This document shows, piece after piece, positions 1 through 64,000 of a DNA stretch of 64,000 nucleotides. The number at the start of each line of letters is the position of its first letter. Position 1 is the first letter of the stretch. This DNA comes from Ginglymostoma cirratum (Eukaryota), in assembly GCA_024137785.1 (NCBI GenBank), contig JAHRHZ010000024.1, positions 25,395,768-25,459,767 on the forward strand, written 5' to 3'. The position numbers were made by a program, and so were the translations under genes. Below the pieces are notes generated by a model. That model had not been told where the DNA came from, made no database searches, and saw only the letters and a list, made by a program, of their open reading frames with translations.

Positions 1-481
1 TTTTACCAATTCAATTTTTTTTTCTTTCTTTATCACTGAATGAGGGCATCACTGATCATGCCAATATTTATTACCCATCGCTGATTGCCCTTTTTAGGTA
101 CCGAAGTTTTGCTTATAAAAATTTACCTCGTGAGTCAGCGGCCTACTTGATTCGAGCGGTGGGAGTGGTGACAGCGCGAGACATGAAGTGAACTATTTTA
201 TTCGGGCATTGTCTAAACCTGAAACACTACACGTGTAGTGTCTCCCATCCATCCTCATCCTCTAACCAAAAAAAAAATTCGGTGTGGAGAGCCGGTAACG
301 TAAGGTAAGGTAAGGCTTTTGTTTTCCTTTATTCTTTTGGTAATCTAGAGTAGAGGGATTTTTTTTTATTTTTTTGCTTTTTCTTTGGCGGAAAGCTGTT
401 GGAGGGAGGAAAGTATCAACAAATTTAATTAACGCATTGTAATAAATTATATAAATTAATAAAGTGATTAACTAAGTAGAA

Positions 482-1450
482 ATGGCTGGACAGTTGATGT
501 GTTGTAGCTTTATGATGTGGAAGCTGGCTGATCCCATTGCGAACTGCAGTGACCACATCTGCAGCAAGCGTTGGTTGCTTGAGGAACTTCGGCTCAGAGT
601 TGATGAGCTGGAATCGGAGCTTCAAGCACTGCAGCACATCCAGGAGGGGGAGAACTACCTGGACACTTTGTTTCAGGAGGCAGTCACACCTGGTAGATTA
701 AGTACTTCAAATTTGGTCAGTGGCCAGGGACACCAGGGTGTGACTGTAAGCGAGGCCGGTAGAGGGATTCTGCAGTCAGGAACAGAGGAGCCTCAGCTCT
801 TGATCTTGTCCAACCGGTACGAGGTACTTGCTCCCTGTGTGGATGAGGAAAAGGGCTGCAGAGAGGATGAGCCAACTGCCCACTGCACCGTTGTACCGGA
901 GGCCATTCAAGAGGGGGGAGCAAAAAGACAAGTGGTAGTTGTAGGAGATTCTATAATTAGGGGGATAGGGATAGATAGTATCCTTTGTAAGCAGAATCGA
1001 GAGTTCCGCATGGTGTGTTGCCTGCCCGATGCCAGGGTAAGGGATATCTCAGACCGGCTTGAAAGTATATTGGAGCGGGAGGGGGAAGATCCAGTTGTTG
1101 TGGGCCACGCCAAATTAAACAACATTGGCAAGACTAGGAAAGAGCACCTGTTCAGAGACTATCAGGACCTAGGAACCAAATTAAAGAACAGGTCCTCAAG
1201 GGTTATAATCTCCGGACTACTACCTGAGCCACGTGCTAATTGGCATAAGAGACATGAGAATAATGGAAGTAAACACGTGGCTAAAAGAGTGGTGCGGGAA
1301 AGAGGGGTTCCTTTTCTTGGGGCACTGGCATCAGTATTGGAACCGGAGGGATCAGTACTTTTGGGACGGTCTCCGCCTGAATCGAGCTGGGACCAATGTT
1401 CTAGCGAAAAAGGTAAATAGACTGGTCAACAGGACTTTAAACTGGAAAGT
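482..1450 (+). pseudogene. CR1 ORF1p: degenerate zinc finger + leucine zipper + SGNH/GDSL esterase domain, frameshifted near 1250
   Basis: N-terminal Cys cluster (CCSF...HICSK), heptad LEELRLRVDELESELQAL, and esterase block I VVVVGDSIIRG. It continues in the 1233-1508 frame as ...WLKEWC...FWDGLRLNRAG (DGLH-type block). Confidence 0.88.
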
Positions 1451-1657
1451 TGGGGGGGGGAAGGGAAGGATGAAACTTGCCCCAGTGGGAAACAAAGCAG
1501 CAGGTTAACGTCTGTAGTGGTGGATTCAAATAAGTGAAAAAACATGACACAAATGACAGGGAAGGAGAACTCAGGAGATGCTATTAAAGTCTCCAGCGCA
1601 GACACGAATAGAACAGAGTGTTTGGAAAGGCCTAGCAATTGAACCCTGGAAAAATGA

Positions 1658-4386
1658 ATGAAAATGAGAAGAGGGAGGGTTAATACAGGACTAAAGGTGT
1701 TATATCTGAATGCACGCAGTAAAAGCTATAAGGTAAATGAGCTTGTGGCGCAGATCGATACTGGTAGGTATGATGTGGTAGGCATCACGGAGATGTGGCT
1801 GCAAGGGGATCAGGATTGGGTGCTGAATATCCAAGGATTTACATCCTATCGAAAAGGTAGGCAGGTGGGCTGAGGGGGAGGGGTTGCCTTATTAGTGAGA
1901 AATGAAATTAAATCAATAGGAAGAAATGAAGTACGGTCAGATGGTGTAGAATCTCTGTGGGTAGAATTGAGGAACCACAAAGGTTAAAAAAACCATAGTT
2001 GGAGTTGCGTACAGGCCTCCAAACAGTAGTCTGGTGCTGGGGCGCAAGATACACCAGGAGATAGAAAAGATGTGTAAGAAAGGCAAAATCACAGTGATCA
2101 TGGGGGATTTCAATATACAGGCTGACTGGGAAAATCATGTCGGTAGTGGATTGCGAGAAAAGGAGTTTGTGGAATGTCTACAAGATGGCTTTTCGGAGCA
2201 GGTCATGGTAGAGCTCACAAGGGAACAAGCAATACTGGATTTATTGTTGTGCAATGAGGCAGGCTTGATAAGGGAGCTTAAGGTAAAGAAACCCTTAGGA
2301 GGCAGCGATCATAAGATGATAGAATTTAGTCTGAAATTTGAGAGGAAGAAGATAGACTCAGAGGTAAAGGTATTACAGCTGAATAAAGGCAACTACAGAG
2401 GTATGAAGGAGGAGCTGGGCAGCATTGACTGGAAGAGGAGCCTAGCAGGAAAGACAGAGGAACAGCAATAGCAGGAGTTTCTGGGAGTAATTCAGGAGAT
2501 GCAGCTAAAATTCATCTCTAGGAAAAAGAAGCATGGTACAGAGAGAATGAGGCAACCATGACTGATAAAGGAAGTCAGGGATAGCATAAAAGCAAAAGAG
2601 AAAGCATATAATGTGACAAAGGGCAATGGGAAACCAGAGGACTGGGAAGCTTACAAAGACCAAGAGAGGGCAACAAAAAAAGAAATAAAGAGGGAGAAGA
2701 TTAAATATGAGGGTAAGCTAGCCAGTAATATAAATGAAGACTGTAAGAGTTTATTTAGATATATAAAGGGCAAGAGAGAGGCAAAAGTGGACATTGGACC
2801 ATTGGGGAACGACGATGGGGAGATAGTAATGGGGAACAAGGAAATGGCTGAGGAACTGAATAATCACTTTGCGTCAGTCTTCACAGTGGAAGACATGTGT
2901 AATCTCCCAAAAATTCAAGAGAGTCAGGGGGCAGAACTGATTATGGTGGCCATCTCCAAGGAAAAGGTGCTAGTAAAACTGATTGGCCTCAAGGTAGATG
3001 AATAACCTGAACCAGATGGACTACACCCCAGAGCTCCAAAGGAGATAGCTGAAGAGACAGTGGAAGCATTAGTGGTGATCTTTCAGGAATCGCTTGAGTC
3101 AGGGAGGGCCCCAGCAGACTGGAAAATCGCTAATGTGACACCCCTGTTTAAAAAGGGAATAAGTCAAAAGACAGAAAATTACAGGTCAATTAACCTAACC
3201 TTGGTCGTGGGTAAGATTTTGGAGTCCATTATAAAGGATGAGATTTCTGAATATTTGGAACTGTATGGTAAAATAGGGCAAAGTCAGCATGGTTTCATCA
3301 AGGGGAGGTCATGCCTGACAAATCTGCTAGAGTCCTTTGAGGAAATAACGAGCACGGTAGACCAAGGAGAGCCAAGGGATGTTATCGACCTGGACTTCAA
3401 AAAAGCCTTTGACAAGGTGCGGCACAGGAGGCTGCTGTCTAAAATAAGGGTCCATGGTGTTCGAGGCAAGATGCTAGCATGAATAGAAGATCGGCTGTCT
3501 GGCAGAAAGCAGAGAGTGGGGATAAAAGGGCCTTTCTCAGGATGGCAGCCAGTGACAAGTTGTGTTCCGCAAAGGTCAGTATTGGGAACACAACTTTTCA
3601 CTTAATACATTAATGATCTAGATGAAGGAACTGTGGGCATTCTAGCTAAGTTTGCAGACAATACAAAGATAAGTGGAGGGACAGGTAGTATTGAGGAGGT
3701 GGGGAGGCTGCAGAAGGATTTGGACAGATTAGGAGAGTAGGCAAAGAAGTGGCAAATGGAGTACAACGTGGGAAAGTGTGAGCTCATGCACTTTGGTAAG
3801 AAGAATAAAAGCATGGACTATTTTTTTAAATGGGGACAAAATTCAGAAGTCTGAAGTGCAAAAAGACTTGGGAGTTCTATCCAGGATTCTCTCAAGGTAA
3901 ACTTTCAGGTTGAGTCAGTAATTAGGAAGGCAAATGCAACTTTGGCAGGAAGGATATACTGGCCCTGGAGCAGGTTCAGAGGAGGTTCACAAGAATGGTC
4001 CCACGCATGAAAAGCTTAACATATGAGGAACGTTTGAGGATTCTGAGACTATACTCATTGGAGTTTGGAAGGATGATGGAGGATCTAATTGAAACTTCCA
4101 GAATACTGAATGGCCTGGACACAGTGGATGTTGGCAAGTTGCTTCCATTTGTAGGATAGACTAGGACCCGAGGGCACAGCCTTAGCGTAAAGGGGAGACC
4201 TTTTAGAACGGAGATTAGGAGAAACATCTTCAGCCAGAGAGAGGTGAATCTATGGAATTCACTGCCACAGAGGGCAGTGGAGGCTGGGTCATTGAGTACA
4301 TTTAAGACTGATATAGATAAGTTCTTGATTATCAAGGGGATCAAGGGTTACGGGGAGAAAGTGGGAGAAGGGGGTTGAGGAACTTA
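1658..4386 (+). pseudogene. CR1 ORF2p apurinic endonuclease-reverse transcriptase, multiple stops and frameshifts
   Basis: LYLNARS, GITEMWL, MGDFN and GSDH (APE motifs). WKIANVTPLFKKG, QHGF, LDFKKAFDKV, PQRSVLG and FADN (RT motifs). Confidence 0.93.
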
Positions 4387-4491
4387 GCAGCCATGACTGA
4401 ATGGTGGAGCAGAGTTGATGGGCTGAATGGCCTAATTTCTGCTCCTATGTCTTATGGAGGCTGGAAGAACACAGCAAGCCAGGTAGCTTAA

Positions 4492-4864
4492 TAATAGCTT
4501 AGTTATGAAGGAGCCAAATTACTAAAGATGTTTGAACTGCCTGGGGATTAGATGAAAAAGATTCGCCCACTAGGCACAGTATCATGTATATAGTTGGATT
4601 TGTGAACACTTGTTTCTATTTTTGCTAACTGGATTGTGCCTGTGAACATACTGTTAGTGGGTAGACAGACAGGAGGCTGGAAGAACACAGCAAGCCAGGC
4701 AGAGTTTGGAGGAAAGGAGAAGTCAATGTTTTGGTTGACTTTGCAAGAGTTCGCAAATCCAACTATATACATGACACCTTGCCTAGTGGGCTAATCTTCT
4801 TCATCTAATCTCCCGGCAGTTCAAACATCTTCAGTAATTTGGCTCCTTCATAACTAAGCTATTA
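4492..4864. repeat. Inverted repeat, ~121-bp arms (4492-4612 and 4744-4864) around a ~130-bp spacer
   Basis: The arms are reverse complements with about 10 mismatches: taatagcttagttatgaaggagccaaattac... versus ...gtaatttggctccttcataactaagctatta. Confidence 0.9.
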
Positions 4865-6253
4865 CTTCGCACAACACTGACAGTGTAAGATGTGAAGCCT
4901 CTGTGTCAATCAGCTCTTGAGAAGTTTCAGTCACACGTTTTCTTGCATGATGTAGTTAAACACTTATTGTGTAAGTGGTGAATCCTCACTGGGCATACAG
5001 CTCATGAGTAGTCTGCCATACCCAGTTTTGCTTATACCTCTCAAACACTTACAGTGTAAGCTGTGAAGTGTTGTGTCGAACAACTCCCAAGAAGTCTCGG
5101 TTTTATGTGGTTATGATTGTTGTAGTTCTCACCTACATTATAAATGTGAAGGCTGTCCAGACCATTAACCTCCCCAAGTGTAGCAGCCACACTGGCTGCA
5201 TCAATAAACCTCACCACAGCAGGGAAGCAGGATTCAACTGAAAAGGGTCTGAAATGTAAAGGCCGCGCTACTGGAAAGGAGGGTCATCAGACATGTTTCA
5301 CAGAAAGGTGACAAGTAACAGTTGGGAAACTAACTTAAAGGACATAGTTTTTGAGATTATTAGAAGTGTCCTGGGAAATAGAGCCAGAAAAGTGGGATAT
5401 AGAGGAGACAGTCTAAGTAATAGGGGTAAGTTGGTTAAGGAAGTGTGGGAACTGCAAATGCTGGGGAGAGAGAATTAAATACAGCATAGTGTAAGCTAGG
5501 CAAGGGGATCTAGATTGAAGCAGGATCCAGGGGAAGATCTGTACTATTGAGGGAGATAGTACAAGGGTCAATAGTCACAGGGAGACATTGAAGCAGGACA
5601 AGGGGAATGCCAGAGGAAAGGTGAAAGTTATCTACTGACCTGGGAAGAAATGTACTGTTAGAAAAAGAGGATCGAGTGTAAATGACTTGAAAGAAAAATT
5701 TACAAAATCCATCTTTTTCTAAATCGCTTTTCAAAATAAGAGCCTCCAAGAACGTGCAGGAGAATGAGAGGGGCTCTGGCACAGTGCAAAAACAGAGGCA
5801 AGCAAAACAAACTGAGAAATATTTCTGCATGATTGCTCAGTTAAGAACTTGGCACTGAAAGGAAACACTCACTGCAGAACACAGGTTATTAAGATCTTAC
5901 AGATCCAAAAACCAACGTCCCAAACGTGTTCTATCCATTGTTAATCCTGGAAAGGAAGGGCAGTTAAGAAACACCAGCAGTAATTCTGTTGGGACCTATC
6001 CTACATTCAGCCATCCAGTCCAATGTTGTACGGCTATATCATGGGGCTAATGAAAGCCAACAAGAGTCAGAATTGCTAATTGCCACAAAAGAAATGCAAA
6101 GATGAAGGACACAAGTATCTTGCACATAGCAGCACGACAAAATTGAAAATCAGTCCTGGGTTATGGAGGACGTACTTCAGCATATAGAGTTACCCAAGAT
6201 GTGAGCAGCCTGATAAGGAACCAACATGCAGATCGACTTTATCAAGATTTCAA

Positions 6254-7140
6254 ATGGAAAACACATCTTATTCCCAATGTTATTTCCACATTCAGTGCTA
6301 CCATACCAGCAGTGTGTTAGCTTTCCTAACGGTAGATAGAAGGCGGAGAAGGAAGCAAGAGCAATGCCAACAGAACCAGAGGCATATGGCTCAGGGGGTT
6401 ACAGCTATGAATGAGCAAGCAGACCATAAAGAGAGAAGCCAGTTTTCAGCATCACAGAGGTGTCTGTCAAAAGCGAGTGCACAGAAGGTGCCTACAGATG
6501 AGTTTCAGGCAATGCTGGAAACATCTTCACATGACTGCAGATGCTTTCACAGATCTGCAGCCAGAGAGCTTAGAAGGCAGTGTTGAGTCTGTGGCACCAA
6601 AAATCTCAGAACCACTTAATTTTCTTGCCAATAGCTCCTTTCAAACATCAACTAGGGACATGAATGGTTTCTCCAATTGGCAGACTACAAGAGTATTACT
6701 GATTTCGCTGATGTCCTTTGCAGAAAAGCAATAACGTTTGTCCAGTTCACCATGAACTCAGGCAGCCAAAGTGACCGAGCTGTTGCATTTTTAAAAATTG
6801 ATGGGTCCGTGAAGGGACAAGGTGCTCAGAGTTCCATAGCGTTATCCAAACAGATTTCTGCACAGGAAGTTGATTTACTCTCTCAATGTCCAGCTCATTG
6901 TGACGCAAACAATAGTTCCTGAAGGTGAGTGCTTCCTTCCCAAGGAGCAATCATGATGCTTACATTATGCATAACTCCCAGATTCCTTGAATGTTTGCTT
7001 TCCCCCTCTCACCCTCAAAGGATTAGTTTCATGGCTGACTCAAGAATAAAATGGTGTATCTCATGAAGTCATGGTTGATGACCACAGTGGCAAGAAAGCT
7101 GATAATGAGCATATTGAAGAAGCTAGCACAGAAATGAGAC
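6254..7140 (+). pseudogene. PIF/Harbinger (HARBI1-like) DDE transposase relic
   Basis: Across frames: LQMSFRQCWKHLHMT, VAPKISEPLNFLANSSFQ, DVLCRKAITFVQF, AVAFLKIDGSVKGQGA and SASFPRSNHDAYIMHNS. These match Harbinger motifs (AL.FfAsGSFQ; GFP.v.GAID; FPGs.HDs.I..nS). Confidence 0.8.
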
Positions 7141-7599
7141 AAAGTAGACAGGTTCCAGAGAACAGCCAGCAGTTAGATTTGAGGGTGAATGTTTTTGCAT
7201 TAAGATACATGGGCACACAGAACTGTGAACTAAGTATTGCATGTAGGAGTTCTTACCGTCAAGAGCTTGGCTTATAAAATTAAAATAGTAACGACTTTGT
7301 TTGTCATAAACTATAATTTGATTTGTCCCCTTTTCACCTATAACTGCTGATTAATTTTCTGGCTAGTGTTTAAGTATGAATTTATTCAGGATTACATGCA
7401 GGCTGTACTTATATGAATCAAACATTCACTGGAACCTTCAGGGAGTTGTAACAGGGCTAAACTATGTTGACTGAACTCCCCAAAACTGCCATGTGTCTAA
7501 GTTCTCTATGTGCACTGATGCATATAATGTACATATGAGTGTCTAGGGTGATCTACAAAGGAAAACATAACTAGTCAGAAACCTTGACAGATTGCCGCA

Positions 7600-7730
7600 C
7601 AAAGTAATTATGCAATCCAGTGCTGATTGAGTAGAAACTCTCTCCAGTTGTACATTGGCAAAACTCAAGCTATTGTTTTCAGGCCTCATTTGAAACATGG
7701 TTCACTAACTAGAGACTCAGGTCTCTTCCA
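7600..7730 (+). mobile_element. L2-like LINE RT C-terminal fragment
   Basis: SRNSLQLYIGKTQAIVF resembles the L2 motif 'mS.NfLqLN.gKTEaivF'. Confidence 0.55.
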
Positions 7731-7776
7731 GTGTCACATTGCACAGCAGATTAACACTCAGGCACCCAAAATGACT

Positions 7777-8320
7777 TCAAATATCATCAGTCTTTCTTTT
7801 CCTGTTGCTACATCTTGGTGCCACCTTGACAGATACAACTGAGCTTGAGGAACCCTTTTGACTGCTTTGCCACTTTGTCTTGGATGACTTTGGTGAGTGC
7901 ACTTTTGCTGTCTGAGACCTAGAAGTCTCTGCCTTTATGGGGCTCTCGGGTACAGGTACAGATAGAACCTCCTCTGCCTGGCCTGCAGGTGGCATTTGGG
8001 TTCACTAGCAAAGGGGAGGCAGTTCAGCAGGGCACTTCTGTAGAGTCCTGATGTGACAATCCTTGGATGCCTGTTCCAAGTTGGAATCTATGACAACTCC
8101 CTCCCGCCTTGAGAGAATGGGGAAACTGGAGGGAGGTTAAGATTCCTTGCCCCCACCATCCTCACACAGCCATTGAATGAATGCATCAACGACTCAAGCA
8201 ACGGAAAGAATGTCCACCAGTATATTTGTAGACGTTGATTGTTTTGCTAGTCCACGGAGGCAGCCATGAGCCTGCATGGCAGAACCATCACATCAGAATG
8301 AACTTAGGCAGGGTCCTTTC
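7777..8320 (-). pseudogene. Possible C-terminus of a Harbinger accessory (Myb/SANT-type) ORF, convergent with the transposase
   Basis: Ser/Lys/Pro-rich ORF ending in a basic stretch (RCSNRKRK), convergent with the transposase relic. The Myb domain itself is not visible. Confidence 0.35.
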
Positions 8321-8539
8321 TAGCTTTATTATTTTTCCTAACTTATACTTAAATTACGTATATCTGAAATGTAGTGAAACCTTTTCCTTTATTTTCTCTT
8401 TTTTTGTACCAAAGATTTGTACCCAGGTATTCTGTACCTAAGATGGCACCATGCTTTAGTGACATTTTACACGCTTCACTGTGCTCCTGTTCTTTGTAAC
8501 TTCAGTACATGACAATAAACCGAATTCTAATTCTAATCC

Positions 8540-8770
8540 CTGGGATCATTATTGTAAACTTCCTTTGGATCCCCTCAAAGCAAGCACATCCTTTCCTAGA
8601 TACAAGGTCCAAAACTACTCATGATGTTCCATATGGGGCCTGACCATAGCGTCATACATCCTCAGCAGGACATCTCTGCTCTTGTACTAGACCTCTCAGA
8701 ATGAATTCCAACATTGCATTTTCCTTGCTAACTGCCAACTGAACCTGTATGTTAACCTTAAGAAAATCCT
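8540..8770 (-). mobile_element. CR1 ORF2 fragment
   Basis: Reverse complement resembles the post-RT region of the CR1 at ~3890-3990 (aaggttaacatacaggttcagttggcagttagcaagg...). Confidence 0.65.
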
Positions 8771-10146
8771 GACCAACTTGTGCTTAATTATGTGATTAAG
8801 AGGGCAGAATTAGAAGAGTGTAAAAATATTGAAGGATTGAATAACTGGTGGAGATTACAGAGATGAGGAGGGAACTTTGTCACAGATACAGAATGTCATT
8901 TCTGACTTTGTGAAAAGCTGTTTTAGTACTTTGGCAGCAGCAGAAACTTGATTAGGGAATTTTAAGCTGTCAACAAAAGGACAACGTAAACAGTGGAATT
9001 TGGAAGTTGGGTAGTGTTCTGCTGAAATCTCAATAGTTTCATTTACTATGGTCAGATAAGCCAATAACATTAAATAATCATGCTGTACCTTAAGATCAGA
9101 TTATCATCTTAGGTCACATGAATTTCAAATCGATTCCAAATTCAACAACAAGTAAACAGAAATTAATTTACAACAAAAGCAGGACAAAGGCAGGTAGAAC
9201 AAAATTATTTGCTTAGCTCTAATTATGGACTAATAAGATGTGAATGCCCTTAACAGACTCTGTCGGCTCTTTGAAATCCGACCTCCTTATGTTTGAATTT
9301 GTTTAAGTGCATCATTAGTATCTACAAACAAGTTAGAATCGCATTTACGAAGTGTGCCTTTTTAAGAAAGCTGAAATTCCTTTTGTGAAGAAGATATTTT
9401 GTAATTTATTTGCATAGAGGTTAAAGTTTATTAAATAACTTTAAAATGCCTCTGCTATCTGGAAAAACCATCAAAACCAAAATGTGATCCAAACTGAATT
9501 ATTTAACAGCCAGTTGATGAACCAAATTTACCGGTGTATTGTACAAGAGTTAACTTACTATATCCAAGTCCAACCTTTGTATTAATTAGATCAATGCCAA
9601 TTTAATCAAGCTTGTCACTTGGCTGGTTTGCTTTGCAGCCTCCAAAACACTTTTAATCTGGATAGACATAAAAGTCTCTCAGGAAGCTAGCTTCTCTTGG
9701 GAATTTACTCTTTACTATTGATTTTCTGCCTCTACATTATCCTTTGTCTCTAACAGGTTCTCAGACGTATTTCCATCTTCATTAGAAAATATGGAAGTTT
9801 AATTTCAGATAAGAAAATGAAAAGATCTTGACTATTTTGCTTTTAAAATTCTAAGCTTTTAAAATTGCTGTATATCATATAAGTTTTCTTTTCCTTGAAC
9901 ACAAATAGACTGCATGCTTTTGCAAAATAGTTGGACATTAGTCAATTGTCAAACCTTGTTTTCTCAGCGCATAAGGTGATCCTTCAATCCTTCGTGTCTT
10001 TATTAGGAAGTCATGAGTATTCTATAAATTTTGCATTCTGGTCAGTATAGTTCTTGTTTCTAAATTTGTTTATATTGTCAAAACATTCATTCAAAGCTTT
10101 AATGGTTTATGATAAGCAGGCAATATTCTCAAACTTACTTGAGATA

Positions 10147-10380
10147 TAAAAACAGGAATTGCTGGAAAAGCTCAGCAGGTCTGGCAGCATTTGTGAAGAG
10201 AAATCAGAGTCTGCGTTTTGAGTCCAGTGACCCTTCCTCAGAGCAGACCTGAGGAAGAGTCACCTGACCTGAAATGTTAACTCTGATTTCTCTTCACAGA
10301 TGCTGCCAGACCTGCTAAGCTTTTCCAGCAACTCCTGTTTTTGTTTCTGATTTACAGCAACTGCAGTTCTTTTGGTTTTT
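10147..10380. mobile_element. Penelope-like pseudo-LTR inverted pair (palindromic hairpin)
   Basis: ~95-bp arms aaaacaggaattgctggaaaagctcagcaggtctggcagcat... and ...atgctgccagacctgctaagcttttccagcaactcctgtttt. A degenerate hammerhead core CTGAGGA...GAAATGTTA lies near the centre. Confidence 0.75.
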
Positions 10381-10789
10381 ACTTGTGATATAGTTCATTA
10401 CATACATAGTGTTAAGGCAACTATTTAACATTAGAGGTTTTGAGCGTGGCAGAAGATGGAGAATTGAAACCAGGCGACAATATTTGCCATTCAAATACTG
10501 CGCTACTATTGTTTTAAGATATCAAGGTTGGGATAGCCACCTGTGTCAGGTGGTCACATTATAAATGTATGTACATTTGAGTTCTGTCACTCAGAGCCAC
10601 TGAGGCAACGTAGTTGACGTTCTGACCAGCGAAATCAACGGAAGGCCCAAAAGTTAATTACAGAGGTGTTCTTTGCAGGATCTAGGATTTCCCGCCCCAG
10701 TTTCCAAGGAAGGTTTTTGAAATAATTCATCACAGGCCAGTATTCCATCAAAGCCACCCTTTATTAACAAATGAACAGTCCTTGACTTT

Positions 10790-11112
10790 AGAATAGAAGA
10801 TCATAGAATCTCTACAGTGTGGAAACAGGCCCTTTGGCCCAAGAAGTCCACACTGACCTTTGGAGCACCTACCCAGCCCCAGGCCCCTTATAACCCGCCT
10901 AACCTACACACCTCTGAACAATACATGCAATTTAACACGGCCAATCCACCTAGCCTGCACATCTTTGGACTGTGGGAGGAAACTGGAGCAAACCCACTCA
11001 GACACGAGGAGAATGTGCGAACGCCACAGACAGTCACCCGAGGGTGGAATCAAACCTGTGTCTCTGGCGCTGTGAGGCAGTAGTGCTAACGACTGAGTCA
11101 CTGTGCCACCCT
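10790..11112 (-). mobile_element. HE1-like V-SINE (tRNA-derived)
   Basis: Reverse complement starts ggtggcacagtgactcagtcgttagcactactgcctcacagcgccag (tRNA head), has the central V-domain, and ends in a CR1-like tail. Confidence 0.85.
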
Positions 11113-11202
11113 GAACTTACTTCCTGAACTTAGTCCTACATCTGAGCTTTAATACTGCCTGATTCAGAATCAGCTATCAGATTGGCAGTATCTCTGCCAT
11201 TC

Positions 11203-12045
11203 TCAGAGATAGTAGGAACTGCAGATGATGGAGAATCTGAGATAACAAGGTATAGAGCTGCATGAACACAGCAGGCCAAGCAGCATCAGAGGAGCAGGAA
11301 AGCTGACGTTTCGGGCCTAGACCCTGCTTCAGAAATGGGGGAGGGGAAGGGGGTTCTGAAATAAATAGGGATAGAGGGGGAGGCGGACAGAAGATGGATA
11401 AAGGAGAAGACAGGTGGAGAGGAGAGGAGACAGACAGGTCAAAGGGGCTGGGATGGAGACAGTAAAGGTGAGTGGAGGTGGGGAGTTAGGGAGGGGATAG
11501 GTTAGTGCAGGGAGGACCAACAAGTCAAGGGGGCAGAATGAGGCTAGTAGGTAGGAGATGGGGGTGGGTCTTGAGGTGGGAGGAAGGGATAGGTGGGAGG
11601 AAGGACAGGTTAGGGAGGCAGGGACAAGTTGGGCTGGTTTTCAGATGTGGTAGGGGGACAGGGGAGATTTTGAAGCTTGTGAAGTCCACATTAATACCAT
11701 TGGGCTTCAGGTTTCCCCAGCGGAATATGAGGTGCTGTTCCTGCAACCTTTGGGTGGCATCGTTGTGGCACTGTAGGAGGCCCAGGATGGACATGTCATC
11801 TGAGGAATGGGAAGGGGAGTTGAAACAGTTCATGATTGGGAGGTGCAGTTGTTTAGTGTGAACTGAGCGTAGGTGTTCTGCAAAGCGGTCCCCAAGCTTC
11901 CGCTTGGTTTACCCGATGTAGAGGAGGCCACAACAAATACAGTATACCACATTAGCAGATGTGCAGGTGAACATCTGCTTGATGTGGAAAGACTTCTTGG
12001 GGTCTGTGATGGGGGTGAGGGGGGAGGTGTGGGGGCAGGTGTAGA
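11203..12045 (-). mobile_element. Penelope-like element 3' part: GIY-YIG endonuclease remnant + pseudo-LTR
   Basis: KKSFHIKQMFTCTSANVVYCICCGLLYIG, then LGDRFAEHL and FNSPSHS...EQHLIFRWGNLKPNGINVDF, followed by a pLTR with a hammerhead motif. Confidence 0.88.
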
Positions 12046-14699
12046 ACCTAGAATACACCTCCTCCCACAGGTCCAGCTGGCTGGCCTCATTACAATCACA
12101 ACTGTTTGAATGTCTACTGTCATGGGTTTCCTTAAGCAACAATTAGTGAACCCCATAGTGAATCAGATGAGTGATGATGGGCAGAATCCTGGCCACCTGA
12201 TCTTTGAAGGATGGCATTCATTCTGTTGCCATATTCTTTAAGGGCAGCTGCTGAGCAAAGTATTATCAAGGCCTGGTAGCCAAAAACACCTAAGTTTCCT
12301 GTGGTATCCCCTGGAAAGGAGACTTGATAACTATTTCACATCTGAACTTGAGAACCTTTGCTTTTAAGCCCGAATACATTGTCGCTATCCTTGATATAAC
12401 AACTGTAGTTTTGGTACTTGTTCCCAACAATGATGTATTATGCATTCACAAGCCAAATCATTTGTAACCCATCCATGTTCATATTTGTGCTTTATGAGGA
12501 TCGTGTAAAATTACTGCGTAATAGTAGTAAAATAGATCTGGGAGTCATATATGGTACTAAACATATTTCCCTTTCTTTCCAGAACTGCAAAAAATTTAAC
12601 ACCCAACAAAGAAAGACATGTCTGCTCAAATTACTAGGTTCAATTTATTTTCAGGTTAAATATTATGCAGAATCCATTATACAGAAATTTGCTAAATCAG
12701 TACAATATATAAAAACAATAAAATTGGAATCAGTTCATCTTGCCTTTAAGTCAAAAAATTATGGATTTGATACCCATTCCAGAAATTTCAACAAATATTG
12801 TAAACCAATACAGGAGTGGAATACTAAGATTCTGAGATTAAAATTCTGTCTACACCCTCAGGTGGATGTAAAGGTGTTATGGTACTAGCTTGAAGAGGAG
12901 GAGAGAAGACATCCTGGCCCGTACTTAACCACTAATCACCAAAAATTTAGTATCTCATCATTTATCACATTTGCTGTGGCCAAATTGCTGCCTTTTTGTA
13001 ATTAATACACTGTATACTTCAAAATCAATTACCAAGTTGTTATAAAAAAAGGTTCTTTCTTTATAAAGGCATCAATAAGACTTTTAAATTAATTTGCAAT
13101 ATCTGTAGTGTTGTAGATATAAATGAGACATCCTGGGTGGTGAATGCAAATTTCATTTCAATTCAGAGTTTCTGTGTCCTGCCAGAAAACAAAGCCTGAA
13201 TTTATTCAGTTTAAACATCTAATAAAGCAGATCTGATCATCATCTGTAATTAAAGACATAATGTTATGAAGTTCTTTGTAGAATGCTGATTAGCAGGCGC
13301 TCATGATTTACCTAGTTTCTAAATATCTATTATTCCTTAGCAACATGCAAGTTATTTCACATTAAGAATAAAGCCCAAAACCTGACTAATTTCCAGATCA
13401 ACGCATCTAATTCAAAGTTGTAGGTAGGCCATCTCAAATTGTTACTCTCTGTTCTGATCAAGAGCAAACAGATTCCGTCTGAATTCAAAAATTTTCAATA
13501 TTAAAGAAATTTAAGTACTGTCATGGAGTCAAATGGCTGGATTTTCAAATAGTTTCCCCCAATAGCCCTTAGAGCTGGTGAGTGGGATTTTCATCTTCTG
13601 GAGGATCGCAAGGCTCGAAGGTGAGTCTGCATCCAGAGGCAGCAGGCATGAGGTGGAGATGGGATGTTGGCTGTTAACAAAGTGCACAGTTTAAAAAGGC
13701 CAACATCCATCCACACAATCAATGGCCCACTTCTTCAGATCAGACCATAGCCTCACCTTGCCTCTCAATGCTTTCATCTGCTGCATTAATCCTTTAACTC
13801 AAACCCCCTTCAATCTCCAGTCCCCCGAGATCTTTTGCAAAAAATAAATGAGCACCCAGACATCTGTCTAAGCTTTCAAGAAGCCAAAAAAAAGGTTGAT
13901 CTCTTTAAACAATTATCTTCAGATATAACAGTGGACCAACTTTTCAGTATTGTACAAAACACAATAGCAGTTTATCCAGTGGATACATTAGTCTAATGAA
14001 TCTGAAAACATTTTGACGTATACAATGCAGTGTTTTTTCTTACTTTGCAGCTTGACTGCTGACATAAATATCGAATAACACCCACGTTTTATTACGGATA
14101 CTTACAATTTCCAGTCACAGCACTATAATTACAGATTTTTGTACTCACAGATATAAACCAGACTTCTGCATTTCATGATGAACTGAAAGGAAGCAACATC
14201 AGTTGTACACAAGTTTTACATTTGTCCACTTTCAGAAAATGGTCCAAATGTCCACTGAGCAAGTTTGATTTCAGAAGCAACTGCCGTGTTGAAAATCAAA
14301 GTTCTGAAATTCTTGCTCCCAGAATGGTGTCTGCAACCTGAAACAGCAGAGTGCAGCATTGCCAACCCTCTCACTTACCTGCTTTCCTGCAAGTAGCTAA
14401 AGATGGAAATGGAGCCTTGACTTCTGCCTTTGTTGCTGAGCAGCCATTTTCTCCTTCCTACTCCTGACTCGGAATTGTCCTAAAATGGGAGTACAAAATA
14501 CTGCTTCTCGAGTCATAGCATCACAGAAGGTAGCCATTGGGTCAATCTAGTCAATACCGGTTTTCTACAGAGAAATCTGATCAATCACTTTAGCCCTGCA
14601 GGTGTATTTCCCTTAAGTGACCGTCTAGTTCCCTTTTGAAATCCATCATTTTCCCCACTTACATCATTGTGGCAGTATAACAATTATTTTTGTAGTCAT

Positions 14700-15058
14700 T
14701 GTCATAGAGTCATACAGCACGGAAACAGACCCTTCGGTATAAACAGTCCCATAATCCCAAACTAAAGTAGTCCCACCTGCCTGCTCCTGGCCCATATCCC
14801 TCCAAACCTTTTCTATTCATGTACTTATCCAAGTATCTTTTAAACAGTGTAATTGTATCTACATCCATCATTTCCTCAGGTAATTCATTCCACACATGAA
14901 CTACCCTCTGCCTAAAAAAAATAGTCCCGCATGTCTTTTTTAAAGCTGTCTCCTCTCACTATAAAAATGTGTCTCCTAGTCTTGAAATCCCCCATCCTAG
15001 GGAAATGACAACTACCATTGACCTTATCTATACCCCTCATTATTTTGTAAACTTCTAT
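14700..15058 (-). mobile_element. CR1 3' end
   Basis: EVYKIMRGIDKV and WNELPEEM...FKRYLDKYMNRKGLEGYG. Confidence 0.85.
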
Positions 15059-16289
15059 GTCAAATATAATACCCTTACTTGTGGTAAATGCAAGGTTTCT
15101 GCTACAACTTAATGAACAAACTGACATTTCAAACATAAGTTCTGAGTAAGTTTCATTTCATTATTAGAAAATTAGACTTTAAGAAAAAATATTTTGTGCA
15201 TTAGTCCTCTGCTATTCACTAATGTAAAATGATGTTTAGTGTTAGAATACATGTGATCAGAATCTGGATGAAAGTGAAAAGTGCTTAATCACCCTTTCTT
15301 CACTTTAGCTTGTATTTATACGGCATTTTTCATGCAAAGAATAAAGAATATTTCCAAAACCAAAAGACAAAACTGACATTAAGCCAGATAAATTACCATT
15401 AGGGGCCAGAAACACGCTTACAACTAAAAGGTTTTTAAGGACAGTGTTTTGGAACAAATGAATGTAAATAAATCAAGGAGTTTAGGGGTTAGGGCAGGGA
15501 ATTACAATGAGTCGACATGTGGCCATCAGTCCTGGGGGAAAGGCATGGAGGTTAGACAAGTTGAAAGTAACAAATAGAGATGGAAGTTTCAGAGAGAGGG
15601 AATAGTTGAAATGAGGAGAGTCTAATGATGTAGAGGGGCAAGACCATAAAAGGAAATAAACACAAGGATGGAATTTTCCCATTTGTAGTTTGGTGCTGAA
15701 TGAATTTGATGGTGACTGCTCAACCATGGCCCAGAGTATATTCAGCTTTTCACCTCATTAATAATGCAACCAAGATGTTGAGCATCTTCCATGGGGAATC
15801 TCATGGAGAAAATACTGGATTCAGCCAGAAAAGAGTACATCTGCTCATGGGGAGATGTTGAGACCTCAATGAACAACCAGCCCGGTACATTTCAGTGCTG
15901 TACTCCCATTATCAGTAGCGCTAAGCCAGTGCTAAGTGTAAAGCCTTTGTTCATCTTCTCTGACTAATTAACTCTCTTCTCTTATGCAGGCACTAGCTGC
16001 TCCCAGCAAACCTTTGCTGAGAAAAGGCCAGGACTGGAGAACTTTAGCTTGACCTCAACTTCTGAGAAGGAATCCATTGCTTAAGTCTAACAACTCCCTG
16101 ACTGCAGATTGCTTCAGATGTTAGAGATCTTTGAACCATGACTTTGAGGAATACTGCCACAATATTGCATGTTAATGCAAACAAAACTGAAAGTTAAACA
16201 CAATGCACAGGGAATGTGTTAAGGCCTAGCCTTCACACATTGTTCCATACTTCATTCACCTAATGAGTGAGAATATAGTATCATATCAG

Positions 16290-16620
16290 GTGTTGCACTT
16301 GAGAGGTGACATATCTTGAAGAGTAGCTTAATGAAGGGCACCATTTTCCCCCAAAATGTGCATAGAAGGAGTGCAAGGGAGTTTTCCCTGGTATCATGAT
16401 GAATATTTATCCATCAGTCAAATCAGATTTATTTAGTAATGACCACATTGCAGCTTATGGTTGCGTACGTATGGACATATTTGCTTGCTTTGCAGAAATG
16501 AACTATTGCATTTCTTATAATACTGACCATTCTTTTAAAAGCACTCATTTCACTGTCATGATCTTCAGAAAATCCCAGGGTTGTGTTAGATGCTACATAA
16601 ATGCAAAATTGTCCTTTCCT
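16290..16620 (+). mobile_element. Old DeuSINE-like (SacSINE1/AmnSINE-type) SINE remnant; similar tails at ~55190-55440 and ~12890-13060
   Basis: 3' tail aaaagcactcattt...gatgctacataaatgcaa resembles the Deu-SINE terminus as I recall it; no database check. Confidence 0.45.
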
Positions 16621-18577
16621 AAAATTGTGAAGCAGTCCTTTGGAAGACAAGCATATCTATCTTCCCACTGTCAACATGAGGCAACTTGAGATGTCTGCTG
16701 GCATCTTGTCTTTAGCCAAGCACAAGGTTCATGGATCATGTAAACAAATATCCATCAGATCACTTCCCATGAGTCAGCCACATTCAGTAATGAAAAAGTG
16801 TTTCATTCTTTGAATGTCCTTTGCACCAGATTTGCTGTGTGCAACATTCTTAGCAAAGGTCTCTGACGCTGCCATGCAGTTTTGTTTGAAGTCCAACGTA
16901 CTCTATTCCTTTTCAACAGGAGTAACCAGTTCATGTTTCACAGCTGAGAGATAAGTATTATCTAATGGAAATCTATCTGAAGATCCTGCCATATCATTGT
17001 AACACACTGGTGGGATACCATGACAACAAAATCCTGAGAATAAGAAATACCTGGAATTTTCAAGATTGAAATAGATATTTTTATTACATAATGACATAAA
17101 GGGATGGGGATCAATAGTGAGCTAGTCAAATCATGGTCTGATTGAATAGCAGAATAGTCTTGAGGGACTGAATGGCTTACACTAGAGCAATGGCAGTGCC
17201 AGTGTTGTGATAGAAAAGATAATCGGTGTCCTGATCAATAATTTTACATCAGGATTGTTCGCAGTAGAATGCTGGTCCACAGACAACAGTGAGTTTTCCA
17301 AATGTTTATGGTATGCTGCATATAATCACTGTCCGTCATGGCCAAAGTATGGAGCTTGACCTCTAGAATTGCAGCTGATTCTCTGAGGAGGGGAGTGCTA
17401 ATGAGGAATGGGATCTTTTCAGCAACTCGAGAGTGAAGGTGCTCCCCAGCCAAATCTGCCAACAGAAGTCTTCTTCATTGTCCTCCCCGCTCCTTACACC
17501 TTTTCCAAATGAAATGAAAGCTAAGCAATCATACACTTGGTACCTGTCAATAGAAGACCTGATTGCAATGAAACACACACAGAGAGCGGAATTCACTCCT
17601 CTCCCTCATGAGGATTTTGATGAAGGGGACGGCATTTAATTGCATGGGACATTGGGGATTAATCTGCTTTCTTTTCACTGTGCCAAATAATTCCAGGGTG
17701 AGAATGCCCAAGGACAGTCTTCCGGGTCTGCCATTAACTGAGTCTCTCCAGCAGGCAATGAATACCCACTTAAGGTTTCTTCATGCCTTCTATGGTTTCA
17801 CCCAGCAATCAGTGGCAGTCAGGAGATGAGTGAAGTACAAAAAAACCAAACCCTATTCTGTTTGCTTGTTAGCTTCAGCAGGAACAGGAGTATACCTCAT
17901 TCAAATGGACCCAGAGTCAGTATTATAAATGCAGATCCCTTTAACAGTAAACCAGACCAGCTCCAGAGCTGATGAAGAATGGTGTTGTTCATTGGACTTT
18001 GCATCTGAGAGTTGAATTTGACACCCTCACCATCCCGCTGTCTCTCCCTCACCTTTGAATATCTAGATTGCCCTTAGCAGGATTTGCAATATCGGTGATT
18101 TATTAGTCATATTCAATTGGTGAAACAAACATCATTGATTTGATAATGAAAGAAAAAAACATTCAGTTTTGTATCAGAACACTTCTGAATACAAAAAAAA
18201 ATCTGGGTTTGTTGAGACTATTTTTGCACAGTTGTAAGTCCTGCCTTTGTTGCAGGAGGCCTGGGTTTAAGTTCCATCTGCTCCAGAGATGTGTAATAAC
18301 ATCTCTGAACAAGTTGGTTTAAAACTAAAAAAAAATTTGTGAAAAAGCAAGAGCTGGGTTTGTTCCCCACCTTTGGTGGTCTGCATTGCCCTTAATGGGT
18401 TTTGTATGTAAACTAATCAATTGGCAAACACAGCTGATTTACTGGTGGTGGTTAATAGATGGAAAAGACCGCTGGTGATTCAGTGATGGCAAAAAGCCAT
18501 TCAGTTGTGTGATAACACTTCTGGATGTAAAATAAAGACCCAGGTCTCCTTATACGTATATTCACTTGCTCAAAGAT

Positions 18578-18690
18578 TCTTGTGGCACGGCGGTAGTGTC
18601 TCTACCTCTGAACTAGGAGGCCTGGTTTCAGGTCCTACCTGTTACAGAGGTATGTCATATCTGAACAAGTCAAGTAAACATATCTACCTT
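18578..18690 (+). mobile_element. Short (~115 bp) tRNA-derived SINE; related copies at ~18220-18325, 19395-19490, 35095-35215, 48248-48360 and 62395-62510
   Basis: Shared pattern gtggcacagtggtagtgtc.ctacctctga...ggttcaagtcc.acctg...catctctgaacaggtt with A/B-box-like motifs. Confidence 0.7.
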
Positions 18691-20229
18691 ACCCAAATCA
18701 ATAAGCAAGAGCTGTGTTCTTAGACCAGTATGGACTTAATTTATATACATCATCTAAATAGTAATGTTTGCAAAATGACTTGTAGATCAATGGTTTTAAA
18801 GCATTGTGCAAGGTTATGTACACTTCAATGATCTTGGCGATTTGCAGTATGCAATTTGTTTATGTGTGTTTTGCCGGGCAAATCCTAGTTAAGTCTTCAA
18901 AACATAAATAAAACACCTGGAAAGAAAATAAGGAGCTGGATTCTCCGCCTCTCCCAACCTCACTCCATTTTGATTTAAGCCCCTCCCTCCCTCCCTCATT
19001 CACTTTGGATGTTAATGTACTGGCCCTGATAGGTTTTACATGCAAATTGTTAAGGAATTGGAGACACTGAGGATCTAGTAGTGGGGAGTGAAGATAAAAA
19101 TTAACATGGGTGATTTGATGGATGGAAAAACACTATTCAACTGGGCATGAAAGCATTTCTGGATATAAAAAGAAACAGCAGGGTTTTTCCCTCCAACTAA
19201 ACGATAATTTGGTCTCCTCTTCCTCTTCTTACCTTTCCTCACTTTTGTTATTGCTGCACTTCCACTGTCAAGCTATACTTGTAAATGCTTTGCTTAAAGC
19301 AAAATACAAGTGGTTAGGTGATGGTAAAAGAATGGTGAGAGATGTTTGAAAACTTCTTTGAATATCAAAACAAAGAAATGAAAGAGCCAGCTCTTGGAGG
19401 GCTGTTGTGGCACATGCCTCTGAGCCTAAAAGCCTAGGTTCAGGTCCTACCTGTACAGAGGGGTGTCCTAACAGGTTAAGTAAAAAAATCAGTGCTGGGT
19501 TCTTGCCTCTTCATTTGAACTTAATCCCTTCCTTTTCTTGCTACCCTCCCATATTTTTGTTATTGTTGAAATCCCTCTCTATAGGCACAGCTTGCTAATT
19601 GTCAATTGTTTAGTTAGTGATTTGGTACTGGTTTAATTTAAAAAAGAACACTTTTTTCCCCTGAGGTGAGAGGTTGGCTTCTGGACAGGGAACGAATCTA
19701 ATGGAGATAGAGGGAAACCAGTGTTTGTGCCAAACTATGGATTTACATTTCCTGCCTTTTTGAACATATGGCTATGAGTGTGTGAAACATACAGTGCCTG
19801 AACGAGGGCTTTGGGAAGGCGAAGAGACACCTGCTTTGCTTACTGTTGACACACCTGTTCCAACTGAGTGACCCCACACCCCATACCCCGACTCCAACCC
19901 AAACCTGCCCATTCCATGTCACCATTATGTTCTTGTTCCTTATGACTCTTGCTGATCTTGAGCCTTGGGCAGTTGGACTAATGCCAACTCTTATTATCTC
20001 TGCTGTCACTACACAGCTGTCTGGATGTGAGATAGCCCCATGGGTGGAGCAGAAGGGTCTTGTTTGCTGATCCAGCCTTTGTTATGTCTTCAATGTTGGA
20101 TTTGGATAGCTTCAAGCTTATTGAGGGTGGAAAATGGGAAGTCAACCAGAAGGTATGAAGCATAATTGAGTCTACAGGTAACAAAGACATAAATGGGTGT
20201 TTTATCAGCTCTTAAACTGAAGGAGGTTT

Positions 20230-20720
20230 AGAGTCAGGTGACCTTGCAGTGGGGCAGAAAAGCCATCTCAGGAATAGTGTGGTTATGTGGTCAGAATCTC
20301 ACCTCATGGTCAACTGTCATACCAGGATTGCAAATTCTTGACTCTGAGAGTAGCCAAGGTGACAGACGGAGTCAGTGATAAGGGAATGGATTTTTGTGAC
20401 CGAGACCAAACCTAATGGCTCAGGCTTTCCATTATTTAATTGAAGGACCTTTTTTGATAATTGAAATTCCATGGCAAGTTCGAGAGAGTCAATGGTAGAA
20501 TAAAACCAAAGTGGAGGGATGAAGGTTGGGTGGAGGCCTGGACTGTCAATGTACATTTAGAAGCTGACATTGTGATGTTGGATGATTCAATCAAGGAACA
20601 ATATGGAAATGAGAAACAACAAGTGTATCAAAGACAGATCTGTGGTGGACACCAGGTGTAACAGTGCACAAGCAGGAAGAGAAGTTAATGCAGATTATTC
20701 TCTGGCTATGACTGGAAGAT
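20230..20720 (-). mobile_element. L2-like LINE fragment
   Basis: The minus-strand ORF contains VLQLNNGKPEPLGL, a degenerate LQLN.GKTE motif. Confidence 0.5.
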
Positions 20721-20744
20721 AAAATTTGCTACAAATAAAGAAAA

Positions 20745-21750
20745 AAGAATAGTTCTGTACAGGACCAACACTTCGGTCCACCAAACCCACGCTGACACAT
20801 AGTGCCTTTCTAAATTGAAAACCTTTTGCCTCTGCGCAGCCTGTGTCACTCTATTCCCCAATTATTCACATACCTGTCAAGATGCCTCTTAAACATTGCT
20901 ATTATATCTGCTTCCACCACCTCCTCTGGAAGTGCATTTCAGGCATTTGCCACCCTCTGTGTAAAAAAATTGCCTCTCACATCTTCTTTAAACTTTTCCC
21001 TTTTTACCTTAAACCCATGTCCCCTGGAGGACATTTCTATCCTGGGAAAAAGACTCCAACTATCCATTCTATCCCTGACTCTCATAATTTTGTAAACTTC
21101 TATCAGGTTGCCCCATTGCCTCCAATATTCAAGTGAAAACAAATCAAGTTTGTCCAATTTCACCTCATAGCTAATACCCTCCAAACCAGACAACTTCCTG
21201 TTAAACTTTTTCTGTACTCTCTCCAAAGCCTCCACATCCTCTGGCACTTCCTTCCTGCATTAGACCTTCCAAAATGCATCACCTTACATTTTTCTGGCTT
21301 AAATTCCACCTGCCCATTTCTCTGCCCAAGTCTCCAGCCTGCCTATATCCTTGTATTCTCTGGCAATGCTCTTCACTATCCACAACTCCCCCAATCTCTC
21401 TGTCATTCACAACTTCACTGATCAGACTACCTACATTCTCCACCAAATCATTTATATCTATTACAGGCAACAGCACTAACCCCTGTGGAGCACCACTGGT
21501 CATACACCTCCAGTCAGAAAAATACCCTTCCACTGCTACTCTCCGTCTTCTATGACCAAACCAGTTCTGTATCCATCCTATCAGCTCACCACAGATCACA
21601 TGTGACTTCACCTTCTGTATTAGTTTGCCATGGGGGACTTATCAAAGGCCTTGCTAAAGTCCACTTGGACAACATCTACTGCCCTGGCCGCAATCATATT
21701 TGTTACTTCCTCAAAAATGCTCAATCAAGTTTGTGAGACATAATCTACCT
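20745..21750 (-). mobile_element. 5'-truncated CR1 LINE
   Basis: WIQNWFGHRRRRVAVEG, GAPQGLVL and ALERVQKKFNRKL...NFFTQRVANA. Confidence 0.88.
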
Positions 21751-23189
21751 CTTTTTGATCAAAATATATTGTTGTCAACCCTGCACTGATGTTACTGGAA
21801 ATTTCTTTGCGAGCTCAATTCATGACTGAGAGGAGAACTAGCTCTGGAACGATGATGAAATGTTACAGTGGGTTAACATACTTGCCTATATTAAAAATTA
21901 AAGAGTAAGAAAAATAACACTGCTAATTTTTCAAAGCAATCGCTACCACGCCCTTGAATGATACTATTTGTCAAATGTTAGCAAACAATGCTCTCAGAAT
22001 GCATGGAGATCAAAATATTGTCTATTAGCACAGTGATTGTCACTGAAGTCATTTAGTTGTAATTGTTCAGCTTAAAGAACAATGCCATTATGAAAAGGAT
22101 AATGATTCTTGTGTCAGGTTTTCTATTGAAGGGAAATCCATCTCACATGCACTTCCTTTGTCTAGTTTGGCATGTATGTTTGCAGCAGGGCCAAAATAAG
22201 AAAACAGGAAATTGGCAACATTTGCAAAATTATGACACAGAGGAAACTCCTCTCAAGGTTTGCTGTTTCAACAATACAGGCTCACTTGAGCTTAGCTTTG
22301 CTACCACCATCTGACTGTCTTCTGGATAACTGAAAGAATGACAGCAATTAAAATGATTTCAGACAATTCAGGCAAAGCAATCCCAAAGCATATAAAGCAC
22401 TCTGCTCAATGAAGATATAAAATTTATCCAAGCACACATAACACTGCTTCATCCACTTGACTCAACTTCTAACCCAAAGGTAACCACACATGCATCACAT
22501 TTGCCAACTTAGTGTCATCACTTAACTATCCTTCATCTGACTCTCAAAGGATTTCAACTTAGGGACCAGAGGCCAAAAGGGACTCACAAGAGGATCTCAG
22601 GAAGCTTCGTGTTCAGATTTCTGGGAAACTGAATATGCCATACAAGTATCACAAAAATTTGGTAATCTATATTCCTACAGAACTGTATGCTAATTTAATT
22701 CCGCTACTTCCTGATGATCCAGACTGTTATGTATGCGGCTCTATATTGTCATAAAAGATTTCAGAGAGGCACCATTTTCCTTTTAATCAATAATAACAGT
22801 TCCTTAAAACGAAAATGGAGAGGTTCAGATTTGAGAAAATGTCAATGTTAATGAGCAATCCCATTAATTGAAAATATTGAAAACTACATCCGAAGATAGT
22901 TGTCGACTGTAAATACTATCATGATTTGCTTTATTTTTTAAATAAGGATGGCTGGACACTGTTTTAAACAGTGGTCTTAATTTGATGATCTTGGAAGATG
23001 GGAACAGGAATAGGCCATTCAGCTTCTCAGGCCTGTTCACCATTTGAGTTAATCTTAGCTAATGTCTATCTTAAAACTATTTACTTATTTTTGTTCCTTC
23101 TACTTTAATGAACAAAAGTCTATCAATTAAAGCTTTTAATTTTTGAAAATTTAATAGTTTTCTAGGGCACAGAGAACTTCGGGTTTTAT

Positions 23190-23535
23190 GTGGCATGATG
23201 ACTCAGTGGTTAGCTCTGCTGTCTCACAATGCTAGAGACCTGGTTCAATTCCACCCTCAGGCTGAGTGGGGTTTGCACCTTCTCCCCGTTTCTGCATTAG
23301 TTTCCTTTGGGTGCTCCAGTTTCTTCCCATAGTCCAACGACGTGCAACTTAGGTGGATTGGCCATGCTAAATTACCTATGGAGTCCAGAGATGTATAGGC
23401 TAGGTGGATTAGCCATGGAAAATGCAGGATTACAGGGATAGGGTAGACGGTTGGGTCTGGTGGGAGGATCTTCAAGTGGGTTGGTGTGGACTTGATGGGC
23501 CGAATGGCCTGCTTCCACTTGTAGAGATTCTTTGA
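23190..23535 (+). mobile_element. HE1-like V-SINE
   Basis: tRNA head tggcatgatgactcagtggttagc...ggttcaattcc, V-domain ggtggattggccatgctaaatt, and CR1-like tail gggccgaatggcctgcttcc. Confidence 0.85.
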
Positions 23536-23647
23536 TGTGAAGAAGTCATTCCTGTTATCACTCCTGAACAGCTCATTTCTAAGTTTAGGTTTATGTCCTT
23601 CTTCTCTACTCTGACATCAAAGAAAATAAATTTTCTCTATTTACACT

Positions 23648-23995
23648 CTGGGAAGTCAATGGCCTAGTGGTATTATTGCTGGACTGTTAATCAAGAGATC
23701 CAAGTAATGTTCTAGTGACCTGGGTTCAAATCCTGCCACAGCAGATGGTAGAATTTGAATTCAATATAGATCTGGAGTTAAGAGTCTAATGATGACCTTG
23801 AATCCGTTGTTGGAAAAAAACCCATCTGGTTCACTAGCGTATGTTAGGGATTGAAACTGCCATCCTTACCTGGTCTGGCCTACATATGACTCTGTTCCCA
23901 CAGCAATGTGGTTGACTCTTAATTTAGGGATGGACAATAAACTCTGGCCTAGCCAGCGATGCCCTCAATCGTGAATGAACAAGGAAAAAAAAAAA
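23648..23995 (+). mobile_element. tRNA-derived SINE sharing head and tail with the LINE at 39470-43112
   Basis: A-box tggcctagtgg and B-box ggttcaaatcc; body colinear with 41062-41427; A-rich tail. Confidence 0.8.
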
Positions 23996-24169
23996 TCCAA
24001 AAATCATTCGAACTGAATAATCATTAATCTCCTGTGTGTATCTTGAAGGTATGATTGACGTAGGACTGAATGGAAATTGAATTTAAGCAGGTTGTAAAAA
24101 TGCACAGGTCAATCAGGATATATAAGGGAAGTTTAGATTTAACATTTCAAGTTAATTCTATGTCAGAAC

Positions 24170-25597
24170 TGTCATAATCTATGCTGAAGAATCATCCTCT
24201 TATACACTGATGTGGATAAAGCAGACAGAAAATTATTACTGATTTGAACATAGGATAAAACTTCTCAAGCTGGTGTAGGATTGAGTAAAAATCCACATCA
24301 TCTAAAATACTGGGCAAAACCCTGGACTTTCCTAATATCGAAAATACTGGACAAAATCTTGAGCTCAGACTCCGACAAACGCACAAAGATCCGGAATGGT
24401 TACAGTCTGGGGCTATTGTTCAGACTGGAATTCCAATTTACTCCTCCATGCTAAGAGAATAATTGATCAAAGCTAACACTCTGGACTGAAACTAACTTTT
24501 ACACCTCAGGCTACACAGCACAAGACAGTATGGGGCTTACACAGTTCCCAAACCTTCAACTTCAATCGAAAAACATTCCTAGAGATACTGGACATTTAAC
24601 CTCAATCAAAATTCATTCACACATACTCTTAACTATCGGGAAACCAGTTGACTTTAAACGGAACACCAGAAACACAATGGCAAGCACAGGTTTGGTTTGA
24701 AGATAAGGGGGCCACAATCAGTATAATTGCAGGCCCTGATCTCACCTGAGGTGCTATTCCCCAGGAAATGTTCCAAACAGTGATCCCATAAGAAGAATTC
24801 CAACAGCTAATTCCAGTAGCTATTTCCAAGAGCTATCTCTAGAAGAGGTATCACAATAGCAATTCCGGAACCTACCGACACAGGCCTGTTCTGCATCAGG
24901 GGAACCAACAGCAACCAACTACGACCAGCGACTTAAGAACTGACAACCTCCAAAAACCACCAATCCAACCAACACCGCAAGGCCTCAGACACATCCTGAG
25001 GTGAACACTGGCCGCAAAACCACCAGAAAATAAGGAAAATCAAGTAGTCACCCAATAAATCTAATACGCTTCCAGCTGTATTAGCAGATTCAACACCAAC
25101 TGAAAGCCTACATGGTCCCAAGTCTTCATTCAAGCATCGGGTACGGCAAGCGGGAACAGCCAGCTATACTTCAAAATCGTGTTTTCCTCAGTGGTGAGCT
25201 TAAACTCCTGCGACCACATTGTTTCCAACCCAGGAGAAGAAGGCCGGTGGTGATAGTGCATGGGACCCCAAGGGTAGAAAGCCTGACTAAAGTTTCTGTG
25301 ATTAAAACTACTGTTTAGGTTCTAATTGTGTTTAATCTGTGTTTAATTTAGCGCTGTATTTATACTGTCCTTTGTATAATTGATAGTGTTCAATGTTTAG
25401 TGCTTTTACCTATATTTGCCTCATACTTACATTTTGTATTAAATATACACCGAGATTCTTTTGCCCTGAAACACCTGTCCACTGCCTTCTTCATTTTAGA
25501 TTCCTTAAAATAAATCCAGCGTCTAGAACCAGAGATCTGGGGGTGATTCTAACCACCTAATATCAGCAAATTACTGACTGCAAACCAGAACCTTACA
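24170..25597 (+). mobile_element. Putative long solo LTR
   Basis: TGT...ACA ends, CpGs retained relative to the flanks, TATA-like gtataa at ~24721, attaaa/aataaa near the 3' end, no credible ORF. No TSD found. Confidence 0.35.
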
Positions 25598-26599
25598 TAA
25601 AACATAATGCCCATATTATTTCCTGGTAATCAATGGTTAATTATTAATACTTATTAATACTAAAATACTTATTAATATTGTAGAAAGGATCTGTCATGAT
25701 CAGTCAATTTATATCAAGAATACATGACATTCACTGTTAAGCAGATTCTTGCTTTTACGACTAGAAGAAAGAAAATGACCCCTAAATATAATAAAACCAT
25801 CGCATTCAGGCTGCAGCAGCTAGTATTTAAAACATTCACGTAACTTCTGGAGCAATTGAATTTCTGTAATCTCACCAGGGACTTTAGCCCATGATATAAA
25901 CTTTTCATCTATATTTAAATGATATCTAAAATTCTTCCACATTCTCTCCATTTGGAACTATTCCTAGATAGCCTATTCTATCATACAGAAAAGCATTTAA
26001 ACATAACATGCTAAAACGCACAATTAATAGAACAGTGATAAATAGATTTAAAGACTACATGAAGGAACATCTTCAGACTGTAAAATCACTTCAAAATAGA
26101 AGAATCCTTGGATACAGTTCTGGTTCACTGTGACAGATGTTTATCCTAAGGCAATCAGCAACATATGATATAATCAACATGTTATGTTTTTGCACTATTA
26201 CAGAATGGCTTTGCCTATGTTTATATGATGCCAAAGAACATTGTAGACTAGGGATTGATTTAAATGGACAAGATAATTGTTTTCTGCCACTGGACTGTCA
26301 ATTGATTTCATGACACAAATGACGTTGTTAATGCAGAAGAATTAGTTTTCCCTTACTCAACTCGTGTGGTTACAAGACTGGAAACCTCTAATGAAGGCCA
26401 AATATATATAAATACTCAATTTTATTAAGAAAGTGCTATCTAATCCAAGATGATATATCAGGTTCAGTGCACTCATTGACATCAGCTTAGAGGATATACC
26501 ATACCCATTAGGATAATGAAATAAATAACTCTTAACTCGCAGCAAGTTATTCTTTTTCCCAGTCATCCCAGCACTCACTCATATACACTAGGATCTGTT

Positions 26600-26965
26600 C
26601 AAGGAACAACTTGATTGTTAAAAACTCATCCTGGTTTTCAAATCCCTCCTTGGCCTCATCTCTCTCTACCTCAGTGATCTACTCCAGCCCACAATCCACT
26701 GAGATATCTTTGTCCTTCCAATTCTGGTCTCATGTGAAACCCCAATTTTAAAGACTCTACCGTTTTTGGCTGAGCTTCCAATGCCCATCTCAAATTCCCT
26801 TCTCTGCCTGTACACATTTCTTTCTTCCTTTAAGATACTCCTTTTCGACCAAGCCTTTGGTCTCTGACCTATATCAATTTATGTGGTTCAGTGTCACATT
26901 TTGTTGTATAATGTTCCTGCAAACCAGCTTGAGATCTTCTATTTTATTAAAGTCGTTATATAACT
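26600..26965 (+). mobile_element. L2-like LINE 3' end; similar ends at ~48900-49400 and ~54100-54440
   Basis: KLILVFKSLLGL.S.YLS.LL-type terminal coding motif, followed by the L2-like 3' UTR. Confidence 0.5.
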
Positions 26966-28235
26966 ATAAACTTTTGAAAAGGAATTCAAGATTTCCCCAT
27001 TACATAATTTTCTCTTCATTTCAGAAGGTGTTATTGGAGACATAGAGATAGAGATCTACAGCACAGAAAAAGGCCCTTTAGCTCATCACATCTGCAGAGA
27101 TCAAAACAGCAACTTAACTATTCTAATCCCATTTTCCAGCACGTGGCCTATAGCCTTGTGTGCCTTGCCATCTCAGCTGCACATCTAAATACTTCTTAAA
27201 CATTACGTGGGTTTCTGATATTATCTTCCTTGGAAACAATAAGTTCTAGGTTTCTATCATCCTCTGGATGAAAAGGGGTTTTGTCACTTTTCCTCTAAAC
27301 ATTTTGCCCCTTACCTTAAATCTTTGCTCTCTTGTCATCGATCCCACCATCAAAGGGAAAAGTTTCTTCCTCTATACCCTATCTTTGTCTCTCATAACTT
27401 CATACATCTCAGACATGGCTCCTTTCAATCTCCTCTGCTCTCAGGAAACAATCCCAATCAGTACATCTCTTCATAACTGTAACTCCTGGTAACCAGGTAA
27501 CATCCTGCTAAATGTCCTTGACGTCCTCTCCAGTGTTATATATCCCTTCTGAAATATGGATTCCAGAACTGCACCACAATACTCTGGCCATGGCCTAACC
27601 AACATTTTATTCAGTTCTGGCATATCCTCTCTGTTCTTAAAAGCTACGCCTTGACTAATAAAGGCAAGTACACTATCTACCTTCTTAACCAGTTTATCCA
27701 CGTGTCCTGATACCTTAAGGGACTAGTATACATGCACACCAAGGTCACTCTGATCCTCGGTGCTTCCCAAGGTCCCATCATTCATCATGTATTCCCATGC
27801 CGTGTTTGTACTGCCCAAATACTTCACCTCACATTTATCTGTACTGAATTTCATTTGTCACTGATCAACCCATCTGACCAGCTCATCTAGATCGTCTTGT
27901 AGTCTAGGACTATCCTCCTCGCTGTTTACCACCCAACCAATTTTTGTATCAGCTGTAAAATTACTGATTGACCCTCCAACATCCAAAACGAGATCATTTA
28001 TACAAACCACAACCAACAAAGGCTCCAACACTGACCTCTGTGGGAGCCCACCAGACACAGACTTCCAATCGGAAAATCACCCCTCAAACATCATCCTCTG
28101 CTTTCTATCTCTCAGCCAATTGCGGATCCAATTTGTATCAGAGACAATAGGAGCTGCAGATGTTGGAGAATCTGAGATAACAAGGTGTGGAGCTGGATGA
28201 ACACAGCAGGCCAAGCAGCATCATAGGGGCAGGAA

Positions 28236-28272
28236 AGCTTGACGTTTCGGGCCTAGACCCTTCATCAGAAAT
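28236..28272 (-). ncRNA. Minimal type I hammerhead ribozyme motif (PLE-associated), core intact
   Basis: Reads UUU-CUGAUGA-A-GGGU(CUAG)GCCC-GAAAC-GUC-AAG: conserved core, stem II, palindromic ACGU stem III and a short stem I. Confidence 0.75.
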
Positions 28273-28356
28273 CGAGGCTTCGCAGTGGGGTTAAAATTGT
28301 ATCAGAGATGATAGGAACTGCAGATGCTGGAGAATCCGAGATAACAAGATGTGGAC

Positions 28357-28392
28357 TCTTCTGATGAAGGGTCTAGGCCTGAAACGTCAAGC
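28357..28392 (+). ncRNA. Minimal hammerhead ribozyme motif (PLE-associated)
   Basis: CUU-CUGAUGA-AGGGUCUAGGCCU-GAAAC-GUC-AAG, with one C-to-U change in stem II. Confidence 0.7.
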
Positions 28393-29544
28393 TTTCCTGC
28401 TCCTATGATGCTGCTTGGCCTGCTGTGTTCATCCAGCTCCACACCTTGTTATCTGCGGATCGAATTTGCCAGTTTCCTTGGATCCCATGGACTCTTACTT
28501 TGTTATCAGTCTCCTATGCAGGACTTTATCAAAAGGCTTGCTGAAGTCCAATAGACTGCATCAAAAGCATTGGCCGCATCTCCACCTCTGGTCACGTTTT
28601 TGAAAAATTCAATCAAGTTGGTCAGCCATGGCCTCCCCTTAACAAAACAATGCTGACTGTTCTTGATTAATCCCTGCCCCTCCAAATCCAGATTAACTCT
28701 GTGCCTCAGAATCACTTCCAATAGTTTCTCCACGACAGAGGTCAGACTGACCAGCCTGTAGTTTCCTGATATATCCCTTGTTTCACATTTTGAATAATGG
28801 TTCCAGTTTGGCTTTCCTCCAATCCTCTAGCACCTGTCCTGTGGCCAGAGAGGAATTGAAAAATGTTGCAATTTGTCATTTTCTCCTTTGTTTCACTCAA
28901 CAACCCGGGATACATTTCATCCAGCCCTGATTGTTTATCAACTTTTGACTCTGCCAGACCATTCAAAACCTACTCTCTGTTTGTGCTAACATTGTATCAC
29001 GGACCTTCTCCCTGGTTTCTATATCCATATTGTTCCTCTCACAAGTGAACACAGACTAACGGTATTTATTTATGTTGTAGAATTCTACGAGCTTCAGATT
29101 ATATCCAAGACTATGGCCCAAGTGACTTAAGTGGTGTCATTGGGCATCTTCATGATTTTAAGGTCAGGTTAAATCTTTCCTCAGTTGATATCCTCACACA
29201 TTCACAGGTTGCTGACAATATTCTGACTGCTATAACAGTTAAACTCAGCAATCTCAGCATGTTCTCCACTCAAGCCTCCAGAACCTGGGTTTGGTTGATT
29301 TATCACTCAATAATCCATTAAGTGAACTTATGATGCAAGCATGATCAACCATTGCACTGAAGACATTTTCTTCTGCTGCACAGTTGGCCCACTGTATGTG
29401 AGGCTGGACCTCTCATTGAATGAATACAGTGGACATGACCATGACAATGCTCTTCATCGACTATGAAGTATCACAATCCTGTTTTCCAGTTCTGAGAATT
29501 CAATGATTTAGCTATTCAGTGAGAAATCCCATACAAGTAAATGG

Positions 29545-29866
29545 AATCATAGAATCCCTACAGTGTAGAACCAGGCCATTCGGCCCATCAAGTCCACATT
29601 GACCATCCAAAGAGCATCCCAGCCAGACCCACCCCTTACCCTACCTCTGCGTTGCCCACCCCAGACACTATGGACAAATAAGCATAGCCAATTCACCTAA
29701 CCTGCACATCTTTGGACTGTGGGAGGAAACCAGAGCACCTAGAGGAAACGCATGGAGAAATAGGGAGAACGTGCAAAGTCCACACAGACAGTCACCTGAG
29801 ACTGGAATTGAACATGGGTCCCTGGCACTGTGAGGCAGCAGTGTTAACCACTGAGCCACCATGCTG
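29545..29866 (-). mobile_element. HE1-like V-SINE
   Basis: Reverse complement starts gcatggtggctcagtggttaacactgctgcctcacagtgccagggacc; colinear with the copies at 10790 and 23190. Confidence 0.88.
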
Positions 29867-30949
29867 CTGCACTATTCTATTAAGAATCAGCTAAATAATA
29901 AGAACAGTGGCTCGTGGCTAGTTCACACATCTTTGAGTCAGAAGATTGTGAGTTCAAGGTCATTCCAAGAGATGTGTATGAAGACTTGGACTGAGAAAGC
30001 AGTGCAGCACATAGACACAACATTGCTATCGATATGCAGGTCACATAGAATCTTCGGGAAGGTGAAGGAATCCTTCACAGTTTATGCGCAATAATCACTC
30101 AGTTAGAACTGGTTGTATTAATTCACTCAACCATTTAGACAATTCACATTGTGCAGAACTAGTGATATATAAGTTGAGACATAAGGGGTCATCATTTCTG
30201 TGTGTCTTGAGCTATGCATACCTGCATGAATGTTGTGAACCATGACAGTGAATCTTATCACATATACCCCAAGGCACTAACAGGCAGCTATCATCAAGCC
30301 AAAAGGACATGCTGTTCACCACATAACAGTGTAAGTTGGGAGATAAATTTCTGTACCAGTGCAATGCTAAGTACTGAGGTCATACATTCCAAACAGCATG
30401 TACTCAACCAGGTCATGCATAAAAATCTTTAATGTCTGATAGAATATCTAATTTTAAATGTGGTCCTATGATTGGGAAACAATTGTAGAAAATGTGCTCG
30501 GAATTACACTGCTATCCAATTAAAGATTATTAGTTAGGCTTGCAGTATAACTCACTTAAGACTGCAAGAATCTATATATATTCATGCATAGGGCCCAGTC
30601 CTGTACAAGCAAATAAGAGCATATCCAGTCATTGTGCACTTTATGAATTAAGTAAACATTAGGTCCCCTGGGTGCATTTTCCATGTTAATCCCTTAACAA
30701 ATCAGACCTGACTGGCCAACCAATCAACACTTTTTTCTCATGCAATTTGGAATGTTATGTTTTTAGAATTTCAACTATTCCTTGTGTATCCTGATGAGTG
30801 CAAGACAGGAAGCTTCAACACAGCGTGTCTCTTTTGTTCAGCAAAATTCAACTTCTTGGTCCAAACTGGATGACCTCAAAATTATCTGTATTCAATCCCA
30901 GCTGCAACTGTTTTGTCCATTCTCTTATTCCAGGATTTGGGGTAGCAAT

Positions 30950-31150
30950 GGTGAAATAACTGCACAGAGAGCAGTATCCCATCACCAAGTCACCTTTCAT
31001 TTATATGTGCACAGCATATAGACTCTGACCAGCCAGCTCAAAGACAGTCCTAGACTGAGGAGAATGTCTGAATCTCCTGTTTATATGTATTAGCCAGAAC
31101 TCCCCGGTTGGCCCAGATTAATAACCACAATCAATGATCTCATTGTCCTC
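30950..31150 (-). mobile_element. Short solo-LTR-like repeat (same family as 45146-45377 and ~10720-10790)
   Basis: Shared tgaaataactgca.agag..cagtatcc...caagtcacc.ttt motif. Confidence 0.55.
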
Positions 31151-31689
31151 AAAATATACAGCAGGGCTTCATAAACAGTGGGGCATGATCCTCTCCCTCC
31201 ATTGGCATGATAGGCTAATATTTTGGAGTTACAAGCTCCAAGGCAGCAGTGGCCTCTTTAAATTCTCACCATTGCTTTTCAATAGATTGAGTGACTTAAC
31301 TGAGCGAACTTTGAAAACTCGTTGCTGGTCTCTGTGGGGAGTAATTGCTTTCTCACTTTTTTATGAATGTATCAGCTTTGCCTGACTCCCCTGCATACAC
31401 AGGTCTCTCATCGCTTGCCTACTGCCTGCATGGACCCCACCCCTCCTGCTGAGATATCTCGCTCACCCCCTCCCACATTCTTGCAATCTCAAGGCTCTCA
31501 GTGTCTCCACATAATCTCCATGCCCCCACCTACTTTCACAGCTTCCCTTACCCTGCCCCTGTGCACTGTCACAGTTCTCCACCACCTCACTCTCACGGGA
31601 CTCCCCCCACCCCTGCAACTCTATCCATAGCCCTCATCACATCTGGCCTTGCCACCTCTCCCCAGTCTCACTGGTCTTGGGGGTACAAC

Positions 31690-34600
31690 AGGAAAAGCTT
31701 TGGAAGCACTGATCCATTGTATTTTACAGAATGTTGACTGTAGGCAACCAAAGGGAGGAATATCCAAATGGTACGTGGCTTGATGAAACTAAAATCTCCA
31801 TGGCTTCTAAAAGAATAAATAAATCCGAAGCAATTTGTCAAAAATTCATAGAGGATTTGGAAGCTTGCATGATATGGCCCATGCTGCATTATTTTGGAGA
31901 CAGACAGGGAGAAATTGTGTTCAAATATTTGAATGAACTTGAAAGCAAAGTCATCCAAAAGTGGAGCCAGAGAAAGAGCAAGAGCTACTAAGAAAGAGAG
32001 AGAAGGAGAAAAGACAAGATACGCCACTACACTTTTCTTGGGTATAAATGAAACTCAAAATGAAAATTGTTAGAATTATAATACATGAATGATACTTAAA
32101 AGTGCATTTCCAAGTTTTGGTTGTGAAAACAGCTCCTGAATTACTAAACAATGACATCGGCAATTGTTTCATCGCTGTTTTTCTGGTCATTAAATACGTA
32201 GGTTGCTTTAAATCAAAACAGTTCAGTAATGAAGGCTTAATTATACACATTAGATCAGCAGTAGTCTTTATAAACCATTTAATAGAGGACGGCAATTTAC
32301 TTTATGTTGATCAATGACAACAGTCTTGTAGCATAATTAATTCGAAAACTTTCCACCATTCCAGGAGTTAAATCATTGAAGCAAAGTTTTAACCTCCTCC
32401 TGAATGACATCAAATATGCAGACCTACCCATCCATGAAATTCAAAAACTAAGCAATTAGGCACTGTCTTACCTCTGGTAATAACACTAAAGTGTTCAGAA
32501 TTTCAGCAATTTAGCACACATTAGTTCTGCTGCTGGACAACTTAATTTAATATACCTTGCTATAATTAATAGAACATAATTGACTTGAGAAATGTAACAT
32601 ATAAAAGAATACAAGAGTACATTATTTGAAACATTTATCGCCTGGTGCCTTATAAGAATTAGGTTGTTTTTTCTGGTAATAACATAATTCAGAAACATCA
32701 AATTGAAGGGAATCAAGTCATATTCATAATTCTTAAGGTTCACAGTGACAAGATATTTTGTTTGCTTTATAGAATACAAATGCTTTATTACACTGTGGTA
32801 TTGAGTTAATCACTCCGCTGAGTTATCACAGAGAACATGCATCTTCCTAACATTTGGCAACCTCAGCTGAAATGAGATCATTTGCAATAATGGAAAGATT
32901 CAAGCTGGAAGGATTTACTTACAGAAGAGCTGATTCCTATTGTAGTCCAATAGACATGCCCTTCTAACCAGTGATTGCATTGTGGAATTGATAACTGATC
33001 TGTTCTTCCCTCATTATAACGCAGTAATGAGTTTTTGATCTTCAACAAGGTATTTGTGTCTGACGAGACAATACTTATGTTAGCTCCCATAGCATAAAAA
33101 ATAGATGTGCGTAATTTAGTACAGAAATATTTAATAGACTTTTATTACAGTCTGTGGTACCTTCGTATATATTAAAATTATAAGCACTGCAATAGCTGTA
33201 GCACATTTCCCTCAGCATATCATGCTGCAAGTGGCTCCAGTAGATGGAGAACTTTGTAGCATTGGGCCACCAGATTACATGCGATGAAACAGTGTTGATA
33301 TCATGAGCATGTCCCTTAAAGTAACATTGGATCCTACCCGTGAGATATAACGCTGTGGTAGCAGGTATAGTAAAAGTTTTTAACCTTAATTTGGTTTTCA
33401 TTCCCCTTTTCCAGAAAAATCCCGGATATATATTGTTGTACATGGGTGCATGTTATTAATTCAATAATTATGCATACAGGTGAAAACAGAGTTAGCAATA
33501 GTAACAATATAAACTTCGGTATTTTGAAAGTTTGACAACTTGTCCGGATCTGATGACATTATATCCATCAGGAGAGGTAGGTATTATCCTTGGTTGATAA
33601 TCTGATTGCCTTGCTGCTGATTGCTGTCAGTCAACATCATCGCAACAATCACTGTCAGAGTTTTCTTCCTCATTCTCTGCTGCATAATTGCTGAGTCATA
33701 CATCAGCATGAGCTAGCTTCTGTTCCTTTGAAATGAGCATCATGAGCGGTGATTAATTTGTACGATCTGAGCTGGGTGTGTATTTTAGAAACCCTTAATG
33801 TTCGATTATTCTAAACACTATTGAAGTATTTGTGAGTGGATTTCAGACTTGTATTCACTGCTCAGTGTGCAGTTATGGTAGCTTGCTACCTTCTCACTGG
33901 TCAGGCATTTCATTTTCCTCCATTGTTGAAGAATGTCATGTTTCTTGGAATGGTTTAACAGTTGGTTGCTAGGCAAGGTCAGTAACATTTGCCCTCTGAC
34001 CATTGATCAAGCCACCCTTTCTCCTAAAAGTGCATGTTGCACATCATTGAAGGATGAATGAATGAAGTTGCATCATCCTTGAGATGCTTAAAATTGTATG
34101 ATCCTTAAAATTGCTCATCATGTCAAATTTGTTTGGGTACAGTTAATGGAGATTATTGATTATTTTAACTATATTAACACTTGTCTATTCCACCACTATA
34201 GTTGTGGTTCAAATCTCAAAAATTGAGACTGAAATCTGTGCTTGTAGTTCTGCTACGGTTGGACCATTAGTATCTACAAGGGAGAAGACTTTATGAATCA
34301 AGATTAACTTACACATTGGCACTGCAGCGTGATTGTGCCAACGCAGATAATTGCTGATCTACTATATACTGTCTCTTGTAGGTTTAACAAAGGAGCTTGG
34401 AGGGGTACTTATTTTTTTGGATGCATAGTGGTAATATGTTGGCTCAAGCTCTTGTGTTGATTTTGGCTTCCAAGGTGTTTTTGGGGACATACAATACCAC
34501 TGGTTCTAAAAGCTTCTGATCACTTTGTGCCATTGACACAATGTGCAAGATTGACAATATGAAATGCTTGGGCAATTTTGTTTGTTTCTCACTTTGTTGG

Positions 34601-37600
34601 CTCTGAACATCAAAATGGTTCTGCTTGTGCTGTGGACAACTAATCGTTGTATAAAATGTATAAATAAACATAAGTTTTCCGCTTACAATTGCTACTTGCT
34701 GGAATTATGTCTAAACTTATAGAAGTTTAGTAATCACCAGGATTCTTTATTTGTAGGACAACCATAGCTGGACACAAAGAGTGCTGGGATTCTTGATATC
34801 TTATTTAGCTTATGTCAAAGGCCAAGTTGGGGTTACAGATTGTTGGTTAATTGGTTTTTCTTTGTTAGGAATGTATGCCTGCAAACATGGAATTTTTGTG
34901 ATATTTCTGTTTAAGATAAAGTTAATACTGTTGTGCTTATAACATTATTGAATAAGTTAGAATTGTTGTTTATTATTCCTGTGTAATAGATGTTAGGGGA
35001 AACTGGGGACAGATAGGGGGTGTGAATCTTTTCTGTTACAACAAAGCAGATGAGGAAGCAAACAGGGCAGAAAACAGAGCATTCATCAAATCAGGAGAGC
35101 TCTAATGGCACAGTGGTGGTGTTCTTGCCTCTGAGCCAAAAAAGTCCATGTTTAAGTCTCACTTCATTTACAGGTGTGAAATGACACATCTGAACACAGT
35201 GATTAAAAACATCTATAATGAATCGCAAATTCCTAGTCGACAGGTTTAGAGGAAATTGGCCAAATTTGTTGCAAAGACTCTTGAAGGGCTGCTGTAGGTG
35301 GAAATGGACCAGTCGTGGACAGTTGTACCAGAGAATTGAGCCAACTGAAAATATGTATAGGGCAGAGTGGGGAAAGACCTTCTTCAACACAGACTTGTCT
35401 GAACTCAGTGCAATTGCCGCAGCATCTGTAGTTGGCAATCAAAGAACAGCAAAAAGTAGACTGACCACTGACTGTCTTCCTGTATTTCAGGGAAACTAAA
35501 CAATTAGGGCACAGGATGATTGTGGAAGTATTACTTGACTGTACTTAATGTAATTGGGAGTCAAATAAAGGTATAATTGTTTGGCCAAATTCCAAGCTTG
35601 GAGTTATTGATGCGCAGAATATACGCTTGAACCAGACGTTGAGTAGGTACCTGGTGGATATATGGCATAGTGCACATTTCAAATACATCATTTCTGCCAG
35701 TGTTATTGTGTCGTACCACCTTGTTTGTCATTTGTGTTGCCTTCTGAGGTGTAGCTTGGCTTTTGAAACCAGATTCCCTGCATATGCTTGCCCAATGTCA
35801 TTTGGTGTCATATGCTTTGTAGGTGTGAAGAAATGCCAGAGAACTTATGGGTAGATATGACAAAACCACATCGAAGGCAGCTTGTACTGGTTTGGAGCAC
35901 TTTCTTTATCATAGAAATTGTGTTGTCTGCACCGAAAGCATGTAATTGTTACTGGCTTGCTACTGTGACCTCATGCAGGCATCCATCTTCAAGCATGGCA
36001 TCATGATATGGCCTTTTTCCTTAACCAGAAGATCCTTCCTGAAGATGTTAATCATTTGACCCTTCTGACAGTTCTTCTTTAGAGAATTCATACTCATATC
36101 CTTTACCATGGCATCTTACAACAATGCCATCATAGACTCTTGGGATTTCTCTTTGTACGACCTGAGTCGGAGCAGTTTTATCAAAAGAAGATTCTTAACT
36201 CAAGCTAGACTTCAAATGGTCTCCAGATTTTCTATGGATTTTTTTTATCATCAGAAAGATCTGATGTGGTTATTCTGTGAAGTCTCTTGTCACTGATAGC
36301 AAATGATAATTTAAGAGATTGTCTCTTGAGGCCATTTATTACGTGACCTGGGAAGTAAATCTGCATCTGTTGCTTAAAGAGCTGTAACTCACTGAAAATA
36401 TTATTTACTGTACAATCCATTAATAAGTGTTTGCCATTTCTTATTAACAGCTTGCTTTTCTTTTGTATGAAGTAAGTTGTAAACTTGTTTGTTCATTTAC
36501 TTGATTTGCTGTCCCGTTGTTTTTACTTTTCCTTCTTTTGCTTCTATATTATTATTTTTTACTGCTGTAGCCCCTTAGGTGAGTTGTTGATTATTTTGGG
36601 ACTATCTGTTTATGAAATAAATCCTTTATGAATCAACCACTGGAAGGTGTTTGCACCAAATAAGGTATGATGACACATAGCTGCCATCTCGCTTGGCACC
36701 AAATTGAAGAGAGAAAATGATGAAACCAACCAACCTCTGTACAAAAGTAAGCATCCTCAGTTCAGAAAATCACATTGTAATGCTTAAAACTCTGTTTCTT
36801 TTCTCAAACACAGAGATTGTGTTACAAATGAAAGTAGTCTTTGGCTGCTATTTTCTTTTAAATGTTCTATGAAACCTTTTGGAATGCTGTATCTTAACAT
36901 TTAAATTGGGAAACAAGCTGATACTGTATGAACTTCTGACTACTGAAACTTCAAGGAGAAAAGAGTAAGTCATCCACCTGCCTACTTAATTTGCAGACCT
37001 AGTCTTATCTAAACTTGTGCTGTTGGTCTTATAAACGCTTTGAAGTCCAGTCTGCCTAAGCTCCATTTTTTTTATATGTAATTACTGTTTTTTTACTATC
37101 AAGTTGTTATCATAATTTATTCTGCCTCACAATTTGCCACAGATGCAACTATAATCTTTTTACCTTCAACAAAGTATTTGCACATGCTGAGGCAATACTT
37201 ATGTTAGTTCTTGTAGCGTGGAAAGTAGATGCGGGTAACATAGCACTAAAAGATTCAAGACATTTATTACAGCTTTTGATATCTAAATATGTTGCAATCA
37301 TGTCTGAGCTAGTACTGAACAATTTGATTATAAACTGTTTCAGAGATAGTAGGAACTGCAGATGCTGGAGAATCTGAGATAACTAGGTATAGAGCTGGAT
37401 GAACACAGCAGGCCAAGCAGCATCAGAGGAGCAGGAAGGCTGATGTTTTGGGCCTAGACCCAACTGTACTTGCTTTCCTAAGCATGTTGTTCTGCAAGTG
37501 GCCCCAGTAAAATGGAGACTGTGACCGAAATGCCATCAGGTCACATGCTATCATACAGTGATGGTATCATGAGCATGTCTCTGAAAACTATACTAGCTGT

Positions 37601-38900
37601 GAGACACAACACAACAACACCAGTTATGGGAAAATTATTTAATATCAATACCTTTTCCTTGGTTTTCATTGTTCCTCAGTTTACTTCCAATAAAGTGAAT
37701 GCTTTTCTGAGTTGGAAACATCAATTAAATTTCAGGCATTAATAAGATGGATAACAAATTTGTGCTTTCCTGAAACCCGCATTGAGCAAACATTAGGTTT
37801 ATGCAAATGTAAAGTCTCTCATTTAATAAATTCCCTCTTGCCTTTCTCATTTTAAGACCTTGTACCATTAGACTAATATTAGCAACTGCATAATTTCTTG
37901 CACTCTTTCCAGTTGTATTTGGGTAGAGAATTCACTATTGCACAGCAAGTTGTCAGTAAGTCATGTTAACTACTCTCAGTTGTTTTCTAGTGTCTAACCA
38001 AATAATTTCAATGAACTATGCACCATTTACCTCCTGACATGCAATGGCTGTTCCATCCTGTCATCTGAAGAAAGTCTGCAGTCTGGATGGGAGCTTGTTT
38101 ATGTAGGATCCTCCCTTCATCATTAGAGGATTTGGCACGTACACTGTTGCACGTGGCAGTTGCAAGCAATGGACTGTGAAGTCAGTGCACAGACTCCGCG
38201 TTCCCAGTAATTTCTGCCACCTGGACTCCATGTCTCACATTTGTATAGAACCTATGAGGTAGCTGCCCCATGTCCATTAATTGTGGAGGCTGTCTTCAAC
38301 TTCTGGCTGCACCTCAGTTACGCACTTCTGATCTTTAGTCTCCCAGAGTGGTAAGAGAGTGGGAGGATCCTGGACCTAGTTGACCTGGTCATTGATAGGT
38401 CCAGGCGGTCTGTGATGACTAATTTGGTCTAACTTGTTTCTTTTGTCTGGCTACATCCATGCCTGGCAATCCATCAGAGGGTCAGCAAGTCTCCTCTGGA
38501 ACACATGAAGCCTTCGTGAGTGGACACTTTAGGGACTGGAGTCCTTCATCACCATTGAGAATATACTTTAAATTGAATAATGAAGAGTATTTAAAATTTG
38601 AAATACACACTGGTTGGAAGCTCATAAATTCTCATTTCATTCAGATATACATTTAAGTTTCATTTTAATATGATGACTAATGTTAATGAATGTTGTGCTG
38701 GAATGCATGCTGAATTTGCAGAGGATATTTTTTTCAAATTCAGCATTGGGCTTTGGATTTATATTCTGAGAGCTGGAGTAAGGATTGGTTTTCTCAACTG
38801 TATGTTTGTTTGACTGGATTTATGCTTGAATGAAGAACGGCACATGAGAGTTTGGGATGCTTGAGGAAACTGGAGTCACCAGAGAAGGTGTGAAGTTTGC
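31690..38900 (-). other. Unclassified AT-rich island of decayed coding-like sequence (ancient transposon or endogenous virus candidate)
   Basis: Several CxxC pairs, an H-x7-H-x28-C-x2-C motif, an acidic stretch, a hydrophobic segment and an internal diverged duplication. It contains only two recognisable short insertions. Confidence 0.4.
37339..37461 (-). mobile_element. Truncated Penelope pseudo-LTR insertion
   Basis: Near-identical to 11203-11325; flanked by an aactgt duplication (37333-37338 and 37462-37467). Confidence 0.85.
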
Positions 38901-39469
38901 CAAAAGCTAATTAGCAAGCAGACTTCACCACAGTCACCAGTCCTGGGGCAGCACATAATTACTCTTGTGGCTGTTTTCCTTTTGTGCAGTGCCCTGTCTC
39001 CATTGTTTGCTCGAGGAGCATTAATCAATGAGAATTTCTTCTTCTTGCCTCAATTTACTGCAGTCCTCTTTCTCTCCAGCAGAGACTCTCTAATGTACCT
39101 AAACAGTAGACTTAACCAATCTTTTTGTGCATTGTGGAGGGGTGGAGGGCAGAGTGCAATTTTTCTCTCATCAAGGGAAGAATGAGCAAATTTCAGAAAT
39201 TTGAGGTTTGGCACAACAGAAGATGTATTCCAGAGTAATACATTGATTAATTAAATAAATTATTGAATTAAAATGGCCATCAAAAAAGTGCCAAGCAACA
39301 GAGCTAACTAATAGAATATTTCCTTGACACCTCGCTTAAGAAGCAAAACTAGAAAGAGACAGACTAAACCCCAGGTCCAGGAAAGGGAGTGGGGACTGAG
39401 ACTAAGCTAATGATTTGAGTTTAGCTGACAGTGACCTTGCATTCACCACTAGTGGCACACACACACAAG

Positions 39470-42400
39470 AGAAGGTGATGGCCTCGTGGTATTATCATTA
39501 GAACATTAATCCAGAAATTCAGCTAATGTTCTGGGGACCTGGGTTTGAATCCCACCACGACAGATGGTAGAATTTGAATTCAATATAAAATTCTGGAATT
39601 AAGAATCTACTGTTGACCATGAAACCATTGTGGATTTTTGGGAAAAAGCCCATCTGGTTCACTAATATCCTTCAAGGAAGGAAATCTGCCATCCTCATCT
39701 GATCTGGCCTTACACGCAACTCCAGATCCGCAGTAATGCAGTTGACTCTCAATTGCCCTCTGAAATGGCCTAACAGTCAATTCAGTTGTAGCAATCATTA
39801 CAAATTCTCAAAGAAATGAAACTGGACGGATCACCTGGCGCCGACCTAGGCACTGGAAAAGACAAAGCAGAAACAGCCCTGTTGACCGTGCAAAGTCCTC
39901 CTTACTAACATCTGGCAGTTAGTGCCAAAATTGGGAGAGCTGTCTCACAGACTAGTCAAGCCACAGCCTGACATAGACATACTCATGAAATCATACCTTA
40001 CAGACAATGTCCCAGACATCACCATCACCATCCCTGGATATGTCCTGTCCCACGGACAGGACAGACCTAGCACAGTGGCATACAGTCAGGAGGGAGTTGT
40101 CCTGGGAGTCCTCAACTTTGACTCCGGACCTCTTGAAGTCTCATAGCTTCAGGTTAAATATGGGCAAGGAAACCGCCTGCTGATTACCACATTCCATCCT
40201 CCGTCAGCTGATGATTCAGTACTCCTCAATGTTGAACACCACTTGGGAGGAAGTACTGAGGATGGCTTGGGCACAAAATGTACTCTGGGTGGGGGATTTC
40301 AATGTCCACCTCTAAGAGTGGCTCAATAGCACTACGACAGGTCAAGCAGGTTGGGTCCTAAAGGACATAGCTGCTAGATTGGGTCTGCAGCACATGGTGA
40401 GGGAATCAACAAGAAGGAAAGACATACTTTACCTCTTCCTTACCAATCTGCCAGCTGCAGATGCACTTGTCCATGACAGTAATGTTAAGATGAACAACAA
40501 CACAATTCTTGTGGAGACAAAGTCCTGCCTTCACATCAAAAATAACCTCCATTGAATTGTGTGGCACTATCACCATGCGAAATGGGATAGACTTCAAACA
40601 GATCTAGCAACTCAAGACTGGGCATCCATGGAGGTGTTTTTGGCCATCAAAAGAAGCAGAATTGTACTCCAGCACTATCTATAACCTCATGGCCCGGCAT
40701 ATCCCCCATTCAACCATTACTATCAAGCCGGGGGATTAACCCTAGTTCAGTGGAGAGTGCAGGAGCGCATGCCAGGAGCAGCACCAGGCATACCTGAAGA
40801 TGAGGTGTCAACCTGGTGAAGCCACCAAACAGGACTACTTGCACATCAAACAGCATAAGCAGCAAGTGATAGACACAACTAAGTGAGTCCACAACCAATG
40901 GATCAGATCTAAGCTCTGCAGTCCTGCCACATCCAGTCATGAACGGTGGTGGACAATTAAACAACTCACCGGAGGAGGAGACTCCATAAATACCCCATCA
41001 CCAATGATGGAAGAGCCCAGTGCATCAGTGTAAAAGATAAGGCTGAAACATTCGCACCCTGTGGGGAGGTGATGGCCTAGATGTATTATCGCTGGACTAT
41101 TCATCCAGAGATCCAGATAGTGTTCTGGGAATCCGGGTTGGAATGTCGCCACGGCAGATGGTGAAATTTGAATTCAATAAAATATCTGGAATTAAGAATC
41201 TAATGATGACCATGAATCCGTTGTCGATTGTCAGAAAAACCCAACTGGTTTACTAATGTCCTTTAGGGGAGGAAACTGTCATCCTTTCCTGGTCTGGCCT
41301 ACATGTGACTCCAGATCCACAACAATGTGGTTGACTCTCAACTGCCTTCTGGGCAATTAGGGATGGGCAATAAATGCTGCCTGGCCACCGATGCTTTCAT
41401 CCCATGAATGATTAAAGACAAAAAAAGCAATCTTCAGCCAGGAGTGCTGAGTGGATGATCCAGCTTGGCCTCACGCAGTGGTCCCCAGTGTCACAGATAC
41501 CAATCTTCACGCAATTTGCTTCACTCCACATGATATCAAGAAACAGTTGGAGACAGTCAATACTGCAAAGGCTACAGGCCCTGACAAGATTCTGGCAATA
41601 GTGCTAAATACTTGTGGCCCAGAACTTGCCACTCCCCTAACCAAGCAGTTCCAGTACAATTAGAACACTAGCATCTATCCGACAATGTGGAAAATTGCCC
41701 AGGTATGTCCTGTACATAAAAAACAAGACAAATCCAACCGGGCCAATTACTGCCCCATCAGTCTATTCTTGATCATCAGTAAAGTGATGGAAGGTGTCAT
41801 CAACTGTGCTATGAAGCAGCACCAGCTCAACAATAACCTTCTCAGTGATGCCCAGTTTGGGTTCCATGAGGGCCACTCAGCTCCTGACCTCATTATAGCC
41901 TTGGTTCAAACATGGATAAAAGAGCTAAATTCCAGAGGTGAGTTGAGAGTGGCAGTCCTTGACATCAAGAATGGATTCGACCGAGTGTGGCATCAAGGTG
42001 CCCTAGCAAAACTGGAAACATTGGGTATCGGGGCAAACTCCGGTGGTTAGACCTATACCTGACACATAGGAAGATGGTCGTGGTTGTTGGAGGTCAATCA
42101 TCTCAGCTCCAGGAAATCTCTGCTGGAGTTCTACAGGGTAGTGTCCAAGGTCCAAATATCTTCAGCTGCTTCATCAATGACCTTCCCTCCATCATAAGGT
42201 CAGAAGTGGGGATTTTCTCCAATGATGGCACAATGTTCAGCACCACTCACAACTCTGCAGATATTGAAGCAGTCCATGTCCAAATGCAACAAGATCTGGA
42301 CAACATCCAGGTTTAAGCTGACAAGTGGCAAGGAACATTCGCACCATATAAATGCCAGGCTATGACTATCACCAATAAGAAACAATCTAACGACTGCCCC

Positions 42401-43112
42401 TTGACATTCAAAGGCATTACCATCATGAATTTCCAACTATCAACACCCTGGGGGTTATCATTGACCAGAAAGTCAACTGGACTCGCCACTTAAAGTCAGT
42501 GGCTACAAGAGTAGGTCAGAGGCTAGGAATATTGCGACGAGTGACTCACCTCCTGATTCTCCAAAGCCTGTCCACTATCTACAAGGCACAAGCCAGGAGT
42601 GTGATAGAATACTCCCCACTTGCCTGGATGAATGCAGCCCCAACTGTACTCAAGGAGCTTGACACCATCCAGGACAAAGCATCCCATTTGATTGGCACTA
42701 CATCCATAAGCTTCCACTCCCTCCACCACCAACACTCAGCAGCAGCAGTGTATACTATCTACTAGATGAACAGCAGAAATTCACCAAAGATCCTCAGACA
42801 ACACCTTCCAAACGCACAACCACTTCCATAGAAAGGACAAGGGCAGCAGCCTTTTGAGAGCACCATCTTCAAGTTCCCCTCCAAGCAACTCACCATCCTG
42901 ACTTGGAAATATATCACTGTTGCTTCACTGTTGTTGGATCAAAATCCTGGATTTCCCTTCCTAATGGTATTGTGGATCAACCCACAGCTGGTGGACTGCA
43001 GCAGTTCAAGAAGATAGCTCACCAACGCCTTTTCAAGGGCAAATAGGGACAGGCAATAAATGCTGGCCCAGCCAGCAACTCCCACATCCAACAAATGAAA
43101 AACTAAAAACAA
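39470..43112 (+). mobile_element. CR1/L2-group LINE with a tRNA-like 5' head, a single decayed APE-RT ORF and no ORF1
   Basis: tRNA-like head at 39470-39560. APE: VPKLGELSHRLVKPQPDI, GDFNVH. RT: WKIAQVCPVHKKQDKSN, LDIKNGFDRVWHQG, GVLQGSVQGP...FINDLP. 3' tail gggacaggcaataaatgctggccc. Confidence 0.88.
41062..41427 (+). mobile_element. tRNA-derived SINE nested inside its partner LINE
   Basis: Interrupts the LINE ORF (…acattcgca | gcaatcttcagcc…). Its head matches 39470-39765 and its tail matches ~43038-43100. Confidence 0.85.
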
Positions 43113-43319
43113 CTCTAAGGTAGCCACAGTGAAATTCAGTGAATTCATTTGGAAACAGGTTGACTTTCATCCTGAGTTTTGTTTTCTTTCACTCTGCTTT
43201 CCTGATAGATATTTGGGGGTGGAAGAGAAGGGGTTTAGTGGGTATTGTCTGGCTCACTCAGTCTCAAGGTTTACGCTCTGTCCGTCTCACACCCACTCCC
43301 TCACTCCCTCTCAAACATA

Positions 43320-43560
43320 TTTACTCCTGCAAGCACTCACATAACATGCTTCACACGTACACTCAGTCCCTACCCCCCCCCCAACACACACACACACAAA
43401 CACACTCTCATATCCACACACTCTCACTCTCTCACTCCTCGGCATACACACACACACTCTCACACACGTATACTCTGTGACTCCTCATCACACAAATCCA
43501 CATCTTCTCTCTCTCTCTGTGTCTCTCAGACAAACATTCACTCTCACTCATTCCCTCACA
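43320..43560. repeat. (CA)n/(CT)n compound low-complexity tract
   Basis: Imperfect CA and CT runs. Confidence 0.85.
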
Positions 43561-43879
43561 TTCATTCCATGGTCTTGGGAGTCCCATCCTGCCATTTTAA
43601 AAGCAGTCCTTTAGGGGGTGCAAATGAGACAGTCTTGGCTTCCCCAAACTCTCTCTCCACCTCGCTCCTGGACCCACTCTCCACCCACTCCCCAGGTATG
43701 CTCCCAAGATCCACTCTCCAACTCCTCCCTGCACCCTCTCCCCAGACCCGTTGACCACACGTTCTTGAGACCCATCCTCTATCTAGTTACCAAACCAGCT
43801 CACAGCACTTGACCATGGAATTGTTCAACAAGCATCCTGTCCTTTGCAGTCTCCCCGCTCCCCAAAACCTTACAGATTT

Positions 43880-44318
43880 TCCACCAAGTGTCAAGCTCAA
43901 TGAAGCTGGGGACGTTTGCACAATTCACTGCTCTTCCAATCTCTCTCCCACTGCAACTCTCTCATAATCTCTTCGGCCTTGAAACTGCTCGACCACGTCC
44001 TGAAGCAAACCAGGTACTACAGCCACATCACCTTTACCTGTCCGTCCTCCCTGGACTGACCTATCTCCTCCCTACCCCCCCAGCTACACTCACCTTTACT
44101 GGCTCCATCCCCGCCTCTTCGACTTGTCTGCCTCCTCTCCACCTATCCTCTCCTCTATCCATCTTCTATCCGCCTCCCCCTCTCTCCCTATTTATTTCAG
44201 AACCCTCTTCCCCTCCCCCATTTCTGATGAAGGGTCTAGGCCCGAAACATCAAGCTTTCCTGCTCCTATGATGCTGCTTGGCCTGCTGTGTTCATCCAGC
44301 CCCACACCTTGTTATCTC
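43880..44318 (+). mobile_element. Penelope-like element 3' end with pseudo-LTR and hammerhead motif (44224-44251)
   Basis: 44030-44318 is the reverse complement of ~11240-11530; CTGATGAAGGGTCTAGGCCCGAAACATC (GUC decayed to AUC). Confidence 0.82.
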
Positions 44319-45145
44319 CTATTCCTCTCCTGTGTTTGCTGCTGACGGTCAGCAGTGAGCTTATCAGAGCCAAACACGGATGATAAATAGCCTCGAAGTG
44401 GACATTTCACACATAATTACTTGTGTCTGGAACACCAGTTGAGGGCTAGAAAGAACCCTTGATGGGCCGCAGTCTGGCATGTGGCATGTCACAGTCTGAA
44501 ATTTTAGACAGACCTGCTGTAGAACATGGACTGGAGGATTTCAAAAGGGCAGCTCGCCACTATCTTCTCAAGGGCCCTTCACGATAGGTAATGCTGACCC
44601 CACCAGTAATACTCAGCCACAATAACAAATATTAAAGACAAAGTCTGAGGAGTTGTTTCAGCTGTCTGTGTGTTATTTTTTACTGAAAACTAATGCAAAC
44701 AACAGTTAAATGTCGTGAACATATTCGATTCGGCATTAGAGAGAAATGACTCTGCTACAGAACTGGGAAAGAAAACAACAATATCCAATAACTATTTCAA
44801 GCTGTCTGACTGCATGTTCAGATGATTACAAATTTCCTCTTCTAAGCAAGTAACTTTAATGTATTTTGACTAAATATTACAATTCAAAAGCGACAGACTG
44901 TAGAGGCCGGAAATCTATACAATAAACAAACCATCACATTAGGTCAGGCAGCCTCAGGCTTGGTTTGTTAGTGCAGTCAGTATTGTAGGAATTGCCTCCA
45001 TGCAGGCAAATGAAAAGTATTCTATCACATTCGTGACTTATTTCCTGTAGATAGAGGACAGACTTTGCAGAATTACAAGGTGAGTTATGTATCGCTGAAT
45101 TACTAAACTCTGAGTTGCTCTAGTAGCAACAGTGTTTATTTTGGC

Positions 45146-45377
45146 TGCAAAATAACTGCAGAGAGACCAGTATCCTGTCATCAAGTCACCCTTTATTTAC
45201 ATTTGGTTCATACGTGGGCTCCAACCAGCCAGCTCAGAGCCGATCCCATGATCAGGAGACTCTCTGAATGTCCTGTTTATACCTCTCAGCCAGGGCTCCC
45301 TGATTGGGATTGTTAACTTGGGCTAATCAAGTATGTCATAGTCAATGAGATCCACGTGACCAATCACCACAGTTACT
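45146..45377 (-). mobile_element. Short solo LTR (Gypsy-like) inside an old LINE fragment
   Basis: The minus strand has tataaa, then aataaagggtgacttg, and ends ...gttattttgca; homologous to 30950-31150. Confidence 0.55.
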
Positions 45378-48300
45378 CTGGTTCAGTTTTGGGTTAATGA
45401 TAACTTCCAAGAGGTTAATAGCAAAAAAAATTAATATAATTGAACTTAAAGGAGAGATGGTCCTCTTTTCTTGAAGATGGCTATTGAATAAGAATTAAAA
45501 TTCTTTGTTTCAACTGTTTCCTTTGTTAAATAGACAGATTCACTATATTGAATTCATTTTGATGAAATTCAGGAGACAATCCTGTTCATCTTTATTTCTG
45601 GTGAGGGACTGGCAAAAGCACCAGAGAAACAATGAGGTAAAGTAACTTTCACAGTTTGGGTTACCTTCCACCAGAGGCATTTTGTTCCAGCCCTGTGTTC
45701 TCTTTTTGATCTCTATCCTTACATCTCACTGGTTAACAAGATAGGCTGTTGGTCACATTGCTCAAAGAGTTCCCAGATGAGCCATTTACATTACAGCAAT
45801 TTGTGTGGGGCAAAAGTTTCTTTGTGCTATTGGTCGAGTAGAAAATACTAAGCAATAGGACATGTGGTTCATTTGCATCCTTTGCATCATGAAATACGAT
45901 ATTTCCTGGAATCATACTTTGTATGTACTACCCAATATAACAGATACAGCATTGTTACAGTTCTACCAAGATGGTTAATGGACGTAAGCTGTAATTTATG
46001 AGATAGTACGTGTCTACCACATTTCACAAAAAAAAGTTAGGAAATAAAATTAGTGTATCTAAGTTTTCTCAACACAATTATATATAATTTCCAAGCAAAC
46101 AATAGTTAAGTGATTTATCATTAAACCACCAGTTAAAGGTAATGACGTAAATGATGCTTTCTCTTTAAATCTATTTCTTAAATGGAAAACAAGTCACAGC
46201 AAATTTGCTGAAGTCACACAGTAAAGGCATGTTTTGCAGTCCCTGTGTTGGTATGTTTAAATTGAGATTCATTCATGCTATGTGGGTATTTTTGGCAATG
46301 TTATTATTTATTTCCCATTTCTGATTGCCTTTGAGAAGATGAGGTGAGCTACCTTCTTGAACTACTGCAGCTCAAGCGGAGTAATGCCCTCTGCTACTCA
46401 GGAGGGCATTTCAGAATCTCGACCCAGCCATTTTGAAATAATGTTAATATATTCTCAAGTCAGGATGGTGTGCAGTTTGGAGACCTGGAGGTTTTCAGGT
46501 GGTCCAATCCTCATGCACTTTCTGTCTTTATTTTTCCAGCAATAAAGACGTGTGAGTTTGGAAGGTACCACCAAGCCCAAAGAAGCCTAGTTAATTTACT
46601 TCACTGTAGTCCATGAATAATTGTGTTCCTTTTCAACATAATGCTTGCACTAATATTCTTGTAGGTATGTGGATGTGTTTTTGGGAGAGGGTATAATATT
46701 GACATTTATGGCCATTGCCAGTGTCACTGCACAATTAAGCATTTGAGTTCCCAATGCATACCTGTCTAGCTTTAATGTGTACCTATAATATGTTTCAATA
46801 CTCTTTGGTGGTCTTACTTCGCACTTTCTCTGCCTTTCTTCTTAACATTACTAAACACAGGATGCACTCGAGTGTGAGTAAGAACAAGTTTTGTTTAAAT
46901 GGATGTCATTCCATCTCATTGATCACATTAGGTGTCTTTTTGCTCAGGCTTCATAAAAACAGATACTTTTGCAGCAACAAACCGTCACGGAAATTAAGTT
47001 GAGTCTTAAAATTGTTTCCATGATCTTTGCAAAACATGAAATGAATACAATTAGTAATGCATTCCAGAGACAGCAAACAGACTGCTTTTAATGAGGGGCA
47101 ATTGTAAAGGTTGAATTCGTACACTAAAATGAATAAGGCAAATCTCCCAAAAAATATTAAATCAGCTGACTTGTTAAAATTCAAATAATTGTAAACAAGA
47201 GCTTACTGAAATTATCCACATCCAAGTAACTTCTTTCTTTGCAGAAACACACCTACATAATAGTGTTGTGGCATCTGAAGCAAAATACTGTTTATATGCG
47301 ACAACTTTTATTGATATAGCACTTTTTAATGTGTGAAAACATCCCAACATCCGGCAAAACTATAACTAAATTAACACTGAGCCAACGAAGGAAGTATTCG
47401 AATGGGTAATCAAAAACTTGGTCAAAGGGATAAGTCTAAAGATAATTTTAAATCTTGAGAGAGAAATTGAGGATTTTCAGAAGAAATTCCAGGGGTTATG
47501 GTTTAGTCAGTTGGAAGAGTACATACTAATGGTAGGACAATGAAATGAGAATTACCCAGGAAGCCAGTGAATTACAGGCATGCAGAGATCCTTGTGCACT
47601 GAAGACCTTGAAGTAGTGTACAGTTATAAGAGATATGGAGGGGTCTTAACCATAAGAATGAGAATTTAAAATGCGATGACTAAATGGAGGATTTCTTCCA
47701 ATCACCTCCCACTTTTGTTTTTACAAGTTTAGAGGGATTTTCCTCTTTCATGTTAATCCACCCTTTAGTTATTCCTACGTCAGCAGCATATCAATGCAAA
47801 TGAGTGGAACGAACCTTTGACAAAATGTCAAGGAATGCAACATTTCAGCTGTAAATTTGTAGTTCTCACAATAGCAGGCACTCTGTGCTGGAGACTGGGC
47901 TTTTAGAACTTTCTCCTGTTTGAAATTGAGACGATGTCATCTTCCACAAATCCACAGTTCATCGTACCTGAATGTAGTGGCTTTCTGCTATCACATCAGG
48001 AAGACATATGGACAAGCTATGGCCATAAAGAAGAAATCTCTTATTTTGAGTCTATTGGGAGCATGTGGAGCTGTATATTGCATTGGCATTGTGAGGAATT
48101 TAATATTTCATTTGCTGAAGTTAGAACCTTTAATTAGACATTTTTCAATGAGTATCAGATCTTTAAGATTAAGATTTTTATCTTAATTTCTAATCAAAGA
48201 GGTCTCTGGAAACTTACTGATTCCAGGGCTGAAGTGTCAGAAGTTTCAGGGCTGTTATGGTGCAGTGGTAGTGTCCCTACCTCTGAATCAGTAGGCCTGG

Positions 48301-51300
48301 GGTCAAGTTTCACCTGCACCAGAAGTGTGTAATAGCATCTCTGAACAGGTTGGTCAGAAATTATGAATCATCTGAGGCTTCAATTTGGCTTGCTAGACTG
48401 CTTCATGTTCATCAATTTGGATTAACTAAGCATTTATGTTATCAATCTTTTGGTACTTTGGCAAAGATTCCTAACCCTAAAGTTATGAACTATATTTCTT
48501 TAATAACATCACATGATCACAATTAACTGCATATTAGATGTTAATTATGCAAATATTGAGCATTAACTGATAAATTGAATAACAAAGGTGATAAAGGCAA
48601 TTAGTTTATGTTACAGTGATTCATTTATTATGAGTTAGGTTTGCTGATTATAAATCGCTATTATGCTCAGAGTTCAAGATTGATATAAAACTGCTGAGAT
48701 TAGTTTATTTTTATAGCTAGCAAATAAGCATTAGCTAGCTGGTCTGTTGACTAAATTCCAGTCTAAATAGCGCAAATTATTACTAACCATTTCAGAAATT
48801 ATTCAGAGTGTAGCCCTTGGATAAAGTCTACATTTTCTCCATTGCTCCAATGTACTTTCCAGCTTATCCCAGGGTAAACCAGATTGCCTGTGTCCTATTC
48901 AGTGACAAGTTGACCTTTTGATGCCATCATGAAATCTGCTTTCTTGTATTCCTGTAAAATTCATGCCTCTGCTCCCTCCAGTCCCACCTTTGCCCATCTT
49001 GTCCCTATCCTTGCCTTTATCACCTTCAGACTCAATATTCAAATGCTCCCATGGCCAGTCTCCCCATTCACACTTAGTTTACTCACCTTTGATCTTGCTG
49101 GACCACACAGACTTCCATTTCTGCCACTGCCTCAGATTTAAAGGTTTCACCCTCATGTGTAAACTTATCCACTGTTTTTCCTACACTTGTAACCACCAAA
49201 AACTGCCCACCCTAATGAACTCTTGGTTCTTTGTCTCTTCTTCTAGGTGCATGCCATTGGTGGTCATTTTCGCTGGTGTATGGACTTCAGGCTCTGTTAT
49301 TCCTTCCCTGAAGCCTGTCACATAGCAACCAAATTCATCTCTCTCTTTCTTTAACAGCCTTCCTCAAAACACCCCTTTCTTCCCAAACTGTCCTATTATC
49401 TGATTGTCTACCTTGGCATCCATGGTAATTGTCTGAAACAGATTAGGGTGTTAACAGAATCACAGAAGTATTAAGGGCTAGAAGGAGACCATTCAGCCCA
49501 TCATGTCTGCACATACTCAGTAAATGAGCGCCTTTACCTAGTGCTGAAGGTACCATTCAGCTGTAGTTTGTTTATTGCCTTTTATATCATTAAACATCTG
49601 TATTATTAATAGTATTGAGCTAAAGATAACCTGTGGAATAAAGAACGAGGCAGCATGTTGTGGCTTCATTCCAATAAATACTCATGCAGCTCTCTTAGAT
49701 ACTCAAAGTTAGATAACAAGTGATGTATTTTCAGTCTCTTAATAAGACAAATCTGAACAGCTTCCCTGACTGTTTGTTCCTAGCAGATCCTATGAGAAAT
49801 TCTTGTCATCACGAAAGTATGAATAAATCACCTGAGCTTTTCCACGTAGCTTGTCTCAATTTTGGAGACAGATTTATGGCTATTTTAAGGCACTTCCCCA
49901 CACTGCATTGTATTGTCAGTTGAACTCTCCAACAGCTTTTTCTTTTATACTCTAGTTATTGTCAAAAAGTAAAGGAAAATCTGGAGTAAGAAATAGTGAG
50001 AGAGCAAGAGAAAGAAATGCTAACTAGCCAACTTATCCACAATAGGGTAGGAGTTGGGTTAGCTTGTCACAGCAGTAACCATGGCAGCCAGGCCCACTAA
50101 ATTGCAGGAGAGGTCCCATCCATTCCCAATCTCCCTGAGCAGGAGAACTACCCTTAATTTGGAATTTGGAAAGGAAGATTCCAAGCTGTTGCAAATGTCC
50201 TGTGTGTGAGGCTCATTAAATGAGCCAATAAACACGCGTTATACCTGAGCCCACTGCAATTCAATAGTGGCTCAAGGGTTAAAGGGAGAGCTGGCAACTC
50301 TTGGCAGAGCTCCATCAATGTGGTCCTGAACCATAAGGAAGACCCAACATTATCCATTCACCCGAATGGTATCTAATACCGCCAGGCTTTCCTGGGGGAT
50401 TGATGGCAGTTTGCCCACCATCCCACCAATCCAGTTCTCTGACCTGTACATGAGACTCCTGAATCCAGTTGTATAGAACTCAGAAATCATAAGATCAGAA
50501 ATGTTTAAAGTACTTTACAGCCAATGAAGTACTTTCTGAAGCATGATTACCATTTCAACAGCCAATTTGTGAACAGGAAACTCCAACATATACCACGTGA
50601 TGATAATGATGCTCAATCCTCTTGTCTGGAACTTCAACCCACAACGTGCTGACTGAGCTACTTACCGTACCACATTAAACACCACAATAAATTAAAATGA
50701 CAGAAATTAAACTAAGAACCACTGTTCATGTAACATAAATTATCTATACATACATTTATGTTGATCTTTTGAGTCATATTTGCTATACTGCATGCACATT
50801 GTTGCTTTACAAATGCTCGTTGTAGTTCTTGCAGCCTCAGTTTTTTAGACTAAAATATACATACTCTTATCGCCATCAAGCAGAATATATAGGACTGGCC
50901 TTTCTCGTATGTATCCAAGGAAATAGTTGCATCAGTTTGTACAGATAGACCAGTAAAGTATCATCATAGTGGCATCCATGGTCTCAGCAGGGAAAACAAA
51001 ATGTTTCAATTCAGCACAGTAAACTGAACATCAAGCAGACAATCCATGTTGTACTTCAGACTTAATTTGATATCTCCAGTAATAGAGTCTCGCAAAGTAG
51101 ACAAACAGGAGGCTGGAAGAACACTGCAGGCCAGGCAGCATCTGGAGGAAAGAAGCAGTCAATGTTTCAGGTTTTACCCTTCTTCCGGTAACCCATCAAT
51201 GGACAACAGTGTTCCTCCATCAGCTTGCATGCAGCAGAAAAGGTTGTAAAAGATCTGTGTATATTTCATGCTGGATTTGCATTGAATGCTCACCAGGCCT

Positions 51301-53486
51301 GAAAGGAGCATGGTACCAAACACGGATTTCTGGAACACTACGTTAATTGGAGGCCAAAGGAGCTGAGTTTTATTAAAAGAACTGACTATCTGAGATGGCA
51401 AAATTACAGTTATACTCCTGTAAGGATAAGGAGGCCTTAAGAAACTGCCAGAGACCATTGCAAACAGGTACACTGGTCTAGGAAAGAGACAATGGAGAGT
51501 TATGAGTTACCTTGTTTTTGGTAACAACGCTGGTAAAGATCAGTCCTTCTAATGTGAAGGGGTGAGACTACCCAAGACAGTCCAAAAGAACATCATACTG
51601 GATGTCGCCACATAATTAACCCCTCAGTCTTCCAAAACAGAAAAATGCCCACCCGGACCTCCAAGATCATACTTCTAATTAAAGGTTTCTGAGTCTCCAT
51701 CTGTAAAATTTTGTGCACTTTCACACTAATAACACCAATTGGTTGAAAAATTTAAAGGTTGGCTGATCTTTCCACTGATTACATTACCAAATAAAGAACG
51801 TTCAAACAAAAATCCTACTCTAGCTCGCGGGTTCCAAATTTCCTAAGTTGAACAACAGCGGGGAAGGTAACATGGTCAGAAATGAAGTAATTTAATTTCA
51901 CTTTGTAGAAAACATCCTAAAACATGATCTCTCTCTCTCTCTCTCTCTTTCTCCCTCTCTGCATGCAACCATTCAGCATTGAAGTTCAAAATGACATAGT
52001 GAGTTCCAGTTTTAATTGGTTGTAAAAATGTGACTGTGAGCTCCACAGTGGATGACAGCTGGATGCCCATCTCTAAGATGATTGGGAAAGTAGACTTTTA
52101 CCATTTCTCAGTAGGCCTGGAGTTTGGAGGAATTACTCACAATAAAAAAAAGAATTTCTTAGCATTAATGGATAAAGCAGCTCGTAACGCAGAAGTGACA
52201 AAATGGATTAAAAGCTGAGAAACAGGCAAACTGAAAAGAGAGCGGTTGGTTGCACAATAGCTGTTTTATAGACTGAAATGATTTACAGCCTCAAAAGTGA
52301 AATAGAGAGCTTCCTGAAGAAAACATAATTTACAAAGCTCTGGCGAGAAAGATAGGGGAGTGGGACATTTTAGAGTGTTGGCACAGACTCGAAGAGTCAA
52401 ATAGCCTGCCTTTGTGCTATAGCCATTTTACGATTTGAATCTTTCAGCAATCCAGAATAATGTCTAGTGGGCCTAGATTAGCTATTAGAAACTTCAAAAT
52501 GGATTTTGCAAAATACGTTATCCAAACCCAATCATAATCTTGGGGTGCGCTCTTTTTTTTAGCCAATACTAAAGACAGATTTCTGCTCCATTTTGTTTGC
52601 TCTTACTCACATTGAGAGATCGTTCCATCTTTAAGTACAGATGCTTTCCAAAATCACTTTTTTAAAATGGATGTAACAATAGTTTTCCAAGAACTAGTGG
52701 ATTCTCTGGTGCACTCTCCAGCTTAATATTTCACTTCCCCCCTTTGAGTCCCTGTGCCTTCTGCTGCAGGGCTGCTGCCTCTTCCTACATCTTGTGCCCC
52801 AGGAATGCCCTTTCAGCCTGAGGTGCACTGCTTCCTCAACCCAATTGACTGCATTCATATCAGAGGGAATCAAAGGAAGGTCAGAAGCCTGGAGTGTTGG
52901 CTTCAATATGCTTCTGGGGTTGTGGGTGCTGTGGGTGAGCGAAGAGGTTGAACCAACTTGGTGTATTTTGAGAGACTGATGCAGTTCAACACATGATGTT
53001 GGGAGTTTGGTCGTTGGGAGATCTCATGGCGGACTCATGTCTTTTTTGCAGATAGTAGAAGAGAGGTGCAGATGTGTTCGACCATGGGCATGCAATTCAT
53101 TGACATCCCAGAGAATGATTATGAATCTTTCTTTCTTAAATTTCTTCCCAAAAGACATTTTGTAGTGGATCCACTTGCAAACACCTTGAGAGGATGTCAG
53201 ACAGAAGGGCAGTGAAATGTGTACATAGAACTTACGACGAGCCTGGATCAAAGTACATGGTGCCAAGATCTGCTTGGTATAAATGAGCAAAGTTGACCAG
53301 AGAAGCTGTAGCATCTTCTGCAGCAACTGCAATAATCAATGAGATGGACAGGGTAGATGAAGGTGAGCATTATTGCCCAGTTAGTGGAGAACGTGCTGCA
53401 GGAAAAAATGTGAATACATTTGCAACAACCATAAGATAATATCCAAACTAACAACACGTGCATTTGTAAAAACAAATGTCTCATGT

Positions 53487-53600
53487 TGAGATAACAAGCA
53501 TGGGGCTGGATGAACACAGCAGGTCAAGCAGCATCATAGGAGCAGGAAAACTTGACGTTTCGGGCCTAAACCCTTCATCAGAAATGCATTTCTGATGAAG
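53487..53600. mobile_element. Penelope pseudo-LTR with an intact hammerhead core (minus strand, 53554-53581) and the start of an inverted copy
   Basis: Perfect palindrome cttcatcagaaatgcatttctgatgaag running into the gap. Confidence 0.85.
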
Positions 53601-54000
53601 NNNNNNNNNNNNNNNNNNNNNNNNNNNNNNNNNNNNNNNNNNNNNNNNNNNNNNNNNNNNNNNNNNNNNNNNNNNNNNNNNNNNNNNNNNNNNNNNNNNN
53701 NNNNNNNNNNNNNNNNNNNNNNNNNNNNNNNNNNNNNNNNNNNNNNNNNNNNNNNNNNNNNNNNNNNNNNNNNNNNNNNNNNNNNNNNNNNNNNNNNNNN
53801 NNNNNNNNNNNNNNNNNNNNNNNNNNNNNNNNNNNNNNNNNNNNNNNNNNNNNNNNNNNNNNNNNNNNNNNNNNNNNNNNNNNNNNNNNNNNNNNNNNNN
53901 NNNNNNNNNNNNNNNNNNNNNNNNNNNNNNNNNNNNNNNNNNNNNNNNNNNNNNNNNNNNNNNNNNNNNNNNNNNNNNNNNNNNNNNNNNNNNNNNNNNN
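53601..54000. other. Assembly gap (400 N)
   Basis: Run of N. Confidence 1.
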
Positions 54001-55844
54001 CCTCCATAAGCTTGAGATGATCCAAAATTCTGTTGTTAATATTCCAACTTGGATAAGGTTTCACCTGCTCATTAACTGTGAGCTTGCCAGCTTATGTTGG
54101 CTCCCAGTCAAAAGTGTCTTGATTCTAACATTCTCATCCTTCTTTTGAAATTGTTCCATAACTTAAACACACCAAACACAACACTCCAATACATCAGTCC
54201 TCCTTCAGTTCAGGCCTCTTCGGCATCACCATTTGTCAGCTGTACCTTCAGCTGCCTAAGCCTGAGGCTTTGAATTTCTGTCCCTAACTTCTCCACTTTT
54301 CTGTCACACTTTTCTCCTTTAAGATGCTGTTTTCAACTTATCTCTGGGGCCTAATTTCTCCGTACATGTTTCAATGTTGACTTTTGTTTGATGATTAATC
54401 CTGTGAACTCCCTTAGCGTGCAAAGGTGCTATCAAGTTGTTGTGGAGTCCACTTTATAAAGTCATGATGTTTGACTTCAGTTCTGAAGAAGTGTCATTTT
54501 GAACTCAAAAAGTTAACACTGCCCCTTCGCAGGTGCTACCAGAGTTTCTCCAGTATTCTGTGTTTGTTTTAGATTTATACCATGGGCAAAATTTTGCTTT
54601 TACTTGCTTTCAGCTTTGGCTGCTCAGCCAGGAAATGACCACTCAAGTGTTGAACTAAGGCTGGTTTTGAAGAAGCAGTAAGTTTAGACAATCAACTTAA
54701 AAGATATACTAGGCAAATATTTAACTAGTTGACAACAAGCTCTGCAGAACAGAAAAGGTTATACAGACACAAAAGTTGCTATTCATTGAAAATTTGTCGA
54801 TGTGGTGTGCACAAAGAAAGTTCGGGTGCTGCACCAGTCAATGGAAAAAGAACTAAGATAATTAAGATGGGACAGGGGATGACGACAATTAGCCTGTTGT
54901 GGAGTTGTATATGTTAATTTGGAAATGCATAGACTATTATGAAAAAAGGCGGAGAATATACAAAATGCAGATGTTAGAGATATGTTTGAATTCAATTAAG
55001 GTTCAAATCACCTTAGAACCAAGCTACATTTGAATTCCCCAGCTAAAATTCCAACAAGATTTTATTGCAGGTTCCACACTTCAGATAAATGCATTTGCAA
55101 ATATTTGACATTTAATGTTATAAACATTAATATTTTGAGGGGCAAATTGTAAGTAAGAACACCCTTTGCACTAACAGACACCTATCTGTTGTCTCAAGTG
55201 ACTGCAAAAATAGAAGAGTGACTCTTCTTGGTGTCTAGGCCAATATTTATCCTTCAAGTAACATCACAAAAATACCATTATCTTGTCAGAAATACACTGT
55301 TTGGTTTGTGGGAACCTGTTGAGTGCAAATTAGCCATTTACTACAACAAAGACTATACTGCAAAAATACTTGTTTAGATGGAAGGGGTTTGGGGATCTCT
55401 CAGCTTGTGAAAGGCATGATATAAATGTAAATCTTTTCTTAATATAAAAGCTGTACCTTATATTCAGCTGCACACTTAACCTCCTATTCCAAAAAACAAC
55501 ACCATGTCTGACTGGGATGAAAGTATTTGTCTTTTCAGGGCAGGTGACATTTTCTTGACCTAATTTCAGCAATGAATAACAAGCTCTCAAAAAGAATTTT
55601 CTATTTATATCATTTCCTTTTAGTTTGCACTCATGGGATGAGTGCACAAAGGTAATGCTAATAACTTTTGAGAGTAAACTTTCAATATTCAGCATTTCTC
55701 GCCGAAGCAGTCACTTTTCTAATTTTCTCACACTGCTCCGTCAAATGAATATATTCCTTCACTCTGGAAAGATGGGAAAATGCACATGGACAATTCCAGT
55801 GGTTGAAACAGTGCAAAATGAAAGTTTGAGAGGAGAGAGTCAGT

Positions 55845-56935
55845 AGAACTTAGAACACTACAGCGCAGTACAGGCCCTTCGGCCTTCGATGTTGCACCGA
55901 CCTGTGAAACCAATCCGAAGCCCATCTAACCTACACTATTCCATTATCATCCATATGTTTATCCAATGACCATTTAAATGCTCTTAAAGTTGGCGAGTCT
56001 ACAACTGCTGCAGGCAAGGCATTCCATGCCCTTACTACTCTGAGTAAAGAATCTACCTCTGACATCTGTCCTATATCTATCACCCCTCAATTTAAAGCTA
56101 TGTCCCCTCGTGCTAGCCGTCACCATCCAAGGAAAAAGGCTCTCACAGTCCACCCTATCCAATCCTCTGATCATCTTGTATGTCTCTATTAAGTCACCTC
56201 TTAACCTTCTTCTCTCTGATGAAAACAGCCTCAAGTCCCTCAGCCTTTCCTCATAAGACCTTCCCTCCATACCAGGCAACATCCTGGTAAATCTCCTCTG
56301 CACCCTCTCCAATGCATCCACATCCTTCCTATGATGCGGTGACCAGAACTGCACGCAATACTCCAAGTGCGTCTGCACCAGAGTTTTGTACAGCTGCAAC
56401 ATGACCTCATGGCTCCGAAACTCAATCCCTCTACCACACACCGAAAGCCTTCTTAACAACCCTATCAACCTGGGTGGCAACTTTCAGGGATCTATGCACA
56501 GGGACACCGAGATCTCTCTGCTCGTCTACACTACCAAGAATCTTACCGATAGCCCAGTACTCTGTATTCCTGTAACTCCTTCCAAAGTGAATTACCTCAC
56601 ACTTTTCCACATTAAACTCTATTTGCCACCTCTCAGCCCAGCTCTGCAGCTTACCTATGTCCCTCTGTAACCTGCAACATCCTTCCACAACTATCCACAA
56701 CTTAGTGTCATCTGCCAATTTACTAACCCATCCTTCTATGCCCTCATCCAGGTCATTTATAAAAATGACAAACAGCAGTGGCCCCAAAACAGATCCTTGC
56801 GGTACACCACTAGTAACTGAACTCCAAGATGAACATTTCCCATCAACCACCACCGTCTGTCTTCTTACAGCTAGCCAATTTCTGATCCAAACCGCTAAAT
56901 CACCCTCAATCCCATGCCTCCAAATTTTCTGCAAT
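55845..56935 (-). mobile_element. 5'-truncated, relatively young CR1 LINE
   Basis: SGVPQGSVLGPLLFVIFINDLD, KLADDTKL and LEYCVQFWSP...ALERVQRRFTRMLPG. Confidence 0.93.
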
Positions 56936-58304
56936 TGTAATTGATAAAAATCTTGTTGATTTTTCTACTAAGATGTTAGGTTAAAGGCTGTGTCCTGTCC
57001 CCTTTTTCAGATTCTGGTCCACTTAATAATTCCATTATTATCGGTCATTTGGTAAGATAGAACTTGAGTATTGCTGAAATAAGATACATTGAGAGTTGTC
57101 CATTTCTTGCACTCAGGATATTTCACAAGAGTACAAATTCAAGGCAAAAATAAAAATGCATGAGGGAAGAGTACAGATTGGTTGGTAAAGGCTTTGCCAC
57201 TGAGAAAGCACTCAATCATTCTACAGATAGAAAGTTTTGACAAAATGTGATTTTTTTTCACCAATATTACAATAGTACAGTTTGGTTCAATATCCTTCAG
57301 GGAGGGAAGCTGCCATCCTTACCTGGTCTGGACTACATGTGACTCCAGACCCACTGCAATGTGTTTGACTCTTAAGTGCCCTCTGGGATCGGCAATAAAT
57401 GCTGGCCTAGCCAGCCAGCTCTCATTCTGTGAATAAGTAAGAACAACATTGAGAGTAGAAGCAACATGAGAAAACTATGGTTCCAGAATTATGAATTTTT
57501 TTTTATGGCAAACTGTCAGTATTCAACATCATTACCCTATTGTGTTTGACTGTAACTTTGGATGTCGCATGAGCAAATGAAAATGGGATACCTAAAGTCA
57601 TGGTCTCTCACCTACTGCTCTGCCATGAGCAATAGTATAATGACGCTCCTAAAATGGCAGGAATACCCCCTTCTCTGCCATCATATCATAGCATATAGCT
57701 ACCACTGAACAGCACCTTTGGTTCTGAAAACAAAATCTTTACCAGTCCCTTGGAAAAAAATGACATCTGCCAGGGGGGAGAAAGAGAAATAAGATGTTGT
57801 TAAATATTTCTACTTTGAGTAATCATTAGATTTCATTTGTTTTTGAAAGGTAGAATGAAAGAATAGAACAATAGTGTGGTTAGAAAACTAAATAACGATA
57901 TTCAGCCATAGATCTGTGCTAGATCTCTGCAACAGTAGACTAACTAGTCCCATTCCCTCAACCTTTCATTGTAGCCCTGTAGTTTTGTTCCCTTTAAGCA
58001 TTCCTTTTGATATCCATGAATGAATCTACCTCCCAACCACCTTCACAAGAAGAAATTACAGATTAGCATCTGTTAAAACTTTTTTAAAATTCTATCACCT
58101 TTGGTTATTTCAACAATCTGCCCTCTGGTTCATGACCCATCAGCCAATGGGAAGGTTCTCCACATCTATTCAGATCCTTCATGACTTTGAATACCTCTAC
58201 TGAATCTGTTCTCAAGCTTCCCTATTTTCAGCAGTACAGCCTTGCTTTCTCCAATCTATCCAGGTCACTGAAGTCTGTTATCACTGGAATTGTTATGGTG
58301 ATTT

Positions 58305-58990
58305 TAAAAAAAACAAGAAGTGCCAGAAAGACTCAACGAATCAAACTGCATTTGTGGTGAGAAAAGGTTAATATTTCCAACTGAGTGATTTTTCGTTAGA
58401 AAGGACAGAGAAGCAGGAAGAATGAAAAAGACATTCTGTGATAGAGTAGAGGGCAGGAATGATTCAACAAAAAAGGGTTTCCTGATGCAATTGCCAAAGA
58501 GTCATAGTAAAGAAACACAGGTTGTGTCCAGATGAGGCATGAACAGCTGCACAAAACAAAACCTGAACAGAACATAAAGGAATAAGAACAGAAACTAGAT
58601 GAAGAAAAATCAAGAATATGAAAAAGAGGAAAAAAATGTATATATCAAGATGAAAGCAGGAGTTATGGTGTAAGTGCTGTTTTTTGAACTTGCATTGGTC
58701 TTCACTTGGAACACTGTAGCAGGACAAATTCTGAAAGGTCAGCATAATCGCAAAATCGAGAGTTAAAATGATTCTTGACAGAAGAAAGTGATTATGATGC
58801 CATTACTGAAAGGTGTTTCATAAAGTGATTTCAAGTATTCTGTCTCCCTGGTATAGTAGACACCACATCACAAACAGCGACGACAGCAGATTAAATTGAA
58901 ATAAGTGCAAGAAAATTGGTGATTCATCCAAAAGGAGTATTTTGGGCTTTAGGTAGGAGGTGAAAGGATTTATGTATCAAGTCCTGGGCT
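58305..58990 (-). mobile_element. Old, diverged Penelope-like 3' end
   Basis: Weak colinear resemblance to the PLE end at 11200-12000 (pLTR, purine-rich tract, then ttggaacactgtagcagg). Confidence 0.4.
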
Positions 58991-59053
58991 TGGGAAATTA
59001 TGGTACCTTGGGGAATGTAGGAGGGTTTAGGGATAATTGAGGAGTGGAATAGG

Positions 59054-59300
59054 GTGTCGTTGCCATTTGGAGACAAGCTCAGAACTCTGCCAACATCTCT
59101 GGAGGTGATGACAATCATCACACAAATGCAGAACAACAAATCAGCAGGAGCTGATGGAGCCGCCAACACAGGGGAAAGGAAAAAACTGCTTTGTGGCATT
59201 ATCCTAAAGACTTTGAATAATAGGAAAATCCCAAATGTACACCAGGACACCATGATTGTGGTCTTTAAGAAAGTGAACAAATCTAGTTTGAACGGATTTG
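59054..59300 (+). pseudogene. RTE-type LINE RT N-terminal fragment
   Basis: LPTSLEVMTIITQMQNNKSAGADG...IPNVHQDTMIVVFKKVNKS matches PT..EV..AI.....KApG.DG...IP.....A.IV..FKKGd. Confidence 0.6.
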
Positions 59301-60804
59301 AGATGCCAACCATTGGCAGCTTGTGGTTAGGATAGTAAGTACTATCAAGTAAGTCTCAATGAGAATTGGCCCTTGTCTTAAACAAGATATTGTTAACTGC
59401 ATGATAGTAATCAGGAACAAGTTACATGACTACAGTAAACATTTTTATGCAGACTAACAGTCTCTACAAATCTTAAGATGTTCTGCCTTTTCCCCTCTCA
59501 AGCATGTATGACACCATCAAACTGGTGGAGCTTAATGCAACTTCCAAATTAATTTAGAGCCAGTGTTTTATGCAATTTCTCCCCTCAAGCTTTTCTTTCC
59601 CCCCCATAGTTTTAAACATTCATGCACATAATTACATTTACCTCTACCCCATCACCCTTCATGACTCTGTTTCCACAAAGTCAGGCAGTCTGGAGGTTTC
59701 ACAATTCTTAAAACACATTGTCTTTGGACTTGAGAGATTAGCATGTCTTTCCACAAGGACTTTGATTCTGTTTTCCTTTGTGCCTATAAATTATTGCTGC
59801 CATTATGCTTATTACTGAGTTAATTCCAATCTATTATTGGTGAATGGTTGTTCTACAAAGAGATGCAATTCCTGTTATTCCACTGTATTGATTTCATTAA
59901 CATTGCGAAGACAACATATTGCTTTCCAACCAGAGTGTTAGGGGATTTTTCAATGGGTGTTATCTTCATCTCTTCAGTCCATCTTCTATCTGAAGAAGAC
60001 AGGTCCCTGACTTGCCCCCTTAAGGACTGCTTGATGAGGACTGTCTCTGACTCTTGAGTCCTTGTTGATACCTCATATTTCTAGGGACTGGTAGATTATG
60101 CTGTGTCAATCATCCACTTGAATCCTTTCAGACAATCACACAGGACAGGACCTGAAGATAACATGATGACCATTATTTCTTTGCCCACTTCAATTTGAAG
60201 GTTACTTTTCACTCATCTAAAACTAAAACTTCTTATCGTTCCGAATGCTGCATTGATCATAGAATACATATGGTACCAGATAAATCTTTCATGTCATTTG
60301 AATTGAACATTGTCACATTAGCAATTTCAATAATTCTTTTAACCTATCTTGTGCCTTTGTTTTGTTTTTATTTACTTATGCTTATGCTGGGGGAAGACTA
60401 TGGTGTTACTACTGTGACAGCAGTTAACTTTGGGGTCTCATACTACACAGAAAATACTAGAAAAAAATCAATTTTAAAGGGACCAAAATTTCCAACCCAT
60501 TTTAGGAAGGGTAAACCGGACTTTGAGGATAGCAATGAATATTGGCCAAAATAATACCTGGACTTCCAGAGTTAAATTATAATGCCACACAATAAAGCTG
60601 TGGTTTGTGTATTTTGAAGTTTAAGTGATTAGATCCAATGTTTTCATGATATTAAGGGAAACAGTCGGAGTAGGTTCAAAGTTAACACGTCTAAGACTCA
60701 GATTCAAGTCTAAAATTTCGGGCTTGATCTTTTAGGACTGAAATTTGGAAATTCAATACACAAAGATAGAAGTTTGGCAATCTTGTCTGCAAACTGGAGA
60801 GATG

Positions 60805-61230
60805 AGGTTGTAGTGGTAATGTCATTGAGCTAGTACCCCTGAGGCCCAGGTTAATGCTTACAGAGTTGGGTTCAAATCGTATTAGAACAGCTGAAGGAAT
60901 TTAAATTCAAATAAAATAGTCTGGAATTGAAAGCAATATTCCCTCTAAGCCACTGACATGCATGGACCTCAGAGGCCTGTGTAGCAGCAGAAACAATTAC
61001 AGTGAATGTTTTTTGAAAGGCAATCTCCATAGTGTCAACTGTTAAACAATTATTGATTGCTGTTAAACAGCCCTCTGGCTCACTAATCGCTTTTAGGGAA
61101 GGAGATCTGTCCTATATGTGACTTCAGCCTCACAGCATTGTGGTTGACCCTTAACTGTTCTCAAGAGCAATTACGATGAACAACAGATCCTGATCTTGCT
61201 AATAATGCCAACATCGCATTAACTCATTTT
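60805..61230 (+). mobile_element. Diverged copy of the tRNA-headed SINE family
   Basis: tRNA head with ggttcaaatc, body gaatttaaattcaa...tctggctcactaat...agggaagga.atctg. Confidence 0.6.
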
Positions 61231-62264
61231 TAACAATGGCAATCAATGCTAAATCAATCATTAACTATAAATCTGAGATTGATAGGTTTTTTTTGGTTAT
61301 CAAAGGGTGGTAAAAGATCTGGAGCAAGGGTGAGCGCATGAAGTTTGTTCCTAGATCAGCCATGATCTCATTAATAGGTGGAACAGGCTTGAAGAGTTGA
61401 GTGACCTGCCCTTGTGTTCCTATTTATAGACGCAGGTTGTTGATCATTTCCTGTTTGCACCCACAACTATGTGACTGCGTGATGGACTTTCACATGTGGC
61501 TAGGAGAAGCTTTCTTCACCCTGCCCACTCTGCAGCAACCATGTAACTAACTTCATTTCTTTTCACAAGTGAATTTCTCTCCTAAATGGCATCAGTCCCT
61601 GCTGCATCTAAAGACTGAGAAGGCAAATAACTAACCCTCCCCGTTTAATGTGTATTATTGATGACAAAAGGTGTAAATCAAATTTTAAAAACCATAGATT
61701 GAATTAAATTAGATGATTGTGCTGTTTCTCATTATATACTCATCATGATAAATTGAAAGAAGCATGCAGTTTTGTTTCATTAGTTTTGCGTTGACAGAAC
61801 TGGGTGACTGTGGAGTGTAAAGAGATTAAACTCTTTAAAGCAGATTAAAAATAGCAAATACTTAAACTAAAAACTCAGAATTTACTTGTATAAAACTAAA
61901 TAATTTGCTACAGTTCAACATGTATAGCAATCTACTGCCTAGCTACAAGTTATTAAAGGCTATTTCCATTAGTTTTGGGCATTATAGCAATCTAAATATA
62001 TGACTTCAGAGGTCAATAATTCCTTCTTTTCTAACATGAATGGTCCAGAACTCAATCTGTCTGATTGTACTCTGTAACAGAACTTAAACCAGGCAATAGC
62101 TCACATGCCCACACTTCGATGTTGGAGAGATTGTTATATTTTCACATGGTGAATTGAACATCATAAGCAAGCAAGAACAGGCAGGTTTGGCAGTGGAGAA
62201 CGTACATTGAAGACTTACGATATTCCATGCGCCACAATTTCAACTAGACCCTTAGATCACATGT

Positions 62265-62735
62265 GGAGGAGATGGCCCAGTGGCACGATCCCTCGACTAT
62301 TAATTCAGAAGCCTAGATAATATTCTGGGGACCTGTCCTGGCAGATGGTGGCATCTGAATTCAATAAACAATCTGGAATTAAAAGCTTAATCATAGAGCC
62401 CTCTTGTGGCATTGTGATAACATCCTTGCCCTGGACTAGGGAGGCCCAGGTTCAAGTCCCACCTTCTTCAGAAATGAGTAATAACATCTCTGAACAGGTT
62501 GGCTAGAAAAATTGGTAAAAGCCTAATGATAATCACAAAGCCATTGCCAATTGACAGGGAAATCCAAATTTTGTTCATTAAGCCCTTTAGAGAAGGAAAC
62601 CATCATCCTTACCTGGTCAGTCAACATGAAACTCCAGGCCCACTGCAGTGTGGTTAACTCTCAACTGCCCTCTCGGCAACTAGGGATGGGCAATGAATGT
62701 TAGCCTGGTCAGTGATGCCCAAATGAATGAATATT
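62265..62735 (+). mobile_element. tRNA-headed SINE with a nested short tRNA SINE (~62395-62520)
   Basis: Head and tail match 41062-41427; interrupted by the ~115-bp SINE family. Confidence 0.72.
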
Positions 62736-64000
62736 TAAAAAATCATTCTTGCAAAATGGTTTGACTCCATACAAGTTAGTCATGGAACGAAGATAGCCAG
62801 TACAGATGTCTACCTGCCAACGTGGACTGATTTCATGGTAAAAGAGACAGACTTAAGGAAAGTTCAAGAAAGAGAACAAAGTGAGCAGGCAAAACAACAG
62901 GTTTTGCGAATATCATTCGCTTTTGAGAAAAGTGTGTTAAGAGGATTTATCTGTTTTAAAAATCTGAACATTGGAAAATTAAGTTTAAAAAGTCTTTTCA
63001 TGCCATTCAGACCATGCATGCTACAATGGAATCTGTCAAATCCTATTGAACTGTGTCTCAGTCTCAATGAAGAAGACTTTTAGAATGTGTTTAACCTTGG
63101 ACAAACAAAAGGTTATTCTAAGGTGCAAAATAAATTTTCCCCACTCGACAGCAAAGTGGGAACCTTTCAAATCAATAACCTTGTCATTTGAAAAGCTAAT
63201 TAACTCAGCTATAGTTAATACCAATGTTTAGCCCTAAACTGTGGACTAATTAACCTTTATATTTGAAAAGATTACTCATAGTCTGGACGGACACTTTTAC
63301 AAGTTAAAACAGTATAAAACTAACTGTACCTCTATCTTAGACTGCAGAACTCCAAGAGTAAGAAAAGGTCAATATTAATACTCAAAATTTCATAGGAAGA
63401 AGAGAGAAGATAGAACACTAAGAAGACAAAGAAAGACTTCAATAACAGTTACCTAAAAGAACGAATATATTCTATATTTCTTACTATGTGTCAAAATGCT
63501 ACAAAATGTTAAGGGGACTAAGAAACTGAAGCGTTGTGTTTCCAGGAAAATTTGAGGATGTAAAAGTCTGTATGAAGATGTGGGGAGCAAAGGCTGGTAC
63601 ATTGGAGGAGATTCCGTATAATATCGTGTGGCACCACTGGATGAAAGTTGTGTTGTCTATCATTGATCTTGTAAATGCCTCTGGCAATTCTTTGAGGCTC
63701 AAGATCCAAAAGGGTGTCGGGTATTCTTGAATTTGACAACAAGGGGCCAAGGACCTAGAAGAGGGAAAGTATCTGGGCCCATGATTTCTACTTCTGTACC
63801 TGTTGACAACCGGGGATAATGCATGGCCACTGGGTCCAGCTGGCAGCTAAGTCTTGTTCAGACAACATGAAAATGTCTGCTGTCACTTAATACAACATCA
63901 TGACTCCACTTTGAGACCAATATTCTGATATTTCAAGGTAACCTATTGAATGCCTAAAGACTCTGTGTGTCGGGTATGTCATTCTGTGAAATACACCGCT

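Follow-up and report, generated by a model that had tools for sequence, protein, structure and literature searches.

Features of the locus

The window, by which we mean the whole stretch of 64,000 nt of Ginglymostoma cirratum DNA analyzed here, contains an element of about 4.65 kb at positions 33017–37668. It is found on the minus strand, between two direct repeats. The initial annotation had treated a larger block of 7 kb (31690–38900) as one old, decayed mobile element. Such an element is supported, but the repeat pair and the depth profile limit it to 4.65 kb: The flagged 7 kb are not a single unit. The features of the region are the following:

31690..33005, no strand: flank, outside the element (from depth in a related species and stop and CxxC statistics)
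33017..33400, minus strand: downstream direct repeat, similar to a 3' LTR, about 384 nt, outer end accurate to about 15 nt
33401..33412, minus strand: polypurine tract of 12 nt, followed immediately by the TG that opens the downstream repeat
33420..35088, minus strand: likely remnant of an envelope gene, in many pieces (comparison by eye, unscored)
35089..35215, plus strand: older short insertion
35250..36050, minus strand: likely remnant of an integrase, interrupted by stops and shifts of frame (suggestive, not significant)
36050..37123, minus strand: 5' internal part, presumably a leader with possible gag or RNase H remnants, depth about 2x that of the flank
37124..37141, minus strand: possible decayed primer-binding site (weak, agreeing at 11 of 18 bases with the site of 15 retroviral genomes)
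37139..37668, minus strand: upstream direct repeat, similar to a 5' LTR, which begins TGAAAACCAA and is interrupted by an insertion similar to a SINE, inner end accurate to about 15 nt
37332..37461, plus strand: later short high-copy insertion, SINE-like, within the upstream repeat and flanked at either end by AACTGT
37669..38900, no strand: flank, outside the element (from depth in a related species and stop and CxxC statistics)

Both flanks, 31690–33005 and 37669–38900, have flank-level depth in the related species and neither a stop nor a CxxC signal, so we place them outside the element. The left flank has a stop-free frame of 92 codons at 31713–31988 on the plus strand, also with flank-level depth in the related species, no Pfam match above the cut-off and no usable Atlas match. 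At 38000–38400 on the minus strand there is a stretch that by eye resembles the Myb/SANT-like frame of Harbinger-type elements in decayed form, with no Pfam match.

The block had been described as matching no local repeats apart from two short insertions, at about 35095–35215 and 37339–37461. Both insertions are real: The first one (35089–35215) has 63–67% identity to four local copies and the second one (37332–37461) has 85–95% identity to local copies. What was overlooked is a direct repeat inside the block, which window self-comparison places at 33033–33402 and 37157–37670. Self-matches are also missing from many of the window's other 1-kb bins, so their absence here is not unusual.

The direct repeats as likely long terminal repeats

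The two repeats behave like LTRs, and the overall anatomy is that of an LTR element. When the insertion at 37332–37461 is left out of the alignment, they are 72% identical (263 of 365 aligned columns), with a K2P distance of 0.36 (0.29–0.45). On the minus strand the similarity starts in both copies at a common TG, TGAAAACCAA, and both have an AATAAA signal 130 nt from the end; five of six natural LTRs used for comparison have a signal 77–179 nt from the end. The purine run has 12 nt before the downstream repeat and 2 nt before the upstream one, and runs of at least 11 nt are found at only 12 of the 5128 TG sites of the minus strand. The junction between tract and TG resembles those of five class I retroviruses (L185, L186, L192, L195 and L196). 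The match to a primer-binding site, with 11 of 18 bases, is weak: It is equaled by 3.5% of random 41-nt windows, and it is the best of five sites tried (p about 0.035). Terminal inverted repeats were not found, the best candidate having 42 nt and an E value of 0.14. Taken as a whole, the locus is very likely an LTR retroelement.

An exact target-site duplication of 4–6 nt was not found with 30 trial ends, which gave only candidates with one mismatch; it may have decayed. The far end of the repeats is not sharp, with no clear CA end, though TG begins both copies. The lack of a target-site duplication and the large divergence of the pair would also be expected of two independent insertions from a single repeat family, solo LTRs for instance, 4.1 kb apart around unrelated sequence, or of a recombinant of two elements, and the window does have other direct-repeat pairs of 150–380 nt within 12 kb. 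Such an arrangement is nevertheless quite improbable: In the related species the depth is raised across the interior but not beyond the repeats, and only the downstream copy has a purine tract, on its inner side.

The same locus in a related species

Contigs of a related species, from four runs of four studies, were aligned to positions 30000–40000 at 80% likeness. In two of these runs a single contig covers 31108–37357, with 268–270 differences in 6.2 kb (about 4.3%), which means that the element is continuous with its flank in the related species as well. Over nine bins of 31336–33005 and 37682–39017, flank depth is flat in the four runs (9–23). Summed contig depth on 33006–33339 is 465, 415, 555 and 338, that is, 22–29x the flank; it is a proxy and not a copy number, and the upstream repeat is unreadable owing to the SINE. 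Interior bins free of insertions reach 1.4–5.6x the flank depth (run X1). By this proxy the repeat greatly exceeds the interior in abundance in all four runs, as would fit solo LTRs outnumbering interiors. Other copies of the interior exist in the related species, as confirmed by two to six distinct contigs per run at 34342–34547.

If the repeats are a true pair, they have diverged about eight times as much as the two species have from each other, which places the insertion long before the species split. We give no absolute date: The substitution rate assumed in PMC4422223, 2.2e-10, would lead to about 800 million years, which is impossible.

Coding signal and protein motifs

All the motifs of the initial annotation are present on the minus strand:

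35929–35940, minus strand: CFRC
35868–35879, minus strand: CLRC
35665–35676, minus strand: CALC
35500–35511, minus strand: CPNC
35410–35430, minus strand: YRCCGNC
35374–35388, minus strand: VEEGL
35058–35072, minus strand: FCPVC
34536–34556, minus strand: HHCC-like motif, CQSCTLC
33630–33677, minus strand: acidic stretch ENEEENSDSDCCDDVD
33454–33513, minus strand: hydrophobic run FILLLL...ELI, a predicted membrane anchor
32968–32988, minus strand: IPQCNHW, outside the element

They belong to two different frames, and IPQCNHW is outside the element, so the initial observation is confirmed in part. With the acidic stretch and the HHCC-like motif, the envelope region was probably read out of frame.

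The minus strand of 33401–37137 contains ten CxxC motifs, the highest value of 16 segments (z 3.7 against dinucleotide shuffles). Depletion of stop codons does not set the segment apart: z is –2.0 on the minus strand, and control segments reach –3.1 and –3.2. In addition, the most open stretch of 270 codons is equaled by 85 of 200 shuffles.

No search gave a significant protein match in the interior. Pfam, with six whole frames and 66 pieces, gave only weak matches below the cut-off, its sensitivity on decayed frames being low. Among them is DUF7140, on the CCGNC stretch in the 35410–35430 region of the minus strand (E 0.0009, 19.6 bits, cut-off 27). PHROGs gave nothing usable and searches of PDB sequences nothing relevant. 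The frame with CLRC, FCPVC and ENEE had no matches among 1.84 billion representatives or in a homology search, the homology search with the CPNC frame retained none of 312 candidates, and the Atlas had no usable match for 33337–33558. A single-sequence fold of 35158–36048 has a pLDDT of 35.5 and is left out of consideration here. Both Rfam matches are under the gathering score.

A stop depletion within the range of control segments, and Pfam results with only DUF7140, below cut-off, among the weak matches, are also what old non-coding sequence with protein-like motifs by chance would give. We find this highly improbable as an account of the locus, considering the repeat pair, the purine tract and the depth profile.

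DNA transposons of the Ginger and KDZ type

The initial annotation had suggested a KDZ/Zisupton or Ginger-like transposon. KDZ/Zisupton elements combine CxC clusters, a KDZ transposase core and SWIM/Ulp1 domains. There is no Pfam match here to CxC, KDZ, SWIM or Peptidase_C48, although Pfam likewise missed everything else in these frames. The Ginger1 transposase has the layout YPYY-H2C2-DDE-GPY/F. The likeness to Ginger1 would be an enzyme of the integrase family; Ginger1 elements are described in PMC2836005 with terminal inverted repeats of 40–270 nt, CCGG or CCGT targets and OTU or Ulp1 tails, whereas the element here has direct repeats and none of those features. A C-terminal OTU or Ulp1 domain was not found with Pfam or with an OTU profile.

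The reading of the repeat as a duplicated OTU-type protease domain would go together with such a transposon. It has in its favor the CxxC enrichment and the fact that both repeat copies align to the OTU profile (16 sequences) in the same register. Their scores, 23.0 and 19.5, are nevertheless background (23.0 on the plus strand), and the substitutions between the repeats lack codon periodicity (45 against 44.3 expected, p 0.44), so we have rejected the OTU domain. The repeat is also far more abundant than the interior, and inverted repeats are absent. A Ginger1 or KDZ/Zisupton transposon is thus largely refuted and very improbable; neither name is supported: There are no terminal inverted repeats, integrase and OTU profiles are at background and Pfam, with its low sensitivity on decayed frames, gives no match.

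Among metagenome contigs, seven (L026, L024, L025, L037, L051, L059 and L074) contain Ginger1-like integrases in pieces, and L026 also has a downstream OTU domain.

Integrase-like stretch and 5' interior

Natural reference sequences were scored across frame breaks against controls. With a profile of 21 natural retroviral integrases, the best match in the whole window, both strands included, is 35983–35851 (26.0 bits, the next one 23.1), where CFRC, HN and LP align with the last part of the zinc finger of these integrases. This score is not significant: It is reached by 3 of 50 shuffles, and by 10 of 50 and 7 of 50 with two smaller sets. The same stretch ranks first among 1623 ORFs with hmmsearch, with an E value of only 0.27, and in glocal scoring it is the best of the window in only three of six settings and is equaled by 2–14 of 60 shuffles. 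Downstream, PQSS (35525) and GLSP (35379) are 48.7 codons apart, and in three references the distance is 48. The spacing from CxxC to PQS, by contrast, is 138 codons, against 117–121 in the 21 integrase references. An integrase remnant at about 36050–35250 is suggested but not demonstrated by these results.

The element might also belong to an LTR group other than retroviruses, for instance of gypsy/BEL type or non-autonomous; its interior would then hold no envelope gene, and the hydrophobic run would be due to chance. All the LTR evidence fits this equally well, there is no significant Env match, and the best minus-strand match of a gypsy/Ginger integrase profile (72 sequences) is inside the element, on the HHCC-like motif (34562–34524). 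But its 22.6 bits are background, with 22.2 and 22.0 elsewhere, and tblastn and tblastx with 120 integrase loci gave nothing on the island; the Ginger integrase reading of the interior was rejected on the same background score. The class I-like junction of tract and TG and the best match of retroviral integrases, which is further upstream, also speak against this alternative, which we regard as unlikely.

A reverse transcriptase was not found, protease–RT scores being at background. Since reverse transcriptase, the basis of formal classification, and a target-site duplication were sought and not found, we have filed the element as ERV-like, in no named group. An RNase H seen by eye at 36570–36300 was discarded: Its score is background (43 of 100), and the search of PDB sequences gave nothing relevant.

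Envelope-like region

The hydrophobic segment at 33454–33513 includes the 19 residues with the highest hydropathy (2.74) of all three minus frames in the interior. About 40 nt separate its end from the purine tract, which is the place where the anchor of an Env protein would sit. Gamma-type Env proteins have an ISD followed by CX6CC (PMC9967133). This signal is absent here: Eight natural TM subunits score 14–18 in the region against 20–26 elsewhere in the window. Scores with Env of eight gamma-type viruses, the L142 retrovirus, eight foamy viruses and one epsilonretrovirus are within those of controls.

An envelope group without ISD and CX6CC, as is the case here, is the Ovex1/GGLTR11 group as described in PMC2717909. 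Eight anchors, chosen by eye, post hoc and unscored, appear in order against residues 472–829 of Ovex1 ORF3, over 328 codons here and 357 there. As window position and chicken residue, they are 34503/472, 34431/492, 34338/519, 34195/567, 34017/643, 33975/657, 33664/781 and 33519/829. Two of the intervals agree within one codon (48 and 14), two are longer by four codons, two are shorter by 17–20, and the last is equal overall (48). No Ovex1/GGLTR11-type proteins turned up in searches of sequence collections. Provided that the element is derived from an endogenous retrovirus and keeps an envelope remnant, the chances are about even that the stretch 34503–33519 represents an Ovex1/GGLTR11-type envelope.

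Origin of the element

We consider that 33017–37668 is probably a dead, internally deleted endogenous retrovirus, unusually old, with a remnant of its envelope gene. An endogenous virus was the last alternative of the initial annotation, and for the 4.65-kb element it is supported. The order of parts would be a 5' LTR, a leader with little or no gag, pro or RT, an integrase remnant, an envelope remnant with its anchor, a polypurine tract and a 3' LTR. As in retroviruses in general, reverse transcription of an RNA copy, with the second strand primed at the purine tract, would have been followed by germ-line integration, the two LTRs being identical at that time. Most of gag, pro and RT would have been lost before or after the insertion: A copy without reverse transcriptase may have lost it later or may have been mobilized by a complete relative. 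Most members of the family would have been reduced to solo LTRs, and all copies would have decayed neutrally afterwards, this one receiving two later insertions and presumably encoding no working protein today.

Comparison with known retroviruses

The element resembles class I (gamma/epsilon-like) retroviruses in its junction of purine tract and TG, in LTR length, in the position of the poly(A) signal and, though not significantly, in a stretch that aligns to the last part of their integrase zinc finger. Unlike them, it has no ISD/CX6CC Env signal and no reverse transcriptase, and its interior has only 3.7 kb. Avian Ovex1 ORF3, GGLTR11 and TERV would share with it a gene similar to an envelope gene near the 3' end, with a membrane anchor, a short tail and neither ISD nor CX6CC, and TERV is also described as a two-LTR element without Pol (PMC2717909). 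On the other hand, the by-eye match is about 8% shorter than Ovex1, and the remnant here is in pieces and preceded by an integrase-like stretch, while Ovex1 keeps open frames and is expressed, according to the same source.

Endogenous retroviruses of cartilaginous fish are already described, and decayed ERV-like elements are common, so the element is ordinary in kind. The CmiERVs of the elephant shark have also been dated by LTR divergence, but those reported are complete, with 9.5–10 kb and LTR divergences of 0.024–0.033, compared with 0.36 here (PMC4422223). One of them, on scaffold-2, has an ISD-type Env motif, which we have read by eye from its DNA (PMC4422223).

It is possible, though on balance doubtful, that the element represents a lineage of cartilaginous-fish retroviruses in which an integrase and LTR similar to those of class I were combined with a non-gamma envelope of the Ovex1/GGLTR11 type, described from birds. 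It would be preserved here as an insertion with paired LTRs, older by a factor of about eight than the split of the two species compared. This envelope type would then be pushed back to early jawed vertebrates, and if the envelope assignment holds, a poorly studied type of envelope would be extended to a very early vertebrate branch. Screens based on Pol or RT, such as those described in PMC4422223 and PMC10699275, would miss a heavily decayed family without reverse transcriptase. Our literature search, with Repbase, Dfam and most subscription journals outside its scope, gave no paper on an Ovex1/GGLTR11-type envelope in sharks, and the family may already be catalogued.

Other features of the window

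An assembly gap of 400 N at about 53600–54000 adjoins a SINE copy. Long frames at 476–3600, 41664–42765 and 55974–56964 resemble pieces of LINE ORF1 and ORF2, and frames at 11500–12160 on the minus strand resemble the end of a Penelope-type GIY-YIG endonuclease. A near-perfect hairpin is found at 10142–10348, with arms of 100 nt, 85% complementary and 7 nt apart.
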